Source of the DNA: Eledone cirrhosa
Lineage: Eukaryota
Direction of reading: 5' to 3'
Assembly (NCBI GenBank): GCA_964016885.1
Contig: OZ024745.1
Location: 100,688,001 to 100,752,000 of the forward strand
DNA: 64,000 nucleotides
The notes beneath the pieces were generated by a model, which saw nothing but the letters and a program-made list of their open reading frames with translations, was not told where the DNA came from and made no database searches. Made by a program: the position numbers and the translations under genes. Of this stretch, positions 1 through 64,000 are shown piece after piece; the stretch's first letter is position 1, and each line of letters opens with the position of its first letter.

Positions 1-657
1 GTCATGTCACACTGTGTTACGCTGAATCTCTCTGAAAACTACGTTAAGTGTACGCGTGTTTGTGAAATATTCAGCTAAATGAAAATTAATTTCATGAGCA
101 GACTGTTCCGTTGGTCGAACAACTGGACCACTCATTGTCGTAACCAACGGAATGCCAACAACCACACTGAGACGGTAATATTGTTTGTTCTGTAAGAGAC
201 GATATTGGAAGCCATATAGATAACTAAATGTATATATATATGATTTCACAGAACTTATGTTTACCGAATTCGCAGACCAGACCCCTTCTTCCTCCCGTTA
301 GACCTGTGCGAAATTCCTTCCTTGCTCACATTTCAACCAGGTTTGATGGTCTTTATTCTCTCGTTCACGATTTCACCGAATTTAAATTCATAGAAATCTG
401 GGACTTGTCTCTTTCTTCCTCATTTTCTGTTGCTTCACCATTTTGTTTGTTTCCTCTCGCGTCCCCTTTATTTACGTATCCCAACGACTTTTTTTAGCCG
501 TTGGTCGCACCAACCGGAGGTATATGGTCTTTAAAGCGATGAAATGCCTATGATGGTTGGAAGATCACTGATGAAGGACAAACTTTTTTCATATGTAACC
601 CATTTGCAACTCCGCAGCGCCCTTATTATCATATATATATATATATATATATATATA

Positions 658-1972
658 CGAGGTGTGTCATAAAGGTTCCAGGACTGATGTCACAAAAGAT
701 TTATTTCAAACCCAAACTTCACATAAGAGTTTTCTCCTTCAAAGTAATTCCCCTGGAGTATGTAACTGTAATCTTAGCTCTCTGCAGCGATCAAACTTTT
801 TTCTTCATAATTTTATATACATGTCCTCTGTTTCAGGTCGTCAAGCAATGAGTACAGAGCAACGAACAAACTTGAAGTTTCTGGTACAGTTGGGGAAAAC
901 TCCGTCAGAAGCACTGGGATTGCGGCAGCAAGTGCATGGAGATGAGACAATGTCACGCTCACGTGTTTTTGAGTGGTGCAAGAGGTTTAAAGAAGGACGC
1001 GAGGACGTGGAAGATGACCCCAGGAGCGGAAGGCCCTCAACAACCAGGACTGAGGTCAACGTTGAGCGCGTCAGGCAGATGGTGCGTAGCGATCGTCGGC
1101 TGACTGTTCGTCTGATGGCAAATGAGCTGGGCATGAATCCGGACAGCGTCTGGAAGATTCTTACTGAAGATTTGGACATGCGGAAAGTCTGCGCGAAGAT
1201 GGTGCCAAAACTGCTGAACGATGACCAGAAGGGTCGACGCATGCAAGTGTGCCAGGACATCCTCGAGCGTCTTGAAACCGAACCAGACTTGCTAGGGACA
1301 GTCATCACCGGTGATGAGTCATGGATCTTCAAGTACGACCCGGAAACCAAACGCCAGAGCCTTCAGTGGAAGAGTCCGTCGTCGCCAAGGCCGAAGAAAG
1401 CACGACATTCGAAGTCCAAAGTCAAGGTCATGTTGAACAGATTCTTCGATATGAGGGGGATCGTCCACTGCGAGTTCTTGCCACAGGGCTAGACGATCAA
1501 CCAACATGTCTACAAAAGAGATACTGCAGCATTTGCTTCGTTCAGTGCGTGAGAAGAGGCGAGAGTTGTAGCAGCACAACTCGTGGCTGCTTCACCATGA
1601 CAACGCGCCTGCTCACAATGCCCTGAGCATCCGACAGTTCCTGGCCGAGAAGAAGATCGCCGTGTTGGAGCAACCTCCCTACTCACCCGACCTGGCTCCG
1701 TGTGATTTTTTCCTATTCCCCAAGCTCAAGGGGGTCATCAAGGGGACCCGTTTTGAAGACGTGGATGACATAAAAAAAAGGCCGTGACGACGGAACTGCG
1801 GAGGATCCCGGAAGAATCCTTCCAGGAGTGCATGCAAGCGTGGCAGAAAAGGATGGAAAAGTGCATTAGACTCCAGGGCGATTACTTTGAAGGAGATAAC
1901 TCTTAGTGTGAAGTTTGGGTTTGAAATAAATCTTTTGTGACATCAGTCCTGGAACTTTTCTAACACACCCCG
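658..1972 (+). mobile_element. Mariner (Tc1/mariner, DD34D-type) DNA transposon, full length
   Basis: Terminal inverted repeats of about 66 bp (cgaggtgtgtcataaaggttccaggactgatgtcacaaaagatttatttcaaacccaaacttcaca and its near reverse complement ending at 1972), TA on both sides, 1.3-kb length. Confidence 0.95.
848..1906 (+). pseudogene. Mariner transposase pseudogene
   Basis: HTH region (MSRSRVFEWCKRFKEGRE, PRSGRPS), MVPKLL (WVPHEL-like), TGDESW, HHDNAPAH and YSPDLAPCDFFLF. Premature TAG at 1490-1492 and frameshifts near 1515 and 1775. Confidence 0.93.
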
Positions 1973-2485
1973 TATATATATACATATAATGAAAATAAAA
2001 GTTACGGGCGAAATAGGGAAATATCCATCATCAGTTGTCTGCTAGGAATCATAGATATTTTTTCGCGTTAGAGACAAGATAGTTCAGCCTAGAGGGGGGG
2101 GGGGGGCAATAACTAAAATAAGTTATTGGGATAAAAAAAAAAAGGGGGGGGGTGTAAACACACGAAAAGTGAAGCAACGTAAAGAGAGGAAAAATATCAA
2201 GTCAACAACTTTTTTCGAACATAAGTCCTGGCAAACACGAACATGTATTATGTGTACATGACTGTCTGTATGTGTGTATAAATATATATATATATATGTA
2301 TGAATGATCCCGTAACTCCTGAGGGAGTCATAGGAGTGCCACATTGACATACAGCGTTTCTAGGCCATTTTAAAACCTGGCAGAGACCATCTCCTCTCGT
2401 GGTCTGAATACAGAAAATTTCTTTCAGAGAAAGTATAGAGAGTAAGAGAGTGGATGTGAGGATGTAATATAGAAGAAGAATCTAC

Positions 2486-2635
2486 CCCAGTACTAGACTG
2501 GTACTTTTTTTATCGACCTCGAATGGAAGAATGGCAAAGTTGACCTCGGCGGTATTTGAACCAAGAGAGCAGAGAAACGGAACGAATACTGTAAAACATT
2601 CCATCCGACGTTTTAACGACTTTACCAATTTTCTG
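2486..2635 (-). mobile_element. Diverged tRNA-derived SINE copy
   Basis: Reverse complement of the ttcaaat...gaggtcaactttgcc...ggtcgataaaa...agtaccag core shared with the other SINE copies. Confidence 0.65.
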
Positions 2636-2699
2636 CCTCGTATAGACATATGCAGATAATTAAATGTATATATGTATCTATCTATTTACATCTGCGGAC

Positions 2700-3030
2700 A
2701 AAATGTGGTTCCTACGATAGATTGAGTAGCAGGGAGATCAAAATGTCGCTCTGGGTAGAGCCGCTGCTTCTCCGAATTGAGAGATCACAGCTCCAATGTT
2801 ACAGTCATGTGGTTAGAATGTCTCATGAAAAAAATTCGCTGCACAGATTTTTATGAGCAAGACCAACCGACAGAAGTCCCAGGTGTTGACACCGAGCAAG
2901 ATGGTCGGCTAATATCCATGAACTTGGCTGTTCTCGCTTGGGGATCCGACCGGAGGATCAACTGAAGACGGTTGCTTCTCACAGGACCCCTTAAAAGACG
3001 TGCTTGAGAATTCTGCTCCTCCGAACCTTA
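2700..3030 (+). mobile_element. RTE-clade LINE 3' fragment
   Basis: Translation EPLLLRIERSQLQCYSHVVRM followed by an RPR..R.RW-like motif, typical of the RTE ORF C-terminus. Confidence 0.75.
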
Positions 3031-3410
3031 CAGTAATAAGTAGGAAAACCTTCTTAAAATCAACCAACAGTTTACCCTTCTAGCTACAGATTTTAAATCT
3101 TATTTGAAAAGAAAAAAAAAAAAAATAAGAATTGACTCTTTAACGTTGTAGTTAAAGCGCATAGACAACATCCAAAAGATACAGGTTTCCATTTCTTGCA
3201 AGCGCTTCTATCCACATTTTTACGATTCCAGGACACTCTATCCGATTTTATCAACTATTATAATATTGTGCATCGAGACGACTGCATTTCAAATTTACCC
3301 TATGTTTATTAAGTCAACAAATTGTTTATATATATATATATATGTGTGTGTGTGTTTGTGTATATGTGTATATATATATATATATGTATATATATGTATA
3401 TATATGTATG

Positions 3411-3451
<41 letters not shown>

Positions 3452-4070
3452 TACACACTCCAGAGTAGATTTCATAATGTATTATCAACATCACATCATA
3501 CACATTTCCATATATATATTAGAATACATGGCACATTATGCACAAAGTATATAGTTTATTTTTCTAACAAATATATTTTTTCATATCATTTCATTTCTTT
3601 ACACGCTATCACTCTCTCTCACTCCCTCCTCACCATCCTTTCTCTACGTTGATTTCTATTTATTTATCTTTGTATATGCGAAAACGAAATTCGGCATTCA
3701 ACTAAAACATTTTATAACTCGGCAGTTGTGCCGAAGTAAGATTATATCAACAGTATTTAAAGCCTTAATGTATAAAGTGTTATTTTTGCTGGATGGGGTT
3801 GGTTTCATTCCTTTAAACATAGATGTATCATTCAATCTGTAGAACGCCCCTCTCCCACGACCAGCAATGATTCAGTTTAGCATTAAAGATAATATCAGCA
3901 GTTATAGTATAAAAACATATCTTTATATCGATAGGCAAGGGCTATCTAAATTACATTATGAATGGATTGAAATGTTGCTTCACGATTTCACCTCGAAATT
4001 TAAGTGGTTTGTAACAGTTCAAATATTTAGGTCTAGCAGAAGGCTCGAATAATACTCAAATATACATAAC

Positions 4071-4172
<102 letters not shown>

Positions 4173-4217
4173 CACACATCATATATATATACACATACAC
4201 ACCTCATATATATATAT

Positions 4218-4406
4218 AACAAAGGAATTGTGGTAAGGAACCAGATGGACCATAACGCACCAGAGTACTCAATACTTAGGGTAGTAGAGTGGGAAACAGG
4301 AAAAAGTATGACCCCGACGGCAGAGCTCAAGCCGTTTCGACGGCTATTTCTGGACTGAAATAGCCGTCGAAACGGCTTGAGCTCTGCCGTCGGGGTCATA
4401 CTTTTT

Positions 4407-4409
<3 letters not shown>
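4218..4409 (-). mobile_element. Fold-back PLE-type terminal fragment in (TA)n
   Basis: Perfect 53-bp inverted arms 4298-4350 and 4357-4409 with a 6-nt loop, an 80-nt one-sided tail, and TA tracts on both sides. Confidence 0.65.
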
Positions 4410-4451
<42 letters not shown>

Positions 4452-5217
4452 TTCAAATTCTGCAAACTCTGCAATCGCTTGTCAGACTATAGAATTTGCA
4501 CTTTTAGGCTACCACCAGTCACACAAACCTTTAACATATCCTGAACACGGAATGCCTGTATACATACATGTACACATATACACGTACACAAAAATAGTAA
4601 GGGTAAACAATATAACAAAAAATGTATATTTGATAAAATAAAATACTGTGTTGAGAAGACATAACTGTTATATTTCATTCATTCATAATCATACATCTGA
4701 GTCAACTGAGACATGGCAAATAGCAAGACAATGCTGTCTAATAAGATGCATATATATTATGAGCTGTACCCATCCTTATCAAAGATAAGACACTTCACTC
4801 CCAATTCCATTCCTCCATTCAATAATATCTTTAGGTTTCAGAAGTCATTCCTTGCCTTTCTTGGTCAGGCTTAATAGGGTTTTCATGAATAATCCAGGCC
4901 AAGTAAGGCATGTGAGATCACGCTCAAATTAATAAAAAATTAAACGGATGAATCCAGTGTCGATTGAATCTGGTAGTTTGGTAATGATGAGGATGATAAG
5001 AAAAAGGTTTTGCTCTTATAACGTCTAACCGAATAATTTTCAGATTCTAGATAACTGAGATATATAAAGATTTGAGGGTCAGTGAATAATGACAGTCATA
5101 ACTTAAAATAATGCCCGGGAAAATTACCAAGGGAAGTCTTCCGCTTGAAAAATAAAGGTAAACAAGGGCTTACAAATTTAAGGCAGTTAATCGTGGATTA
5201 TAAATATATATATATAT

Positions 5218-5305
5218 GAATATCGAGTGCTAAGTTTGGCATACCGCCTATGGAAGCACATTAGCTATCATTATACACAACTATATATATATATATATAT
5301 ATATT

Positions 5306-5340
<35 letters not shown>

Positions 5341-5522
5341 ATAATAATAAATTTGAAGACTAAAATCCAAAGAGGGCTCGATAAGGATAAATATATATCA
5401 AATATATAAGAACCGTAGAGCAAATATTTATTAAAATAACAGATTAAAGTTTAAGCAAAGAATCGCTGCTTTCACACTTAACGGGATCTTATTCTTTGCT
5501 TAAACTTTAATCTGCTATTTTA

Positions 5523-5530
<8 letters not shown>
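5218..5530 (-). repeat. Third copy of the composite PLE-terminal block also at 12370-12667 and 15827-16130
   Basis: Same order and near-identical sequence: atatcgagtgctaagtttggc...(TA)n...gtaataataataaatttgaagactaaaatcc...hairpin. Confidence 0.85.
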
Positions 5531-5590
<60 letters not shown>

Positions 5591-5977
5591 ATATACACAT
5601 AGACATATGAATATGTGTGTATATCCTTATTATATGGTCCCAAACTCCCCTATGGTCGAGTTAACCAGGCGTGTACTAACTGCTTTTTCTAGCAAATACG
5701 TTACTCGATTACTGACCACCTTTACTACTCTTCTGTGACTGTATTACGTGTTAATGTCTCCCTCCGCCTCTCGAGAATTTCTCACTTGCTACGAACGCGT
5801 CAAGAAACAGTCCTTTTTGCGGGGTCTTTTCATAATTCATATCAATCTCACAGCGATTTTGCACCTTTATAGTGAATTAGTGAATTAATCGGTGCAAACG
5901 GATTTGGCGAAACTGCAGTCGGGACTTTGAAGAAAAAATAGGTATATTTTTGTCTATTATTTCCTCGTATTTTTAAT

Positions 5978-6048
<71 letters not shown>

Positions 6049-6178
6049 AATGTCCGTGGTGCAAAGACTATGAAGACCACAAATCAATGTAGTATTCGAT
6101 GTATGATGAACTACAGAGAGGTAGAATCCTGTCGGCGTACCCTGCCGTTTCAACTTGTTTCTAAAGCTTTTTCAAAAT

Positions 6179-6224
<46 letters not shown>

Positions 6225-6631
6225 ATATCGACAACCTATCATCCACGAAGCGGTTGCCGTCATAGTACCGATAAAACAACAACAAAAAGTAATAATAATA
6301 TCGGATCTGTTAAGATCTGCTTATGTATGTGGGTTAGAAAGTCTTGATCTAACAGCCAGATGTCCCATTAGATATCTATAAAATGTATGAATGAAATAGC
6401 AGCAACACGACAGACATTTTTATTGCTTAGTTACACAAGGAACCAGTCCATTTGCAAGGCCTCCAAAATGAGTGGTTCATCAGGTGACCTAGTCTGAATG
6501 CTTACAACAAACTGGATTCTAGTAAAGCTACTGAAGAGTCAGAAATATAGCAAGAAATCCTGTTTAAGGTATAGCGTTTAACTTTATTGTGACCTTTTTC
6601 TTACAAAAAAAAACAAAAAGAAAAAAAAGTA

Positions 6632-6793
6632 ATAATTGTTTCTACTTTTGGCACAAGGCCAGCAATTATACCAGTGTATTACTGGTACTTTATTTTATCG
6701 ACCCCGGCGTTATTCTCGGCGGAATTTGAACTCAGACCATAAAGGGCCGTAACTCTTTGCTGCAAAGCATGGCGTCCGACCCTCTACCGATAC
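6632..6793 (-). mobile_element. tRNA-derived SINE
   Basis: Reverse complement of gtatcggtagagggtcgg...gagttcaaat (B box)...ggtcgataaaataaagtaccag...ggccttgtgccaaaagtagaaacaatta. Confidence 0.85.
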
Positions 6794-9700
6794 GTGCGTC
6801 CAGCAACGGAAATATAGACCTGATCCATCTGAAAATTGATCGCAATCAAATCGCTCTCGTTTGAAAAAGCGATGTCTTCTTCGTAACGGTCTTAATCTAA
6901 TTGAATCATCAAAACTGTTTATCAACCAAGTGTTGGCTTCATATAACGTCTCACATTTTTAGCTTTAAGTCTATCTCACATTCAGCAACAGCAAATTCAG
7001 TGGGAGTAAAATAAAATTGTACTGGCGATATATTTTTGCCCAGTATACTTTGGTTTGAAGTTTTAATGTTATCAATTTTTGAAGATCCAAATATAGAGTT
7101 AGCCAAGCAAACTCCGTCCTTATTAAGTTGTCGTGCAAGATGTTTGAAACCAGGTTACATATATGTTGTTTTGAGGTCATGATTAAGGTTCTTCGGTGAA
7201 TAATTTGTATCTATAGGCCGTAGGGAAAATTAAATCTTTATGCTCTCCCTGCACAAATTTATCTAATTGACTAATGAAAAACTTCATTCATTTTGAATTA
7301 GCGAAAAATAACTTTAGTATCGAATCTATGACAGTTTTATTAATATTTTGAGAAACAGTGTGCATATATAGTAATTGTTTCTTTATTAGGCACAGGGTGC
7401 GCACTGTATCTACAGAATAAATTAATCAACTTTCAGCAGTATGTTTCTGATTTCTATACTTGATAAAATGATCTAACAATAAATAAGCAGTTTAAAAAAT
7501 TACACACGGATATCGATAGATTTGAAAAGATTGAATTCAAGCGTTAGTAACAAGTCCGTTGAACTGATGTATAAATCTAAAATATATAAATTAGAATCAG
7601 GATATGCTTAATTCCATGTCATTATGAATAAACACATAAGTTCGATACTCGAATAATGTTCCCTTAATTTTAAATAAATGTATTCCGAGCTTAATTTTTT
7701 AAAAAGATCAAAACCGATTACATAAATGAAATGTATTTGGCCGACATTGAAAAAAGGTGGGAAGGAATTGAAGCCAATGACTAAAAAGTACAACGTACGG
7801 TGCTCTAAGCTTTCTGCGCGAACTTCATTGACAATGAAATATTGATTTCTCTTTTAATAGATTTAGTGTGTGTGTGTGTGTGTGTTTATATGTATACAGA
7901 TGTTTCAAATGTTTACTATTTATATACAACAGTTACTATGTTCTATTCAAATGAAACATTGAAATGTGACGTTCTTAACGAGAATATTTATAAGTATTCT
8001 TTTACAGTACCATCTCATTTGAAGAGAAACCTTACACACACAGAAGGAAATTACAAAACTGATTTATAATATAGAATGAGATTGCATTATAGCAAATATT
8101 CATCTACTTATATCAAGAAACATAAAGATGTGATTAGATTCTCACTTTTTCTTTTGGAAAATATATTCACTTTTAGTTTTGAGAATATATTCGCCAAGTG
8201 AGTTGGTCAGAAAAGTAATTTGTCAACTTAAAAATATAACTTATTGCCACACCTCTTTAGATTTGTCCTTAACTATTTGGGAGAAGGTTTTTGGATTTGC
8301 TTAAAGATAGATTTGTTAAAAGTAAAACATATAAAATAAGAAAACTTCCAATCTGTAAAATTTAAAACAGCATTATATTAAAATAACAAAAAAGGACATA
8401 GCAATTCAGTTTACCCAATAATTCAAACTGACAATATTTAACGCGTGTTTTCATTTAAATCTCGGTATCTTTTTGAATCTAAAACCAACTGATAAACTAT
8501 AAATATGTATGAATATTCATTTTAATGATATTTGATATCAGTGAAGCTGCGAGGAACTTGATCTCGTTATAAAGAAATGAGAGTAACATGGAGAAATGTT
8601 TAAAATTGAAATGCTTGATTTAAAGAATATAAATCGAAGTAGTTTTAAATTTCATATGAAATCCAGTTACAATAATACCTTATCTCATGTCTTCTTGTTA
8701 TGTTCCTCCAGTCTAAGGGCGATGTATATTCACTTACTACATATTTCTCTGTGTATGTATATGTGTGCGAATGAAATTTCTTCCTCCTTACCTTAATGCT
8801 CCACTCTCAGTATCTCTTTCTCTCGCTCTCTTTCTCTCTGATGATTCAAATTAGAAAGACACCATCTGCCCATCAGCAATCTCCTTTTTTTCATTAATTA
8901 AAATTAACCACTATTTTTCCACTCGCATTTTAAATTGTTAATTAAGTTTAACAGTGCTACTTAAAATATTTGCCAGGTGCCGGAAATGCACAAGATATGA
9001 AACCTTTTTTTTTTACTTGGTGTCTGTTGAGATTGGGTCACATCGAATTATATTGTTTCCACAAGTTGGAAGAAGAGAAGAGGAAGAGGAATATTACCCC
9101 CCCCCCCCCCCCCCCACCAAAAAAAAAAGGTTAATACAAACCTGAAAGATATATTATTTCAATATGTAGTTTCTACTTGGAGATAGAAGAAAGAAAAAAA
9201 AACATGATAGGCCGTTGACTGGAACCAAATAAATAATAGAATATATTAAGTAAATAAAAGTAGAGAAATTAGTGTGAACATGTGTTTTTTGAAATTCTAA
9301 CGCGGTACAATTGTGTCTTAAAAGTAAAAAAAATAATAACGTGGGGGAAAACAGGCTACAACCTTTTCTAAATCATCTCGAGTTTAAATTAAATCAACAG
9401 TTCCCACCCTTTTCTAAATCTTATTTCTTTTATTTCATGTTTTATTCAAAATTTCCTCTCTACTTATTTAAGTATTTCTGACTGCGTTATCTCGTTTATT
9501 TATTTATTTATATTTTTGCTTGTTTTCATTTTTTCTTTCTTTTTTCATTTTCCTTCCCACGCACCTATAATCATATACATCTATTGTTTTCCTAACATAT
9601 TGCTACTTCAGTTTTTCTTTGTTTTTCAATTCTCATATGTTAATTGTTTGTTCGTGAAATATTTTAATTAAATTAATATAAATTTGTCTTTAAAATACCA

Positions 9701-10519
9701 GTGATAAATATGAACTTATGAAAGGAACTTTTTAAAATTTATTTTAGTCAAAGGAAAGAAAAACTTGTAATTTTCTTTTAATGCCATACGTTACAATTTA
9801 ATATATCAAGATTTACATACAATTGTTTGTTGTTTAACGTTATGTCCGTACCGATCCGTTCAATCTACCGATCCGTTCAAAAGATGTTCTTGCTGTGACC
9901 ATATCGATTTGAACATTTGAGAAGGGCTTGGCTGCTACTTTTAGCAGATTGAGTGACCACATGGGAGCTCCCTTCTTGATTCTTTGTAGGAGTTATAGTT
10001 TATGCACGAGTCACTCCTCATTAAGCAGAGCTATGATCAAAGACGTCTCAAGCAATATATTTGGTGTCATTTTATTTTGTCTAATCTTTCTAGTTCAAGA
10101 GAGTACGTGCAGACCTTTCATATTGGCTCAACTAGACAAAATACAATCCACCGTTGTTTGTAGCAGCAATATTGTAGAAATATCGAGTGCTGTTTTGGGT
10201 TTACAAATTACGTTTGATATTTTTGAAGCAATTTGTTCTAATTAGATAATATACATCACAATTCCATAGTGATGAAAGAACAACTACCGTGACAACAGCA
10301 ATGATATCAACGAGACATGAACAACATAAAAAACAACGAATCAATAAGGAAACCCAAACGTGATTGCTTGGATTGCTCGACTCAGCAGTTAAATATTTTA
10401 CACCCTTTCATCGTAAACTAAGAGAGAATAGATTGTACAATGTAGTCCACTAACATATTAAATATATATGGCAGGAACACTTCTATATAGAGTCTAAACA
10501 TCATTATCATTATCGTTAT

Positions 10520-10640
10520 GATCTGAGTTCAAATCCCGCCGAGGTTAACTTTGCCTTTCATCCTTACAAGGTCGATAAAATAAAGTACCAGTAATGCACT
10601 GGAATAATTGCTGACCTTGTGCCAAAAGTAGAAACAATTA
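10520..10640 (+). mobile_element. 5'-truncated SINE with target-site duplication
   Basis: SINE core and 3' end, flanked by the 17-bp direct repeat attatcattatcgttat (10503-10519, 10637-10653). Confidence 0.88.
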
Positions 10641-11404
10641 TCATTATCGTTATCATCATGAATATCGTCACGATTACATTTAAAAAAAGCAGTGACTAAA
10701 ATTGCTGTAAAACTTTATAACTCTCTCACGTGTACAATGAACAACATTAATAATTACAATAACATAAGAAGAAGCAATAGAAGATTGTCATTGATGATTA
10801 TATTGCTGAAAATACTGAGACTATTGATGATTATAGTGATGATGATACAGTGATGATGATAGTAATGTAGATTATCTTAACTATAATAAAGAAAGGAGCG
10901 AGGGACTGCGTCCAGAATATTTTTTTTATCCCGTTTGTAAAATAAGTTGGATTACCTCCCTTTATGATCTGAGTTCAAATCCCACCGAGGTTAACTTTGC
11001 CGTTCATCCTTATGGGGTCGATAAAATAAAGTACCAGTAATACACTGGGATAATTGCTGGCCTTGTGCCAAAAGTAGAAACAATTTTTAAAACATTGATG
11101 TTTAGAAACGTTGGTCTAAAATGTTTCGACATCATTGTCATACATAAACTATTTCTGGAAAGAAAAAAAGAATAGACGTCTAGAATATGTTTGAAGAAAT
11201 GTCAATTGACTCGAGGCTAAATCACAACAGCAATAATTATTTGTCAAAATATTAAATATGTGTGTGTGTGTATACGTATATATGTATATACGTATGTGTA
11301 TATATATGAATATATATATATAGATATATATATATATATATTGGGTATTAAATAAACAATGAAAATAAAAACAACAAAGTCAAGTTACTTTACCTATTCA
11401 TATC

Positions 11405-11530
11405 ATTGTTTTACGATCGTTTCGGAGGGTCGATCATATTGACATATTGCCTGATCTATACCAGTTATATAACTGTATACTATCAGACCTCATATATGGG
11501 TTCGATCAGGCCGTCTTCTTCGGAAACAAT
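11405..11530 (-). ncRNA. Degenerate type I hammerhead motif (duplicate at 16994-17119 +)
   Basis: attgttt-CCGAAGA-long stem II region-GAAA-cgatcg-TA-aaacaat. Core has U4C. Related to the intact motif at 38753-38900. Confidence 0.5.
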
Positions 11531-11870
11531 CATTGTTTATATACATATATATTTTTTATTTTTTATTTAGGTTTGTTGGTTTACCACTGGATAGAACTGG
11601 TCATTCCGTATGGTCAACCTCGATGTAATATTATGGAGAGCACTCAACGTAATGCAACTCACCCGTCTTCGTTTGTGTAGTTGGTGGTGCGAGTACGGAG
11701 TTAATGATTATAAAATAACAGGAGGCTGGACTGGTGTAATTCCTTAAAATGTTTATTATACTATGATCATTTCAATGACCGGGTAGAAGCTGCTAAATGT
11801 TTGGTCGCCCTCATGTCTCTGTTTTCAGCCCCATGCATTTTGCCTATTATATTCCTTTGTTATATTTCGA

Positions 11871-11928
11871 ATACCCGATGATGTCACCGGATTCATACTG
11901 AACCCGGTCATTGAAATGATCATAGTAT
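11871..11928 (+). ncRNA. Type I hammerhead, core-mutated copy
   Basis: atac-CCGATGA-stem II-GAAA-tgatca-TA-gtat. The duplicate at 16595-16652 has intact CTGATGA. Confidence 0.65.
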
Positions 11929-11971
11929 AATAAACCTTTAAGGAATTACACCAGTCCCGCCTCCTGTTATT

Positions 11972-12004
<33 letters not shown>

Positions 12005-12011
<7 letters not shown>

Positions 12012-12432
12012 AGAAAAGGAAAAATCAGTGATGCATCTGGACTTAATTTATTGCGTGTTACAATCGTTTCTCCGGCAGGTAGCTCGAGACGTGGTCCTTG
12101 TATGGATCCGGCTGATTCTACTTCTGCAGGTTCATTCAGACACGAGTATTTCGTTTGGAGCAAATTTTATCACATTTTATCACATAAAATTTGCTCCTAA
12201 CGAAATACTCACGTCTGAATGAACCTGCAGAAGTACAATCAGCCGGATCCATACAAGGACCACGTCTCGAGCTACCTGCCGGAGAAACGATTGTAACACG
12301 CAATAAATTAAGTCCAGATGCATCACTGATTTTTCGTTTTCTTTATAATATCTACACTCTACTCTGATAAATATCGAGTGCTAAGTTTGGCATACCGCCT
12401 ATGGAAGCAGCTTAGCTACCATTATACACAAC
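12005..12432 (+). mobile_element. Fold-back PLE-type insert with a hammerhead motif in each arm
   Basis: Inverted arms of about 165 bp (12005-12173, 12186-12350) plus an 80-nt tail. HHR motifs at 12054-12144 (-) and 12210-12300 (+). Confidence 0.75.
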
Positions 12433-12659
12433 TATATATATATATATAGTAATAATAATAAATTTGAAGACTAAAATCCAAAGAGGGCTCGATAAGGATA
12501 AATATATATCAAATATATAAGAACCGTAGAGCAAATAATTATTAAAATAACAGATTAAAGTTTAAGCAAAGAATCGCTGCTTTCACCCTTAACGGGATTT
12601 TCTGAGTTTCAGAAGATCCCGTTAAGGGTGAAAGCAGCGATTCTTTGCTTAATCTTTTA

Positions 12660-12707
<48 letters not shown>

Positions 12708-12743
12708 GTCTATTAAGATACATATTTGTAATATTTCCTATTA

Positions 12744-12776
<33 letters not shown>

Positions 12777-13548
12777 TAGATAGATAAGTAAGTTGGATTG
12801 CTTTGAATAAATAATAAATGAATATTATATAATTTATCTACTAAATTTCGTAACTCTTGATTAAATATATTTTATTGCTTATTTAAAGATTCACTTCTTT
12901 AACATTTTCAAATGTCAACACTTCCAGTTAGCGGTCGCTTAAATAAACATTCATATATTTCCGTTACTAATTTTTTTCCTAATGCAGTTTATATATAATA
13001 TTGTCTTTTTTTAATGTATCATGGATTACGTTACTGATTACATAAGACAGTGTAACGCAGTCTTCGTTCAATTTCTGTGGATACTGTCAATGACGATTTT
13101 ATTTGATGTATCATATCTACGTGCATGTATACTTGCATATAATATCAATATGCACACTACACATGCTAGCAGAAAACCACCCGAGGGTGGCTTTTCTGCT
13201 AGTCATCAAAATGAGGGTGATAGCAGAAATGACGAAAATAAGAAGTTATGGTGGAATGAAGAACTTTCATAAATGTCAATGAATAATGTTTCAGTAATCA
13301 ACTGAGAAAAAGAAGCTATAATAGATTTATTCAACATAGAACATATTATGGATGAGAAGCTACCTGATGCACTGTGAGTGTTGAAGGTACGTTAAGTAAA
13401 CTCATCGATGTCTTACGATATTGTAGAATAACAATATAAATTGAAGAAGGAGAGGGTGAGGTGATTAGAATTAGTAAAAGAGGTGAAAGAAAGATCCCAC
13501 ACGTATGTTCAAGTTTGGTCAACATATTAATTGTATTATAGTGTAAAA

Positions 13549-13731
13549 GGGCGGTGAATTGGCAGTATCGGTAGAAAGTTGGACGCCATGCTTTCTAGCA
13601 TAGTTACGTCCCTTTACGGTTTGAGTTCAAATCCTGTCGAGGTTAACTTTCATCCTTACGGGGTCGATAAAATAAAGTACCAGTAATGTACTGGTTAATT
13701 GCTGGCCTTGTGCCAAAAGTAGAACCAATTA
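13549..13731 (+). mobile_element. tRNA-derived SINE, full length
   Basis: A box (tggcagtatcgg), B box (gagttcaaatcc), core and 3' end. Confidence 0.88.
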
Positions 13732-13748
13732 TATTGAAAATGTCTTTA

Positions 13749-13968
13749 GGGCAGTGAATTGGCAGAATTGGTAGAGCGTCGGATACCTTGCTTCGGGGCA
13801 TAGAGTTACGGCCCTTTACATTCTGGGTTTAAATCCTACCGAGGTTAGCTTTGCCTTTCATCCATACGGGGTTGATAGAATAAAGTACCAGTCACGCACT
13901 GGGGTCGATTTAATCGACTTTCTCCCTCCACAAAAACTCCTGACATTGTGCTTCTATGAGAACCCATT
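13749..13968 (+). mobile_element. tRNA-derived SINE, longer variant
   Basis: Same head and core plus an extra ggggtcgatttaatcgact segment. Lies in tandem with the previous copy. Confidence 0.82.
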
Positions 13969-14439
13969 AGAGTGTAAATGTCTGAATCTTCTACACACAA
14001 TTTATCCCTCTAACCTAATCCTCCGACAAAATCAGCTTGACATTTGAATTACAAAGAACATCCAAAGGGTATCCATGCAATTTTCATCTACACAACTTCC
14101 CTCGCAATGCATAGGTTAATCCGAGTCTATATCAGAATACATTAGCTCCCAAAACCTTATGATTTTAGCTTGCCTGTGAGAGACAGACATACGAAGGACA
14201 GACATGAGTGAAAGTGCGTGCGCATATATAAGCCCACACGTGTGTGTCTGTATGTATGTGATCTCGAAATTATAGCAAAAAGAAATTATGTGTGAGTCTA
14301 TCCGTGGTGTATAAAGTCAAATTTATATATTGAGATTAATTTCTTAGTAAGTTTCTATAAAACTCGTCGGATTGAAGTTAGATGTGGATTATATGAATCG
14401 AAATATATATATATATATATATATATATAATACAGATTT

Positions 14440-15540
14440 GTTTTATAAATAAATATTGACATACCCGGAAAAAAAGACAACCTTAACGGTTGGAGCTTCC
14501 TGGATAGTGGAGATAGTACATTTATTGAGGGTGATACAAAATTATGAGTGAGTATGCAAATGAGTGTCCGAAGGTTGAAAAGATAACGGTTTATTTAAAT
14601 TAAACTGTTGGAAGAAGATATGTAAGGGAGAGAGAAAAAAATAGAAAAAAGAAAAAAGAAAAAAAGAAAGGAGAAAGATAGAAGAGGAAAGAAAGAACGA
14701 TTATATATATTGATAGTGAAAATAGAGTGCATGAAGAGATAAATATAGACAGCATAAGTATATCTAAATGAGAGAAGAAATGAGAATAACGTGGAAGAAT
14801 AATATGTATAATGCAGGATTCATTACGTTTTGATTATAATACTTATAATGATAGGTTGAAAAATTAGATTTAAATTAAATTAAAATTATAAATATGAAAT
14901 CAAAATTAAAGATTAAAATTTACCTTAATATTAAAGATTTAATTTAATAATTAGTTTAAATGTTAAGGATTATAAATTATTTAAATAAATATATAGTATT
15001 TTACATTAGAGCAAAACTAGTATAGTTTATTTTATTAAAAGTTGTAAGTCAAAATTTAAACATCCAAATAATTCTAAATTTATGAAAAATTTACGAGAGT
15101 TTACAAAAGAATAACCACTTAGTTATATTATAAAAACAGTAAGGAAGTATAAAGGAAGTTAGAAGTCATTTTTTAAGAACTCAGATGACTCTAAGGATTA
15201 AATGTTATAAAGTTAAAAAGTTAAAAAATGTTTATCTTAAGAATATAATTAAAACATAAACCATATGTTATTTTATACGAAGTCATAAATTTACTTGCTA
15301 TAAAGTTAAAACATTAAGATTAAAACATAAAAAACGTATCTTAAGAATATATTTAAAGCATAAACCATAGGTTATTCCACATATATAAAAAAACCTATAT
15401 ATAAAAATCATATGTTTTTCCACATATATATAAACATTTGGATATATATATTAAAACCGTTTGAAGATATTAAAAAATATGAAAATATAAAAATATTGGA
15501 AGGTTGAAAATAATGGTTTTTCTATATCTTTCAAAGGAAT
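14440..15540 (-). mobile_element. Decayed PLE-related 3' fragment
   Basis: 14445-14590 aligns by eye with 37737-37870 (ataaatat(t)tgacat...accttaacggtt...tatgcaaatga). Flanked by TA. No readable ORF. Confidence 0.4.
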
Positions 15541-15781
15541 TTCGAAAGGATTTTTCTTAAAACCTTCCGTAAGTTTTTCAAGAAAAAAATTTCAAGGAAA
15601 AAAAAAATTCATATGACTGCTTTCAAGCAGTCATATGAATTTTTTTTAAAACGTTCCGTAAGTTTTTCAATAAAAAAATTTCAAGGAAAAAAAAAATTCA
15701 TATGACTGCTTGAAAGCAGTCATATGAATTTTTTTTTATAATCTATCGAATAATATAAAGTATATAGTATATATATGTGAA

Positions 15782-15832
<51 letters not shown>

Positions 15833-16355
15833 TAACAGATTAAAGATTAAGCAAAGAATCGTTGCTTTCACCCTTAACGGTATCTTCTGAAACTCAGAAG
15901 ACCCGTTAAGTGTGAAAGCAGCGATTCTTTGCTTAAACTTTAATCTGTTATTTTAATAAATAATTGCTCTACGGTTCTTATATATTTGATATATATTTAT
16001 CCTTATCGAGCCCTCTTTGGATTTTAGTCTTCACATTTATTATTATTACTATATATATATATATATAGTTGTGTATAATGATAGCTAATGTGCTTCCATA
16101 GGCGGTATGCCAAACTTAGCACTCGATATTCATCAGAGTAGAGTGTAGATATTATAAAGAAAACGAAAAATAAGTGATGCATCTGGACTTAATTTATTGC
16201 GTGTTACAATCGTTTCTCCGGCAGGTAGCTCGAGACGTGGTCCTTGTATGGATCCGACTAATTGTACTTCTGCAGGTTCATTCAAATATGAGTATTTCGT
16301 TAGGAGCAAATTTTATGTGATAAAATGTGATAAAATTTGCTCCAAACGAAATACT

Positions 16356-16446
16356 CGTGTCTGAATGAACCTGCAGAAGTAGAATCAGCCGGATCCATAC
16401 AAGGACCACGTCTCGAGCTACCTGCCGGAGAAACAATTGTAACACG
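16356..16446 (+). ncRNA. Type I hammerhead with 8-nt core variant
   Basis: cgtgt-CTGAATGA-extended stem II-GAAA-caattg-TA-acacg. 5-bp stem I and palindromic helix III. Confidence 0.7.
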
Positions 16447-16488
16447 CAATAAATTAAGTCCAGATGCATCACTGATTTTTCCTTTTCT

Positions 16489-16550
<62 letters not shown>

Positions 16551-16594
16551 AATAACAGGAGGCTGGACTGGTGTAATTCCTTGAAAGGTTTATT

Positions 16595-16652
16595 ATACTA
16601 TGATCATTTCAATGACCGGGTTCAGTATGAATCCGGTGACATCATCAGGTAT
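16595..16652 (-). ncRNA. Type I hammerhead ribozyme motif
   Basis: Minus strand: atac-CTGATGA-tgtcaccggattcatactgaacccggtcatt-GAAA-tgatca-TA-gtat. Confidence 0.82.
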
Positions 16653-17211
16653 TCGAAATATAACAAAGGAATATAATAGACAAAATGCATGGGGCTGAAA
16701 ACAGAGACATGAGGGCGACCAAACATTTAGCAGCTTCTACCCCGGTCATTGAAATGATCATAGTATAATAAACCTTTTAAGGAATTACACCAGTCCAGCC
16801 TCCTGTTATTTTATAATAATTAACTCCGTACTTGCCCCACCAACTACACAAACGAAGACGGGTGAGTTGCATTACGTTGAGTGCTCTCCATAATATTACA
16901 TCGAGGTTGACCATACGGAATGACCAGTTCTATCCAGTGGTAAATCAACAAAACTAAATAAAAAATAAAAAATATATATGTATATAAACAATGATTGTTT
17001 CCGAAGAAGACGGCCTGATCGAACCCATATATGAGGTCTGATAGTATACAGTTATATAACTGGTATAGATCAGGCAATATGTCAATATGATCGACCCTCC
17101 GAAACGATCGTAAAACAATGATATGAATAGGTAAAGTAACTTGACTTTGTTGTTTTTATTTTCATTGTTTATTCAATACCTAATATATATATATATATAT
17201 AATATATATAT

Positions 17212-17269
<58 letters not shown>

Positions 17270-17521
17270 ATACATATATATACATATACGTATATACATA
17301 TATACGTATATACATATACACACACACACACACACACTACACATGTTTAATATTTTGACAAATAATTATTGCTGTTGTGATTTAGCCTCGAGTCAATTGA
17401 TTCGACATTTGTTCAAACATATCCTAGACGTCTATTCTTTTTTTCTTTCCAGAAATAGTTTATGTATGGCAATGATGTCGAAACATTTTAGACCAACGTT
17501 TCTAGACATCAATGTTTTAAA

Positions 17522-17718
17522 AATTGTTTCTACTTTTGGCACAAGGCCAGCAATTATATATCCGTGTATTACTGGTACTTTATTTTATCGACCCCATAAA
17601 GATGAACGGCAAAGTTTACCTCGGTGGGATTTGAACTCAGATCATCATAAAGGGAGGTAACTCTATGCTTCAAAGCATGGCATCCGACCCTCTACCGACA
17701 CTGCCAATCCACGGCCCT
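17522..17718 (-). mobile_element. tRNA-derived SINE, full length
   Basis: Reverse complement of head, B box, core and 3' end. Confidence 0.88.
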
Positions 17719-18047
17719 TCAATGTTTTAATAATGTTGTCATTGGAGTGTCACAATTATACATTCACTTTAGTTTGAGGTAAATGCTTATAGATAAGACT
17801 TTTGTAACATAATATTGCATCCGGTATCACTGTTGACACGCGTGTCATAGGTGACACTTGTCTATGGCGACATATATCCAACGTATACTTACCTTTTTAA
17901 AAGAGGTCTACTGTGATTATGAAGGAGATTTAGCTGTTATTTCAAGCACGTAGATTCACTATATAGAGGCTCCTTCGTTAATTTTAATATTATATTTATT
18001 CACAATCGTTGTATTTAAAAAAAATGTTTAAATCACTAAGTTTAAAA

Positions 18048-18406
18048 CAAGAGCATGCAACAGGCGGCCCGCGGGCCACAATCTGACCCGCCAAACCAGT
18101 CAGAGTGGCTCGCGATGACTGTTTTTAATGTTGACCTTGTAGGCTTATTTAGACATTTTTTTCTTAACCGTAATACAATTTTCTGTTAGTTGACCTATAC
18201 TAAAGGGCCTCACTAATAGGGTTATGTGTGTTATAATTTCCCAGTTCCATGTTATTCGTCTTTATTGTTTAAAAATGTATTCACAATGTATTTATGACTC
18301 AACTCACTGGTTTTCATTAGATTACATATTTTTTAGAGTGACTGGCCCTAATAGTTGTTCCAATGTTCAAAAGTGGCCCGCCAGTGGAATATGTGGCACA
18401 CCCCTG
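18048..18406. mobile_element. Non-autonomous hAT (Charlie-like) MITE
   Basis: Degenerate CAGGGGTG-type termini, subterminal gcggcccgcgggcc and ggcccg motifs, and an 8-bp TSD gtttaaaa/ctttaaaa. Confidence 0.7.
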
Positions 18407-18437
18407 CTTTAAAACATAGAAACATAAAACAGCGAGA

Positions 18438-18630
18438 TAATGATTTCTAGTATCAGCACAAGGCCAGTAATTTGGGGGTAGGGGAAGTCGATTAAATCGA
18501 CCCCACTGCATTACTGGTACTTTATTTTATCGACCCCGTAAGGATGAAAGGCAAAGTTAACCTCGGTGGAAAGGGCTGTAACTCTATGCTGCAAAGTTTG
18601 GTGTCCGACTCTCTACCGATTCTACCAATC
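18438..18630 (-). mobile_element. tRNA-derived SINE, longer variant
   Basis: Reverse complement of SINE head, core and the ggggtcgatttaatcgact segment. Confidence 0.82.
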
Positions 18631-19106
18631 AAAAATCAACTACATTTATTCGGTAAATAAATGTTTCGAATGACAGAAAATGTCGAATACTTTTAATAAT
18701 CACAATTTTAATTATTAATTACACGGAAAGGCTATATCCGTTATTCTGAAATTTTCCAAATACGCAAATTGAAATAAATAGCAAATAAACTGAACAGCGA
18801 TAATTAATTTGAAATTACTTCTATTGCAGCATATCTTTAACAGAAATAGCTTCAGATATCTTCGGTTAACACTTCTGTAATTGGTGGGATCGCATTTTTG
18901 ATAATTAATTACTCTATTAGGGAGTCTGTGATTTAAAAATTCACTATCAGAACAGTAATTGCAACAGAAAATGGTCAGTATTGGAATGCCTTTTGATCGC
19001 TAAATCCACTTGATCCGATCAGAGATGACCTTGGACTAAAGACACTATCACAACCGTCACCAACACCACCAACACCACCACCGCCACCACCAACAACAAC
19101 AACAAT

Positions 19107-22100
19107 TAAACATACACATTCAATGACACACTAACACATACATATTGACAAACACACATACACATTCACTGACACACTAACACTCACATACATATTGACA
19201 AACACATACACATATACACAGACACACTAACACTCACATACATATTGACAAACACACATGCACATTCACTGACACACTAACACTCACATACATATTGACA
19301 AACACACATACACATATACACAGACACACTAACACACACATACATATTGACAAACACATACACATATACACAGACACGCTATCACACACATACATATTGA
19401 CAAACACACATACACATTCACTGATACACTAACACTCACATACATATTGACAAACACACATACACATATACACAGACACACTAACACTCACATACATATT
19501 GACAAACACACATACACATATACACAGACACACTAACACTCACATACATATTGACAATCACACATACACATATACACAGACACACTAACACTCACATACA
19601 TATTGACAAATACACATACACATATACACAGACACACTAACACTCACATACATATTGACAAACACACATACACATTCACTGACACACTAACTCTCACATA
19701 CATATTGACAAACACACATACACATACACTGACACACTAACACTCACATACATATTGACAAACACACATACACAAATACACAGACACACTAACACTCACA
19801 TACATATTGACAAACACACATACACAGACACACTAACACTCACATACATATTGACAAACACACATACACATATACACAGACACACTAACACTCACGTACA
19901 TTTTGACAAACACACATACACAGACACACTAACACTCACATACATATTGACAAACACACATACACAAACACACAGACACACTAACACTCACATACATATT
20001 GACAAACACACATACACAAATACACAGACACACTAACACTCACATACATATTGACAAACACACATACACATATACACAGACATACTAACACTCACATACA
20101 TATTGACAAACACACATACACATATACACAGACACACTAACACTCACATACATATTGACAAACACACATACACATATACACAGACACACTAACACTCAAA
20201 TACATATTGACAAACACACATACACATACACACAGACACACTAACACTCACATACATATTGACAAACACACATACACATATACACAGACACACTATCACA
20301 CACATACATATTAACAAACACACATACACATATACACAGACACACTAACACCGACATACGTATTGACAAACACACATACACACAGACACACTAACACTCA
20401 CACACATATTGACAAACACACATACACATATACACAAACACACTAACACTCACATACATATTGACAAACACACATACACATATACACAGACACACTAACA
20501 CTCACATACATATTGACAAACACACATACACATTCACTGACACACTAACACTCACATACATATTGACAAACACACATACACATATACACAGACACACTAA
20601 CACTCACATACATATTGACAAACACACATACACATATACACAGACACACTAACACTCACATACATATTGACAAACACACATACATATTCACTGACACACT
20701 AACACTCACATACATATTGACAAACACACATACACATATACACAGACACACTAACACTCACATACATATTGACAAACACAGATACACATATACACAGACA
20801 CACTAACACTCACATACATATTGACAAACACACATACACATTCACTGACACACTAACACTCATACATATTGACAAACACACATACACATATATACAGACA
20901 CACTAACACTCACATACATATTGACAAACACACATACACATACACACAGACACACTAACACTCACATACATATTGACAAACACACATACACAAACACACA
21001 GACACACTAACACTCCCATACATATTGACAAACACACATACACATATACACAGACACACTAACACTCACATACATATTGACAAACACACATACACATATA
21101 CACAGACACACTAACACTCACATACATATTGACAAACACACATACACATATACACAGACACACTAACACTCATATACATATTGACAAACACACATACACA
21201 TATACACAGACACACTCACACACACATACATATTGACAAACACATACACATATACACAGACACGCTATCACACACATACATATTGACAAACACACATACA
21301 CATTCACTGACACACTAACACTCACATACATATTGACAAACACACATACACATATACACAGACACACTAACACTCACATACATATTGACAAACACACATA
21401 CACATATACACAGACACACTAACACTCACATACATATTGACAAACACACATACACATATACACAGACACACTAACACTCACATACATATTGACAAATACA
21501 CATACACATATACACAGACACACTAACACTCACATACATATTGACAAACACACATACACAGACACACTAACACTCACATACATATTGACAAACACACATA
21601 CACATATACACAGACACACTAACACTCACGTACATTTTGACAAACACATACACATATACACAGACACGCTATCACACACATACATATTGACAAACACACA
21701 TACACATATACACAGACACACTAACACTCACATACATATTGACAAACACACATACACAAACACACAGACACACTAACACCCACATACATATTGACAAACA
21801 TAGATACACATATACACAGACACACTAACACTCACGTACATTTTGACAAACACACATACACAGACACACTAACACTCACATACATATTGACAAACACACA
21901 TACACAAACACACAGACACACTAACACTCACATACATATTGACAAAAACACATACACATATACACAGACACACTAACACTCACATACATATTGACAAACA
22001 CACATACACATATACACAGACACACTAACACACACATACATATTGACAAACACACATACACATATACACAGACACACTAACACTCACATACATATTGACA

Positions 22101-23400
22101 AACACACATACACACATACAGAGACACACTAACACTCACATACATATTGACAAACACAGATACGCATATACACAGACACACTAACACTCACATACATATT
22201 GACAAACACACATACACATATACACAGACACACTAACACTCACATACATATTGATAAACACACATACACATATACACAAACACACTAACACTCACATACA
22301 TATTGACAAACACACATACACATATACACAAACACACTAACACTCACATACATATTGACAAACACACATACACATATACACAGACACACTAACACCCACA
22401 TACATATTGACAAACACATATACACAGACACACTAACACTCACATACATATTGACAAACACACATACACATATACACAGACACACTAACACTCACATACA
22501 TATTGACAAACACATATACACAGACACACTAACACTCACATACATATTGACAAACACACATACACATATACACAGACACACTAACACTCGCATACATATT
22601 GACAAACACACATACACATATACACAGACACACTAACTCTCACATACATATTGACAAACACACATACACATATACACAGACACACTAACACTCACATACA
22701 TATTGACAAACACACATACACAGACACACTAACACTCACATACATATTGACAAACACACATACACATATACACAGACACACTAACACTCACATACATATT
22801 GACAAACACACATACACATATACACAGACACACTAACACTCACATACATATTGACAAACACACATACACATATACACAAACATACTAACACTCACATACA
22901 TATTGACAAATACACATACACATATACACAGACACACTAACACTCACATACATATTGACAAACACAGATACACATATACACAGACACACTAACACTCACA
23001 TACATATTGACAAACACACATACACAGACACACTAACACTCACATACATATTGACAAACACACATACACATATACACAGACACACTAACACTCACATACA
23101 TATTGACAAACACACATACACATATACACAGACACACTAACACTCACATACATATTGACAAACACACATACACATATACACAGACACACTAACACTCACA
23201 TACATATTGACAAACACACATACACATATACACAGACACACTAACCCCTACATACATATTGACAAAAACACATACACATATACACAGACACACTAACACT
23301 CACATACATATTAACAAACACACATACACACATACACAAACACACTAACACTCACATACATATTGACAAACACACATACACATATACACAGACACACACA
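19107..23400. repeat. 52-bp CA-rich minisatellite array (~80 units)
   Basis: Unit acacactaacactcacatacatattgacaaacacacatacacatatacacag, with 44-bp and 50-bp deletion variants. Confidence 0.97.
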
Positions 23401-25385
23401 CATAACGAGGCACACATGAACTGTCTTAGATAACTTTTATATACTAGTTTAAAGAATTCATACAAATTGCTAATGTAGTGTGTTTTGAGGATGCAGGAAA
23501 TGAGAGATTGAGGGGGAGGAAAAGTTTACAAACCAATTTACATTTTGTATATAAACTAGTTAAAGGGACGTATATATATAGCAGTATATAATAGTACTTA
23601 CAAGAAGCAATTTAGGCTGTGTATATAGTATGTAGAGTGTAAGTTTACAAAATATTAGTTACATGGTTATATGATTGTGATAAGTCGATCGTGAGCGAAG
23701 TGGAAAACTATTAAACGTAATACAGATAAGTATTACATATATTCTGAATCCAACATTACATAAAGCACTGAAACAATTACATTATATCTAGCACCAGAAA
23801 ACTGAATAAAATGTTAGGTGGAACTAAAAAGATATATTTGATCTAATATTATATTCAAAATAAAACGTTTATTCTGGCGTTTTGTTTTTTGTAGAAATGA
23901 ATGTAAGATATGCGATGCGTGCTTAAGATATATAAATGAATGCAAACAGCAAATCCAATTTTAATATAAATCTTTCATTTTTATGAGACACAGCTGGTAC
24001 GAAGGTATATACATGTTATGAGTGCCCTACTTCAGTTATAAGGTTTTTATTTTTAAAATGGCATGCTCCGGCTTAAGTACCAGGAGTCGCCGCTGACGAA
24101 AAGGGTATATAAGTGTTTTGAAACAATGTTATTGGATATAAGTTAATTCTTATTGATGACAATAACAAGACAACCAAAAGTGGACCATAAAAAATATCTC
24201 ACAAACGAATTTCTAAAAAGCAATTCTTTCTAAATAAAATTCTAAAAAAGAAATTACGAAAGTGAAATGACCAAGTTAAAAAGCCTAAGTATGTATGAAG
24301 AAGGTTTTAATAAAATCTTATTTATAATAACACTTGAGATATAATCAAATATAGAGAAATACGTAGACTGAATAGAATCTTGGAATCAAAACATCTTTAA
24401 CTAATATTCTTCAGTAACTTCAAACATTATTAATAAACGATGGAGCTAGAACATAAACAACCATAGATTTCTGTTCTTGATCTATTTAAGATTGTTCAGC
24501 AGATAACAAAAAAATACTAAATATGAAAATTAAGTTATCTTTGACATGTGTGAAGATTCCGACGATCTGTATCATGAGGCATTTTGGTGTTTTCATTTTC
24601 AAAATTGCTCTTCTGTGTCTCGCATACAACTTCTTATATAACTATTATCTACATAAGATTACAAGTAAGTGAAGATCCACAGAAGTTGTAAATTTTGTTA
24701 TTTTGTCTAATCGCATTGTTCTTTACTTAGTTCTTCCTACAACATTTTCTCTTATGTCTTTTAATCTTATTTCCCCTACTACCTTAATCTTTATTTATTT
24801 AGCTCCATATTAAGAGAAACAGAGAAACACCTTTCTGATTATCAAAATTAGATATATAGATATGCATTTCTAATGTTGGCTCTCTTTTCTTTTCATATGT
24901 TGTAAGTAGGCACACAATTCTATTCATATGAAATCAACCTTTATTTCTAAACCGTTAAGCAGTATCGTTAAACAACTGAAAATATAATGAAATTGATTAA
25001 AAGTAGAGATATTTCATTAACAAAGAGTGTTTTAAAAATATTCTGTATAAAATTATAAAGGTAAGAATCACTATATGGATGAGTATTGACGTCAATACTC
25101 ATCCTTTTCCATTTTCAGAGGGTTCTAAACCCCACTATCAGGCTATAATTTCTTTAGTTAAAAATGAGGCGAAAGCTTCTATTTCTAACAAATTTCAAAC
25201 TTCTTTTGTTGTTTCAAAACAAACTTGCCTTGTATATATATATATACATACATATACATTATATATATATAGATATATATACATACAACCATATAAATAT
25301 ATACATACATACATACACACACATACATACACACACAGACATACACACACACATATATTTATTTATATATATATACGTATGCATG

Positions 25386-25573
25386 CGGATTGGCAGTATC
25401 GGTAGAAGGTCGGATGCCATGCTTTGCAGCAAAGAGTTACGGCCCTTTATAGTCTGAGTTCAAATCCCGCCGAAGCTAACTTTGCCTTTCATCCTTACGG
25501 GGGTCGATAAAATAAAGTACCAGTAATACACTGGAATAATTGCTGGCCTTGTGCCAAAAGTAGAAACAATTAT
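25386..25573 (+). mobile_element. tRNA-derived SINE, full length
   Basis: A box, B box, core and 3' end. Confidence 0.9.
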
Positions 25574-25975
25574 TTGTGCTACCACGGGAAATACCAGCAC
25601 GAATAAACAACAATGTTATGAAGGAAATCATCTCAAGCAGAATCGAATCTATTCAACATGTAAAAGGTGTGTCCAGAGGAATGAACGGTAAAATATATTT
25701 CAATAATTACCAGCTTGCATACGAACTTCACTTAGTTGAAAATATTGATATTTATAATCTCAGAATCAGTATGAATCATCACTCCTTTAAGAGTGGACTA
25801 TTTTGAGAAATGTGGTTTATTAACAATGTCTGCATGAATATATTTTAAATGCTCGAGTCATGCGGATCTAAAGCTGAACTTCATTTGATCCTATACTGAC
25901 AATATCATAATACAGCCGTGTTAATAAATCGTATTGTAAAGAACAAAGTTAAATTAGACGGCATTCAGAATTAGC

Positions 25976-26066
<91 letters not shown>

Positions 26067-26080
26067 CATATAATATATAT

Positions 26081-26286
26081 ATGTGAGAAAAACCACAGAC
26101 CCTCCATCTCAACTCACCTTTTGAAAAGCAGAAGAACTGCGAAACCGGTAAAGGAACCAAATAAATATATATATTTTTTAAAAGACTTCAGTTGCATTTT
26201 CGATTTCATCTCTTTTTCTTTATACTTTCACTCGTGTAGGACACCTCAGTTATTTTTCATTTTGTAAAAAAAAACCTCACTTTCTA
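26081..26286 (+). mobile_element. Solo 3'-terminal (pLTR) copy of the Neptune element at 30275-33773
   Basis: Near identical to 33562-33773. Flanked by (TA)n. Contains the HHR motif at 26117-26154. Confidence 0.9.
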
Positions 26287-26350
<64 letters not shown>

Positions 26351-26353
<3 letters not shown>

Positions 26354-26866
26354 AAATAGGGTTTCGCTTCAAGTATAGCTTTATACAATATGTATAAATA
26401 TTTTGTATCTCCAAAGAAATACAGTTTAAGGAAGCCGTAGCTATGCAAACACCGTGGGGGGGGGGGGGGAGGCTAACGCCCTCTAGTGATGTCCAGCAGA
26501 AGCAAGGGGCACAACCGTCAATGCATTTCAGGCTTAACTGGCCATCGTCAGGACGGTCCCTCCCACCTCTTGCGACTGCTGTACTAGAAGACAGGCGAGA
26601 ATATATACTTTTCTCGTCTGTGTAAATTAGGTGATTAATCTCATGTGCATATGAAGCTGCATAAGTTGGCTCAACTTATAATAAAAAAGAAATAGGTTTC
26701 GCTTCAGGCAGAGCTTTATACAATATGTATAAATATTTTATATCTCCTTTTTTATCCTTGCTTCTGCTGGACATCACCAGAGGGCGTTACCCCCCCCCCC
26801 GTGTTTGCATAGCTACGGCTTCCTAAAACTGCATTTCTTTGGAGATACAAAATATTTATACATATT
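26351..26866 (-). mobile_element. Non-coding HHR-bearing insert: partial tandem (336-nt period) plus inverted arm
   Basis: Direct repeat 26351-26412 and 26687-26746. Inverted arms about 26387-26506 and 26756-26866. TA flanks. Confidence 0.75.
26514..26557 (-). ncRNA. Type I hammerhead ribozyme motif
   Basis: Minus strand: accgtc-CTGACGA-tggccagttaagcct-GAAA-tgca-TT-gacggt. 6-bp stem I and palindromic helix III. Confidence 0.85.
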
Positions 26867-27077
26867 ATATATATATATATATATATATATGGGTCCTGTA
26901 TTTTCGTTGCTCGAGTGATGCGGTCGGACTGCCGACTGCTATATCTAATTTGCTAAGCTGTCTGAACATAATGTTATACTCTGGGGTCTTACCTCATATG
27001 AGTGGTAAAGCTACAAACCGAATAAGCATACACGTTAGCTTGGCCGTACACTAGAGCTTCGTCTATGCTGTACTAAA

Positions 27078-27181
<104 letters not shown>

Positions 27182-27212
27182 ATATATACCTATATATATA
27201 TATATATATATA

Positions 27213-27255
<43 letters not shown>

Positions 27256-27415
27256 ATGGAACTTAGTTTCTCTACAGACGTCACGTACATCGAACAGCAA
27301 GAAGTCACAAAACTTCTCGGTTCTGTACTCTATCACCCACCTCTTCCTATGTTATATTAAATAGTTTTAAATCTCATGCCATTCCCACTCACTTCACCCA
27401 CATCTTTCTCTCTCA

Positions 27416-27464
<49 letters not shown>

Positions 27465-27613
27465 TGTTATACTGGGGGGGGGGGTCATATTGTTATAATA
27501 TTGCCAGTATCAAAAACCTTGCAAAACAAATATATATATATATATATGTTGTCTGCCCCGTCGTTATCGAGTATGGCCATTGCACGATATACCATTATTA
27601 ATAATTATTATTA

Positions 27614-27711
27614 ATTAACTTTGCCTTTCATCCTTACGGGGTCGATAAAATAAAGTACCAGTAATGTACTGGTTAATTGCTGGCCTTGTGCCAATAGTAG
27701 AAACAATTATT
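27614..27711 (+). mobile_element. 5'-truncated SINE
   Basis: Core and 3' end only. Confidence 0.85.
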
Positions 27712-27729
27712 TAATTCTATCGTGCAGTG

Positions 27730-28163
27730 CCTGTGCATTAAGATATTTTTTAAAGTGAGGAAAGACTGTGCACTGAGCCAATCAAACTCTCTGAGCGACA
27801 GTAGCTATAACCCGAAAAGAAGAAAAGATCAACATCATCGGTAACTACAGGTTTTATATCGGAGTTATCCCAGTTTCCTGGGTTGCCTTCTCCTAGAAGA
27901 ATACCCTGACAAAGGCCCTTCACTCCCAGTGGTTTAACCGCGCGGTACATGTATATATACATATTTACATACTTTCGGATGGCCGTTGACTCTTATGAGT
28001 TCTTCCGCCCTTTGTCAGGTTTTGTTGTTTGTCCTGCAGGGTGTCCAATATCACCCTCCTCACCAAGTAAACTTGGTGGAGTTGCCGGTTTAGTCGCCGA
28101 CGACCCGACCATGCGACAGGTTGCACTGGGTTACATGTTACCAGAAGCACGCAAGAGTGACCC
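27730..28163 (-). mobile_element. RTE-type 5' UTR fragment
   Basis: Homologous to 29770-29986 (ctaggagaaggc/aaa motif) and, at its 5' end, to 61270-61362, which precedes an RTE ORF. Confidence 0.6.
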
Positions 28164-28196
28164 GACATAGATATATACATACATACATACATACAA

Positions 28197-28270
<74 letters not shown>

Positions 28271-28461
28271 CATATATAAACCCTCAAATCATACAAGCTG
28301 TCTTTAAAGAGATACGGATACACTGAGTAATGTAGCTCTAGATACTAAGTCTGATTAGATGCTCACAAGGGACAAAGGTATACAGTCCTTTGCTCTATGT
28401 TTCAGTCAACCAATGTCTCTGAACACACAGACGAGCGCGAGTAAATAAAAGCAAGACATGA

Positions 28462-28884
28462 TAATAATTTCTGGTTTAGGAGCAAGGTCATTAATTGTTG
28501 GGGAGGGGAAAAATTGATTTACTCGATCCAGTTCGTTACTGGTACTTTATTTTATCGACCCCGTAAAGATGAAAGGCAAAGCTAAGTTCGGCGGGATTTG
28601 AACTCAGAACGTAAAGAATCGTAAGTATACAGTGCCAATCCACCGCCCTAAAGCAAGATATGATAATGGTTTCTGATTTAGGCACAAGGCCAGCAATTTG
28701 GGGGGAGAGGGAACGTCGTTTAAATCGACCTCAGTGCGTTACTGGTACTTCATTTTATCGACCGCGTAAGCAGCAAAGGCAAAACTAACCTCGGCGGAAT
28801 TTGAACTCAGACCGTAAAGGGTCGTAATTCTATAGTGCCAAGCATATTGTCCGGTGCTGTACCTATACTGTCAATCCACCAGCC
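28462..28884 (-). mobile_element. Two tandem SINE copies (about 28462-28650 and 28663-28884)
   Basis: Both show reverse-complement head, B box and core. aaagcaaga(c/t)atgataat precedes each. Confidence 0.85.
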
Positions 28885-29326
28885 TATGATAATAACAGTA
28901 AATATAAGACAATTGAACTGGTCCTAAATACTGCTTTGGTTTAATCATTTGGCGTGGAATAGTAAAGTTGGTTGAGAGATAAGAAAATGTTTTGACACAT
29001 AGTTACCAGAAGGGATTACTCGTATTATTAATGTCGTTGAAAAATATCAGGAAGTAAGATTAGCAATTGAAATATATGTAATGTGGCGGATGCAAAAGTT
29101 CCTTGAAATTGTTATCATATTTCCTTTGGGATCCACGTATCGAAATGACAGGAAAGCTCTAAAGAAGCAACCATGCGCGAAACTTTCTGACAATATCTAA
29201 TCTAAAAAACTGCGAGGAATCGGTTAGGAAAAAAGAAAAAAAAAACGTCTTAAAAATAAAGAAACATACACACACACACGCGCGGCCGTGTATATATATA
29301 TATACATCTATGTATATATATATACA

Positions 29327-29423
<97 letters not shown>

Positions 29424-29448
29424 GTATATATATATATATATATGTATA

Positions 29449-29510
<62 letters not shown>

Positions 29511-29530
29511 ATATATAAATATATATATAT

Positions 29531-30238
<708 letters not shown>

Positions 30239-30274
30239 CATATATATATATATTTATATATATATATATATATA

Positions 30275-32521
30275 CCGAAAATAATTAACATTTCAAATAC
30301 AAACCTCTCAGCCCAACAAGTAAAAATTCTCTCCAAAGGTCTGAAATTCACACCAACACCACAATACCCTAACCCCAACGAGATAAATGACGATATCTCA
30401 CACTTCTGTAGAAAATTACGTCTCACAGAGGAATTCTTTGACAAGGAGAATAACGACGAATCAATTGTACGGACTAAAAGCAGCTACAACCCAACAAAAG
30501 GTAGAAACAGAGTTCTGGACAAATTTTGTGACCACATAGCTACCTTCCCATACCATGAACTACCGCAACCTAAACCCAAACCCAACACAAGTCGAAGGGA
30601 ATGGGAGATTATCCATGAACTAAAAAACAATACGGACATTGTAATTAAGGAAGCGGACAAGGGAAGTACTGTTGTCATTATGGAGGCTGAAAAATATAAA
30701 AATTCTATGTTCTCTCTCTTACAAAATACTAATTACTATGAAAGAGTAAAAAACTACCAGCAATCAGAAATAATGACCAAATTAAACACACTGATTTATC
30801 GATACCAGGAAGACCTAACTAAAAAGGAACGCGATTATTTAACAAATTTTGAATACAAAACCAGCAACCTTTACGGACTTCCGAAGATCCACAAATGTAA
30901 AATAATCAACGATGCCTGTAAACAATCCACCTCAGCCTGCTGGAACACACAATACCCCACAGACCTTAAATTAAGACCAATTGTAGCGGGCCCACAATGT
31001 GAAACACACAGATTGAGCAACTTTATAGACATACTACTGAAACCAATACTGAAACACATACCAAGCCTTGTAAGAGACGATCTGGACCTCTTAAACCACC
31101 TCCCCAAACATGTCAACAACGACACTATTATTGTGTCTTTCGATGTAGTGAATCTCTACACAACGATCCCACACCAATACGGACTAGAAGCAATAGGATT
31201 CTGGCTAGAGAAATATCCCAATGAGATACCTGACAGAATAGAAAAAAGCTTCATCATCGAGGGATTAAAATTCATTCTACAGAACAACTTTTTTGATTTT
31301 GATGGCAATACTTACAAGCAAATATCGGGGACTGCGATGGGTACAAAAGCCGCTCCAACTTATGCCAACTTAGTCATGGCGTACTTAGAAGTCCAGATAT
31401 ATGAACAGTCCAAATCAAAATACGGATTGAACTTCCACAAATATTTATCAGAGAATTGGAAACGCTACTTGGATGATTGCCTCATTCTTTGGTCCCACAC
31501 ACTCGACCAACTGAAGGATTTCAAAAACTTAATAAACGGCATCAATAACCACATCCAATTCACAATGGAATACAGCCAAGATCAACTCCCATTTCTGGAC
31601 ATCTTAATCATAAAAAAAGACACAAATATCGAAACTGACATACACTACAAACCAACAGATTCCAAACAATATCTGCTATTCACCTCCAACCATCCAAAGC
31701 ACACGAAGACGAACATTCCTTTTAAACTAGCAAGAAGAATTTGCACAATTGTCTTCAATTATGAAACGCGAAATAAAAGACTTCAAGAATTAAAGGAAAT
31801 TCTACTCGAGAGAGAGTACCCACTATTACTAATAAATAATGGAATAGAAAGGGCTAAAGCAATAGGCATTGATGAATTACGGAAACAGAAACAAATTCAA
31901 GGTACGTCCAATATTCTATCATATATCTCAACACACAACCCAAGAAATGCGGAAGCTTACAACACTATTCACAATAACATCCCACTACTAAAACAAAACC
32001 CAAGAATGAAAAAAGCCCTTGAAACACACAAAATAATCAAAAGCAAAAGACAACCAAAATCACTGAAAACATTACTCACCAATGCCAAATTACCTACCAC
32101 AAACCCACAACCAAGTATCAAAAAATGTAGTCGCTCTAATTGTGGAACCTGCACTCACCTCATTGAAGGCAACACGTATACATTTAAATCAGGACAAAAT
32201 TTTACTGTAAAAAATCACTTCACTTGCTCATCAAAAAATCTAATTTATGCCATTAAATGTAAAAGATGCAATGAAGATTATATAGGACAAACCAAACTCA
32301 CACTCAGAAACAGAATGACAGTTCATCGCCAACAATTACGAGATCCAACCACGAGACAGATACCACTAAGTGCACATATAGACATTTGCGCAAGTAATAA
32401 GACACCCAAATTCCAAGTCTTCCCATTTTACCTTTGCGCTAACAATACAACAGAACAAATGCGAATAAATAAGGAAAATATGTTTATTCAAAAATATAGA
32501 CCAACATTAAATAAGGTTTAA
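30275..32521 (+). CDS. PLE reverse transcriptase / GIY-YIG endonuclease (open frame extends 135 codons upstream of the ATG at 30680)
   Basis: LSKGLKF and ADKG N-terminal motifs, [42 protein letters not shown], Cys linker CSRSNCGTC, and [15 protein letters not shown]. Confidence 0.93.
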
Positions 32522-33007
32522 TATACATTATGTCAACACCACAATATGACATACACACACACACATAACACCTTCTACTTACTTTAGAAAATAAAAGCCC
32601 GAACTAAATAAACCTTAACATACGTTTGCACTGGCAATACAACAGCAAACACGAAAAAGTAAGGAAAATATGTTCATTCAAAAATATTCCTACTAAAGGA
32701 ATCACTTTCCTACACACACACATACACACACACACACAATATATATATATATATATTCTCTTCATCTTAACATGCTAACCATACTCCCACACACATAACA
32801 CCCATACACACACATAACAACCCCCACACCTACAACTCCCTCCCCATTTCTACTAATAGAACCACTTTCCTACACACACATATATATATACACACACACA
32901 AAATATATATTCTCTCCATCTTAACAAACTCGCACACACACACATAACACCCATATACACACACACACAACTCCCTCCCCCATCTCTACTAATAGAATCA
33001 TCTTCCA

Positions 33008-33084
<77 letters not shown>

Positions 33085-33597
33085 ACACAAGCACACAAAT
33101 AAACATACATATTTTCACTTCAATAGAAAATCTGAACTCTGACACCCCGGCGAGCTGGCCATATTCACCGAACCAGAACAATTCTCCCAATCCCTTTTCT
33201 CTTGACCACTATCTCTCCATTGTCATAACATTCACTATAAAGACTACAGAATAGTTTTCCAAATAAGGGCGCAAAAATGTAATGAAAACTTGTTCACGTG
33301 ACAGCCAGATTTCATTTATAACCAACCAAAAAAAAGCCTTCGTGAGCCTCCTTTTTTTCAAGTAAAAAGAAATTCAAACACTCATATATGAAAAAACAAC
33401 CTGTGACAACCCCCCCTCTCTTATTTGAAGAACTATTGTAACGCGAACTGGCGCGAAATTTATTATAATTATTGACAAACCAATCAATTTACTTCTCGAA
33501 AAACCTGGCATTTCGAGCCACTTTTTCCATATAAAACAAGTAACATTCAGAGACCAACCAGATGTGAGAAAAACCACAGACCCTCCATCTCAACTCA

Positions 33598-33635
33598 CCT
33601 TTTGAAAAGCAGAAGAACTGCGAAACCGGTAAAGG
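33598..33635 (+). ncRNA. Minimal type I hammerhead, U3-A8 variant
   Basis: cctt-TTGAAAA-gcagaagaactgc-GAAA-ccgg-TA-aagg. Identical at 26117-26154. Confidence 0.78.
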
Positions 33636-33767
33636 AACCAAATAAATATATATATATTTAAAAAAAAATAAGACTCCAGTTGCATTTTCGATTTCATCTC
33701 TTTTTCTTTATACTTTCACTCGTGTAGGACACCTCGGTTATGTTTCATGTTGTAAAAAAAACCTCAC

Positions 33768-33819
<52 letters not shown>

Positions 33820-33898
33820 TTTATATATTTATATATATACACATATATATATATATATATTTATATAAATATATATATATACAGATATATATATATTT

Positions 33899-33929
<31 letters not shown>

Positions 33930-33967
33930 GATATATATATACATATACATACATATATATTTATATA

Positions 33968-33999
<32 letters not shown>

Positions 34000-34193
34000 C
34001 ACCTTATGTAGAGAACAAAACGTTGAATAATGCTACTAATGTTAGTGGTAGTATCAACACGTATATAATAAACAGCTATTATCTGCGACCTGATTTTGCG
34101 TTTGTGTTATTTTAACGGCTTGACCGCATGCGTTGGGCAGGAAGCGAAATATTTAGTTGCTGTAGGGCTGGCAACCTTATAGTATGGAAATAA

Positions 34194-34273
34194 GCTGTCT
34201 GAAGATCCATTTCTTTCCATTGGAAATTCTCTGGATTTCCAATTTTTGGAATGGTGAAACCGTCGGTAACAGC
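34194..34273 (+). ncRNA. Type I hammerhead ribozyme motif
   Basis: gctgt-CTGAAGA-tccatt...ttggaaattctctggatttccaa...aatggt-GAAA-ccgtcgg-TA-acagc. Confidence 0.85.
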
Positions 34274-34652
34274 AATAGAACAGGTGATTATTTAAATCGT
34301 ATTTTAATTTATTTAGAGAATTGTTTGATAACCGCTTGCTCCGCTTTTTTATATTGTTCTGGTATCTCAAATTAGTACCATAGAACCACAATTATTATAA
34401 ACACCTTGCATTTTTCTACAAGTACTTAGTGCCTGTTGAAGTATTCACCCACTTTTATAATTTTTCTTAGAGAACAAAACGTTGAATAATGCTACTAATT
34501 TTAGTGGCAGTATCAACACGTTCATAATAAACAGCTATTATCTGCGACCTGATTTTGGGTGTGTGTCATTTTAACGGCTTGACCGCATGCGTTGGGCAGG
34601 AAGCGAAATATTTACTTGCTGTAGGGCTGGCAACCTTATAGTATGGAAATAA

Positions 34653-34732
34653 GCTGTCTGAAGATCTATTTCTTTCCATTGGAAATTCTCTGGATTTCCA
34701 ATTTTTGGAATGGTGAAACCGTCGGTAACAGC
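34653..34732 (+). ncRNA. Type I hammerhead ribozyme motif (second unit)
   Basis: Same as 34194-34273, with one stem II substitution (tctatt). Confidence 0.8.
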
Positions 34733-34947
34733 AATAGAACAGGTGATTATTTAAATCGTATTTTAATTTATTTAGAGAATTGTTTGATAACCGCTTGCCC
34801 CGCTCTTTTTATATGTTCTGGTATCTCAAATTAGTACCATCGAACCACAATTATTATAAACACCTTGCATATTTCTACAAGTACTTAGTGCCTGTTGAAG
34901 TATTCATCCACTTTTATATATATATTTATATATATATATATATGTAT

Positions 34948-36155
34948 ATATTGTTATACTTGGGGAGGGTCATATTTGTCTAATATTGCCAGAATTAATA
35001 ACAGAACACACTCACTGTTTGGTTGGTTTTCGCTTTTCGCTTCTGTGTCTTTTATATCGGTAATCTAATTTATTCGGTCCTCAATGTTGCCATTGACTGA
35101 CCAAGGGTCAAAAGTAATACAGATACATATAGACACAAACACATATATATAGTTTGTCAAAGTTCTTTCTTTGCACATCTGCAACATCGTCAGTGGTGCT
35201 ATTGTTTCCTCCCGTTAAATTGTATTTTCTACGCCATCTTTATTTAGTCTGTTTATATATTTATTTATTTGTTTATTTTATTTTGTCTTCTTTGCGCATG
35301 CGTTTGCGTATGTGTATAGTGTTTTGTTTGATGTGTGTTCGTGATTGGGTGACTGTGTATTGGTTAATGTATTCTATCTGTACTAGTGTGTGTTTATATG
35401 TGTTTGTTGTTATTGTGCTTGTGTATGTATTTATTTATTTATTTATACTTCACTTAGGTCAGTGTTGTTTGTTTGGGTGTTGTTGTTATTCCATTCATTC
35501 TTTCTGTTTAGCCTTGGCCTTCTACGTTGTATTTCACTGGCCTCTCTGATTTGCCTATCTGCTGGGTCGTTTCTATGTTTAGATATTATTCTAATTTCTA
35601 TGTTGTCTATGTTACCATTGTGTTGTTGTCTGGCATGTTCGTATAGTACTGAACCGTTTTTTCGTCCTTTTAGTTCCCTCCAGTGTTGGTCTATCCTTTC
35701 ACCTATGCGACGAGCTGTCTCGCCTATGTATGTTGTTGTCATGTTTCTGCAAGTACCCTCTGTACACCTTATGCTATAGACTACGCTTCTAGTTTTACCG
35801 TTTATCCGGGGGTTTACTTTACATATGATACATTTCCTATTAGTACAGTGGGTTTTCTTTAAAGGGTAGGTTGACGATGTTGCAGATGTGCACCGAAAGA
35901 ACTTTGATAAACTATATATATGTGTTTGTGTCTATATTGTATCTGTACTACTTTTGACCATTGGTCTATCAATGGCAACATTGAGGACCGAATATATTAG
36001 ATTACCGATATAAAAGACACAGAAGCGAAAAGCGAAAACCAACCAAACAGTGAGTGTATTCTGTTATTAATTCTGGCAATATTACACAAATATGACCCTC
36101 CCCAAGTATAACAATATTTGTTTCGACACACGATTTCATATCAAAAACCTCGCAA

Positions 36156-36158
<3 letters not shown>
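34948..36158 (-). mobile_element. Truncated PLE (GIY-YIG fragment) between inverted pLTRs
   Basis: Inverted arms 34948-35192 and 35872-36117. Minus frame about 35868-35443 reads CTNRKCIIC..VVYSIRC..TYIGETARRIGER..QH. HHR-like CTGACGA-tgttgcagatgtgcaaa-GAAA at about 35157-35196 (-) with weak stem I. Confidence 0.88.
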
Positions 36159-36241
<83 letters not shown>

Positions 36242-36476
36242 GAAAGTTATAGAAAACATTGCAGCGAAAAGCCAACAGCATTTCATAATATATATATATA
36301 TGTATATGTATATATATATGTATGTATATATACATATATATATATATAAATATATATATATATGTATATATATGTATGTATGTGTATATATATATGTATA
36401 TATATATACATAATATATATATATATATATATATACATAAATATATATATATATACACATACACATATATATATAT

Positions 36477-36560
<84 letters not shown>

Positions 36561-36617
36561 TATACATATATATACATATAATATATATATACATATATAT
36601 GTGTGTCTGTATGTGTG

Positions 36618-36767
36618 TGCAGTTGCATAATGTGTAACCTTCTGTTTCCGATGGTTCCTGAACTTAAGCACTCGCTGCTATCTCATGGATAGGCTACTGA
36701 AGCAGGTCACGTGCTCGTGTGGTCGCCTGCCTCGGTATCCGTAACAATCAAAGTTTAATAACAATAA
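36618..36767 (-). repeat. Dispersed ~150-bp repeat (second copy 63574-63720 +), PLE-tail-like
   Basis: Reverse-complement match between the two loci. Both end in CA/TA microsatellite. Confidence 0.8.
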
Positions 36768-36859
36768 TGGTTTCTGATTTAGGAACAAGGCCAACAATTT
36801 TGGAGGAAAGCATGTTGTCCGACGCTCTACAAATACTCGCCAATAAAAGAAATCGTGGT

Positions 36860-37345
36860 ACCAACACGTGAGATGATAAATGAGATCGATACTGAAGACG
36901 GATATGGGTATGTTGGTGTTCTGGAAGCAAATAACATCAAGGACAATAAAATGAAGGAAATGATAAGATCTGAATACATAAGGAGAGTAAGGAACATACT
37001 GAAATTACATCTGAATAATAGAAATGCCACAAGAGCAGTAAATCCCCGAGTTGTGTCTATTATTAGGTACAGTGTGGGAATTCTTAAATGGAATTTAAAC
37101 GAGCAAAAGGAGCTGGATAGAAAAACAAGGAAATTAATGACTACCTACAGTATGTTTAATAAGAAAGGTGATTTTGACAGACTGTATTTAAGAAGGTGGA
37201 AGAGGTCTTAGAAGCGTGGAGGACTGCGTTAAGCTGCAGAAGAGCTATTTATACAAATATGTATCTGAGAGTAATGAGCCTATGCTAAACGGTGTATTGA
37301 AGGAGGAGACAATAGATCAGGGAATGTCCATGAAAGAAGTAACAA
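36860..37345 (+). mobile_element. R4/Dong-clade non-LTR retrotransposon fragment
   Basis: YGYVGVLEA..EYIRRVRNILK.LN..N..RAVN..IIRYS.GIL.W...ELDRKTRKLMT..DRLYL.R..GRGL thumb-region motifs, with a frameshift. Confidence 0.8.
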
Positions 37346-37391
37346 ACACATTTTTACCAAAACAATCTCTTCGGACCGTATACATATATAG

Positions 37392-37468
<77 letters not shown>

Positions 37469-37472
37469 CACG

Positions 37473-37544
<72 letters not shown>

Positions 37545-37559
37545 CATCCATATATACAT

Positions 37560-37619
<60 letters not shown>

Positions 37620-37663
37620 CAAGGATATTAAATAAATGTAAACTATATTTATAAAACCATATT

Positions 37664-37725
37664 TATTCTATTATATATATTTCAAGGCTACCAAAAATGT
37701 TGGTGCGCTATCATCAGATAAAATA
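37664..37725 (-). ncRNA. Type I hammerhead ribozyme motif
   Basis: Minus strand: tattttat-CTGATGA-tagcgcaccaacatttttggtagcctt-GAAA-tatata-TA-atagaata. Confidence 0.78.
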
Positions 37726-38468
37726 CAAAATGTTTTATAAATATTTGACATGACCAAGGATAATATACCTTAACGGTTCAAGTTATTCCTGTAAAGTGAA
37801 GGGAAGAGAAAAGAAAAGTCAGATATTTAAAATTATTAATATGATTATGCAAATGATGTGTATATTAAAGGTTGTGTTTAGGACTGTAAATTTTCCCTAA
37901 ATTAACGTTCAAGCGGTCTTCCTTTTCTTTCTTCTTTAACAATTTTAGTTTGATAATTGATATAGCTTCGTTAAATTAACAATATTCTGAAAACATTCTC
38001 AATGTTGAACATTTTTGAATCCACACATTATTCTAATCGCACAAGTTGAAAATAAAATTTTCTACATCCTTCGTAACTCATATTTGTTTATATAAACAAT
38101 CAATGCATAAGCAACTTATTAATATATAGAGAGATATTTATATCTATCCAAATGTAATAAGATAAAATTACTTACACCATAATTCTTCATATAATTTTAT
38201 AACTCATAATATAGGTAACAAAAATCTTTTCCCCCAAATTAACGTTATTTTTTTCTCTTTCTCTTCCTTATCATAAATATTTAAATTTTCCATAGCGTCT
38301 AAAATAACGTTTTCTCATCCCTTTAATATACACATCATTTGCATACTCATATTAATAATTTTAAATGTCTGACTTTTCTTTTTCTCTCTTCCCTTCACTT
38401 TCCAGGAATAACTTGAACCGTTAAGGTATATTATCCTTGGTCATTTCAAATATTTATAAAACATTTTG

Positions 38469-38530
38469 TATTTTATCTGATGATAGCGTACCAAAATTTT
38501 TGGTAGCCTTGAAATATATATAATAGAATA
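38469..38530 (+). ncRNA. Type I hammerhead ribozyme motif
   Basis: tattttat-CTGATGA-tagcgtaccaaaatttttggtagcctt-GAAA-tatata-TA-atagaata. Confidence 0.8.
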
Positions 38531-38752
38531 AATATGGTTTTATAAATATAGTTTCCATTTATTTAATATCATTGAATACTTACTCCAGAAAACTGTCGAG
38601 TGCTCTGAATCAGTTGTAAACATCTATATGTGTTGGATTTCCAACAAATTAAATATCTCTTCTACACATATATACATATATATATATAAAATATAAAAAA
38701 AAATAATGAATAAAACAATGAAACAGTTCCTTATATTAAACAAAAAAAGTTC

Positions 38753-38900
38753 ATTATTTAACGATCGTTTCTAGGATATATATGTGTTAGAATTGGCATG
38801 TATATTCAACAGATCTATGTACAAAATTATACAAAATTATACAAACTATCAAAATTAAATATACATACCAACACATATATATGCCGTCTTCAGAAATAAT
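38753..38900 (-). ncRNA. Type I hammerhead with long stem II, inside fold-back insert 38685-39095
   Basis: Minus strand: attattt-CTGAAGA-cggc atatatatgtgttgg...ctaacacatatatat ccta-GAAA-cgatcg-TT-aaataat. Confidence 0.78.
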
Positions 38901-39094
38901 TATTTTTGTTTAATATAAGGAACTGTTTCATTGTTTTATTCATTATTTTTTTTTATATTTTATCTTGACTCTGTATTCCGTTTATCTTTCACCGAAAGTG
39001 ATTTTTCATTGCATCTCTTCTGTCCATGATATCCGGATTACATTGAGTTCTTCATACGGATTGGACACTACCGTAAACTCTTGGTAGATTTATC

Positions 39095-39232
<138 letters not shown>

Positions 39233-39713
39233 CATAACAAAAAACAAACAAAAAAAGACGGTGAAATATTTCGTAACTCTTCAGAAAATGTAAACAGTAA
39301 CAACTGTGATAGACGTCATAATCTTGTTCCTCTTGATCACATGTTATCCTTTATTCCTTTCTTTCATAAGCTGAAATAAGCTAAACTGTGAAACACAAGG
39401 TATGTTTACTTACACAAAATAGATTATATCAGATACCGGGTGGTAAGAGGTATAATTTAATAATCACCTCTTTCTGTACGTCATACAATGCATCATCATG
39501 ACCATTCTGATGCTTAAGTAACGGAGGGTGTGTGCGATAAGTCGATCCTCCTTACTAGAATGGATTTGAGGTTCTACACCTGAATACCTTATAAGTAAAA
39601 TAGTTATGTAAACCACTAAACAGTTCATGTTTATCTATAATATACATACAAGAATCTCGTTATAAATCTTTCATTCTGTGATTATGCCACAGCTATCTCA
39701 GTAGCCGTGTTAT

Positions 39714-39760
39714 AACGTCAGACTCGTGTTTCTGGATGTTTATCCATCATCGATGACGTT
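39714..39760 (-). ncRNA. Degenerate hammerhead (inverted partner 40086-40125 +)
   Basis: aacgtca-TCGATGA-tggataaacatcca-GAAA-cacgag-TC-tgacgtt. The partner keeps CTGATGA but has GAAC. Confidence 0.6.
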
Positions 39761-40365
39761 TATTCATTTCGTACTGTATATAAACTATAGGTTATATACC
39801 TCTTTGCGCATGGAACACCAGCTACAGATGTTCATTTGCATACAGTGAAAATTTATCGGTTAGGATTAATTAGTACTAGTACTAACATAACGTGGTTTAG
39901 AATAAAGATGTATATGAAGAGATATGAAATATTTTATGTATAATAAACATGCATTAGTCTCGCTATAAATATTTTAAAATGTGATCATGTCATTATATGC
40001 AACTGAGCTTCTTTAGCCGAAGTTTCATACGCAAAGAAGTATATCAGCTATAGCTTATTTTTGTCTTAGTACCAAGTCAATAAAGGTCACTGATGATGGA
40101 TAAAAACCCAGAACGCATGCTTGACGTTCTCAAACGGCTATGAAGGTTACTGTGACATGATTTCACACTTTAAATATTCATAGTGAGACTAGAAATATAT
40201 CGTGTATGTCTTCATATGAATTATGGTCATGAATCTTGGGTAATGATTGGAAGAATTCAATCGCGAATACAAGAGGCCGAAATGGAGTTCCTCTGAAGGG
40301 TCAAACGTACCACGATAGAGTGCGTAATTCGGAGATCAGAGAGTCACTCCATGATGGTGATGACG

Positions 40366-40419
40366 AAGAAGAAGAAGAAGAAGAAGAAGAAGAAGAAGAA
40401 GAAGAAGAAGAAGAAGAAG
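40366..40419. repeat. (GAA)n microsatellite
   Basis: About 18 units, following a short RTE-like remnant (DRVRNSEIR). Confidence 0.9.
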
Positions 40420-40607
40420 ACAATGGAAGTTCTGTTGTCATTATGGTAACAAAACACTGTAAACAATAAACAAAATATGCTACGAGGCAATACATTTTTT
40501 TCTAAATTGAAAAAAAATAGAATAGATGAAGTAAAAGAGAGAGGAGGTGAGATAAAAGAGACAAGAATAAAGGGATGAATGTTGAAGAAGAAGAAAGAAA
40601 AGGAAGC

Positions 40608-40905
40608 GACACTTTCTCCTGCCGCAACCTGGTGCAGTCTGCGACTAACCCAGGTTCTGCTGCACTTCGGGCTAATGAGGCCAAAATCTCCAAGTACTGG
40701 TTGCTCTTAGACAGGTTTGCGGTCGTGCCCTTGACAGTTGAGACTTCTGGTGTCCTTGGTCCTAGGGGTTATCTCCCTAATCATCACCATAGGGTGCTGA
40801 GCTGGCCAGCCGCAGGTGTGAGCCTCGCGAGATGGAACGGCTCTTCCAGCGCATCATCCCCTACAATCCTTCTGGGAAACCCCTTCTCCATTTTGTCCAC
40901 CGGGG
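40608..40905 (+). mobile_element. CRE-clade non-LTR restriction-like endonuclease C-terminal fragment
   Basis: DTF...PGSAALRANEAKISKY...FAVVPLTVETSGVLG...LFQRI...GN.FSIL. Confidence 0.7.
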
Positions 40906-41592
40906 CAGTGGGGCGACCAGCACGTGGGACCCCATTTGCTCACCATACAGCAAGATGGGGAGGACGGGAAAGATGGGAGCAATGATGATGAGAGTTCGGC
41001 TCTTCCGTGTTCCGACACATTGCACATGTGAAGAGTGTATTTTCATACTTGTGACATACTTATACTTTCTCTTTCATTTAGTCTAAACTTCTAAGATGTA
41101 CCGATCACATCAACCCCTGTCATAGATAAATTATAACATTTGATGTATTTTCCAAGAGAATTGGTATAGCTACACGTGACAATCGAAACGCCACCGAAAA
41201 CTTTTGTTTCTAGTGGTCGTAACTTTATCATCACATACATCATCATCATAATCATTAGTCCCTTGACTTCTGTAGTCGTCGGGGGGGAACCTACTGCAGA
41301 AGCAGCACACTTAAATTAATCTGTCAACGGGCGGCCGTTAACAAATCTGGTGTCATCCCATACACACGCCATACATACACCCACACATATACACACATAC
41401 ACATATACATAGTTTCGCCAGGTGGTGCTATTAAGTTAGACATGGCCTGGGCCAATACTGGCCAAAACATTTCAAAGTTATTCAAAGTTATACACACATA
41501 CATACACATGCGCATACACACATATACACACATACACATACGTACACACATACACAAACATATATACACACGCGTATACACACACACACATA

Positions 41593-41645
<53 letters not shown>

Positions 41646-42654
41646 CCTCTTTCTCTCTCTCCCTCTCTCTCTCCTCCTCTCTCTCTCTCTCTCTCTCTCT
41701 CTGACTGACACACACACCCACACAAACACAAGCACACGTACACAATAAAGCCCTTATCGCTGAATATTTTGTATATTTGTTTTCAGAAGAGGTAACCATC
41801 AAATACAGAATACTGTAGACACAATAAATGAGAATAGGAAATCAACGGTTTCCTGTTTTCGAGAATAACGTTTCTATCGCTAAATAGGGACCTCTCAATA
41901 AGCCACGTTGACATTATAGTCCATATCTAACGATTATCCTTGACTACAATACAGTATCACTTTAACCATGAAATGTAAATAGTAACACAAACTGTCAGCT
42001 TTATATTGATTGCTTCGTTATGTACAATATTCTTTTCGTAAAATCAAGTTCTATATATCAGCAGTTTTGTACATTGATCTTGAAAAGATAGCAATTTTCT
42101 TGGGGAGATGAGTGTTTATGAAATACTTGGCCATTACCAAGGAATAGAATGAATCGGGTAAATTGATCTGTATATTATTCTAGAATGATTTTTATATAGA
42201 AATATATACTTTCATGTTAAACGCCTTTAGCTGAAATGATTCGCTGTATTAGGTTTGCCTCTTACGAAACAAAATAAGCGGTTTTTATACGGTACGGAAT
42301 ACGGTATAGCAAATGATTTATCCTATTCACTTTTATCAACCTGCAGAGAAGATAAAATAATTACCCACATTAAATCAGAAGGAAAAATAATTAGCTTTGT
42401 ATCCTGTCAAATAGTTTCCATTGTCGTGACTGGTGTGAATAGCAAAGGTGGTTCCTCTTAAAATATACGTAAAACTTATAACAGATCCAAGTGTCACAAA
42501 ACTCACTGAATGCTAAAGGCTGTTTTATGGACATTTCTATTAAACAAGCCAATCTCTCCTTCTCTCTTTCCACTCTGTTTCTTTCTTTCCCTTCCCACCC
42601 CCACTCTCACACACATACACACAACTCTATCTTTTCTATAACACATTATTATAG

Positions 42655-42840
42655 TGGATTGGCAGTATCGGTAGAGGGTCGGACGCCATGCTTTCCAGCA
42701 TAGTTACGTCCCTTTAGGATCTGAGTTCAAATCCCGCCGAGGTTGACTTTGCCTTTCATCCTTACGGGGGTCGATAAAATAAAGTACCAGTAATGCACTG
42801 GGTAATTGCTGGCCTTGTGCCTAAAGTAGAAACAATTATT
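42655..42840 (+). mobile_element. tRNA-derived SINE with TSD
   Basis: Full head and core, flanked by the direct repeat attattatagtg. Confidence 0.9.
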
Positions 42841-44574
42841 ATAGTGACGGACTACTCTGGTAAATACCATGTCTTACATCATCTTTACTCAGTACTAGTT
42901 GTAGCATCATCAAGGACTAGAATGCACTCCATTCTTAACAATAATGCCTGTTAATCCCCTTCTAGAGTCTATATTTATATTCTCGCTATGGTTTAGCTTC
43001 AAATCATCCTTAACGCTGGAGAACTATGATCAAGGTTGATCTAACCTTGACCACCGACTTTTTGTATACATAGAAATCCATTGTTAACGCTGTCCTTCCT
43101 TCTTTAGGTAAGATAGAAAATATGGTTGCTACTATTTCTAGCAAGTCAAACGTCCGCATAGAAGTTAATTTGCTGGTGCGGTTTTAAAACTTTTGATAAG
43201 TGTAATTGTATTTGAACCGACCACGAAGGCTATATTTCCAAAGTGGTCATGTTTAAGGAGAGGTGGTGTGTGATCTGCTATGACTTTATTTTTATATGAG
43301 CAATGCTTGTGCAATTTTGTTTTGTGCTATTTAAAGGGACAATGCGCGTATATTTCCGAAAGAATGAAAGACAAAATTAACCTAGATTGGATTTGATTTT
43401 AATGCAGAGAGACCTAGAACAAATATTGAAGCATTTAACGTGATGCTCTAATAAACTTAAACACACGCATACCCAAATGAATTCTTCATTGTTGATTTGT
43501 CTTCTTGTTACTGTTTAATCACTGATTTCAAAGAGTGTGGAGTTTACTATCGTCCCCTGACTTGCAACACCAAAAGGTGTCTTTTTGGATTACCGATGGT
43601 GTTTTTTTTTATCTCCTCATGCACGCACGCGCACACACACACACATACACACACACGGGCGCGCGCGCGCACGCGTACACACATTCATACATTTAAACAA
43701 TTCTGGCCACTATAAACTATGCTCGAAAAATTGGCTGATAAAGGCTGGAATTACTTTGATTAAAGGACTGCGTGTTTCCGGGCTAAGCAACAACAAAATA
43801 ATTATTTCAATGCGCTGTTCCTGAGTGGAATAATTCAGAGACCGGGCTCTTTAAATAGAGAATTAACGAGAATTCAGCCGTAAGGCAATAATCAGAATGA
43901 AGAACTAGCAGTATCAAAACTCTAGGATATTTATTTAAGGAGGAGAGTTTAGGAGGGCGTTTCAAGTAGGTTTTGTATAAGAATGATTATGGTGGTTTAA
44001 ACACTGCCGTAAGGTAGAATGTATTCAAGCAATAAAATAACTATTTACATTCAATTTAATGTGAACGCGTTTTGTATATATATGATATACACAGCAATAC
44101 ATTTATACAATAGATTAATCAAGTAAATAATTAAATCCACCGGGTATTATGCCAGTTCTGCTTGGACTCAATCCTAATATCAACACACAAAAATGCACTT
44201 TAGATCACCACAAACTACAGACTGTCTACGGAACAAAACAACAATACCCAAAATAAAAGACATGCACGCATTGTCACTACATGTTAAACCATATTCAGAT
44301 ATCTAGATACATATACGATACACTGAACCAATGCAGTATCATCCTAATTACGACTATCTCTCACACAAACAAAAAAATAATAACGACATCAATAGACTCG
44401 TAAGCTCATAAACACTGCAGGATGCACACAGCCAGGAATGCATGCGGACAAAGTAACTATTCCGTTCTGATCGCCTCTATATCATCCACCACCACTATGC
44501 TCCTGTATGACTAAAAATAATAGTCATACAGGAACAGCCTGGATAGGAAGGAAGGTATAAGTATAAGAAATATA

Positions 44575-44818
44575 TGGCGGCCTACCACGCATATCTGTCG
44601 TTGTACGTAAAAGGTGAAAGGTGAGTAAGATTTGCTGGCCACTGCCATCATGCCACCTATGAGGCTGTGTCTCCATTAGTGCTTTGGAAACCACAAACAG
44701 TCACTAATAACATGTCATCTCCAGAGATTCTGGTACTGAAATCCAGGATTTGGCAACGGCAATGAACGACAGACCCACGTGGAGATCAATTGTTGGGTAG
44801 ATTTCGGCTGAGGCCACC

Positions 44819-44851
<33 letters not shown>
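44575..44851 (+). mobile_element. RTE-clade LINE 3' end with (GAT)n tail
   Basis: RFAGHCHH...E..S.LVLWKP and AMNDRPTWRSIV remnants. Possible TSD ataagtataag. Confidence 0.72.
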
Positions 44852-44852
<1 letters not shown>

Positions 44853-45144
44853 AAGTATAAGTATATCTGGAGCACTGGTAACTGCCAGGCTGGAGTGTCC
44901 TGTGTAATCAATCCCCAATAATACCAGTTGAATACAATGCTTATATTGAAAGATCGATGGTTATTTGAACGAGGTTTGTGGTATAGTGTTGAGAAGTTTT
45001 CATTCATTTGATTTTATGTATGTGATAACGAAGTTTTTACTGTATATTGAACGTTAAATATCTTTCACATATGGTTAGATTTATCGATGTGAGGCTACGA
45101 GTAGCTGATGAACAGAATAGATGTTTGCTCCGCCTTCCATCTGA

Positions 45145-45331
45145 GGTGGATTGGCAGTATCAGTAGAGAGTCGGACACCATGCTTTGAAGCATATAGTTA
45201 CGTCCCTTTATGATCTGAGTTCAAATCCCGTCGAGGTTAACTTTGCCTTTCATCCTTACGGGGTCGATAAAATAAAGTACCAGTAATGTACTGGGTAATT
45301 GCTGGCCTTGTGCCTAAAATAGAAACAATTA
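45145..45331 (+). mobile_element. tRNA-derived SINE, full length
   Basis: A box, B box, core and 3' end. Confidence 0.9.
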
Positions 45332-45584
45332 TATATTGATAAAATTATGAATACTTTAACGTATTCGTATGTTTATCTGTCGATGGAGTAATTACATTGT
45401 TTTCATAGCTTAGGCTTCTGACTGGGAACGTTGTGTCACAATCAGTCCTATGCTTGTGCTCCAAATGAATTTGTTGAGCAGATAGTAAAAAAAAAACGAG
45501 ATTGAAATCCCTGGATATAAATCTAACGTCTTATATATATAATATATAATATATATATATAATATATATATATAATATATATAT

Positions 45585-45654
<70 letters not shown>

Positions 45655-45749
45655 ATATATATAATATATATATATATATATTATATATATATTATATATA
45701 TATATTATATATATATATTATATATATATTATATATATATATTATATAT

Positions 45750-45781
<32 letters not shown>

Positions 45782-46059
45782 ATATTATATATTATATATA
45801 TATATATATATATGTGCGTGAAGGAACACATATCCTATTATTACTATCCTCCTCTAAGTTGAGAAAAAATTTGGTCGTTCCGACTGCTGCTAGTGATAGT
45901 GGCGGCCGATTTGACCTACCTCCCTCTGCCTCTATCTTTACTTCGGCCCTTGAAAAAAAAAATTGATTCCACTTCATTCACTCTCATCTCGGGAACAGTT
46001 TTGGATAGCGCTAGTTCGTAATTTAAATTCAAGAATTTTATATTCTTCGAATGAAAAGA

Positions 46060-46142
46060 ACCTTCTGACGAGAATCTTTCTTTGCAACGAAGGCCGTATG
46101 GTTTCCGTTTATTTTTGGGATTCGAAACCGATCGGTAAAGGT
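46060..46142 (+). ncRNA. Type I hammerhead in a ~400-nt non-coding insert (45814-46212) between TA tracts
   Basis: acctt-CTGACGA-gaatct...ggattc-GAAA-ccgatcgg-TA-aaggt. Confidence 0.87.
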
Positions 46143-46210
46143 AACTATAGTAGGTAAAGTCAATTTTTTAAAATTTATTTTGAAACTTTTTCATTATTTG
46201 CTAAACCTTG

Positions 46211-46291
<81 letters not shown>

Positions 46292-46335
46292 AAAGAGTGA
46301 AGAATAACATGGTCGACAGTACAAAAAGGGTTTTA

Positions 46336-46441
46336 CAGTATCAACAATTGTTTCATTGATTAGGGTGTCTAAAAATTGCTTGAAGTTGTGTCACTCAATT
46401 TTAAATACAATGTATGCCTAATCAAATCATCAGAAAAACTG
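46336..46441 (-). ncRNA. Type I hammerhead in fold-back insert 46290-46786
   Basis: Minus strand: cagttttt-CTGATGA-tttgattagg...cctaatcaat-GAAA-caattg-TT-gatactg. Stem I is imperfect. Confidence 0.7.
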
Positions 46442-46785
46442 ATTGAAATTATACACGGCGTTTGTAATATACTAGGAAAACTCAAATCACAACATCAGTA
46501 ATAAAGAAAGAAAAAGAAAAAAAGAAAAAAGAAAAAGAGACACCTAATCAATGAAACAATTGTTAATACTGTAAATAAAACCCTTTTTGTTCTGTCGACC
46601 ATGTTATTCTTCACTCTTTCACTATTATTACTCCAAGATTAACCTGCATAGGAATTCCCGAGAACTGGTAACCTAACTAAGGAAACCTCTTGTTGAGTCA
46701 AACAACGCCGTACGTTAAAACTATCCACAATACGGAGTATTCACAACCTCTAACTGGATTACCTATAACGATAATTTATTATCTC

Positions 46786-46819
<34 letters not shown>

Positions 46820-47085
46820 ATATATATACATACACACATATATATATATATATATATACCACCTAAGAGTATCATTTTAAATTTGTATTTAAATCTACAT
46901 ATCATTTGCTCTCTATATATGTACAGATTACTATTTTTTATTTTTTTTATTGATATGTCCATGTATATATCATTTACAAATATATTATATACATTCATGT
47001 ATATATTTATTCAGATTCCAGCGCACGTAAGCACACACACACAAACATACACACACGGTTGTATGACAAATCATGACTCTATTAC

Positions 47086-47181
47086 CACAGTTCGGAAATA
47101 AAACAATTTCCTGTTTGAATTTGGAGTCTCCTCTCACGAACGAATGGAGAGTTTTGATTGCAATAATGATAGAAAATAATT
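47086..47181 (-). CDS. Possible isolated 96-nt internal exon of an unidentified host gene
   Basis: Strong pyrimidine tract ttttatcttcttttcttattttttcag, open phase 1-1 frame (LFSIIIAIKTLHSFVRGDSKFKQEIVLFPNC), weak donor tg|gtaata. No recognised homology. Confidence 0.25.
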
Positions 47182-47430
47182 CTGAAAAAATAAGAAAAGA
47201 AGATAAAAACATCCACTGGCTGTATATGTTATGTGACTGGTATCATGCTGTCTTACTCAGTTGCACACTAAAATAGCAGCTTGGTGACTAATTTATAGTT
47301 TGTCGTCGTTACCAGTGGGGATAGGGTCGGGGAAAATAATAGGTTCATAATAGTACAAAAGTTTAAATTTATGAGGAAGAGAAAGGAGGAGAATGATGAT
47401 GATTACAAACACAACAATAATAAGGATGAC

Positions 47431-47465
<35 letters not shown>

Positions 47466-47485
47466 CGGAGACGATGATGAAGATG

Positions 47486-47523
<38 letters not shown>

Positions 47524-47799
47524 GCTGATGATGATAGTAGGATGATGATAGTCGACAATGTTGACAGCTTCAGTTGGGACCAGGGGTGTAGTGGGGATGC
47601 ACTGTTTGGCATTGAACTGTCAAATACATCCGGCAGTGTGAAAGGACGTTGGAAGCTTAAAACGTAATCAGTTGGTGTGGTGTTTTTGCTGGTAAAAGCT
47701 TGTTTTGACTGACTTGCTCTGCTGTCAAATACCACCGTACCCGTGACGGTTTCCATATGGGACATGACTCACATAAAAAAAGGAACTAACCAGGGATAT

Positions 47800-47833
<34 letters not shown>

Positions 47834-47862
47834 AAGAGGGAGGGAGAGAGAGAGAAACACAA

Positions 47863-47893
<31 letters not shown>

Positions 47894-48132
47894 TATTTCT
47901 TTATTAGCCACAGGGGCACAAAAGAAGGGGACAAATACAAAGGGGGAAGTTTACATACAATAAAAACGTGTAAAATGTTATCACAGATGGAATTTAAAAG
48001 TTAGTCGATTTTCCCCAATAGAGGGAGACAGTTTATATGGGTAACACAGACCCCCGAAAAAAATGTGCAACCCTCATCTCCAGGAGTACGAAGAGCTTGT
48101 ACTCCTTTCCTCTCCTCCTCCTTTTCCTCAAC

Positions 48133-51100
48133 CTACAGGCTGATATAGAGAGAAGGCCCATTCACTCGGGCCATTCTCGCCACTTTCACCCACCTTTCAT
48201 AAAACTTGCTGGGGTACAGCACCTCTCTCTCCATCCTGATTCTTCTTCCAAAGTGGTATTTGAAAAAAAGAATCAGTTGTTGGCCGGAGAGAAAGGTGTC
48301 TGACCTCAGCCCTTTCAACCTTGTCCACCATACAACCTCTTTCGCCATAGCTATCACACAAAGGAAAACCGCCTCTCCTTCGTTTTTGAAGGAGGGTGGC
48401 GGTTTGATCATGACAATGGACTCGGTGGTCAACTGGATTGGTCCCACCCGCGACAATAGTCGTTCTACATAGCCCCACAGGTCAGTGACGCCCGGGCAGT
48501 GTATGAATGCGTGCGCGACGGTTTCTTCGTCTCGCACGCACCTCGGACAGATCTTTTTTGCAGGGTCCCTGCCCGGGCGCCCATGTCTGTAGAGCTTGTC
48601 TCGAACTGGTAGAGCTCCTCGGTAGCACTGCCAGGCCAGGGACTTTTGGAAGTTGTCCATCGGTCCCGGGCGGAAGGTCCTACCGAACAGACTGGCCAGT
48701 TCATCTTCCTCCACGCCTAGAGTTTCACCGAGCGCGTCGTCGCACTTGCTGCGGACCAACCCTCTATAGAATGACGAAGTGGAGTCTCCACTGATCGCCG
48801 GGTCCGCCTGCCAGAGGGCTGTGAGCGCCTGAGCACATTCGATGTGCCAGTCGCCCATTTTCCTCGGTCTCTGCTTGACCCAGGACTGCAGCTCGGTCAG
48901 CGAGACGAGTCGTGGGAAGGCTCGCCTCACGAACGGGGCCCACACCGGTTGTCCGGTGAGGAATACGTAGAGATGCCGCAGCCTGAGCGCGTGTTTGCGC
49001 ATCGTCAACCACGGCATCCCCAGCCCTCCGTTAGAAGGGTGTTGGCAGCAGATGGATCTTCTTACCAAAGGAGCCCGCCTCTTCCAAAGGAATCGGAAGA
49101 GGGCGCGCTCCATTTTGGCGAGCGTTTTGGCTGGACAAGGCACGACGGTCAAGCGGTAGTAGATGGCGGACGCTATAAAAGTGTTCGCCACCTCCGCTCG
49201 ACCTTTCAAGGATAGTTTGCACTCGGCCCACTTCTGGGTGAGTGCAAACACCTTGGCCGTCACTTCGTTCCAGTTCTTCTCCACCTGGAGGTCCGGACCA
49301 AACCAGACCCCGAGCAGCTTTACCGGTCCTTCCGTCCAGCGTCCGACGACGCCATCGGAAGGCATCGGTCTGCCTCTCCACGATCCGAGTTGCAAACCGA
49401 TGGACTTGTCCCGGTTCAGCTTCGCTCCTGTGAGACTTTCGTATTCCTTTAGTAAGGTGCCGACTTCCTCGATTTGCGAGGCGCTCGACACCATTACTGT
49501 CACGTCGTCGGCGTAGGCCGACGCCGCTTTCCGCAGTCCCGGTTCCAGAGGGATGCCCTGCAATAGCTCCAGCTTCCGCAGTAGTGGCTCGAGAGTCAGT
49601 ACGTACAGAAGGGAGGAGAGAGGGCATCCCTGTCGAATGGATCGCGTAATATGGAACGGCTCCGAGAGGTAACCGTTCACCTTGACCCTTGAGCAGATGT
49701 TGCTGTTGTGCATTGCAGCAATCCAGCCCCTGAACTCGGGTCCGAAGCCTGCCGCCTCGAGCACCGCATCCAGGTAACGATGGTCAACCCTATCGAAAGC
49801 CTTAGACTGATCCAAGTTGATCAGGGCCCCACCGAAGCCGGGTTTACACCCTACCCTCTCTATGATGTATCGCATGAGGTGGAGGTTGTCGTGTATGGAC
49901 CTGGTCGGGATCGCGCATGTCTGCGCTTCTCCCACCAGGTTCTCGACGACAAGCGCCAGCCTCTTTGCCAACACCTTGGCCAAAATCTGTAACTCTGTGT
50001 TTAGCAGAGTTATGGGCCGGAAGTTGCCTATGTCATCCCCCTTATTCTCGTCCTTCCTGATTAGTGTGACCACGCCCCCGGTTACAGAACTGGGAATTCT
50101 CCCGTTCTGTTGCCAGTTGCAGTAGACCGCTTCCAGGAGACCGGAGAATAAGTCCGGCATTGCTACGTAAAATTCGTAGGGTAGACCGTCGAGACCTGGA
50201 GATTTGCGTTTGCCGCATTGGCTCAGCGCGTCCCCTATCTCAGTGGCTGAAATCGGCTTTTCGCAGAACTTCGCCTCGCTGTCCGAGAGTCGCGGTAGGC
50301 CGTCGAGGTATGGACCGAAATCCATAGCCTCTCCCGGCGCGCCGCTCCCCCCGAACAGCCGAGCAAAGTGCCGCTGAAAAGCCGCACACATCTGCTTCGG
50401 CTCACGTATCACGCGTCCGTTTTGGTCCTTCAAAGACCGAATCGTGGACTTGTTGCCACTTTTTGCCTCCGTCACTCGGGCCCAGCTAACAGCTTTGGCT
50501 CCCTCGTTTCCCAGAGCACGTATTTTGCTTCTGACAACGCAGCCCTCGTGCTTTGCGTCGAAGAACTGGTCCAAGGCCGTTCTCGTTGCTAGCACGCTGG
50601 CTACGTTGCCACTTCTAATTGCCTCTTCTACTTTATCTACCAGTTCCTTCTCGGTTCTATTTCTATCTAACGCTAATTCTTTACTAAAAACTATCGAGTC
50701 TAATCTAACTGCCCTCTTGAGAGAGTACCACCATCTGTTGTTGACAATGGCCCCTGTCAAGTGCTGTTTAACTAAAGTGCTAATCCGTCTACTGTAGGCT
50801 TTGCTTGTCGGTAACGACAAGTTCAGCTTCCAGTAGCCGGGTCCTTGTCTATGGGTTCTATCAAGGTTGGCCATGCAGGTCACTAGTTTGTGATCTGAAT
50901 AGGCAACCATGAACATTTGTGGACAGCTTAACATGTCCCTATCCTTATTTCTAACTAGAACCCTATCTAGGTACGATCTAGATGTTCCGCTACGATTACT
51001 CCACGTCCACAGTGGCGCAGTCGGAAAATCTAGTCGATATCTATCGGCCAGGTCAAATCGGTCGATTAACTGTTTGAGGCTGTTACACCCCCCTTTATCG

Positions 51101-51570
51101 GGACATGCTCCCACATAGTCCCAACGTGCATCTAGGATTCCATTCCAGTCCCCCACTAAAAGCAAGGAGCGGGACGTTCCCAGAAAAGTCTCTAGACGTT
51201 TGAAGAAGTCTGGCCGCGGTGTCCCGGATGGGGCATATGCGGCCACCAGCCTGAACGCTCCACCTTCACTACCGTCAACGTCTAGGACCACCAGTCGACC
51301 CTCCGGGTCCAGATGTACCGTCTGTGTTACGAGGCCCAGGTGTTTCCGCAGCAAAACGGCAACTCCGCCCCCACCCCCCGGTTGACAGAGAGATGCGTAG
51401 ATCTCAAAGTCATCGAAGATGGGGGCCAGCTGTCGCTCGCCGTGGATCCTGGACTCGCAAATGGCTACCACATCCAAACTGTGCGACCTGAGGTCGTTTA
51501 AGAGTTTGCCCTGTTTCCAGGGCATCCCCAGGCCGCGTACATTCACACATCCAACTCTTATATTGGCCAT
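48133..51570 (-). CDS. LINE ORF2: APE endonuclease + reverse transcriptase + C-terminal CCHC zinc-binding domain (1145 aa)
   Basis: NVRG, ICES, GDWN, SYLDR, SDH (APE). KSPGLDG, FRPITLLN, LDQSKAFD, RQGCPLS, YADD (RT). CPRC..ETVAHAFIHC. Confidence 0.96.
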   Translation of the reverse strand: MANIRVGCVNVRGLGMPWKQGKLLNDLRSHSLDVVAICESRIHGERQLAPIFDDFEIYASLCQPGGGGGVAVLLRKHLGLVTQTVHLDPEGRLVVLDVDGSEGGAFRLVAAYAPSGTPRPDFFKRLETFLGTSRSLLLVGDWNGILDARWDYVGACPDKGGCNSLKQLIDRFDLADRYRLDFPTAPLWTWSNRSGTSRSYLDRVLVRNKDRDMLSCPQMFMVAYSDHKLVTCMANLDRTHRQGPGYWKLNLSLPTSKAYSRRISTLVKQHLTGAIVNNRWWYSLKRAVRLDSIVFSKELALDRNRTEKELVDKVEEAIRSGNVASVLATRTALDQFFDAKHEGCVVRSKIRALGNEGAKAVSWARVTEAKSGNKSTIRSLKDQNGRVIREPKQMCAAFQRHFARLFGGSGAPGEAMDFGPYLDGLPRLSDSEAKFCEKPISATEIGDALSQCGKRKSPGLDGLPYEFYVAMPDLFSGLLEAVYCNWQQNGRIPSSVTGGVVTLIRKDENKGDDIGNFRPITLLNTELQILAKVLAKRLALVVENLVGEAQTCAIPTRSIHDNLHLMRYIIERVGCKPGFGGALINLDQSKAFDRVDHRYLDAVLEAAGFGPEFRGWIAAMHNSNICSRVKVNGYLSEPFHITRSIRQGCPLSSLLYVLTLEPLLRKLELLQGIPLEPGLRKAASAYADDVTVMVSSASQIEEVGTLLKEYESLTGAKLNRDKSIGLQLGSWRGRPMPSDGVVGRWTEGPVKLLGVWFGPDLQVEKNWNEVTAKVFALTQKWAECKLSLKGRAEVANTFIASAIYYRLTVVPCPAKTLAKMERALFRFLWKRRAPLVRRSICCQHPSNGGLGMPWLTMRKHALRLRHLYVFLTGQPVWAPFVRRAFPRLVSLTELQSWVKQRPRKMGDWHIECAQALTALWQADPAISGDSTSSFYRGLVRSKCDDALGETLGVEEDELASLFGRTFRPGPMDNFQKSLAWQCYRGALPVRDKLYRHGRPGRDPAKKICPRCVRDEETVAHAFIHCPGVTDLWGYVERLLSRVGPIQLTTESIVMIKPPPSFKNEGEAVFLCVIAMAKEVVWWTRLKGLRSDTFLSGQQLILFFKYHFGRRIRMEREVLYPSKFYERWVKVARMARVNGPSLYISL

Positions 51571-51603
51571 GTTGGTGCTGAAAAGTTAAAAGAGGAAAAG
51601 AGA

Positions 51604-53520
51604 TCACTCACCCTTCGCCTCCTGGGGACCAGGCCGCACGATTTCCATGGGGGTGTTGGAGGGGTTGTCTGGATGGGTGGTGGTTTCCGGTGGGGTGGGG
51701 ACGCAGATGTTTGGTGGGGTGGGGTCTGGTGGGATGGGGGTGTCTGGGGTGGGGAGGCATTTGAGAAGGACGCGGTTGAGTGGTTTCACGCAGGAATTCC
51801 CCACATCCTTCTCAAATGTTTCTTTTAGGGACCTATAAGTTTGTATAGGGACCCTAATCAGTTTTAGGTTCATTTTTTTGCTATTTTTTATAGAGTGGGC
51901 GAAAGTTTTCCCTTCGGTGAAAGCCGAAGGGTCGTTCGTAATGGTCTCCATTAGTGTTTTGTTTTCAGTGTTTATGTAAGTGTAAGTGTAATTTTCTTGT
52001 GTTGTGTTTGTTTTTGTCTGTAGTTCTTGTGTGTGCTTTCGTTTTGTTGTGGGTATTTTGTTTTCAGGAGGTGGGGGTTTTGTTTGTGATATTTTTGTTG
52101 TTTGTGTTGGTGGTTGTATGTTTGTGGTAGTGTTTGCTGGTTTTTTGCTTTTGTGATGTCTTTTCTTTCTTTTCGAGCGATGGGGTTCTCCCTCGTCTTC
52201 ACTGGGTGATGGCGAGATAGCCTCATCTGTTGTATCGTCTGTGTGATTGGGGAGGGGTATGTCTTGGGGAGCTGTTGTGTCTGTATGTGATTTTGCAGTG
52301 GTTTTAGGTGGAGTGAGGTTGGGTGGGACTGTGTTTGTTGTGGTTATTTTTGTGTGTTGGTGTTGTTGTTGTAGTGGTGGTGTTGGTGGTTGTGTTGTTT
52401 TGATGGGTGTTGGCAGAAGAGCCTTTTTTTGGTTCATTAGTTTAGGACAGGAAGCCCTCAGGTGACCCCTGCTAAAGCAATGGTAACATGAAGGCCGCCT
52501 ACCCTCAACTGAAAGGTTTATGTAGGTAAGTCCGTCCAGGAGTACACGCTGTGGGATCATAGCTATTCGCTCTGGGCTCATTTGCACCAGAACTTCAATG
52601 CTAGTCCCATTGAATACATCTCTGGGGGACTTGCCTACTGACAGTATTCTGTCTTCATCAAAATTGATGAAGCCGCACAGTATCCACCATATGTTCACCT
52701 TTGGTGTGACACTTGTGATTCTGATCTTTTGTGTCCTTTTTCCCATGTATGTAGGGAAAAAGGTGTACAGGTTGGATACAATTGGCGACACAGAGTAATT
52801 TTGGGCCGTCAATTGATCCTTCATCAGTACCGAAATACTCCCAAAAAGTTTGCTTCTTTGAATGAATGCAATATCATTCATTGAATCTTTGAAAACCAGT
52901 TCAATATCTTTCTGTGACAATTGGACTGGTTTTCGGGTAGAATTGGATACTGTCCTAAAAACTATCGTTTTGAGAGCAGTTTCCTTGCGAATTTCTACCG
53001 GAGAATTGATGCTGAAAGCACCATTTTTTTCGAAGGTGACATATCTCTTAGCGTCCTTTAAAAGGTGTTCAGCATTTGTTATGTCGAGATATATCAATTG
53101 TTCTTTCTTTTGAACTTTCTCCGCAAAGGAGATTTTTGGTTTCTTTGTGGAATCCGTATTGGTGGTGTTGTCATTATTGTTGTTATTCTTGTTTTTATTC
53201 TTGTTGTCACCGATGTTGGTATCATCCGTATTTTCCTTGGTGTTGTTGTTGTCTTTGATGCTGGTGTTATTGGCGTTGTCTTTATTTTTTTCTTTGTTGT
53301 TGTTATCATTGTTGCTTTTATCATCATTATTGGTTTTGCTGTTATTTTTGTTGTCATTGAGCTGTTTGGTGTCATTTGTGTTGTTTGGATGTGTATTCGT
53401 TTTTTTATTTTCATTTTGTCTTTCCATCTCTATAGTATCTAGTGAAGAAGACGTTGTTGACTGCGAGCTTTGTAGTCTTACCGCCTCTCCACCACCATTA
53501 TCGTTGGACGCAGCGTTCAT
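51604..53520 (-). CDS. LINE ORF1 (gag-like, CCHC zinc knuckle, Asn-rich and Pro/Thr-rich regions, 638 aa)
   Basis: CYHCFSRGHLRASC knuckle. Lies 33 nt upstream of ORF2. Homologues in copies 2 and 3. Confidence 0.9.
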   Translation of the reverse strand: MNAASNDNGGGEAVRLQSSQSTTSSSLDTIEMERQNENKKTNTHPNNTNDTKQLNDNKNNSKTNNDDKSNNDNNNKEKNKDNANNTSIKDNNNTKENTDDTNIGDNKNKNKNNNNNDNTTNTDSTKKPKISFAEKVQKKEQLIYLDITNAEHLLKDAKRYVTFEKNGAFSINSPVEIRKETALKTIVFRTVSNSTRKPVQLSQKDIELVFKDSMNDIAFIQRSKLFGSISVLMKDQLTAQNYSVSPIVSNLYTFFPTYMGKRTQKIRITSVTPKVNIWWILCGFINFDEDRILSVGKSPRDVFNGTSIEVLVQMSPERIAMIPQRVLLDGLTYINLSVEGRRPSCYHCFSRGHLRASCPKLMNQKKALLPTPIKTTQPPTPPLQQQHQHTKITTTNTVPPNLTPPKTTAKSHTDTTAPQDIPLPNHTDDTTDEAISPSPSEDEGEPHRSKRKKRHHKSKKPANTTTNIQPPTQTTKISQTKPPPPENKIPTTKRKHTQELQTKTNTTQENYTYTYINTENKTLMETITNDPSAFTEGKTFAHSIKNSKKMNLKLIRVPIQTYRSLKETFEKDVGNSCVKPLNRVLLKCLPTPDTPIPPDPTPPNICVPTPPETTTHPDNPSNTPMEIVRPGPQEAKGE

Positions 53521-53558
53521 AACGTAATCAAAATTTTACAATATTTTTTCCAAGATTC

Positions 53559-53608
<50 letters not shown>

Positions 53609-53609
<1 letters not shown>

Positions 53610-56600
53610 TTCTTTATTAGCCACAAGGGCGCAACAAGAAAGGGGACAATACAAAGACATGCCGGGGATTTTACATACAGTCGTGTAAAAAATATAAAAA
53701 CAAACAATTTCAACAATCGAAATCCCCAATAGGGGGGAAGCGCCACAAATGGGTTGTTTAATACCCCGTCGATAGAACAACCCTCAACTCGAGGAGCGTG
53801 TTGTGCAAGTGCTCCTTTCTTCCTTTTGCTCTCTTCCTCAACCTACAGGCTTATAAACAGAGAAGGCCCAATCACTCGGGCCATTTTCGCTTCAGTCACC
53901 CACTTTTCAGTAAATTTACTGGGGTGCAGTGCTTCTCTCTCCACCCTGGTTCTCCTTCTAAAGTGATACTTAAAGAAGGGAATCAATTGTTGTCCGGAGA
54001 GAAAGGCATCTGTCCTCAGTCCTCTCAACCTCGTCCACCATATAACTTCTTTCACCATAGCCACCGTACAGAGGAAAACCGCCTCTCTTTCGTTTTTGAA
54101 AGAGTCTGGCGGTTTGATCCTTACTATGGACTCGGCAGTCAACTGTATTTGTCCCATACGCGACAGCAGTTGTTCTGCATAGTTCCACAGGTCGCTTACG
54201 CCCGGGCAGTGTACAATTGCGTGCAGAACTGTTTCAATGTCCTGCGCACATCTTGGACACGTCCTCTTGGAAGGATCCCTGCCAGGGCGTCCGTGCCTGT
54301 AGATCTTGTCACGAACCGGTAGAGCTCCTCGGTAGCACTGCCAGGCCAGGGACCTCTGGAAGTTGTCCATAGGTCCCGGGCGGAAAGTCCTACCAAACAG
54401 ACTGGTGAGCTCATCGTCTTCGACGCCCAGAGTCTCTCCGAGCACGTCGTCGCCCTTGTAATGTACAATCCCTCTATAGAATGTCGAAGTGGAGTCTCCA
54501 CTGATTGCTGCGCCCGCTTGCCAGAGGACTGTGGGCGCCTGAGCGCATTCAATGTGCCAGGCGCCCATCGTTTTCGGTCTTTTCTTCACCCACCCAGGAC
54601 TGCAGCTCCGTTAACGAGACGAGCTGTGGGAAAGCCTGTCTCACAAACGGTTGGGGGTCGGTGAGGAATACCTGGAGATGCCGCAGCCTCAGCGCATGTT
54701 TGCGCATCATCAGCCACGACATTCCCAGCCCTCCGTTGGAAGGGTGCTGACAGCAGACGGATCTCCTCACCAGCGGAGCCTGCTTCTTCCACAGAAACTG
54801 GAAGAGCATGCGTTCCATCTAGGCGAGGTGTTCACGGGGACAAGGCACGACAGTCAAGCGGTAGTAGATGACGGACGCTATGAAAGTGTTCGCCACCTCC
54901 GCTCGACCTTTCAAGGACAGTTTGCACTCTGCCCACTTCTGAGTGAGTGCAAACACCTTGGCCGTGACCTCGTTCCAGTTTTTCTCCACCTGGAGGTCTG
55001 GACCGAACCAGACCCCGAGCAATTTCACCGGTCCGTCCGTCCAGCTTCCAACGACGCTGTTGGACGTCATCGGTTTGCTTCTCCACGTACCGAGTTGCAA
55101 ACCGACAGACTTGGCCGGGTTTAGTTTTGCTCCTGTCAGCGTTTCGTATTCTTTCAGTAAGTTGCCGATCACCCCGATTTCCAAGGTGCTCGACACCATT
55201 ACCGTCACGTCGTCGGCATAAGCCGACGCCGCTTTGCGCAGTCCCGGTTCTAGAGGGATGCCCTGCAACAGCTCCAATTTCCGCAGTAGTGGCTCTAGAG
55301 TCAATACATACATGATGGAGGAGCGAGGGCACCCTTGTCGAATGGAACGTGTGATTGCGAACGGCTTCGACAGGTAGCCGTTCACCTTGACCCTCGAGCA
55401 GAGGCTGGTGTGCATGGCCTCGATCCAGCCTCTGAACACGGGACCGAAACCGGCCGCCTTGAGAACCGCTTCCAAGTATCGATGGTCGACCCTATCGAAT
55501 GCCTTAGACTGATCCAAATTGATCAGAGCCCCACCAAAGCCGGGTTTACTACCCACCCTCTCTATGATGTATCGCATGAGGTGGAGGTTGTCGTGTATGG
55601 ACCTGGTCGGCATTACACACGTTTGCGCTTTCCCTACCAAGTTCTCGACGACAAGCGCCAACCTCGTCACGAGCACCTTGGCCAAAATCTTTAACTCTAA
55701 GTTATTAATTTCGTCCCCCTTGTTCTCGTCTTTCCTGATCAGCGTTACTACGCCCTTTCCTGCAGAACTGGGAATTGTCCCGTTCTGCTGCCAATTGCAG
55801 TAGACGGCTTCGAGGATGCCAGAGAACAAGTCCGGCATGCCTATGTAAAACTCATAGGGTAGACCATCTAGACTTGGTGACTTGCGTTTCCCGCAGCGAC
55901 CCAGAGCGTCCCGTATCTCAGTGTACGTGATTGGTCTATCGCAGAACTCGGCGTCCGTGTTCGAGAGACGCGGCAGGCCGTCGAGGTATGAACTAAAGTC
56001 CATTACCCCGTTCGGCTCACCGTAGTTCTGCTCAAACAGTCGCGCAAAGTGTTGCTGAAAGGCTGAGCACATTTGCTTGGGGTCAAGTAGAACGCGTCCA
56101 TTTTGATCTTTCAAAGACCGAATCGTGGACTTGTTGCCACTTTTTGCCTCCGCCACTCGGGCCCAGCTGACAGCTTTCGCTCCTTCATTTCCTAGAGCAC
56201 GTGTTTTGCTTCTGACCACGCAGCCTTTGTGTTTCGCATCGAAGAACTGGTCTAGTGCCGTTCTCGATTCTAACACTCTAGCCGCATTGACACTTCTAAG
56301 TGCCTCCTCTACCTTGGCTACTAGTTCTCTTTCTAGTTTGTTTTTCTCTAAGGCTAACTCTCTGCTAAACCCTATCGATTCTATTCTAAATGCTTTCTTG
56401 AGAGAGTACCACCATCTATTGTTGACGATGGCTCCTGTTAACTGTTCCTTGATTAGTCTTCTTATCCGTTCACTGTAAGCTTTACGTGCCGACAACGACA
56501 CGTTCAGCTTCCAGTATCCGGGTCCTTGTTTATGTGTTCTATCATGGTTGACTAAGCAGACGACTAATTTGTGATCTGAATAGGCAATCATGTGCATTCG

Positions 56601-58866
56601 TGGACAGCTTAACATCTTATCCCTTTCTCTAATGAAGAACTTATCTAAATACGATCTAGATGTCCCGCTGCGGTTTGCCTACGTCCACTGTGGTGCAGTC
56701 GGGAAATCCAGTCGATACCTATCGGCCAGTTGGAATTGGCCGATTAAAGTTTTGAGGCTGTTGCACCCCGCTCTACTGGGACATGCTCCCACATAGTCTC
56801 ATCGTGCATCTAGGATACCATTCCAGTCCCCCACTATAAGTAAGGAGCGAGACGTTCACAGAAAGAACTCTAGACGCTTAAAGAAGTCTGGCCGTGATTG
56901 CGATTGCCCAGTCTGAAGGCTCCACCTCCAATACTGTTCACGTCTAGGACTACCAGTCTACCCTCCGGGTCCAAGTGTACTTGCTGTACTTCGATGTCCA
57001 GGTTCTTCCGAAACATGACAACCAGTCCACCCCCACCTCCTGGCTGACAGTGAGATGCGTAGATCTCAAAGTCGTCGAAGATGGGGGTTAGTTGCTGCCT
57101 GTTGTGGATCCTGGACACGGTGATGGTTATCACATCCATACCGTGTGACCTAAGGTCGTTTAAATGTTGGCCCTGTTTCCACGGCATCCCTAGGCCACGC
57201 ACATTCACGCTTCCAACTCGTAAACTAGCCATGTTGGAGAAGAAGAGTTGGAGAAAACGGGCGAAAGGTGCACTTACCTTTTCGTTTCCTGGAGATCGGG
57301 TTGTTCAATCTCCATTTGGGTGCTGGATGGGGTGTTGGGTGGGGTGGGGAAACATTTTAACAGGACCCGGTTGATGGGTTTCTGGCAGGGGTTGCCCACG
57401 TCCTGTGAACATTTATTTTTTAGGTCATTATAGGTTTCCATAGAAACCCTTATAAGTTTAAGGTGTGGAGACGATTCTGACTTGACGAAAGTTTTGCCCT
57501 CCGTCTCCACTTTGGGGTTTTGGGAGATGACCTCCATCAAACTCTTGTTTTTTGTGTTGATGTATGAGTATTGATGTTTGTGTTTTTGTTGTGTTGTTTT
57601 AGTTTGTTGTTCGTCCGGGAGTTTTCTTTTTATGGTGGGTGCTTGTGTTTGGGGTGGTTTGGTGTTGGTTTTGCTGGTAGGGGGATGTTTGACTGTGGTG
57701 TTGTTTGTGTTGTTGTTTGTGTCTGTGGTTGTGTGTTGGTGTTGGTGATTGGAGTTTGGGGGGTTTTGTGGTGTCTCTTTTTTTGTTTTTTAGATTTCCA
57801 CGGCTCTCCCTCTTCTTCACTTAAAGAAGGAGAAGCAGCTTTCTCCGTCTATGAATAATAATCGTCAGGTGTGTGGGGTAGGGGTATGTTGTGTGGTGGT
57901 GGTGTTTCAGTGTGTGTGTTTGTGGTAGTGTTTGATGGAGTGGGATGGGGTGGGGCTGTGTTCATCAGGGGTGTTGTCTCTGTTTTTTCTGTTGTTGTTG
58001 GTTGAGTGTCTGTTTGTTTTGGTGTGGTTGCTCGTTTCGTCTGTCGTTGTACTTGTGGTGGTGGTGGTTGTTTTGGTGTTGGTAATAGTGTTTTTTAATG
58101 ATGTTGTTGTTGTGTGTTTGTGAAGGACAAGAGACTTTTAGGTGTGCTCTGCTACCACAGCGAAAGCAATGAAATTTTCGTCCTTCTACCGAAAAGTTTA
58201 TTTTGCTGTTATCATCGATGACGACTCTTTCGGGTATTTTGGAGTATCTCTCCGGCCTCATTTGCAACAGAATCTCCAAATCAGTACCCGCCCACCTTTG
58301 TCGAATAGACTTTCGTATCGAAAGAATCATATCAGTTTCTGGCTCTACGAAGCCAGCCAAGATCCACCAGATGTTAATGTTTGGGGTATATATATATTTT
58401 TTTTGTGTCCTTTTTCCCATGTATGTAGGGAAAAAGGTGAATGCTTTTGACACCATTGGTGTAACAGAATGTTTTGGGGTGAGTGCCTCGCTTTTAAACA
58501 GTACGGAAACACTTCCGTACTGTTTTCCTCGTTTGAGAAAATCGATATTTGCTAGAATTTCCTTGAAAGTAGCTTCTATATCTGCTTGACTAACAAATAT
58601 CGGCTTTCTCGTGGAATTGGACACAGTCCTAAAGGTGACTGATCTTAGAACTGTGTCTTCCTTTATTTCAAGGGGTGAGTTAATTCTAAACCCTCCCTTG
58701 TCTTCGAAAGTTACACATTTTCTCCCTTGCTGGAGCATATCTCTTGCATTGGAGATGTCAACATTCATAAAATCTTGTTTTTTGTTCACTGTTTCAGCGA
58801 AAGACATTTTCTTTTTTTGTGTGGTGTTGCTGTTGTTGTTGTTATCGTTGTTAGCCTGGGTGTTGG
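53609..58866 (-). mobile_element. L1/Tx1-like LINE, copy 2 (diverged subfamily, disrupted, 5'-truncated)
   Basis: ORF2 remnants 57232-53843 with stops, frameshifts and loss of FRPITLL. ORF1 remnants 58807-57274 (CFRCGSRAHLKVSC). Same 3' terminus as copy 1. Confidence 0.93.
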
Positions 58867-61180
58867 AAATCTCAGTTCCTTGTCGAGGTGTTTTCGCAGC
58901 AGAACAACCACCCTGCCCCCACCACCCGGCTGACAGAGAGATTCATAGATCTCAAAGACGTCGAAGATGGGGGTCAGTTGGTGCTCGCTGCTGATCCTGG
59001 ACTCGCAAATAGCTATCACATCCATTCTGTGCGACCTGAGGTCATTTAAGAGTTTGCCCTACTTCCAGGATATCCCCAGGCCGCGCACATTTAAACATCC
59101 AACTCTTATAACAGCCATGTTGGTGAAGAGTTTAGAGTGGAGAAAAAGGAAGACACCTACCTGTCCTTCTCCTGGGAACCAGGCTGCACAATTTCCATGG
59201 GGGTGTCGGCGGGGTTGTTTGGTGGGGTGGTGGTTTGGAATGTGGTGGGGACATCAGTGTGTCGTGTGGTGGTGGTGGGTGGGGGGGGGGGGGACATTTC
59301 AAGAGGACGCGGTTGCTAGGTCTAGTACATGGGTTCCCCACGTCCTCGGGAAAGTTCCGTTTGAGCATTGCGTAGGTGTCCCTTGGGACCCTAATCATTT
59401 TAAAATGCGGTTTAGTCACCGCGTTGGTGAACATTTTCCTTTCGGTTTCCACCGAAGGGTCTTTGTCTATTGTTTGCACAAGTGGTTTGTTGTTTGTGTT
59501 GATGTATGTATACTGTTTTTGTTGCGTTGTGTTTGTTTTTGTTTGTTGTTCTTGTGTGTGTTTGCGTTTTGTAGTATGTGTTATGTTTTCAGGAGGGGTG
59601 GTTTTTTTGTTTGTTTGTGATGTTTGTTCTGTTCGTGCTGGTGTCTGTGTGTTTGTTGTATTTTTGTTGATGTGGTGTCTTCTTTTCTTTCTTTTTACCG
59701 GTTGAAAGGGTTCTCCCTCGTCGTCACTGGGTGACGTTGATAAGGGGTCCTCGTCCGTGTTGTTGGGGACGGGTATATTTTGGGGTTTTATTGTGGTTGC
59801 TTTTGTATTTGTTTTAGGTGGGGAAGGGTTGGGTGGGACAGTGTCTTGTGTTGTTATTTTTCCGTGTTGTTGTGGTTGTTGTAGTGGGGGTGGTTGTGTT
59901 GTTGTGTGTGGGGTGGGCAGAAGCGTCTTTTTTTTGGGGGGGGGGCATTTAAAAGGGGACAGGAAGCCCTCAGATGACCACTTCTTGAACAGTGGTAGCA
60001 TGAAGGCCGCCTGCCCTCAACAGAAATGTTTATGAAGACGACTTCATCCAGGGACACACGCTGCGGTATTCTTGCTATCCGTTCTGGTCTCATTTGGACC
60101 AGAACTTCAAGGTTATTGCCGCCGAATACGCCCCCGGTGGATTCGCCTATCGAAAGGATTGTGTCCTCATCTTCTAAGAATCCCTTTAGCACCCACCAAA
60201 TGCTCACATTTGGCCTGATGCTCGAGATTCTTATCTTTTGAGTTCTTTTCCCCAAATATGTGGGGAAAAAGGTGTATGCTTTGGATACAATTGGCGACAC
60301 AAAATATTTCGGTGCCGCCAATTCATCTTGCATTAAAACAGATATGCTTCCATACAGTTTCCCTTTCTGTATGAAAGCGATATCCTTCCACTACTTAGGA
60401 CCAGCTCAATTTCGCTTTGGGACAATTGAGCCGGTTTCCTAGTCGTGTTCGAAACTGTCCTAAAAATTTCGGTCCTGAGGAATTTTTTCCGTTCTAATTT
60501 ATTCGGGGGAGGTAATTGTGAATTCCCCACCTTCCCCGAAACTTACACAATTCCTTGCTTCTTTCAGCAATTTCTTGGCATTCGAGATGTCCAGTGCTTT
60601 GTATGACTGGGTTTCTCGAACCGTCTGTGCGAAGGGGACTGCAGCTGTGGGTCCGTTTTCTTTCGTGTTGTTATCATTGTTGTTGTTTTTATTCGTGTTG
60701 GCTTGCTTTTTTCCTTTGTTGGTGTTGTCATTATTGCTGTTGTTGATTGTGTTGTTATTGTCATTGTTGCTGTTGTTGGTTGTGTTGTTATTGTCATTGT
60801 TCTTGTTTGTGTAATTGTTACTTTTGGAGTTTTCACCCATTTCCACAACTTTTTCTTTTGATTCCGTGGTGTCTTTTGCGCGAATGGGGAGGGAAGGCTT
60901 ACAGCGTTGTGCTGCTACCTTCTCTCTATCACTTTCCTTGGGGGGCGTGGCATGCGTCGTGTTAATGGCGTCCATTGTCACTAAACGACTTTTTATCGAT
61001 AACTTATAACTATCAAATTTCGCCCCAAAAAGGGGCGAAATTTATTTTACCCAACGTCTGCAGGCCCAGGCGAGGGGTTAAACACAACAAATAACAAGTA
61101 GCTTACACAAACCTACCGCTTCTCGTAATAAATTCCGACAAAATGCAGGAGCGAAACAAAAACACGTCTATCTTCTTCGA
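58867..61180 (-). mobile_element. L1/Tx1-like LINE, copy 3 (5' UTR, frameshifted ORF1, first ~84 codons of ORF2)
   Basis: ORF1 from ATG 60975 (CYHCSRSGHLRASC). ORF2 start 59118 MAVIRVGCLNVRGLG. 5' end abuts (GATA)n at 61181-61267. Confidence 0.9.
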
Positions 61181-61216
61181 GATAGATAGATAGATAGATA
61201 GATATATAGATAGATA

Positions 61217-61266
<50 letters not shown>

Positions 61267-61267
61267 T

Positions 61268-63575
61268 TATCACTTCTCTTTTGAGCGCTACTGGCAACGT
61301 GTAACCCAGTATAACCTGTTGCATAGTCAGTTCGTCGGTGACTAAACTGGTAACCCCACCAAGAACACATGGAATAGCGCCTTGTGTTTCCTACAACTTG
61401 AGAGCAATGGACGAGAGCTAAACATTCCGAGTTAGATAGATACTGCGAGAACACAGAGTAGCGCCTTGTGTTTTCTACTACTTGTGCAACCGAACCCCTA
61501 TAATGACTCACGTAAACAACACCAGGAATAAAACCCCTGATCAAATCCTTCCAGGTGTTTTAGCATGTCCATCGATGATCAATGACAATACTTTCTAAAA
61601 TCCCATCGGAAAGGAAGCATCCGACTGCAGAAACAAGAGAACAGACGTCTAGATTACGAAATCTATTTCCAAATAGGAACAATTAGTGTAAAACATTGAG
61701 GGCAAAAAAAACAGGTCAGAATTGTGAAATAACTTTAAAATCTATAGACTACCAAAACACCATGTAATCATCGAAAGCAGGGGTTTCAATGCCCATCTTG
61801 GAGTAAATTCATGCGATATTCATTTCATGAAGAAACCAACAAAAATGGTAAATTCATGCTTGAACATGCAACAGAATGTAATCTGCACATCACAAATAAA
61901 CTTTTCAAGAAAAAGAAGGGAAAGCAGTGGATCATAGACATGGGTGGTCATAAATCATAAATTGACTTTATACTCATCATTAATAAATGGAAGAACTTGG
62001 TACACAACGTGGAGATAGACAACAGATTTGGTAGTATGAGGAGCGACCACAGACTAGTCACAGCCAAAATACGGTTGAATTTAAGAATGACAAAAACTCG
62101 TGCAAAAAACAAAAGGTACTACTGGTCTGCATTAAAGAATATAGAGCAATACACAATCGCTGTGAGAAACAGGTTTGGTGAACACTCAGACAGCTGCAAT
62201 GATATTTCTGAAGAATATGGATGCTTTGTACTTGGAAACTCAGAGGCTGCGGAAAAGTTTTTATCAGTTGAGAAAAGTCAAAAGGTTAGAATAACTACCA
62301 ATAACTCAAAAGTGAAGAAGACACGCCAAGAAGTGAATGAAGTTTTCTCGCATTATAAATCAATGAGGAGATTAGGCAATTCTTTAAAACGAAGAAACAC
62401 AACTTAAAACAGGTGTAACAAATTACTCAACAAGAGGAGCTGGATGAGATGATATCAAAGATTGAAAATGTTGACACAAAGAGTAAACATGGATAGAGCT
62501 GGAGACTCATCAACACAATCTCTGGCTGCAAAAATGCCAAACATGAAATAGTTAAAGGAAAGACGAGAAAGCAGAGAATCAAAAATTGGTACACTCACTT
62601 TCAAAATCTATTGGGAAATGAGCATATTTTAGAAAATGATGGGGATGCAAAAAACAGAAAATGTGTGGGAAGGATTGAAAAGTGAGGATGGTGAGTTTAC
62701 AAAAACTGAATTAAGACGTGCCAAACAAATCTTGAAGGCTGGAAAGCAATCTGGTCCTGACAATATTTTTGCTAAAGTTCTGAAGGGATGTTAACTTGAC
62801 GACATAATTCTCAAATTTGCTAACAGTCTTCTAAATGAGAACCTAAAACCCAAGCAATGGTCCCAAATTGACTTGATCTTCCTACCAAAATTTGGAAACC
62901 TAAGTGAAACTGGGTATTAATTATCAATGGATTATTCTGTCGTCTATTGTTGCCAAGACAGTAAATAAGATGATATTGATTAGACTCCAACCTAAAATTG
63001 ATGGGCTCCTTAAGCCAAATCAAAATGGTTTCAGAACAGGCGTGTTAGCGCTGCAAAGTCTGATTGAAGGTGTGAAGAGTCCCAAGAGAAAGGCCATCAT
63101 TATCAGCGTAGACTTCAAGAAAACATTTGACTCTGTGCACAGAGGAAAGATGATGAAAATTCTAAAAGCTTATGATATCCCACAAAGAATACTTGGAGCA
63201 ATTGGCAAAAATGTACGAAGGCACCAGATCAATAGTTATTAGTCCTGATTGTGAAACCCATTATTTTGAAATTACAGCAGGAGTCGTATAAGGTGACACT
63301 CTAGCCCCTTTCCTTTTTAATATTGTTTTGGACTACGTGATGCGCAAAATATACGATCACTGAGAAATATAATTTGGCTTCACACTACACAATCAAAGAA
63401 GCAGAATACATCTTGCAATTACTAATATAAACCTAGATTTCCCAGACAACAGGCCTAGCTAACTGAAGAGATAGATCAGGCACAAGAAATACTAAGTAGA
63501 TTAGAGCTAGAGGCAGCAAAATTTGGATTGCATTGCAGGGGGAAATTGCAAGTCTTCAATCATGATGCAACTGTT
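61268..63575 (+). mobile_element. Decayed RTE-clade LINE (5' UTR, APE, RT; 3'-truncated)
   Basis: FNAHLG, IDFIL, SDHRLV, NQNGFR, VDFKKTFDSVHRGKM and GV.*GDTLAPFLF, with many stops and frameshifts. Confidence 0.87.
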
Positions 63576-63745
63576 ATTGTTATTTAACTTTGATTATTAC
63601 GGATACCGAGGTAGGCGACCACACGAGCACGTGACTTGCTTCAGTAGCCTATCCATGAGATAACATTGAGTGCTTAAGTCGAAGAACCATCGGAAACAGA
63701 ACGTTACACATTATGCAACTACGCACTACACACATACACGCACCC

Positions 63746-63834
<89 letters not shown>

Positions 63835-63873
63835 ATGTACACACACACATATATATATATATATGTGTGTGTG

Positions 63874-63973
<100 letters not shown>

Positions 63974-64000
63974 GATAGAGGTACTTACATAACCATAGTG

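What the first reader, a model, noticed from the sequence alone, without database searches (positions are those of the whole stretch)
48033..59160. LINE ORF2 appears to be one precise GT-AG intron; splicing would give ORF1p a conserved basic tail from the 3' UTR
Seen (minus strand): all three diverged copies have a consensus donor at the ORF1 stop. These are aagg|GTGAGT (51611), aag|GTAAGT (57277) and cag|GTAGGT (59160), each containing a different stop triplet. The two copies with 3' ends have a pyrimidine tract and AG at the ORF2 stop: ccttctctctatatCAGcctgTAG|g (48140/48133) and ccttctctgtttataagcctgTAG|g (53843), followed by purine-rich sequence. In copy 2 the phase-2 splice adds RLRKRAKGRKEHLHNTLLELRVVLSTGY*. 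In copy 1 the donor is shifted one nt (phase 1), and a CAG 7 nt upstream restores the same frame: ACRLRKRRRRGKEYKLFVLLEMRVAHFFRGSVLPI*. This frame shows synonymous differences between the copies (K aag/aaa, R aga/agg, L ctc/ctg). Inference: a splicing switch between genomic RNA and an ORF1-only mRNA with an NLS-like or RNA-binding tail. This parallels spliced gag transcripts of some Copia LTR elements, but I do not know it as a standard feature of L1/Tx1 LINEs.
Basis: partly seen in the sequence, partly recalled or inferred. Interest (0 to 1): 0.9.

Follow-up and report, generated by a model that had tools for sequence, protein, structure and literature searches.

The report
LINE splice donor, no protein tail
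These jumping genes (LINE retrotransposons) keep a strong splice-start signal exactly where their first gene ends, and the two ends of their second gene are predicted to pair into one RNA helix, which likely lets them cut out the second gene to make a first-gene-only message; the proposed extra basic protein tail is not conserved and no spliced RNA has been seen.

Summary
The motifs are there as described. The window holds three copies of an abundant, young L1/Tx1-type LINE. Across 12 lineage representatives (ORF2 69-95% identical) the G|GTRRGT donor at the ORF1 end is invariant. It is the best U1 match of ~260-310 GT sites in 11 of 12, and a relative with 41% ORF2 identity keeps it. The basic tail fails. 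Donors occur in all three phases. Joining to the ORF2-stop TAG ends ORF1 within 1-2 codons in 8 of 10 lineages. The tail frame has dN/dS 0.6-1.0, and in the distant relative the donor lies after the ORF1 stop. The purine-rich 'tail' is the partner strand of a lineage-matched, predicted ~50-70-bp helix joining donor/spacer/ORF2 start to ORF2 end/3' UTR, followed by covarying hairpins. The acceptor is weaker: one active lineage has TAA there. No spliced retrocopy was found against 1,390 intact donors, and no RNA data were available. Most likely a copia-like ORF1-only splice (0.42); U1 protection without splicing is the main rival. The scan reported this family's donor and helix before, on other DNA of the same genome.

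The parts
47898..53551 (-). Copy 1 (lineage B1), near-full-length young LINE between TATC arrays
   Evidence: its last 601 nt match 40 of 40 scored genomic places at 100% (715 candidates)
51604..53520 (-). Copy 1 ORF1 (open frame, CCHC zinc knuckle; start at first ATG is assumed)
   Evidence: knuckle PF00098 E 0.0028 (below curated cut-off) in the copy-3 homologue
51606..51611 (-). Splice-donor motif GTGAGT, phase 1
   Evidence: rank 1 of 259 GT by U1 duplex energy
51535..51608 (-). 5' arm of predicted long-range helix (donor, pyrimidine spacer, ORF2 start); limits approximate
48133..51570 (-). Copy 1 ORF2, intact, endonuclease-RT-zf-RVT
48133..48142 (-). Candidate acceptors CAG (48142-48140) and TAG = ORF2 stop (48135-48133)
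48097..48171 (-). 3' arm of predicted long-range helix (ORF2 last codons, stop, purine-rich 3' UTR head); limits approximate
48012..48106 (-). Three 3' UTR hairpins with compensatory changes
47900..47905 (-). AATAAA before the TATC tail
53610..58890 (-). Copy 2 (lineage C), 5'-truncated, ORF2 broken by frameshifts
57272..57277 (-). Copy 2 donor GTAAGT, phase 2, holds the ORF1 stop
53843..53845 (-). Copy 2 ORF2 stop TAG / candidate acceptor
58886..61180 (-). Copy 3 (lineage D): 5' UTR, ORF1, donor and 78 codons of ORF2, cut off where copy 2 begins
59155..59160 (-). Copy 3 donor GTAGGT, phase 2

Best explanation
This LINE family carries a conserved splice-donor motif at the end of ORF1 and complementary sequences around the start and stop of ORF2, and it likely uses the donor to splice out ORF2 in part of its transcripts, giving an ORF1-only mRNA whose protein would end at or within two residues of its normal end, not in a conserved new tail. 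Shown: donor conservation, complementarity, early stops, absence of a constrained tail. Inferred: U1 binds the donor. The acceptor is usually the AG at the ORF2 stop, or one further into the 3' UTR where that is lost. The predicted helix covers the donor, the ORF2 AUG, the acceptor and the first 30 nt behind it, and would favour the unspliced genomic RNA when formed. The spliced RNA would supply the excess ORF1p, as spliced gag RNA does for Drosophila copia. Lacking ORF2 in cis and both helix arms, it would rarely be retrotransposed.
For: Donor in 12 of 12 representatives, best U1 match in 11 of 12, invariant while the spacer behind it varies freely in length and sequence. It is kept independently of the stop codon: the stop lies in it (A, B2, C, D, E, I), after it (B1, G, G2, H, J) or before it (distant relative). 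Distant relative (ORF2 41% aa; ORF1 23% aa): rank 1 in 4 of 5 copies scored, rank 3 in the fifth. TAG at the ORF2 stop in 10 of 12, pyrimidine rank 2-11 of 108-127 YAG sites. A stop within two residues in the donor's own phase in 6 of 8 lineage groups: P 1e-5 against shuffled 3' heads, but only P 0.053 given that each head has an early stop in some phase. Lineage I, which lost the TAG, has a pyrimidine-rich CAG at about +177 (15 of 18 3' ends; rank 2-3). Helix: the window at the ORF2 stop is the best partner of the donor-start segment among the ORF2 and 3' UTR windows (406-410 ORF2-interior windows per lineage) in 12 of 12. Pairing is lineage-matched (permutation P <= 1e-5, lineages not independent). 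It forms in 2 of 3 global folds. [quoted passage not shown]
Against: No spliced retrocopy. 0 matches for the B1 junction. 8 matches versus 12 control for the A-D junction pattern, none a junction. None joined to the ORF2 stop or 3' UTR among 30 of 32, 11 of 11, 1 of 1 and 7 of 7 loci with an ORF1 end followed by a non-donor, against 1,390 intact A/B2/C/D donors. The acceptor is not universal: TAA in I/I2, which has intact ORFs and is nested among TAG lineages. The distant relative's TAG ranks 35-42. The pyrimidine tract and the G after TAG are also explained by pairing with the ORF2 start. Lineages B2 and C do not show the phase-matched stop. The helix is absent from the global fold of copy 1 itself and is the top window in only 4 of 6 distant copies.
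Confidence: 0.42

Rival explanations
1. The donor is a U1 docking site used mainly without splicing, to suppress premature cleavage and polyadenylation in or near the A-rich ORF1 so that full-length RNA is made; the 'acceptor' is a by-product of the helix.
For: The donor is far better conserved than any acceptor. Each of 12 representatives has 1-5 AATAAA/ATTAAA on the ORF1 side, 9 of 12 within about 350 nt of the donor, while ORF2 has none in 8 of 12. No spliced retrocopies. U1 at the gag donor blocks premature termination of EVD (PMC5580714 section 8 read).
Against: Does not explain the phase-matched stops after the TAG or the CAG in lineage I. In copy 1 the AWTAAA sites are over 1.5 kb from the donor.
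Confidence: 0.27
2. The main device is the ORF2 start-to-stop helix acting in translation or cis-preference: it buries the ORF2 AUG until ribosomes finishing ORF1 open it, and holds the 3' UTR next to where ORF2p is made; the donor is secondary.
For: The helix covers the AUG in all lineages and covaries. A start/end helix is also predicted in the distant relative (4 of 6 copies).
Against: Pairing alone would allow any covarying sequence, yet the hexamer stays a U1 consensus while its partner changes (A GTAGGT/ACCTAC, B2 GTGAGT/ACTCAC, C and I GTAAGT/ACTTGC).
Confidence: 0.18
3. One reading: splicing gives ORF1p a conserved basic tail from the 3' UTR.
For: B1 (phase 1, CAG), B2 and C (phase 2, TAG) reach the same frame, open for 27-36 codons in 20 of 23 distinct 3' heads.
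Against: 9 of 12 lineages make no such tail. dN/dS in the tail frame is 0.62, 1.0 and 0.61, against 0.77/0.29/0.70 and 0.59/2.14/0.69 in the other frames. T-run frameshifts change the tail among B1 copies. The sequence is explained by the helix and hairpins. CAG also occurs in A, D and E, where it gives no tail. The distant relative stops before the donor.
Confidence: 0.05
4. The donor splices to a nearby AG in the spacer or early ORF2, fusing ORF1 to ORF2.
For: B1, B2, G and H have a strong YAG in the spacer. For B2 it would be in frame (arithmetic).
Against: No AG in the spacer of A, C, D, E, I or J. The intron would be about 30-45 nt. Donor phases differ. Such an RNA keeps ORF2 and should leave retrocopies, and none was seen.
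Confidence: 0.04
5. Chance motifs inherited from one ancestor, without function.
For: No RNA evidence and no retrocopies.
Against: Top-ranked donor at the same place across lineages with 69% ORF2 DNA identity and in a relative at 41% protein identity.
Confidence: 0.04

Closest known systems
Drosophila copia spliced gag RNA and plant Ty1/Copia shGAG RNA (EVD, BARE1); PMC5580714, passages and section 8 read
   Same: Conserved donor at the end of the structural-protein gene. In copia the intron covers the whole pol region. The donor is better conserved than the acceptor, and U1 also blocks premature termination.
   Different: Those are LTR elements with one ORF and demonstrated splicing. Here it is a bicistronic LINE, splicing is unobserved, and an ORF2 start/stop helix is predicted that the passages read do not mention.
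Tx1-clade microsatellite-targeting LINEs (Kibi, Koshi; PMC4494074, passages); L1-Tx1 families are listed for Octopus vulgaris (PMC13282606, one table passage)
   Same: Two ORFs, APE endonuclease plus RT, CCHC ORF1, insertion into microsatellites with matching tails.
   Different: No ORF1-end donor, ORF2 intron or start/stop helix came up in my searches. Targets here are TATC and ATT repeats.
Human L1 splicing: SpORF2 (PMC2896524, passages) and SpIREs (PMC5860796, abstract and passages)
   Same: A LINE RNA with functional splice sites. Spliced forms can leave retrocopies when ORF2 is retained.
   Different: The L1 splices in the passages read start in the 5' UTR, remove 5' UTR/ORF1 and are described as inhibitory dead ends. 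Here the donor is at the ORF1 end, conserved across lineages, and would remove ORF2.

Membership tests
L1/Tx1-type LINE | ORF2 with APE endonuclease, RT and C-terminal zinc-binding domain | tested here: met
   PF03372, PF00078, PF13966 above cut-off; best solved relative human L1 ORF2p E 9e-51 against R2 1e-22
L1/Tx1-type LINE | Separate upstream ORF1 with CCHC zinc knuckle | tested here: met
   open frame of 643 aa with C-X2-C-X4-H-X4-C; PF00098 E 0.0028, below cut-off, in copy 3
L1/Tx1-type LINE | No LTR, frequent 5' truncation, simple-repeat tail | tested here: met
Tx1 clade | Preference for a repeat target | tested here: met
   TATC runs follow most of 30 copies; ATT runs in lineages G-J; no formal enrichment test
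Tx1 clade | RT phylogeny groups with named Tx1 elements rather than L1 | not testable with these tools
   no named Tx1 reference sequence was returned by any search
Copia-type subgenomic splicing (works like) | Conserved U1-type donor at the end of the structural gene | tested here: met
Copia-type subgenomic splicing (works like) | Defined, conserved acceptor | tested here: inconclusive
   TAG in 10 of 12, TAA in 2; weak in the distant relative
Copia-type subgenomic splicing (works like) | Spliced RNA detected and translated | not testable with these tools
   no run on record as RNA was offered

The most novel reading that the evidence does not exclude
A LINE lineage has evolved a retrovirus-like RNA switch: ORF2 sits in a facultative intron whose donor, start codon and acceptor are all buried in one covarying 3.4-kb-range helix. 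Folding would then decide between a genomic RNA that makes and carries reverse transcriptase and a spliced ORF1-only mRNA that cannot be copied.
Probability: 0.3. Interest if true: 0.85.

Novelty: new variant of a known kind. Interest (0 to 1): 0.58.

Why it matters
How LINEs make much more ORF1p than ORF2p, and how ORF2 is translated from a two-gene RNA, are long-standing questions (recalled background). A conserved donor plus a covarying start-to-stop helix gives exact bases to mutate and exact junctions to look for. If splicing is real, a LINE has converged on the copia gag strategy. If it is not, this is a clear natural case of U1 or long-range RNA control of a LINE. Either outcome also bears on how tens of thousands of 3' fragments with acceptor-like ends affect host transcripts (46,355 first-look candidates for the ORF2 end).

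Tried and rejected
RNA evidence: no RNA holder was listed. Contigs of runs of unknown kind were laid on the element. No listed joint matched the predicted junctions, but only 15 of 127 and 15 of 47 joints were shown and contigs cannot show absence, so this is no evidence either way. Junction patterns did not cover lineages E, F and J. The G/H and I searches had no count of intact donors. For A/B2/C/D, exon starts of the forms HT, GVR and most GTR were not covered. ORF1 homologue search by shared words found nothing. Metagenome scans found no relatives. An internal acceptor 631 nt before the stop is present in 12 of 12. It falls on Tyr-Arg codons, and no retrocopy joined to it, so I did not adopt it. 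L175 (ORF1 end joined into early ORF2) is one base off a precise splice and is read as a deletion. Acceptor ranking is a crude pyrimidine count, not a trained model. Literature: eight searches of an open-access library found no report of an ORF2-skipping splice or ORF2 start/stop helix in a LINE. Most subscription papers, Repbase reports and supplements were not seen.
Full report
What is there. The window lies in a 3.0-Gb genome (G000:C5); AT-rich, microsatellite-rich DNA suggests an invertebrate, which is inference. From 61180 to 47898 on the minus strand lie three copies of one LINE group. Copy 3 has a 5' part and 78 codons of ORF2, copy 2 is 5'-truncated with a frameshifted ORF2, and copy 1 has an open ORF1 frame of 643 aa and an intact 1145-aa ORF2. 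ORF2 has endonuclease, RT and zf-RVT domains, and its best solved relative is human L1 ORF2p. The family is young and large: 40 of 40 scored places match the last 601 nt of copy 1 at 100%, and a pattern for the ORF2 start has 2,478 matches against 0 in the control.

Observation.

The donor is real. I collected copies from G000 and took one representative for each of 12 lineages whose ORF2 DNA is 69-95% identical; the other copies were left out of the rankings. All 12 have G|GTRRGT 25-47 nt before the ORF2 ATG. It is the best U1 partner among 259-314 GT sites in 11 of 12 and second in one (the U1 end used is a recalled motif). It does not depend on the stop codon. The stop lies inside the hexamer in A, B2, C, D, E, I and I2, and after it in B1, G, G2, H and J. 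Phases 0, 1 and 2 all occur; the phases of broken copies rest on homology of the ORF1 end. E-type copies with a duplicated ORF1 end keep the donor at the new end. A distant relative, found as tandem arrays in contigs of a bacterial MAG and probably host DNA, has ORF2 41% identical and ORF1 23% identical. It carries AAG|GTAAGT directly behind its ORF1 stop, ranked first in 4 of 5 copies scored.

The acceptor is weaker. TAG ends ORF2 in 10 of 12 lineages, with a pyrimidine rank of 2-11 among 108-127 YAG sites. Lineages I and I2 have TAA. They are nested among TAG lineages and include copies with both ORFs intact. Their 3' UTR has a pyrimidine-rich CAG at about +177 (15 of 18 ends), which may replace it; other lineages also have occasional AGs there. 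In the distant relative the stop TAG ranks 35-42, the best 3' acceptor lies 251-277 nt into the 3' UTR, and a second donor follows the stop by 14 nt.

The tail is not a family feature. Joined at the TAG, ORF1 gains 1-2 residues in B1, A, D, E, G, G2, H and J, and 28-33 in C and B2. The CAG gives the tail in B1 but Ser-Leu-stop in A and D. In the tail frame dN/dS is 0.62, 1.0 and 0.61 for the three pairs, no lower than in the other frames, while the last 240 nt of ORF2 give 0.28-0.61. B1 copies differ in the length of a T run and so in the tail's end. The distant relative can add nothing, since its stop precedes the donor. The early stop in the donor's own phase (6 of 8 groups) is far above shuffled background (P 1e-5) but only marginal (P 0.053) once each head's own stops are given.

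What explains the 3' sequence. I had seen the 3' UTR hairpins myself (note). The idea of a long-range pairing came from an earlier scan note, and I then tested it. The spacer pairs with the purine-rich head behind the ORF2 stop better in matched than in mismatched lineages (mean -25.7 against -21.5 kcal/mol, permutation P <= 1e-5, lineages related; matched rank 1-2 in 8 of 12 and last in E). The pairing extends over the donor, the AUG and the last ORF2 codons. The window across the stop is the best partner of all windows tried in 12 of 12. Donor and anti-donor covary (P 0.002). The helix appears with about 50 pairs in global folds of I and A but not of B1, and is the top window in 4 of 6 distant copies. 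Behind it, three hairpins hold 21 pairs, 6 with two-sided changes, in 10 sequences. These are predictions, not structure probing.

Retrocopies and RNA. Junction probes found no copy lacking ORF2. ORF1 ends followed by a non-donor were point mutants, small deletions, duplications or chance matches (30 of 32, 11 of 11, 1 of 1 and 7 of 7 loci read). There are 1,390 intact A/B2/C/D donors. An ORF1-only RNA lacks ORF2 in cis, and L1 proteins prefer their own RNA (PMC5860796, passages). So the blank lowers the odds of abundant germline splicing without excluding it. No RNA run was available (see Tried and rejected).

Mechanism. Most likely (0.42), the donor is used to remove ORF2 from part of the RNA, making an ORF1-only message with a native C-terminus, and the helix modulates the choice. 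The model is Drosophila copia, whose gag RNA loses an intron covering all of pol (PMC5580714, passages). The chief rival (0.27) is U1 binding without splicing to prevent premature polyadenylation. It fits the stronger conservation of the donor, the AWTAAA sites in ORF1 and the EVD experiments (section 8 read). Third (0.18), the helix controls ORF2 translation.

Novelty. Eight searches found no LINE with this arrangement. The human L1 splices described in the passages read start in the 5' UTR. It is a new variant of a known retroelement strategy, unproven at RNA level. The scan has noted the same donor and helix on other DNA of this genome; those notes are not independent support.

Noticed in passing
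L218-L257 (CAXXMW01 contigs): Tandem arrays of intact LINEs fill contigs of a bacterial MAG in the genome collection, probably eukaryotic host contamination.
   Followed up: partly
L222:7482 and equivalents: The distant relative has a second top-ranked donor 14 nt after its ORF2 stop and a strong acceptor 251-277 nt downstream, suggesting a 3' UTR intron.
   Followed up: partly
L089-L168 versus L001-L080: Lineages G-J end in ATT repeats while A-E end in TATC repeats: a target switch within the group.
   Followed up: no
L169-L198: E-type copies carry a duplicated or composite ORF1 C-terminus and keep the donor at the new end.
   Followed up: partly
window 48764-48766 (-) and homologues: A pyrimidine-rich TAG 631 nt before the ORF2 stop is present in 12 of 12 lineages, and the distant relative has a YAG at the same offset; it may be coding constraint.
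   Followed up: partly
L175:1500: Lineage C copy in which the ORF1 end is joined into early ORF2, one base off a precise GT-AG splice.
   Followed up: partly
window 599-1492 (+): Mariner-type transposase fragment (PF13565, PF01359).
   Followed up: no
window 29987-32521 (+): 844-aa open frame with a weak RT match (PF00078 E 1.5e-6, below cut-off), another retroelement.
   Followed up: no
window 58886-58890: Copy 2 begins directly inside ORF2 of copy 3 without a TATC run, so the two may be a chimera or deletion product rather than separate insertions.
   Followed up: no
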